25,250 bases of DNA, from NCBI GenBank assembly GCA_964654915.1, contig CAZZKZ010000166.1, forward strand, positions 1 through 25,250. Direction: 5' to 3'. How positions within the stretch are numbered: position 1 is the first letter of the stretch; each line of letters begins with the position of its first letter. Shown piece by piece: positions 1 to 25,250 of the stretch. A program made the translations under genes and the position numbers. The DNA comes from Candidatus Hadarchaeota archaeon. Lineage in GTDB: Archaea > Hadarchaeota > Hadarchaeia > Hadarchaeales > Hadarchaeaceae. Below the pieces are notes generated by a model, which saw only the letters and a program-made list of their open reading frames with translations, ran no database searches and was not told the DNA's origin.

Positions 1-152
1 ATGCGACCGAGGATGTAGCTCCTGGTCTCCCTCTCGCCCTCGCGTTTCAGGGAACGCATAGCTGGATAGGATAATGCGACGTCTCCTCGTACTCCTCTAC
101 CTCCTTGAGTGTGCCGTTTCAGGGAACGCATAGCTGGATAGGACAAAAAATG
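1..152. CRISPR. End of a CRISPR array, truncated by the window edge; 37-nt repeat GTTTCAGGGAACGCATAGCTGGATAGGATAATGCGAC
   Basis: Repeat tail ATGCGAC at 1-7, 36-nt spacer 8-43, full repeat 44-80, 35-nt spacer 81-115, then a degenerate repeat whose first 28 nt (116-143) are identical before diverging. Internal stem CGCAT(55-59)/ATGCG(74-78); the reverse complement ends in CTGAAAC. Confidence 0.9.
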
Positions 153-230
153 ACATGATTGATCCATCACCAACAAGGCAAGTTTTGATACCTTGGGCAA
201 GGGTGCCAATTTTGAAAGCATCGAGGGAGT

Positions 231-246
231 AGAAAAGCTTATAAGC
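231..246 (+). promoter_or_regulatory. Putative BRE/TATA promoter of carA
   Basis: AGAAAAG followed by CTTATAAGC about 20-30 nt upstream of the carA start; GCTTATAAGC (237-246) is a perfect palindrome. Confidence 0.5.
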
Positions 247-262
247 CGATTCGCGGCAAAGG

Positions 263-1375
263 ATGGAAAGGGTCTTGGTAAAGAAAGCACTCCTGGCGAT
301 AGAGGACGGCACAATTCTCAGAGGCATTGGTTTCGGCGCCTGCGGCGAGGCGATAGGCGAGATAGTTTTCAACACCTCCATGGTCGGCTACGTTGAGGCC
401 CTCACGGATCCCTCATACAAGGGCCAGATCCTGATGATGACCTATCCGCTGATAGGGAACTACGGCTACTCCCCAGAGTGGCACGAGTCCGACTCGATAA
501 AGGCCGAGGGCTTCGTCGTCCGCGAGGCCTGCAAGAAACCGAGCCATCCGAAATCCGTCATGACGATCTCGGAGTTCCTCGAGCGCGAAGGTATCCCCGG
601 GATCGAGGGAGTGGACACGAGGGCCTTAACCCTGAAGATCCGGGAGTACGGGACGATGAAGAGCGCCCTTGTCGTTTACGAGGGAAACGACGAGCCTGAC
701 CCGCAGGAGGTCCTGAGGAAGGCGAGGGAGCAGCCCCACATAACCGAGCGCGACCTCGTCCCCTTGGTCACCAGAAGGGAGAAGACCCGCATGCACGCCG
801 GCGGGGACCTCGAGGTCGTCGTGATCGACTGCGGTGCAAAGCGCAGCATACTGGAGTCGCTGCTGAGCAGGAGGGTCAACTTGACCGTTGTGCCGTTCGA
901 CACGCCGGCCGACGAGATCCTGGAGATGCGCCCGGACGGCGTTCTCATCTCGAACGGTCCCGGGGATCCGGCCAGGGTGAAGGAGACGATAGAGACGGCG
1001 AGGCGACTTCTCGGCGAGCTTCCCCTCTTCGGGATATGCCTCGGCCACCAGCTTCTGGCCATCGCCTGCGGCGCTAGGACCTTCAAGCTCAAGTTCGGTC
1101 ACAGGGGGATAAACCAGCCGGTCAAGGACCTGAAGACCGGCAGGGTCTTCATCAGCTCCCAGAACCACGGCTTCGCCGTTGACCAGAACTCGCTCGACGG
1201 CACGGGCCTGAAGGTCACTCAGCTCAACCCGAACGATTGGACCGTGGAGGGGATCGAGCACACGGAGGTCCCGATGTTCTCCGTCCAGTACCACCCGGAG
1301 GCCTCTCCCGGCCCGAACGACACGAAGTTCTTCTTCGACGAGATGGTGAGGTTCCTCAAAAGGCGGAGGGGATAG
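263..1375 (+). CDS. carA: Carbamoyl-phosphate synthase small (glutaminase) subunit
   Basis: Motifs [27 protein letters not shown], catalytic GICLGHQ and [10 protein letters not shown]. An alternative TTG start at 275 is possible. Confidence 0.97.
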
Positions 1376-1377
1376 GT

Positions 1378-4300
1378 ATGCCGAAGAGGACGGACATAAA
1401 GAAGATACTCGTCATAGGCAGCGGTCCGATAGTCATCGGGCAAGCTGCCGAGTTCGACTACTCCGGATCCCAAGCCTGCAAGGCCCTCAGGAGTCTGGGC
1501 TACGAGGTCGTCCTGGTCAACTCGAACCCGGCGACCATAATGACGGACCCCGAGATGGCCGACAGGATCTACATCGAGCCGCTGACGCCGGAGGCCGTGG
1601 CCGAGATAATAAGGAGGGAGAAGCCCGACGCCCTCCTCCCGACTCTTGGCGGCCAGACGGGCCTGAACATCGCCGCCGAGCTGTGGGACAGGGGAGTCCT
1701 CCAGCAGGAGGGGGTCGAGCTCATCGGGGCGAAGGCGGAGGCGATAATGAAGGGGGAGGACAGGGAGCTCTTCAAGCGCTCGATGGAGAAGATAGGCCTG
1801 AAGTGCCCGGAGGGGGAGACCGTCGGGTCCGTCTCACAGGCCCTCAGCGTTGCGAGGCGGCTGGGCTACCCCGTTGTCGTGAGGCCGGCCTTCACCCTCG
1901 GCGGAACGGGGGGCGGAATAGCCTTCAACGACGAAGATCTCAGACGGATAGCCTCCCGCGGCTTGGAGCTCAGCAGGATACATCAGGTTCTGATAGACGA
2001 GGCCCTTCTCGGCTGGAAGGAGTACGAGTTCGAGGTCATGAGGGACCTCGCCGACAATGTCGTCATAATCTGCTCCATAGAGAACTTCGACCCGATGGGC
2101 ATCCACACGGGCGACTCGATAACGGTTGCCCCGGCCCAGACCCTCTCGAACCCGGAGTACCAGATCCTGAGGGACGCATCGATCGCCGTCATCAGGGAGA
2201 TCGGCGTCGAGACGGGCGGTTCGAACATCCAGTTCGCCGTCCACCCGGAGACCGGCGAGTTCAGGGTGATAGAGATAAACCCGAGGGTCTCCAGGAGCTC
2301 GGCCCTTGCCTCGAAGGCCACCGGCTTCCCGATCGCGAAGATAGCCGCCAAGCTGGCCGTCGGACTGACCCTCGACGAGATACCGAACGACATAACGAAG
2401 AAGCCCCCCGCCAGCTTCGAGCCGACGATCGACTACGTCGTCGTGAAGATCCCGAGGTGGAACTTTGAAAAGTTCCCCGGGGCCGACGACACGCTGACCA
2501 CGCAGATGAAGAGCGTCGGGGAGGTGATGGCAATCGGCAGGACCTTCGAGGAGGCCCTCCAGAAGGCGGTGAGATCTCTGGAGATGGGCAGGATGGGGAT
2601 ATGCGCCGATGGGAGACCCGCCTACAAGGACGTCGAAATGCTGAGGCAGCACCTCCACTACACGAGACCGAGGGGCGGCAACGCCAGAATCTTCATGCTG
2701 TATGACGCCCTTAAGGTGATGGACGTAGAGGAGGTTTACAGGCTAACCTACATAGACAGATGGTTCCTGGAGAAGCTCAGAAACATAGCCAGGATGGAGG
2801 AGGAACTCGGCAGGAGGACTCTGGAAACATTGGACCCGAAGATCCTCCGTGAGGCGAAGAGGCTCGGATTCTCCGACTACCAGATCGCCAGGCTCGTCGG
2901 GACGGACGAGCTGACCATCCGTAGGCTGAGGAAGAAGTGGGGAATTCTTCCCGTCTACAAGTTCGTTGACACGTGCGCGGCCGAGTTCGACGCCGAGACC
3001 CCGTACTACTACTCGACCTACGAGGACGGAGACGACGTGAAGGTGAGCAAAAGGAAGAAGGTGGTGATCCTCGGCTCCGGGCCCAACAGGGTAGGTCAGG
3101 GGATAGAGTTCGACTACTGCTGCGTCCACGCCACCCTCGCCGCGAAGGAGGAGGGCTACGAGACGGTAATGGTCAACTGCAACCCGGAGACGGTCAGCAC
3201 GGACTACGACACATCCGACAGGCTGTACTTCGAGCCCCTCACCTTCGAGGACGTCATGAACATAATTGAGAAGGAGCAGCCGGTAGGCGTCGTCCTGCAG
3301 TTCGGCGGGCAGACCCCCCTCAATCTCGCGGTCAAGTTCTCGCGTGCCGAGGTTCCCATCCTTGGCACCTCATCGGAGAGCATAGACATAGCCGAGGACA
3401 GGGGGCGCTGCACGGAGCTCCTGCGGAGGCTCGGGATTCCCCAGGCTCCATACGGATGCGCCAAGTCGCTCGATGAGGCGAAGAGGGTGGCGAGGGAGGT
3501 GGGCTATCCGGTCCTCGTCAGGCCCTCGTACGTTCTCGGCGGGAGGGCGATGCAGATAGTTCACGACGAGGCGGAGCTCGAGAGGTACTTCAGAGAGGCC
3601 GTGCTCGCCTCGCCCGAACACCCGGTTCTGATAGATAAGTTCCTGCAGGATGCGACGGAGCTTGACGTCGATGCCGTCTCGGACGGCGAAGAGGTCTTCA
3701 TCCCCGAGATAATGGAGCACGTCGAGGAGGCGGGGATACACTCCGGCGACAGCGCCTGCACCCTCCCCCCGAGGACCCTGGACGAGAAAACGAGGGAGAC
3801 GGTCAGAAGCTACGTGACGGCCATCGCCAAGGAGCTGAGGGTGATCGGGCTCGTCAACGTCCAGCTCGCGGTGAAGGACGGAACGGTCTACGTGCTGGAG
3901 ATAAACCCGAGGGCCAGCCGCACGGTTCCTTTCGTGAGCAAGGCAACGGGGATTCCCCTCGCGAAGGTCGCGATGAAGGTGATGCTGGGGAAGAAGCTGA
4001 GGGATCTCGGGATACCGAAGAGGCTCAGGCTCCACCATGTCGCCGTCAAGGAATCCGTCTTCCCGTTCACGAAGCTCCCGGGAGTCGATCCGGTTCTGGG
4101 GCCCGAAATGAAGTCGACCGGCGAGGTGATGGGGATAGACGTCGATTGGGGCGTGGCCTTCTTCAAGGCCCAACTGGCCGCGGGCAACGCGCTTCCGGTT
4201 GGCGGAACGGTCTTCATGAGCGTGAGAAGGGACGAGAAGGAGAAGATCATCCCGGTCGCAAGGAAGTTCCACGAGCTCGGATTCGAGATAGTCGCAACGG

Positions 4301-4617
4301 AAGGAACGGCCGAGGTCCTGAGGAGGACAGGGATTCCGGCGAGGGCGATCCTCAAGGTTTCCCAGGGCTCCCCGAACGTCTTGGACCTGATAAAGAGCGG
4401 CAAGGTGGACCTGATAATAAACATCCCGACGGTTGGAAGAGACCCGGCAAGGGATGGCTACCACATCCGCAGGGCCGCGATAGACTTCGGAATCCCGTAC
4501 ATCACGACGGTCGAGGCGAGCCTGGCCGCGGTCGCGGCGATAGAGCAGATGAGGAAGGGAAAGATAACGGTGCGCTCGCTCAACGAGCACCACAGCGCGG
4601 TGGAAAGGCTTGACTGA
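1378..4617 (+). CDS. carB: Carbamoyl-phosphate synthase large subunit (1079 aa)
   Basis: N-terminus [30 protein letters not shown] (ATG 1378, 2 nt after the carA stop), duplicated ATP-grasp halves (GIHTGDS, GIHSGDS) and a C-terminal MGS-like domain. The ORF-track extension back to 1237 overlaps carA and is not used. Confidence 0.98.
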
Positions 4618-5299
4618 GTGGGTTTCTCCCGAAAGGATGAGGGAAATCGAAGCCAGGGCGGAGCAGATGGGCGTATCCCGCCTGCTTTTGATGGAGTGCG
4701 CCGGGAAGGGTGTGAGCGATTTTCTGAAGAGGAGATTCGGGAACCTTCGCGGGATGAGGGTTGCTGCGGTGTGCGGGTTGGGAAACAACGGAGGTGACGG
4801 GTTCGTCGCGGCCCGTCACTTGGCTGGCTACGGGGCCAAGGTCAGGGTCTTTCTCCTCGGAAGGAGCGACGAGATAAGGACGCCGGAGGCGAGGCGCAAC
4901 TGGGAGGTTCTTGAGCGGATGCCGGAGTCGGTCGAGCTGGTCCAGCTGCCCGACACGGGCTTCTGGGAGAAGCTCGAGGAATCTCTGGGATGGGACATCC
5001 TGGTTGACGCCATCCTTGGGACAGGGATAAAGGGAGAGCTGCGGGAGCCATTCTCCACGGTCATACGGAAGATCAACTCCAGCAGGGCCTTCAGACTCGC
5101 GGTGGACGTCCCCTCCGGTCTGGACCCGGCATCCGGCGAGGTCTGTGGGCTGGCCGTCGCGGCTGATGCGACGGTCACCATGCACAGGGCGAAGCCGGGT
5201 CTGCTCGCGAGACCGGACCTGGTCGGCGAACTGGAGGTCGTGAACATAGGGATACCTCCGGAGGCGGAAAAGTTTCCGGCACCCCGGTCGGAAAAGTAG
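4610..5299 (+). CDS. nnrE: NAD(P)H-hydrate epimerase (stand-alone YjeF N-terminal domain)
   Basis: [24 protein letters not shown] and AVDVPSG motifs; TTG start overlapping the carB end; no fused NnrD domain. Confidence 0.92.
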
Positions 5300-5306
5300 T
5301 TTATCA
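5291..5306 (+). promoter_or_regulatory. Putative BRE/TATA for a leaderless nreA transcript
   Basis: GAAAAG then TTTATCA (5300-5306), ending 23 nt before ATG 5330; no Shine-Dalgarno in front of that ATG. Confidence 0.35.
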
Positions 5307-5329
5307 GTGTACGGCGAGTTTTAGTTTGG

Positions 5330-6667
5330 ATGACCAACCCAAGCTGGCTTTCGGGTATCCTGCCAGAGAGGGTGTTGTCCCAGCTCTCGGTAGCCAGACC
5401 CAGATCCCACCGCAGCTACGGGTCGATCTGCCTGCTATGCAGGGGAGGCAAGCTCCTTTGCGGCAAGAGGAGCTGCCCGGTTCTCCTGAGGGCCCAGGCC
5501 CTGGCGAAGACTTCAGTCAGGATAACCTCGCCGGAGATATGCGGCTCCTCTCCTCCCGGCGTCTTCGTCGGGCGGATAGGCTACCCCAAGGTCTACGTCG
5601 GGCCAATGGTTCCTCCGGTCACCGGCGAGACCTCAGTCCTGGACACGCCGGAGCTCTGGTTCGGGAGGGACGTTCAGGAAATAGTTGACTTCAGGTTCAT
5701 GCTGGTGAGGGGAAGGGTCCCGGCGAAAGTGAGCTCGGTGGACAACAGCTTCATCAGGGAGCTGCAGGAGCTGGCGATGGTCAGAACCCCCGCGGATGTG
5801 GAGATGGTCCTGGAAAGGGTCCCCAAGATGGTTCTCACCCTGGGGAGCGACATACAGCCCTTCGGTCCGTCCGCCCCTCTGCGCGATTTCCAGCTGTCCT
5901 CGAACCCGAAAACGGACAGGAGGATAGAGAAGGCGTACAGCGACAGGGATTTGCCCGCCCATCAGGCGACCGTGGAACTCTACGAGCAGGGCGTTCTGAT
6001 CAGCAGCATCCAGAGGTCGTTCAGCCTCGGGATGTTCGGGATTGGGCGTCAGAGGAGGCTGGTTCCGACGCGGTGGAGCATAACGGCCGTTGACTCGATC
6101 ATCTCCCAGAACCTCATAGACAGGCTGAAGGAGTGCCCCACGATAGACGAGTTCAGGGTCTACAAGCTTTCCCACATGGACAACAGGTTTGCAGCCATCC
6201 TGATGCCCGAGAGCTGGAGCTTCGAGTGGATAGAGGCCTGGTTCCCGGGGACGACATGGAATCCCGAGACCGCACCCGAGCCGGCCGTCATGGGCGACCA
6301 CGAGCCCTACGAGGGGAGGACAACATACCCTGACATAGGCGGCTGCTACTACGCGTGCAGATTGGCGGTCGCGGAGGCCCTGGTTCGCGAGCGGAGGCAG
6401 GCGTCCGCCCTTGTTCTCCGCGAGATTCACCCGGGCTACCTCCTGCCCGTGGGTGTCTGGTTCGTGAGAGAGAGCGTGAGGAGGATGCTGGCGCAGCGCC
6501 CAGAGGTCTTCCACGATCTGCGGTCAGCGCTCGAGAGCGCGGTCAGTGACCTGACAATTCCTGTCAGCCGGTGGGTGGATGCCAGCTGGCTTCTAAGGCG
6601 ATCTCTCTTTCAGAAAAAGATTACGGAGTTCTGGCAGAATGGTGGAGTACTCAAGCGTGAGGTGTAG
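5330..6667 (+). CDS. nreA: Nre family archaeal DNA repair protein (PCNA-interacting)
   Basis: N-terminal CxxC..C..C cluster (CLLCRGGKLLCGKRSCP), GSSPPGVFVGRIGYPKV, LVPTRWSITAVD, GGCYYA, and a C-terminal PIP-box QKKITEFW (6611-6634). Confidence 0.9.
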   Translation: MTNPSWLSGILPERVLSQLSVARPRSHRSYGSICLLCRGGKLLCGKRSCPVLLRAQALAKTSVRITSPEICGSSPPGVFVGRIGYPKVYVGPMVPPVTGETSVLDTPELWFGRDVQEIVDFRFMLVRGRVPAKVSSVDNSFIRELQELAMVRTPADVEMVLERVPKMVLTLGSDIQPFGPSAPLRDFQLSSNPKTDRRIEKAYSDRDLPAHQATVELYEQGVLISSIQRSFSLGMFGIGRQRRLVPTRWSITAVDSIISQNLIDRLKECPTIDEFRVYKLSHMDNRFAAILMPESWSFEWIEAWFPGTTWNPETAPEPAVMGDHEPYEGRTTYPDIGGCYYACRLAVAEALVRERRQASALVLREIHPGYLLPVGVWFVRESVRRMLAQRPEVFHDLRSALESAVSDLTIPVSRWVDASWLLRRSLFQKKITEFWQNGGVLKREV

Positions 6668-7463
6668 GAGGGCGCTCTCTCCTAGCGGGCTGCCCGGGCT
6701 GGACTACGCCCTGAACCCGTACATCGGCTGCGAGCACGGATGCGCCTACTGCTACTCGCCGGCGGTTCTAAGGAGGAGGGACTACATGGAGAGGTGGGGC
6801 GAGTTTGTGATGGCGAAGGAGAACTTGGCCGAGCTGCTGGCCGAGGAAGTGAGAGGGCTGAGGCCGGGCTGCATAGGTGTGGGAACCGTTTGCGATCCCT
6901 ACCAGCCAGTCGAGAGGTCGCTCTGCCTTACGAGAGGGGCTCTCGAAGTCCTGCGCGGGAAGGGTTTCAGCGTGTGCATACAGACGAAATCCAGCCTTGT
7001 TTTGAGAGACGTGGACCTGCTCGACCGCCGGACAGACGAGGTCGGCGTCACCATAACCACAATGGACGGGGATCTCGCACGCAGGATTGAACCGAGGGCC
7101 AGTCCCCCGGACGACAGGGCCGGGGTGCTGGAGGAGCTCGCGAACCGGGGCGTGAGGAGGTGGCTTTTCCTGGGTCCGGTGATTCCAGGGGTGAACGACT
7201 CCGGCAACAGCCTGGCGGAGGTCATAGAGGTGGCAAGAAAAACCGGAAGCCAGGTCATATACGACAGGCTGAATCTGAAGCCCGGGGTCGCCGAAAGGCT
7301 CTCGTCGGTTCTGGGCAGCTCCAACTTCCTCAGCGCGCTCACCCCGGAGTGGTGGGAGAGAAAGAGCGCCGAAATAGAGAGGATGTGCAGGGAGAGGGAC
7401 GTCCGCTGTGAGCCGGCTTTCAGACATGCTCTGGGGAAGGCTTTAGAAAGGAGAGGAAGATAG
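6639..7463 (+). CDS. Radical SAM protein, spore-photoproduct-lyase-like (COG1533-type)
   Basis: [15 protein letters not shown] (CxxxCxxC), [29 protein letters not shown]; overlaps nreA by 29 nt. Confidence 0.88.
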
Positions 7464-7467
7464 GAAA

Positions 7468-8580
7468 GTGGGTGGTTGGCTGGGCGGCAACACGTTTGGT
7501 AAGATTTTCAGGGTGACGACCTGGGGGGAGAGCCACGGCAGGGCGGTCGGGGTCGTGGTTGATGGGGTGCCAGCGGGCCTCCCGCTCTCGGAGGAGGAAG
7601 TGCAGAGGGAGCTTGACCGGAGGCGCCCCGGCGTATCGCAGGTGGTCAGCCCCAGGAGGGAGAGGGACAGGGTTGAGATCCTCTCAGGGGTCTTCCAGGG
7701 TAGGACGACAGGAACCCCGATCTCGATGCTGGTCTGGAATGAGGATGTCGACTCCCGCCCGTACGAGGAGATAAGGATGAAGCCCAGGCCCGGGCACGCC
7801 GATCTGACCTACTGGCTAAAGTTCAGGCATGTGGACTACAGGGGCGGCGGGAGGGCCTCCGCAAGGGAAACTGTCGGGAGGGTGGCGGCCGGGGCCGTTG
7901 CTAAGAAGCTTCTGGCGACAAAGAATGTCGAGATCCTTGGGCACACGATCGAGGCCGCCGGCGTCTCGGTGAGGGGAAGACCGTCGATAGAGGAGATAAG
8001 GAAAAATGCGGAGGCGAACTCGATGAGGTGCGCGGACCCGGAGGTGGCCGAGAGGATGGTTGAGGCCGTGCTGGAGGCAGCAGCCAGGGGGGACAGCACG
8101 GGCGGAATCGTCGAGATAATCGCCCTCAACGTCCCGCCCGGCCTCGGCGAGCCGGTCTTCGACAAGCTGGACGCCGAGATCGCCCACGCAATGATGTCGA
8201 TAGGGGCCGTGAAGGCCGTGGAAATAGGGGAGGGAAAGGACTTCGCCAGAATGCTGGGCTCCGAGGCAAATGACCCGATAACGGTGAGGGACGGGAAGAT
8301 AGTCACGGCGACGAACAAGGCGGGCGGGATCCTAGGCGGAATATCAACCGGAATGCCGATAGTGGTGAGGCTGACCGTGAAGCCCCCGGCCTCGATTTCC
8401 CAGCCCCAGCGCACGGTGGACCTCGAGAAGATGGAGGAAACGGAGATAAAGCTGAGCGGGAGGTTTGACCCCAACCTCTGCCCGAGGGTGATTCCCGTGG
8501 CGGAGGCGATGATGGCGATAGTCCTGGCCGACCACATGCTGAGGTCGGGGGAGATAAATCCGAGCAGGCTGACAGCATGA
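7468..8580 (+). CDS. aroC: Chorismate synthase
   Basis: [45 protein letters not shown] and RFDP..PR..P..EAM motifs; GTG start at 7468 (CTG at 7480 is an alternative). Confidence 0.97.
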
Positions 8581-9455
8581 GCACGCTATCAGGAGTCGGA
8601 TTCGCCTGCGGGTCAGCCACGATCGTGAACGCGATGAGCACGGGTAAGGGGGCGGCCTTCGGGGTGGATCTCTGGCTGGAGGCCAGGGTCGAACTCTCGG
8701 AGAGATTCCGCGGCATAAGGGGGAGGACGGTCGGAATGAGAGAGTCGCCGAAGCTCGTTGAGACCTGCGTCAGGATGGTTCTGGAGAGGTTTGGCGCTCC
8801 GGAGCTCGGGGCGAGGATTCTCACGTATTCAGACATACCGGTGGCGGTGGGCCTGTCGAGCAGTAGCGCGGCGGCCAACGCGGCGACGGCGGCGGCCCTG
8901 ATGGCTCTCGGCAGAAGGCCGAGGCCCGAGGAGGTGCTTGAGATAGGCGTGAAGGCGGCAATGGAGGCCGGCGTGACGCTGACGGGCGCATTCGACGATG
9001 CGGCCGCTTCCCTGCTCGCCTGCGGGGTCGTGACCGACAACAGGAAGATGAAGATTCTCAGAAGGTTCGATGTGGATCCCTCGCTCAGGGTTGCGATATT
9101 CATCCCGCGGGGCGGGAAGCTGTACACGAAGTCCCTGCGGGGTGAGGATTTTTCCCAGATAGCAGGCGGAATCGAGGAGGTTCACAGGATGGCTTTGAGG
9201 GGTGATGTCTGGACCGCCATGACGCTGAACGGGATACTCTACGCCTCCGTCCTCAAGCACGACCTGGCACCGACCTTCATCGCCCTTTCCTCCGGATCGA
9301 TCGCCGCGGGTGTAACGGGGAAGGGCCCGGCCACGGTTGCCATTGGCTCTCCGGAGGCCATCTCCGCGACGGTTAAGGGCTGGAGGAGGCTCGACGGCAG
9401 AATAATTCTGACCTCCCCAGCGAAGAGGTGGGCGCTGGATGCTTTCGGAGATTGA
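8577..9455 (+). CDS. aroK: Archaeal shikimate kinase (GHMP family)
   Basis: [20 protein letters not shown] motif [34 protein letters not shown]; ATGA overlap with aroC. Confidence 0.93.
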
Positions 9456-10224
9456 GGCTGTCAGGAAGAAGATCGACGAGACAGACGGGCAGATCCTGGA
9501 GCTGGTGAAGCGCAGGCTGGACCTGGTCAGGGAGATAGCGGAGATCAAGCGCAGGAAGAACCTGCCGCTGACCGATACCGCCAGGGAAATGGAGATAGTG
9601 AGGAGAGCGAAGGAGACCGCCAGGAGGCTCGGGATAGATCCGGCATTTGCCGAGAGCCTGATGTGGCTGTTGATCTCCCACAGCTGGGGGAAGGAGAGGG
9701 AGGAGATGGAGCCGCCGGAGCTGCTGCGGAGGCTCGAGGAGAAATTCAGGGAATACCCTGCCCAGCTCAAGGTTGCCAAGCTCATGCTGCGATACGGGCT
9801 GAGGGTGAACGAGAAGGGTGAAATCTGCTGCGGCTCAATGAGGATACCCGCGGTGCAGATAGGGAAGGAGGCGGGAGTCGACAGGCGGGCGGTTGAGCAG
9901 ACGGCCTCCAGAATACTCAGGGATGAGGAGCTGAGGCTGATCTTCTCCGAGCTCGAGCCGGTCGCGCACCTGCGCGGGGCCGCGAAGGCCCTGGGGATGG
10001 GAATAATCGAGATAGTGCCGGAGGACGCGAGCAGGCCCGGCATAATCAAAGATGTGGCCGAGAAAATCTCAAAGTTCGGCGTGAGCATAAGGCAGGCCAT
10101 AGCCGACGATCCCAAGCTGACCCCCCAGCCGAAGCTCACGATAATAACGGACAGGCCGCTGAGCGGCGAGGTTCTCGAGGCCATCAGGCAAATCTCTTAT
10201 ATAAAAAGCGTCGTCCTCTATTGA
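9439..10224 (+). CDS. AroQ chorismate mutase fused to a COG2150-like HTH+ACT amino-acid-metabolism regulator
   Basis: aa 1-88 carry AroQ residues R9, R26, K37, D46, R49, E50, S82, E86. aa 90-261 (KFREYPAQLKVAKLMLRYGLRV..GVDRRAV..PGII..IS.FGVSIRQAIADDP..LTIITD) resemble the archaeal ACT-domain regulator family. Confidence 0.85.
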   Translation: MLSEIEAVRKKIDETDGQILELVKRRLDLVREIAEIKRRKNLPLTDTAREMEIVRRAKETARRLGIDPAFAESLMWLLISHSWGKEREEMEPPELLRRLEEKFREYPAQLKVAKLMLRYGLRVNEKGEICCGSMRIPAVQIGKEAGVDRRAVEQTASRILRDEELRLIFSELEPVAHLRGAAKALGMGIIEIVPEDASRPGIIKDVAEKISKFGVSIRQAIADDPKLTPQPKLTIITDRPLSGEVLEAIRQISYIKSVVLY

Positions 10225-10233
10225 GGGTCAAGC

Positions 10234-10953
10234 TTGAGGCTGAGGTTCGGGGACGTGGAAAGGGAGGCCGCCGTGAGGAAAGCCTCCGACATGGCGGATG
10301 TCATAGCCGACAAGGAGTGGCTGAAGGCGAACATGGACGCCGAGCTTTACTACATGTTCAGGGACCTGTGGAGGGCGGAGGACAGGGAAACCATACTCCA
10401 GAACAGGCTCAGGTACGACATAACAATCATCCCTCCGAGGAGGATAGGCATGGAGTTCGTGAAGACGCAGGGGCACTACCATCCCGAGTGTTGCCCCGGC
10501 CTGACCTACCCGGAGATATACGAGGTCCAGGAGGGCAGGGCGCACTACCTGCTGCAGAGGAAGGAGGGAGGCAGGATAGTCGATGTGGTTCTGGTGGAGG
10601 CGGAGGCGGGCGACAAGGTCATCATCCCGCCCAACTACGGTCACGTCACGATAAACCCGTCGGAGGAAGCGCTCAGGATGGCCAACTGGGTGAGCAGCGC
10701 CTTCACCTCCCTTTACCAGGAGTTCAACAGCATGGGCGGGGCGGCGTACTTCGAGCTGGTCGACGGGAGATTCGTGAGGAACCCGAGATACGGGGAGGTT
10801 CCGGAGCTGAGGAGGGTGGAGCCGGCCGAGGTCCCCGAGTTCGGGATAGTCCACGGGAGGGACATGTACGAGCTGATAAAGAACCCCGAGAGCCTTGACT
10901 TCCTGAACAATCCCGGCAGGTACGTGAGGATTTTTGAGAGATGCCTGAGGTGA
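10234..10953 (+). CDS. Cupin-type glucose-6-phosphate isomerase family protein
   Basis: RYDITIIPP, KTQGHYHP, YPEIYEV.EG.A.YLLQ and IPPNYGHVTIN (metal-binding His/His/Glu/His pattern of archaeal cupin GPI); TTG start. Confidence 0.85.
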   Translation: MRLRFGDVEREAAVRKASDMADVIADKEWLKANMDAELYYMFRDLWRAEDRETILQNRLRYDITIIPPRRIGMEFVKTQGHYHPECCPGLTYPEIYEVQEGRAHYLLQRKEGGRIVDVVLVEAEAGDKVIIPPNYGHVTINPSEEALRMANWVSSAFTSLYQEFNSMGGAAYFELVDGRFVRNPRYGEVPELRRVEPAEVPEFGIVHGRDMYELIKNPESLDFLNNPGRYVRIFERCLR

Positions 10954-10957
10954 CCCA

Positions 10958-11248
10958 TCAAACCCTGACGATCTGCGCGTGCTTCACCCTGCCGAACTTC
11001 AGGACACACCTGGGGTTGACGAGACCCTCAACTATGGCGTGGTCGACTATGGTTCCCAGCAGGTTCGCGATCGTGGCTTCCTTCAGGGCCTCAAGGCACT
11101 CGCTGACGGAGGCCTCGCGTCCGCGGTAGAACGACTCCTTCACCTCGAGCTTCAGGTTCTTCTTTCTCAGGGTCTTGCCCAGCAGTTCGGCGTCGCAGAC
11201 GATCACAAGAGTCTCATCCCCGACCCTCAGAACTCTGAGGAGCGGCAA
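10958..11248 (-). CDS. DUF424 family protein
   Basis: LVIVCDAELLGK, LEVKESFYRG, ATIANLLG, HAQIV pattern. TTG at 11248 follows the aIF-2beta stop and GGAGTG; the ORF track extends it to 11290. Confidence 0.85.
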   Translation of the reverse strand: MPLLRVLRVGDETLVIVCDAELLGKTLRKKNLKLEVKESFYRGREASVSECLEALKEATIANLLGTIVDHAIVEGLVNPRCVLKFGRVKHAQIVRV

Positions 11249-11249
11249 A

Positions 11250-11657
11250 TCAGACACTCCTGACCGGGTTCCTTGCCCCGCACGCCTCACATCTCATGAC
11301 CGGGACCTTCCCGACCTTCTCGATTCTCGTGTCCGGCTTCCCGCACTCCCTGCAGATCACGAACTCCTTCACGTACTGGTCTATCCTGCCCTGAATCGCC
11401 TCCTGGGAGAATCTTCCGTGCAGAACCAGCATGCCCTCCCTGAATGCCCCGGCGGCAGCGAGTTCCTTCAGCAGGAACCTAGCCAGATGCTCCGGCTCCC
11501 TGTTGAGCATGGAGGCAATTGACCTCAGGTTCTTGACCAGGGTCTGGCTCCCGGCCACCGTTAACTCCGCCTTGGGAACCTGAAACCTGGATGTCTCCTT
11601 CACTATCTTCGGCGTCTGCTGGAGTGCCCTCTCGAGAAGCTGCTCGTACTCCTCCAT
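11250..11657 (-). CDS. eif2b: Translation initiation factor 2 subunit beta (aIF-2beta)
   Basis: YEQLLERA, RFQVP, LNREPEHLARFLLKEL, Zn ribbon CRECGKPDT...CEACGA; ATG 11657 overlaps the upstream TGA (TGATG). Confidence 0.96.
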   Translation of the reverse strand: MEEYEQLLERALQQTPKIVKETSRFQVPKAELTVAGSQTLVKNLRSIASMLNREPEHLARFLLKELAAAGAFREGMLVLHGRFSQEAIQGRIDQYVKEFVICRECGKPDTRIEKVGKVPVMRCEACGARNPVRSV

Positions 11658-12265
11658 CACACCGCCCCGAACCTGCCGACGTTTTTCTCCGCTATTCTCC
11701 CCTCGGCCAGGAGATCCCTGATTATCCCCTCGAGCTCGTCCATCGGTATTCCCGTTGCCCTCGAGATCTCGTCCGCGGTCATGCCCTCATCGCTCTGCCT
11801 GAGGGCCGCGACAACCATCTCCTTGTGTGACGGTTTTCCCTCGCCGGGCCTCACGCCGGAGCCTAGAAGCCTCAGCCTCTCCTCGATTATCTCCAGCTCT
11901 CTCAGCAGCTCCACATTCGGATCTTCCACCTTTACGATGAGATCGGGCACTATGTAGACCTCCCCGTCCCTCTCGTTGAGTCTTATCCTGCCGATGACAT
12001 CCACGATGTCTCCCTCCCCGAGAGGCCGGAGCATTCTCACGTCATCCCTCCAGGCCTTCACCCTCACAACACCGCTTCCGTCATCCACGTTAACGAAAGA
12101 GTAGGTACCATCCTCCTTGACGTATTTCTGCACAACGGTTCCCAGAATTCTGACCTTTCTAACCCTCACGCCCCAGGGCGTGACAAGAGAAAGTCCGGAC
12201 TGGTCCGTCTCGCACCTTCCAAACACTATGTCTTCGGCCTTGACTTTATAGGCGGGCGGATACAT
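11657..12265 (-). CDS. RPA32/RPA2-like ssDNA-binding subunit (OB fold + C-terminal winged helix)
   Basis: PAYKVKAEDI..G, VRILGTVV, VDDGSGVVRVKAW, GDIVDVIGRIR, then the wHTH-like GMTADEISRATGIPMDELEGIIRDLLAEGRI. ATG 12265 preferred over 12346, which overlaps cgi121. Confidence 0.75.
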   Translation of the reverse strand: MYPPAYKVKAEDIVFGRCETDQSGLSLVTPWGVRVRKVRILGTVVQKYVKEDGTYSFVNVDDGSGVVRVKAWRDDVRMLRPLGEGDIVDVIGRIRLNERDGEVYIVPDLIVKVEDPNVELLRELEIIEERLRLLGSGVRPGEGKPSHKEMVVAALRQSDEGMTADEISRATGIPMDELEGIIRDLLAEGRIAEKNVGRFGAV

Positions 12266-12294
12266 CCTTCTCTGATGAAATCTGTCGGGCGGAG

Positions 12295-12303
12295 GATTAA
12301 AGT
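12295..12303. promoter_or_regulatory. Possible shared bidirectional TATA element
   Basis: GATTAAAGT is the only AT-rich box between the divergent starts 12265 (-) and 12326 (+), roughly 25-30 nt from each. Confidence 0.3.
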
Positions 12304-12325
12304 CTTCCCGGTAAGGGGAAAGTTT

Positions 12326-12823
12326 GTGGCCGTGCTCTCCGGTCACCTCCTTTCATCACCCGATGAGTTGGTCACCGCGGTCTCCGGCGGCCAGAGAAGA
12401 GCGACCGTGCAGGCCTTCGACGCGGATTCGATAGCCGGCGCGGAGCACCTCCTCCACTCGGTCACCCTGGCGATCTCGGGCTGGGAGGCCGGCAGGCGGT
12501 TTACGAGGAGGTTCGAGCTGGAGCTCCTCTGCTATGCGGCGGCCGACCACCAGATTTCGGAGGCGATCAAGAAGGTCGGAGTTGGAAGGAGGACCTCCAA
12601 GGTGGTTCTCGTGTCTCTGGCCGGAAAGGGCGAGGAGGCCGCCGGGGCGCTGCGCGGGCTCGCTGAGAGGATCAGGGTGAGGCCGGATCCGGGAGTCCTG
12701 GAGGTTAATCCGGAGAAGAAGAGGAGGCTGAGGAGAATCTTCCGCATATCCAAGAGGGAGCTGGAGGCGGCCGGGCTGGAGGATCTCATCCTCGAGAGAA
12801 TCGCGTCACTTTCTCTTCTTTAG
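12326..12823 (+). CDS. cgi121: KEOPS complex subunit Cgi121
   Basis: VQAFDADSIAGAEHLLHS, ELELLCYAAADHQISEAIKKVG, LILERIA. GTG 12326 is inferred as the start; the ORF track gives ATG 12275. Confidence 0.88.
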   Translation: MAVLSGHLLSSPDELVTAVSGGQRRATVQAFDADSIAGAEHLLHSVTLAISGWEAGRRFTRRFELELLCYAAADHQISEAIKKVGVGRRTSKVVLVSLAGKGEEAAGALRGLAERIRVRPDPGVLEVNPEKKRRLRRIFRISKRELEAAGLEDLILERIASLSLL

Positions 12824-13108
12824 AATCTCCTCGAAAGTTTCATCCTCGTCCACGTCAACTATCTTCACGCACACCGGCATTATCGGAGTATCCGAGAATT
12901 TTATCTCCCCATCATCGTCTATTGCCGTGTACCTCGCCATGACCGGCTCATCGCTCCGGATGGCGAGGCATATCACTTCATGATCGATGGGAGCGTAGAT
13001 GTAGTAATAGTGCTTGTTCTCCTTTTCGATATGGAAAATCCACCCGAACCCGCGGCCTATGTTCACGACATCCTCAAGATTTTTGCACCATATCACTCGC
13101 ATGGCCAC
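12806..13108 (-). CDS. Hypothetical protein, ~100 aa
   Basis: Protein-like composition, overlaps the upstream PhoU/TrkA-C gene by 35 nt, and fills an otherwise non-coding gap; GTG 13108 or ATG 13102. Confidence 0.75.
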   Translation of the reverse strand: MAMRVIWCKNLEDVVNIGRGFGWIFHIEKENKHYYYIYAPIDHEVICLAIRSDEPVMARYTAIDDDGEIKFSDTPIMPVCVKIVDVDEDETFEEILKKRK

Positions 13109-14294
13109 TTATCTCCTTCACCTTCTCTATTTCCTTTCTTCCTCCCCTGACAAAAAGGATATCGTTTGCCTTTATCCTGAATTTTGAGGAGGGTTCGACG
13201 ATGAGCCTGCTTCCCCTTCTGACCATGAAGACGTAGACCCCGAATATCTCCCAGAACTTCAACCTGCCAAGCGTCTTTTTTGCAAAGGGCGATCCCTCCT
13301 TCACAACTATCTTCTCTATTTTCTCCTGTGACTCCTCCAGCGCCTCGCGGAAGACCGGATGGATCTCCTCAAGTCTGAGCGTGACATCAGCTATGTCGTC
13401 GGCGGCGTTCGAGATCTTGCCGATGTAGTCCAGAATCTCAAGGATGCTGATGAGACCTGCGAGGTCCCTCTCCCTCCTGGAGGCCTTCAGAACCTCCAGC
13501 CTGATCTCGTACTCGAGCCTGTCAAAGTTCTCCTCCATCTCCCTGACCTCCTGGGCGATCTCCTTCGAGCCGAAGATTATGGAGGAGTAGGCCATGTCAA
13601 CCATTATTGCCACAAGATCCCTCATTTTCGCGATCGCTTTTCTGATCTTCCTGAGGTTGCTTTCCACCACCCTGCACTTCCTTTTTGTGTTCGCCATCTG
13701 CTCGATTATCCGCAGGCTCTCCTCCGAGCCCTTGCAGACGAGAATGTCCCCGCTCATGAGCTCGGTGTCGGATTTCGGTGGAATGATCCATTCCGCGCCC
13801 CTCTTGATGGCCAGCGGCCACGCCCCCCTGGTCGGCGGCAGGTTGAGCTCGCCTATCTTTCTGCCCGCGACCGGCGAGTTCTCCCCTATCTCCAGGACAG
13901 CTATCCTTTCGTCCGCCTCCCCTATGGCCTCGCAGACGACCGGGTGCACCTTCATCCCGCGCAGGATGAAGTCAGCTATGCTCTCGACTGCATCGGAAAT
14001 GCTCTCCGCCGCGCTCGCGACCTGCAGAATTCCGGTTATGAGCTTGGCCTCCTCCAGCCTCCTTGTCACAACCGCGGCGGCCCCCCTTATCTGGTACATC
14101 AGCTCGTTCATCCTCTCCTCAAGCCTGCTGAGCTGCCTGGCAAGATCTCTGTCCTCCAGCACGAGCACGGCAAAGGCTAGGTCGACCATCATGTCGGAGA
14201 TGTTCTTCATCTCGGTAAGGAGGTCTTTCACATTTGGCGGATAAGAGGTATCCTCCACTCTCTCTGGACCCCCGTATACTGATATCGCTGCCAA
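13074..14294 (-). CDS. Tandem PhoU + TrkA-C (RCK_C) domain protein (COG3273-like)
   Basis: Two homologous halves (NVKDLLTEMKNISDMMVDLAF / KIRKAIAKMRDLVAIMVDMAY; KVHPVVCEAIGEADERI / EIHPVFREALEESQEKI), each followed by an RCK_C-like segment. GTG 14258 is an alternative start. Confidence 0.85.
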   Translation of the reverse strand: MAAISVYGGPERVEDTSYPPNVKDLLTEMKNISDMMVDLAFAVLVLEDRDLARQLSRLEERMNELMYQIRGAAAVVTRRLEEAKLITGILQVASAAESISDAVESIADFILRGMKVHPVVCEAIGEADERIAVLEIGENSPVAGRKIGELNLPPTRGAWPLAIKRGAEWIIPPKSDTELMSGDILVCKGSEESLRIIEQMANTKRKCRVVESNLRKIRKAIAKMRDLVAIMVDMAYSSIIFGSKEIAQEVREMEENFDRLEYEIRLEVLKASRRERDLAGLISILEILDYIGKISNAADDIADVTLRLEEIHPVFREALEESQEKIEKIVVKEGSPFAKKTLGRLKFWEIFGVYVFMVRRGSRLIVEPSSKFRIKANDILFVRGGRKEIEKVKEISGHASDMVQKS

Positions 14295-14341
14295 TTTAAT
14301 AATTAGTGTTACCCTCTCTTACCATCCGTCAAACCGTGAGG

Positions 14342-14384
14342 GAAAAGTTTTATATACCCTCTGCAGACGAAAAACATATTAAAT
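14342..14384 (+). promoter_or_regulatory. Two BRE/TATA-like boxes upstream of tRNA-Lys and the rpo operon
   Basis: GAAAAGTTTTATATA (14342-14356) and GAAAAACATATTAAAT (14369-14384); the second ends about 21 nt before the tRNA 5' end. The first could instead serve the divergent gene. Confidence 0.6.
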
Positions 14385-14404
14385 GAGATTTCCAGCCCGT
14401 TGTT

Positions 14405-14479
14405 GGGCCCGTGGCGCAGTCTGGCTAGCGCACCGGCCTTTTAAGCCGGGAGTCGCGGGTTCGAATCCCGCCGGGCCCG
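14405..14479 (+). tRNA. tRNA-Lys(UUU), intronless, CCA not encoded
   Basis: Acceptor GGGCCCG/CGGGCCC, D stem GCGC/GCGC, anticodon stem CCGGC/GCCGG with loop CT-TTT-AA (anticodon 14440-14442), T arm GCGGG-TTCGAAT-CCCGC, discriminator G. Confidence 0.97.
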
Positions 14480-14498
14480 CTGCGGGAAGGGGAGAGGG

Positions 14499-14735
14499 AT
14501 GGGAGTGGACATAACAAAGCACAGGCTGGTGCCGAAGCACGAGATCCTGAGTCCGGATGAGGCAAAGAAGGTGCTCGAGACATACGGGGTGGAACCGCAC
14601 CAGCTTCCGCTCCTCCTGAGCAGCGACCCGGTTGCAAAAGCCATCGGGGCCAAGCCGGGCGACATAGTGAAGATAACGAGAAAGAGCCAGACGGCCGGGG
14701 AGATAGTGGTTTATAGGTACGTTGTGGAGGGATAG
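14499..14735 (+). CDS. rpoH: RNA polymerase subunit H (Rpo5)
   Basis: [13 protein letters not shown]....[24 protein letters not shown]. Confidence 0.98.
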
Positions 14736-14738
14736 GGG

Positions 14739-17700
14739 ATGCGGGATACTTGGGCCTGTGTGGAGGCATTTTTCAGGAGAAAGGGGCTGGTCAGGCAGCA
14801 CCTCGACTCGTACAACGATTTCATCAAGCGAAGGCTGCAGCAGATAATCGACGAGATAGGCAAGATAGACCTCGACATCGAGGGAATTCATGTAAAGCTC
14901 GGCAGGATAAGGCTGGGTTCCCCGAAGGCCTACGAGGCGGCAGAGGGGCAGATCGACCTGTGGCCGAACGAGGCCAGGCTGAGGGGGCTCAGCTACACGG
15001 CCCCGCTCTATCTCGAAATGTCCCTCGTCGAGCAAGGGAAGGAGAAGCCGCCGGAGGAGGTTTACATAGGAGAGTTCCCGGTGATGGTCAGGTCGGAGGC
15101 CTGCAGGCTCTACGGGCTCTCCGAGGAGGAGCTGATAAAGCGGGGCGAGGATCCGCTGGACCCGGGCGGCTACTTCATAATCAACGGCTCGGAGAGGGTC
15201 ATAGTGGCCCAGGAGGACCTCGTCTCGAACTACATTCTGGTCGAGAAAGATGAGAGGATGGGGGTCGAGGTTGCGAAGGTTTTCTCCAGCCACGGGGGCT
15301 TCAGGGCGTTCGTGGTTGTTGAAAGGAAGCGCGATGGCCTGCTCAGGATATCCTTCCCGTCGGTTCCCGGGCAGATTCCGTTCGTCGTGATGATGCGCGC
15401 GCTCGGGCTCGAGAGGGACAGGGACATCGTCAGCGCGATATCCGATGACCCTGAGATGCTCGAGGATCTTCACGAGAACCTGATCGAGGAGAAGGACGTC
15501 AAAACGACGAAAGATGCCCTTGACTTTATAGGAAAGAGGGTTGCGGTGGGACAGCCGGAGAGCTACAGGAGGCAGCGCGCGGAGGAAATCCTGGACAGGT
15601 ACTTCCTGCCGCACATAGGAACGAGCAAGGAGGACAGAATCAGGAAGGCCTACTATCTCGGAAGGATGGCCAAGCTGGTCATAGAACTCGCGCTGGGGAG
15701 GAGGGATCCAGACGACAAGGATCACTACGCGAACAAGCGTCTGAAGCTCGCCGGTGATCTGCTCGAGAACATATTCAGGCTGGCCTTCAACAACCTCACG
15801 AAGGACATGAAGTACCAGATAGAGAAGGCCTACTCCAGGCAGAGGCTCATCCAGCTCAAGAGCATGGCGCGGGCGGACATCCTGACGGAGAGGATAAGGC
15901 ATGCGATATCGACGGGGACCTGGCCCGGCGGAAGAACCGGAATAAGCCAGCTCCTGGACAGGCCAAACTCCATCGCCGCGGTTTCCCACCTGCGGAGAAT
16001 AGTGTCCCCGCTCAGCCGCAGCCAGCCGCACTTCGAAGCCCGAGATCTTCACTCAACCCACTGGGGAAGAATATGTCCAGTTGAAACCCCGGAGGGACCC
16101 AACTGCGGTCTGGTAAAGAACCTCGCCCTCACGGCCGAGATATCCATAGGCACGGATGAGCGCGAGGTCGAGCGCTGGCTCGAGAAGCTGGGAGTGAGGA
16201 AAATCGAGAAGATGAGCGAGAGAAGGGAGGAGACACTTGTTTACATAAACGGCAGGCTGGTCGGGATCTGCGAGGATGGGAGAAAGCTTGCGAGCGAGAT
16301 AAGAGAGTTGCGGAGGAAGGGGAGGATAAGCGAGCAGGTCAACGTCGGTTACAAGCCTGACACGAATGAGCTGAAGATAAACACGGACAGCGGTCGCATA
16401 AGGAGGCCGGTCTTCGTGGCCGAGAATGGAAGACCGAAGATCACGGATGAAATGATCGAGAAGATCGAGAGGGGAGAAATCGGCTGGGATGACCTGGTGA
16501 GGGAGGGGGTAGTGGAGTATCTCGACGCGGATGAGGAGGAGAACGCCCTGATAGCGGTATACGAAAACGAGCTGACGGAGGAGCACACGCATCTGGAGCT
16601 TCATCCGCTGGCGATTCTGGGAATCGGCGGGGCCCTGGTTCCCTATGCGGAGCACAACCAGTCCCCGAGAAACACGTACGGGGCCAACATGGCCAAGCAG
16701 GCCCTTGGCGTTCCCTTCACGGACCTCTACAGCCGGTCTGACACGAGGGCGCACTTCTACCACTACCCGCAGGTTCCTCTCGTCTACACGAAGATAATGG
16801 ACATCGTCGGCTTCGATAAGAGACCGGCCGGGCAGAACCTGGTCGTGGCGATAGCGACCTACGGCGGATACAACATGGAGGATGCAATAATTGTCAACAA
16901 GGCCTCGATCGAGCGCGGCATGGGCAGGTCGACTTTCTACAGGCTGTACGAGACCGAGGAGATCAGGTATCCCGGCGGTCAGATGGACAAGATAGAGATA
17001 CCGCCGGAGGAGATAAAGGGCGTGGCGAGCTCCGAGGCCTACAGGAACCTTGAGGAGGACGGGATAACCGTGGTCGAGGCCGAGGTGAAGGGGGAGGATG
17101 TCCTGATAGGGAAAACGAGCCCGCCGAGATTCCTGGAGGAAGCGGGCGAGATTGGGATAGGAGAGAAGAGAAGGGAGAGCTCGATCAGGGTGAGGCCGCA
17201 GGAGAAAGGGATAACGGACATGGTTTGTATAACCACGACCCCGGACGGGACCAAGTTCGTCAGGGTCAGGGTCAGGGATCAGAGGATTCCTGAGATAGGC
17301 GACAAGTTCGCATCCAGACACGGACAGAAGGGAGTCATAGGGATGATTCTGGATGCGCGCGACATGCCGTTCACGGCCGACGGCATAATCCCCGACATAA
17401 TCATAAATCCGCACGCGATTCCCTCAAGGATGTCGGTGGGGCAGCTGCTCGAGATGGTGGCGGGAAAGGTCGGTGCCATGCTCGGGAAGAGAATCGACGG
17501 AACGCCTTTCAGCAGCACGCCGGAGGCTGAGCTCAGGAACCTGCTGAAGGAGCTCGGTTTCAAGTCAACCGGGAGGGAGGTCATGTACAACGGGATCACG
17601 GGCGAGGTGATACCGGTTGAGATATTCATTGGCGTCTGCTACTACCAGAAGCTGCATCACATGGTGGCCGACAAGATTCACGCAAGACCGCACGGTCCCG

Positions 17701-18035
17701 TCCAAGTTCTCACGCACCAGCCGACCGAGGGCAGGGCGAGGGAGGGCGGTCTCAGGTTCGGTGAGATGGAGCGCGACTGCCTGATAGGCCACGGAGCCGC
17801 AATGCTCCTGAAGGAGAGGCTGCTGGACGCCTCCGACAGGTACGTGGCGTATGTTTGCTCGAAGTGCGGGAACATAGGCTACTTCGACAACAAGAAGGGC
17901 AGGGCGGTCTGCAAGATCTGCGAGGAGGAGTCGGAGATGCACGAGATAGAGATCTCCCACGCTTTCAAGCTGCTGCTGGATGAGTTGAAATCGATGGGTC
18001 TGGCCCCAAGAATAAGAACGAAGGAGAGGGTGTAG
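14739..18035 (+). CDS. rpoB: RNA polymerase subunit B (Rpo2), unsplit
   Basis: [59 protein letters not shown] and the C-terminal Zn ribbon in one 1098-aa ORF; no intein-sized insertion. Confidence 0.99.
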
Positions 18036-18037
18036 AG

Positions 18038-21830
<3,793 letters not shown>

Positions 21831-21836
21831 TCTTCT

Positions 21837-22139
21837 ATGGACATGGAGAAGGAGCTCGCCAGGGCGATGCAGACGGGGAAGGTCGTTCTCGGGACGGACA
21901 GGTCGCTCAAAGCCGTGAAGAGGGGGGAGGCCAAGCTTGTCATACTCGCGTCCAACTGTCCGGAGGATGTAGCCGACGACTTCAAGCACTACTCGAAAAT
22001 TTCAGAGCTCAAGGTGATTCATCTGGACAAGAACAGCAGAGAGCTTGGCATAATTTGCGGTGTCCCCTTCACGGTGAACGTTCTGGCGGTGATAGACCCG
22101 GGGGACTCGGCGATCCTCTCGGCGGTGGGCTCCGGATGA
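21837..22139 (+). CDS. rpl30e: 50S ribosomal protein L30e
   Basis: TGKVVLG, AKLVILASNCP, ELGIICGVPF.V. Confidence 0.96.
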   Translation: MDMEKELARAMQTGKVVLGTDRSLKAVKRGEAKLVILASNCPEDVADDFKHYSKISELKVIHLDKNSRELGIICGVPFTVNVLAVIDPGDSAILSAVGSG

Positions 22140-22564
22140 TAAAGCTGACGACGGAAGAGATAAGGTACATCGGACTTTTCGAGCAAATAACAAAAGTGCC
22201 GGCGAAGGACTGCGTGATCGACGAAGTCTCGAACAGCCTCGTGACCTTCGTGGTGGATGAGAACAAAATGGGGATGGCGGTCGGCATGGGGGGCTCCAAC
22301 GTGAGGCGCCTCAAGAAGATAATCGGAAAGGATGTGGATCTGGTCGCATTTTCAGAGGATCCCCTGCAGCTCGCCAAAAACGCCCTGGCACCCGCGGTCG
22401 CCGAGAAGGTGGAGGTTGTGGAGAAGAACGGGAAGAAGGTGATAGTGGTGACGATGGACTACCAGAACAGGAAGTTGGCGATCGGGAAGGGAGGGAGGCG
22501 CATAAGAAACGCCAGAAAGATCGTCCAGAGGCACCACGGGATAGAGGACATCGTCTTCAGGTGA
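22136..22564 (+). CDS. nusA: Archaeal NusA-like (double KH) factor
   Basis: MIKLTTEEIRYIGLFE, KDCVID, MGMAVGMGGSNV, AIGKGGRRI; ATG 22136 overlaps the rpl30e stop (ATGA). Confidence 0.95.
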   Translation: MIKLTTEEIRYIGLFEQITKVPAKDCVIDEVSNSLVTFVVDENKMGMAVGMGGSNVRRLKKIIGKDVDLVAFSEDPLQLAKNALAPAVAEKVEVVEKNGKKVIVVTMDYQNRKLAIGKGGRRIRNARKIVQRHHGIEDIVFR

Positions 22565-22574
22565 TTTTTTAAAC
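22563..22574 (+). other. Oligo-T/TTTAAA element (terminator or internal rps12 promoter)
   Basis: GATTTTTTAAAC at the nusA stop; an identical copy lies at 23660-23671. Confidence 0.4.
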
Positions 22575-22606
22575 CTGACCGCGATTAACTTTTGTTAGGT
22601 GTCGAT

Positions 22607-23041
22607 ATGAAGTCCCCGACCGGAGAGTTCGCGGCGAGAAAGCTGGCGGCGACCAGGCAGAAGTTCAGGTGGAAGGATGCGAGCTACAAGAGGAGAATGC
22701 TCAAGCTGAAGGAGAAGTACGACCCGCTGGAGGGTGCACCCCAAGCCAGAGGAATAGTCCTCGAGAAGGTCGGGATAGAGGCCAAGCAGCCTAACTCGGC
22801 CATAAGGAAATGCGTGAGGGTTCAGCTGATAAAGAACGGGAAGCAGGTCACGGCCTTCGCCCCGGGAGACGGCGCGATCGGGTTCATAGACGAGCACGAC
22901 GAGGTCGTGATAGAGGGGATAGGCGGCGCGAAGGGCAGGTCGTACGGGGATCTGCCGGGGGTTAGGTACAGGGTGGTCATGGTCAACGGAGTTTCCCTCA
23001 AGGAGCTTGTGAAGGGCAGAAAGGAGAAGCCCACGAGGTGA
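22607..23041 (+). CDS. rps12: 30S ribosomal protein S12 (uS12)
   Basis: [40 protein letters not shown]; ATG 22607 after AGGTG. Confidence 0.98.
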
Positions 23042-23045
23042 GAGT

Positions 23046-23651
23046 CTGTCGTTCAAGTACTTCGGGAAGTGGGATGTGGGTGAAGTGGTTGTCAGGGATC
23101 CAGGCCTGAAGAGGTACATTCAACTTGAACCGAAGCTGGCCGTCCACACCTGCGGGAGGCACGCGAACAGGCAGTTCGCGAAGGCCCAGGTTCCGATAGT
23201 TGAGAGGCTCATGAACAAGCTGATGAGGTCGGGCCCCGGAGCTAGGAAGCTCAGGGGCAAGGTCATAAGGGGAGGCGGGGCGACGGGCAAGAAGATGAAG
23301 GCCTACAACATAGTGAGGAGGGCCCTTGAGATAATCGAGCAGAGAACGGGGAAGAACCCCATACAGGTTCTGGTCGACGCCGTTCAGAACGCGGCCCCGA
23401 GGGAGGAGACGACGAGGCTGACCTACGGCGGGATAACATACTACGTGGCGGTTGACTCCGCTCCGCAGAGAAGGCTGGACATAGCGCTGAGGAACCTCGC
23501 GGCCCGGGCCTACGCGGCGTCCTTCAACAACAAGAAGCCGATAGAGGAGTGTCTGGCCGAGGAGATAATCCTTGCGGCGAACAACGACACCAAGAGCTTC
23601 GCGGTCGCGCAGAAGGAGGAAATCGAGAGGATAGCGAAGGGTGCCAGGTGA
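23046..23651 (+). CDS. rps7: 30S ribosomal protein S7 (uS7), probable CTG start
   Basis: [58 protein letters not shown]. The first canonical start in frame is GTG 23076, downstream of the conserved FGKW. Confidence 0.95.
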
Positions 23652-23659
23652 ACCCTCCG

Positions 23660-23671
23660 GATTTTTTAAAC
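23660..23671 (+). terminator. Putative oligo-T terminator after rps7
   Basis: T6 run 10 nt after the rps7 stop, followed by a separate promoter for tuf. Confidence 0.45.
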
Positions 23672-23718
23672 ATGGGTTTTCGCGTTTAAACCTCGAAAGT
23701 TTCAGGGACCCGCCGCAA

Positions 23719-23733
23719 GAAAAAATTTAAATA
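23719..23733 (+). promoter_or_regulatory. Strong BRE/TATA promoter for tuf
   Basis: GAAAAAA-TTTAAATA about 35 nt before ATG 23767, with the Shine-Dalgarno AAGGTGA at 23756-23762. Confidence 0.7.
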
Positions 23734-23766
23734 CCCTTCGCAGGAGAGAATAAGGAAGGTGAAGGA

Positions 23767-25029
23767 ATGGCGAAGCCGCACCTGAACATAGTGACGATAG
23801 GACACGTCGACCACGGCAAGTCGACCCTGATGGGCAGGCTCCTCTACGAGACGGGGGCGGTCAAGGAGGAGGACATAAAAAAGTTCGAGGCGATGGGCGA
23901 CAAGGGCAAGACCTTCAAGTTCGCCTGGGTGATGGATGCCCTTAAGGAGGAGAGGGAGCGCGGGCTCACGATAGATCTCGCCCACAAAAAGTTTGAAACT
24001 TCCAAATACTACTTCACGATCATCGATGCTCCGGGTCACAGGGACTTCGTCAAGAACATGATAACAGGGGCCAGCCAGGCGGACGGCGCAGTCCTTGTTG
24101 TTGCGGCGGATGACGGGATAATGCCGCAGACGAGGGAGCACGCCGCTCTGGCCTTCACGCTCGGTGTGGGCCAGCTGATAGTTGTCATAAACAAGATGGA
24201 TCTCGTGGATTACAAGCAGGAGGTCTTTGAAAAGCTGAAGAGGGAGGTGTCGGACCTCCTGAGGGCCGTTGGATACAGGAACGTTGAAAAGTTCAATTTT
24301 GTTCCGGCGGCCGCCTTCCACGGGGACAACGTGACGAAGAGGAGCGAGAAGATGAAGTGGTACAACGGGCCGACGGTGCTCGAGGCCCTCGACCACTTCG
24401 AGGTGCCCCCGAAGCCGATCGACAAGCCCCTCCGCATCCCGATCCAAGACGTCTACTCGATAACGGGTGTTGGGACAGTTCCCGTCGGGAGGGTAGAGAC
24501 CGGTGTGCTGAAGGTCGGTGACACGGTTGTGTTTGAGCCGGCGGGTGTGAAGGGAGAGGTAAAATCGATAGAGATGCACCACGAGTCGATCCCGAAGGCA
24601 GAGCCCGGAGACAACATCGGGTTCAACGTCCGCGGTGTCGAGAAGAAGGCCCTCAAGAGGGGAGACGTGGCTGGACATCCGGACAAGCCACCGACAGTGG
24701 TCAGGGAGTTCACCGCCCGCATAGCCGTCCTGCAGCACCCGACAGCGATTGCGGCGGGATACACTCCGGTCTTCCACGTTCACACGGCCCAGGTTGCCTG
24801 CAAGATATCGCAGATAGTGAACAAGCTTGACCCCAAGACCGGTGCACCGGTGGAGCAGAACCCGCAGTTCATAAAGAAGGGAGACATGGCGACGATTGTG
24901 GTTACACCCACGAAGCCGATGGTCATAGAGAAAGCCTCCGAGATCCCGCAGCTCAGCAGGTTCGCGATAAGGGACATGGGAATGACGATCGCGGCCGGCG
25001 TCTGCGTGGATGTTGTTCCGGCCAAGTAA
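23767..25029 (+). CDS. tuf: Elongation factor 1-alpha (aEF-1A)
   Basis: [51 protein letters not shown]. Confidence 0.99.
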
Positions 25030-25070
25030 GCTTTTTTACCCCTTTCATCACCTTTAGAGAAGGGGTAGTC

Positions 25071-25250
25071 GTGCAGAAGGCAAGGATAAAGCTCAGCAGC
25101 ACGGACGTGAGAAAGCTCGAGGAGGTCTGCTCACAGATAGTGGATATTGCCAAGCGCGGCGGTGTGGATTACTCAGGCCCGGTTCCCCTCCCCACGAAGA
25201 AGATAAAGATAGTCACGAGGAAATCGCCCGACGGGGAGGGAACCGCGACC
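25071..25250 (+). CDS. rps10: 30S ribosomal protein S10 (uS10), 5' part, runs off the window
   Basis: GTG start; translated by hand as [60 protein letters not shown] (uS10 motifs GPVPLPTK and TRKSPDGEG). Confidence 0.96.

Follow-up and report, generated by a model that had tools for sequence, protein, structure and literature searches.

The stretch of DNA that we analyzed (the window; 25,250 nucleotides from a Candidatus Hadarchaeota archaeon) carries on its plus strand a short cluster of shikimate pathway genes that closes with an ORF in which an AroQ chorismate mutase is joined to a TrpY-family regulator. The genes at this locus are as follows.

7468-8580, plus strand: aroC, chorismate synthase, first of the aroC-aroK-fusion triad (Pfam Chorismate_synt, E 5e-139; TIGR00033)
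8577-9455, plus strand: aroK, archaeal GHMP-type shikimate kinase (TIGR01920, 237.7 bits against a cut-off of 126.85)
9439-10224, plus strand: fusion ORF, AroQ plus TrpY-family regulator (261 aa plus stop, ATG start)
10234-10953, plus strand: cupin-type glucose-6-phosphate isomerase (PGI), 9 nt 3' of the fusion stop (Pfam GPI, E 1e-47)

The genes of the triad are tightly packed: aroK shares 4 nt with aroC at one end and 17 nt with the fusion ORF at the other. A Shine-Dalgarno-like motif, GAGGTG, lies at 9425-9430 on the plus strand, within the 3' end of aroK and 8 nt 5' of the fusion ATG. This motif supports ATG 9439 as the start of the fusion, and the N-terminus that it defines also aligns with the N-termini of homologs. 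A look for RNA runs covering 7468-10953 returned none.

A genuine in-frame fusion

An ORF of this kind could be produced artificially if a frameshift introduced in sequencing or assembly, or an overlooked stop codon, had joined two neighboring genes. The first-pass annotation had argued against such an error on the ground that neither alternative frame contains a stop near the junction. This is correct for frame +2, in which we found no stop between 9453 and 9819, but not for frame +1, which has stops at 9659 and 9671 (30-60 nt 5' of the junction) and again at 9800. The frame +1 stops made an error conceivable beforehand; after checking, nothing else spoke for one. Public contigs from four hot-spring/sediment runs (X1, X2, X4 and X5) match the window over 9300-9848 with 0 differences and 0 indels; X1 and X2 gave identical contig sets, as did X4 and X5, and independence within each pair is doubtful. 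About 115 of the 120 best database homologs are 260-263 aa long and span the entire query, and more than 100 homologs, at 45-96% identity, share the same architecture and length range (260-263 aa), nearly all of them named Hadarchaeota or Hadesarchaea. There is also no usable internal start for a separate regulator: the codon preceding W96, which is CTG in the window, specifies M, V, I, L, F or T and is often a non-start codon. With the fusion so conserved, the frame +1 stops are immaterial; identical contigs, together with full-length homologs in the same frame, rule out a frameshift or assembly artifact, whose probability we regard as negligible. We conclude that the 261-aa ORF is a genuine in-frame fusion. 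The reading from which this work began, a complete AroQ domain in one ORF with a module that has an HTH-like segment and an ACT fold, at the end of an aroC-aroK cluster, is thus borne out by the contigs and the homologs, and by the profile matches described below.

The mutase and regulator halves

Profile matches, AF2 models and alignments divide the fusion protein into the following parts.

9439-9708, plus strand: AroQ (CM_2) chorismate mutase domain, aa 1-90 (Pfam CM_2, TIGR01791, AF2 helices)
9709-9732, plus strand: fusion junction, aa 91-98, MEPPELLR (alignment A1; codon context in 43 loci)
9718-9990, plus strand: TrpY N-terminal helical region with the putative HTH, aa 94-184 (inside the NF053754 match; AF2)
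9850-9921, plus strand: putative helix-turn-helix, aa 138-161, AVQIGKEAGVDRRAVEQTASRILR (AF2 helices 138-145 and 149-161)
9997-10221, plus strand: ACT domain, aa 187-261, putative amino-acid (Trp) binding module (AF2 fold, Foldseek)

The N-terminal half matches Pfam CM_2 (PF01817) at aa 8-82 (E 3e-20; 72.7 bits against a cut-off of 27) and the equivalog-domain model TIGR01791, CM_archaeal (70.4 bits against a cut-off of 66.95). The AF2 model predicts three long helices (2-40, 47-64 and 68-90), with pLDDT mostly 83-94. The best PDB sequence matches were the AroQ mutases 1ybz, 2gtv and 1ecm; the AroQ-fused DAHP synthases 5j6f, 3nvt, 2d8d and 5gmu were also among the matches. Residues 5-82 of the query align with residues 7-84 of the 1ecm chain at a constant offset of 2. 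R9, R26, K37, D46, R49 and E50, which we take to be the equivalents of the E. coli chorismate mutase catalytic residues R11', R28, K39, D48, R51 and E52, are invariant in an alignment of 35 homologs. Column 86 of this alignment corresponds to E. coli Q88 and nearly always holds E or Q, with V in one homolog (P0120).

We considered whether the AroQ half might nevertheless be catalytically dead, and do no more than dimerize the regulator or sense a ligand for it. The intertwined homodimer formed by AroQ and the palindromic boxes recognized by TrpY-type regulators would suit such a role, and nothing more specific points in this direction. It is opposed by the invariance of all six core catalytic residues and the near-constant E or Q at the Q88-aligned position, by a score that exceeds the TIGR01791 equivalog-domain cut-off, and by the location of the domain in the pathway-gene slot straight after aroC-aroK. 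A dead mutase thus appears very improbable. The AroQ domain most likely provides the chorismate mutase of this archaeon, predicted to convert chorismate to prephenate at the Phe/Tyr branch.

The C-terminal half matches the TrpY_fam model (NF053754) at aa 98-258, over profile positions 3-163 of 163, with 194.2 bits against a cut-off of 180; both CM_archaeal and TrpY_fam are matched by 35 of the 35 aligned homologs. Judged by this match and the AF2 model, the C-terminal half (aa ~94-261) is a full-length TrpY-family regulator, composed of a helical region with a putative HTH and an ACT domain. The window protein carries a TrpY-family domain and is not a canonical TrpY protein, as it does not have the stand-alone, ~166-aa Met-Trp form. 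When modeled alone, the TrpY N-terminal region is helical (pLDDT 87.4). A Foldseek search of the PDB with the HTH part alone returned no significant match (best E 0.7), and the weak matches were nearly all HTH DNA-binding domains. Within the putative HTH, D148, R149 and R150 are invariant in the 35 homologs, and P137, V139, Q140, E144, A145, G146 and V147, in or near it, are at least 90% conserved.

For the ACT domain, Pfam gave a weak match at aa 199-252 that falls under the gathering cut-off (18.8 bits, E 0.0014). The AF2 model shows the beta-alpha-beta-beta-alpha-beta ACT fold at 189-260, and Foldseek paired the C-terminal part with the ACT domains of 3k5p, 1y7p, 3ibw, 2zho and 1psd (probability 1.0; ~78 residues aligned at ~3 A rmsd). 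G201, in the beta1-alpha1 loop of the ACT domain, is invariant in the 35 homologs. The PDB sequence search matched the AroQ part alone and found no solved TrpY-family structure. The whole-protein AF2 model has a pLDDT of 84.8; because its pTM is only 0.57, the relative placement of the domains is uncertain.

The founding member of the family, TrpY of Methanothermobacter thermautotrophicus, is a Trp-dependent repressor of the trp operon; its binding sites, the TRP boxes, lie in the trpY-trpE promoter region, and repression takes place in the presence of Trp (PMC6737238). The T. kodakarensis homolog, TK1227, does not regulate trp (PMC6737238). The first-pass annotation had described the C-terminal module as COG2150-type and uncharacterized, and had proposed that the fusion would newly tie COG2150 to aromatic amino acids. 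Neither statement stands: the NF053754 match places the module in the TrpY family, which has a known Trp-responsive repressor, and because TrpY is a Trp-dependent trp repressor the link was already established (PMC6737238).

The junction itself appears to record how the two halves came together. Most homologs read G-x-x-G-M-W at this position, and G-M/V-W is retained in most fusions. Stand-alone TrpY homologs begin with MW, encoded by ATGTGG, and by this alignment the junction MW is a relic of the stand-alone TrpY N-terminus. Members of the window's closest lineage (the window, L003 and L007) have L instead of the W, the window reading L-L in place of MW, whereas the more distant clade members P0003, P0004 and L006 keep the W. 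We also considered, and rejected, internal-start translation of the TrpY half at the relic MW as a general mechanism: the codon before the W is often GTC, CTC, TTC or ATA, and in the window CTG. In alignment A1 (35 homologs, 45-79% identity), the junction is fixed in length, with no indels, and G84, W96, F103, P107 and A108 around it are conserved. In the AF2 model, mutase helix 3 (68-90) is followed after a break of only 3 residues by the first TrpY helix (94-102).

Distribution, gene order and candidate operators

In an exhaustive search for the TrpY module we recovered 268 cluster representatives (50% identity). Among the best 150 of these there was one CM-fused cluster (P0014) and no CM-fused form outside Hadarchaeota; the remainder of the best 150 were stand-alone proteins of ~166 aa starting with MW, save P0201 and fragments. 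P0201 has an aldolase-like N-terminus on a shortened TrpY module. Altogether there were 454 database matches and 414 metagenome stretches, both of which totals also count stand-alone relatives. A GTDB scan with close-relative patterns returned one Hadarchaeota locus and an unrelated Bacteroides mutase. These searches indicate that the fusion is the standard form in Hadarchaeota, lineage-wide and auto-annotated: JGI lists it as 'predicted regulator of amino acid metabolism with ACT domain/chorismate mutase'. The suggestion that the architecture is rare or unannotated must consequently be dropped. Other database names, 'chorismate mutase' and 'hypothetical protein', conceal the regulator half. 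We found no published description of a CM-TrpY fusion in the searchable literature.

The aroC-aroK-fusion triad is invariant at all fusion loci with sufficient upstream flank. What follows the fusion gene varies. At 24 related loci, trpE(G)DCFB(A) lies directly 3' of the fusion gene on the same strand; at L029 the trp genes are ~3 kb away on the opposite strand. In the window and at five related loci (L003, L006, L007, L008 and L040), the cupin PGI comes next and trp genes are absent, such that in the window the cupin PGI fills the slot occupied by trpE in other Hadarchaeota. No trp genes were found anywhere in the 25-kb window. Some stand-alone homologs also lie in non-trp contexts (L067, L069).

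All trp-linked loci carry the sequence ttG.ACA-aTTt-TGTACA-atAAAG-ctTTAAATA-gtACA just 5' of trpE. In the 24 trp-linked relatives, and at 2 truncated loci, conserved TGTACA boxes lie on either side of the trpE BRE/TATA and also overlap it. TGTACA is reportedly the TRP-box consensus given by Xie and Reeve in 2005. We wrote the composite motif as the pattern T[GT]NACA-N4-TGTACA-N5-6-TTTAAATA-GTACA. With a simplified TGTAC-TATA pattern, the site upstream of trpE is the sole match in nearly all trp-linked loci; L004, L016 and L061 fall outside the pattern, and L050 has one unrelated match elsewhere. The 25-kb window contains TGTACA twice, both times within genes, which is chance level, and has 0 matches to TTTAAATAGTACAA at up to 3 mismatches and 0 matches to the composite TGTAC-TATA pattern.

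The aro genes themselves were a second candidate target. At the divergent aroA/DeoC promoters of relatives we found no clear TRP boxes, only scattered TGTAC and GTACA pentamers that were neither clustered nor TATA-associated, and because of this we dropped control of the aro operon by the fusion protein. Its relatives indicate that the fusion protein is likely to act on the trp operon and not on the aro genes. The earlier proposal of an enzyme-regulator hybrid for aromatic control therefore fits the evidence in its general form but not in naming the aro genes as the target, since the boxes are found instead at the trpE promoter of relatives.

Predicted function and comparison with known systems

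Our preferred reading, which we consider probable, is that one polypeptide has two working halves, a branch-point chorismate mutase and a trp repressor. In this scenario, the ancestor of Hadarchaeota would have carried aroQ and trpY as neighbors in an aroA-aroC-aroK-aroQ-trpY-trpEGDCFBA supraoperon. Loss of the stop codon of aroQ would then have turned the Met-Trp start of TrpY into the internal G-M-W motif. The obligate AroQ homodimer would pair two TrpY modules; upon binding of Trp in the ACT domains, the HTH regions would bind the TGTACA boxes that bracket and overlap the trpE BRE/TATA, and the box-bound HTH would block TBP/TFB, as described for M. thermautotrophicus TrpY. With a mutase and repression of trpE in one protein, the same molecule would send chorismate to Phe/Tyr and shut the competing anthranilate branch. 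For the window protein itself, we infer the DNA target from a single feature, the conserved HTH. Against this reading stand the absence of trp genes and of TATA-associated TGTACA boxes from the window, the precedent of TK1227, the loss in the window's closest lineage of W96, a residue that is otherwise nearly invariant, the lack of a significant PDB match for the HTH, and the sub-threshold Pfam ACT match.

Several of these points would also fit a changed role in the window's own lineage, in which the TrpY module has moved off trp, and either controls other genes or serves the mutase purely as an ACT-type allosteric attachment, its HTH being vestigial. The cupin PGI in place of trp genes at the window and its five counterparts, the absence of a TRP box from the 25-kb window, and the loss of W96 in the window, L003 and L007 are consistent with such a change; TK1227 is not a trp regulator in T. 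kodakarensis (PMC6737238), and the stand-alone homologs L067 and L069 sit in non-trp contexts. However, the HTH segment of the window protein keeps the P137, V139, Q140, E144-G146, V147, D148, R149 and R150 of trp-linked homologs, and the TrpY_fam cut-off is exceeded across the whole profile. Moreover, separation of a regulator from its operon is common and is no sign of lost function, as L029 illustrates. We consider a changed role unlikely.

The preferred reading, a mutase and a trp repressor in one protein, can be extended to a trigger enzyme whose halves cross-talk allosterically, an extension that is possible but doubtful. Signals might pass either way: Trp bound to the ACT domain could alter mutase activity, for example by activation, or chorismate or prephenate in the mutase site could alter DNA binding. 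Trp activates the chorismate mutases of yeast and plants, and the AroQ domain of Bacillus-type DAHP synthases doubles as a ligand sensor that transmits prephenate inhibition, a precedent for AroQ as a regulatory domain. Because the junction is fixed in length and its flanking residues are conserved, it suggests that the halves meet at a defined interface and are not loosely tethered, and the 3-residue AF2 gap points the same way. On the other side, the pTM of 0.57 leaves the arrangement of the domains uncertain, and a simple fusion of operon neighbors, which would give co-expression and dimer stabilization in a thermophile, explains the data without allostery. In the boldest version of this doubtful extension, Trp in the ACT domain might shut the trpE promoter and at the same time stimulate the mutase, and chorismate or prephenate in the AroQ site could in turn tune operator binding.

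Because both halves belong to well-known families, the fusion implies no new biochemistry. It is, rather, a lineage-wide trait of an uncultured archaeal phylum, and a 'Rosetta stone' that physically ties the TrpY family to the chorismate branch point. It also allows a concrete operator (TGTACA boxes around the trpE BRE/TATA) and its regulator to be predicted for an uncultivated group, and may help to explain lineage differences in the function of TrpY homologs such as TK1227 in Thermococcus. If the doubtful trigger-enzyme extension is correct, a single protein would set the split of flux between Trp and Phe/Tyr both enzymatically and transcriptionally; no earlier member of the TrpY family would have been fused to an enzyme, and very few enzyme-transcription-factor hybrids would be known from Archaea besides this one. 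If the halves are coupled, it would provide a compact archaeal case of joint enzymatic and transcriptional flux control.

Among known systems, M. thermautotrophicus TrpY, the repressor of trpEGCFBAD, is the closest counterpart of the regulator half: the C-terminal 165 aa of the fusion match the family profile end to end, with a putative HTH and an ACT domain, and the TGTACA boxes over the trpE BRE/TATA beside the fusion gene in related Hadarchaeota resemble the TRP-box logic of TrpY (PMC6737238). Unlike the fusion, TrpY is a stand-alone protein of ~166 aa that starts with MW and is encoded divergently from trpE; the fused module sits behind a chorismate mutase, lies co-directionally 5' of trpE or, as in the window, is unlinked from trp, and in the window protein does not have the conserved Trp of former position 2. 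The mutase half resembles MjCM of M. jannaschii, 1ybz of P. furiosus and EcCM (1ecm) in its predicted three-helix AroQ fold and core catalytic residues. Those domains, however, are ~90-100 aa and occur alone or at the N-terminus of P- and T-proteins, whereas the fusion adds a C-terminal transcription regulator.

AroQ and an ACT sensor also share a polypeptide in the P-protein (AroQ-prephenate dehydratase-ACT) and in Archaeoglobus AroQ-PheA-TyrA, but in these proteins the ACT domain controls the enzyme to which it is joined, and a DNA-binding domain is absent. These two are the archaeal chorismate mutase fusions given in a survey that does not list CM-TrpY (PMC11237513). The AroQ-fused DAHP synthases of Bacillus, Geobacillus and Listeria (5j6f, 3nvt, 5gmu, 2d8d) similarly join AroQ to a partner of different function from the same pathway; their partner is an enzyme rather than a transcription factor, and ligand sensing by AroQ is known for those enzymes. 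BirA, PutA and NadR are enzyme-repressor hybrids ('trigger enzymes'), and the fusion is like them in concept, combining catalysis with operator binding of a related pathway in one protein. Their folds and pathways are unrelated to those of the fusion, and their coupling of catalysis to DNA binding has been demonstrated, whereas that of the fusion is hypothetical.

Two further systems resemble the Hadarchaeota arrangement at the level of gene order. In T. kodakarensis, Tar (TK0271) is encoded inside the aro operon and controls trp, tyr-phe and aro promoters (PMC6737238). Unlike the fusion, Tar is an unrelated activator that recognizes TGGACA-N8-TGTCCA and is not part of a fused protein. In the B. 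subtilis supraoperon, the mutase gene aroH lies immediately 5' of trpE. B. subtilis relies on TRAP and RNA attenuation, with no fused protein, but the Hadarchaeota order aroA-aroC-aroK-CM/TrpY-trpE parallels its aro-trp supraoperon.

Two families joined in one reading frame

The ORF at 9439..10224 (+) begins with ATG, lies 8 nt 3' of a GAGGTG motif and encodes 261 amino acids. Its N-terminal part matches Pfam CM_2 (aa 8-82, E 3e-20) and NCBIfam TIGR01791 'CM_archaeal' (70.4 bits, cut-off 66.95). The remainder matches NF053754 'TrpY family transcription regulator' at aa 98-258, spanning profile positions 3-163 of 163 with 194.2 bits (cut-off 180), and includes a sub-threshold Pfam ACT match at aa 199-252. 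Both the TrpY_fam and CM_archaeal profiles are matched by all 35 aligned homologues. Each of the two domains belongs to a well-defined family, and these matches bear out the order given in the first-pass annotation, with the AroQ domain first and the HTH+ACT module second. That module, which it had regarded as uncharacterised, belongs to the TrpY family; as TrpY is already a known trp repressor (PMC6737238), the idea that the fusion newly links COG2150 to aromatic metabolism fails. We refer to a TrpY-family domain, the best name for the C-terminal half, because it is not the stand-alone, MW-initiated protein that canonical TrpY is.

The fusion is real. Four hot-spring or sediment runs (X1, X2, X4 and X5) yielded Logan contigs with 0 differences and 0 indels over 9300-9848; X1 and X2 have identical contig sets, as do X4 and X5, and these runs therefore represent at least two independent assemblies. 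Among 454 protein database matches, the top 120 include about 115 with a length of 260-263 aa, 97-100% query coverage and 45-96% identity, and the 35-homologue alignment contains no indel at the junction. The proposal that both alternative frames are free of stops around the junction was half right: frame +1 stops at 9659/9671 and 9800, which no longer matters for the reality of the fusion.

An AlphaFold2 model built from 35 homologues (pLDDT 84.8, pTM 0.57) contains the three long helices of AroQ (2-40, 47-64, 68-90); after a break of three residues come a helical region (94-184) and then a beta-alpha-beta-beta-alpha-beta domain (189-260). The last of these matched ACT domains in a Foldseek search of the PDB with probability 1.0. 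The helical middle part, modelled by itself (pLDDT 87.4), had no significant structural neighbour in the PDB by Foldseek; HTH DNA-binding domains (sigma region 4, CAP, TrpR, MarR, Lrp) account for nearly all of its weak matches. A PDB sequence search with the fusion protein matched the AroQ part only, and no TrpY-family structure.

Key residues are conserved in both halves. R9, R26, K37, D46, R49 and E50 do not vary among the 35 sequences, nearly all of which have E or Q at position 86. Through a constant offset of 2 in the match to 1ecm, these correspond to R11', R28, K39, D48, R51, E52 and Q88 of E. coli chorismate mutase, which we take to be catalytic. In the regulator, little or no variation is seen in D148-R149-R150, in most of the segment PAVQI..EAGVDRR, in G201 of the ACT beta1-alpha1 loop, or in R218-Q219, D223-D224-P225 and P231-K232.

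Stand-alone TrpY homologues begin with Met-Trp (ATGTGG), and most fusions carry G-x-x-G-M-W at the junction, with W96 at least 90% conserved in the 35-sequence alignment. Judged from these sequences, the junctional M-W looks like a fossil trpY start left after the aroQ stop codon was lost. The residue preceding W is M, V, I, L, F or T, and its codon (CTG in the window) often cannot initiate; we therefore reject separate translation of the TrpY half as a general feature. In the window's closest lineage (the window and loci L003 and L007) W is replaced by L; the same wider clade retains it in L006, P0003 and P0004.

Distribution and gene neighbourhood

Named database matches to the fusion come nearly all from Hadarchaeota, Hadesarchaea or Hadarchaeales MAGs. 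The window sequence was found in hot-spring metagenomes and carries an archaeal set of genes (RNAP B/A'/A'', aIF2-beta, Cgi121, Nre, archaeal shikimate kinase). Searched exhaustively with HMMER against 1.84 billion cluster representatives, the TrpY module by itself returned 268 related representatives. Because P0014 (263 aa) is the only CM-fused one among the best 150 of the 268, the fusion forms one clade when sequences are clustered at 50% identity; no CM-TrpY fusion from outside Hadarchaeota occurs among those 150, and within Hadarchaeota the fusion looks universal. Apart from P0201 and several fragments, the others listed are stand-alone proteins of ~166 aa. In P0201 (285 aa, on a 2.3-kb ENA contig), the N-terminus is DeoC/class-I-aldolase-like, similar to archaeal ADH synthase of the alternative shikimate entry, and the TrpY module fused behind it lacks the first ~45 residues; either this protein represents another type of aro-enzyme/TrpY fusion, or its contig is chimeric or frameshifted.

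The architecture had been thought undescribed. This stands for the literature, where our search found no paper naming both TrpY and a fusion to chorismate mutase, and not for databases, where automated annotation already covers both domains: homologues are entered as 'chorismate mutase', as 'hypothetical protein' or, at JGI, as 'predicted regulator of amino acid metabolism with ACT domain/chorismate mutase'. NCBI, JGI and ENA all contain the protein of the window itself, its cluster being named 'chorismate mutase' by JGI. An archaeal fusion-protein survey includes CM-PheA and CM-PheA-TyrA, and CM-TrpY is absent from its text and from the supplements searched (PMC11237513).

We located aro and trp genes in 80 metagenome loci and a few others by mapping reference proteins. 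An aroC-aroK-fusion triad is present at every fusion locus with sufficient upstream sequence; in many loci aroA precedes it, and genes for DeoC-type ADH synthase, DHQ synthase II and DHQ dehydratase run divergently. Directly 5' of the aroA start codon, within the last ~30 nt, L014, L019, L023, L048, L059, L005 and L011 share a conserved GAGATTGTGTA[GA]CGGGA(A/G)C in otherwise divergent intergenic sequence; this stretch may serve the aro operon as leader, RBS or regulatory element.

Three arrangements occur downstream. A complete trp operon on the same strand (trpE, usually trpG, trpD, trpC, trpF, trpB, trpA) follows the fusion at 24 loci. At several others (e.g. L014, L020, L025, L046), convergent DUF424/aIF2-beta/RPA-like genes follow directly. 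In the window, L003, L006, L007, L008 and L040, a cupin-type glucose-6-phosphate isomerase (PGI) gene comes next, followed in the window likewise by the DUF424/aIF2-beta/RPA-like genes. The window's PGI gene appears to be co-transcribed with aroC-aroK-CM/TrpY; a glycolytic isomerase ending an aro cluster is unusual. This gene and other features of the window are:

43-146: 32-nt direct repeat in two copies (CGTTTCAGGGAACGCATAGCTGGATAGGA[T/C]AA), 72 nt apart, upstream of carA
10234-10953: cupin-type glucose-6-phosphate isomerase (Pfam), beginning 9 nt past the fusion stop
12806-13108 (-): 100-aa ORF between the Cgi121 and TrkA_C/PhoU genes
14405-14480 (+): tRNA-Lys(TTT), in the spacer between the TrkA_C/PhoU gene and the rpoH-rpoB-rpoA'-rpoA''-nusA-S12-S7-EF1alpha cluster

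TRF found nothing at these repeats, which resemble the final units of a CRISPR array truncated by the edge of the window. Neither the 100-aa ORF nor the 100-aa gene called at the equivalent position in L003 has a Pfam match; L003 also has an RNA_pol_Rpb5_C (rpoH) gene called directly 5' of rpoB.

Putative TRP boxes at trpE

All trp-linked loci carry the same composite element in the short spacer preceding trpE. The 25-locus consensus, ttG.ACA-aTTt-TGTACA-atAAAG-ctTTAAATA-gtACA, comprises two TGTACA-type boxes directly 5' of BRE/TATA and a third half-box directly 3' of TATA. A simplified TGTAC-TATA pattern hit only the pre-trpE site in 23 loci, including the truncated L026 and L079, with one unrelated match elsewhere (L050); trp-linked L004, L016 and L061 fall outside this pattern, their composite element being visible by eye. 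The aroA promoters of relatives have scattered TGTAC/GTACA pentamers and no clustered or TATA-associated boxes. The TRP box consensus is reportedly TGTACA, with repression said to act by blocking TBP. In M. thermautotrophicus, where the trpY and trpE promoters overlap, TrpY binds the TRP boxes there and, in the presence of Trp, represses trpEGCFBAD (PMC6737238).

Similar half-boxes (TGTAC/GTACA) occur as TTGTATGTACC...GAGTACAAG ~60-20 nt upstream of the stand-alone trpY of L075, L080, L081, L083 and L085, compatible with autoregulation via TRP-box-like sites outside Hadarchaeota. Downstream of two of the closest stand-alone homologues among the matches listed (48-50% identity to the window's module), in L067 (5983-9159) and L069 (5392-8517), lies a pair of luciferase-like (F420-type) oxidoreductase genes, with an FTR gene close by and, in L067, an MqnA (VitK2_biosynth) gene after the pair. 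The MqnA pathway begins from chorismate, and TrpY-family genes may adjoin other chorismate-consuming pathways.

Proposed role of the fusion

The best-supported reading is that the fusion would be a bifunctional protein, combining an active chorismate mutase with a TrpY-type, presumably Trp-sensing, repressor whose predicted operator flanks the trpE TATA box on both sides. Through the AroQ homodimer, the HTH+ACT modules would be held as a fixed dimer. Such a protein would push flux to prephenate and shut the anthranilate branch, and one protein could thus govern both exits from chorismate.

A changed role of the TrpY module in the window's lineage is a less likely alternative. In its favour, the window's 25 kb contains no trp genes, no TRP boxes and no TGTAC-TATA match, and TK1227, a Thermococcus TrpY homologue, does not regulate trp (PMC6737238). 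The HTH residues are fully conserved in the window protein, which argues against a vestigial DNA-binding domain.

Under the bifunctional reading, allosteric cross-talk between the halves would be attractive, and the fixed-length, conserved junction (alignment, AlphaFold2) hints at it; we consider this trigger-enzyme reading less likely than not. Such cross-talk might take the form of a mutase activated by Trp, a likeness to the Trp-activated chorismate mutases of yeast and plants, or of an AroQ domain serving as ligand sensor, as in the Bacillus-type DAHP synthases, which are among the PDB sequence matches of the fusion protein.
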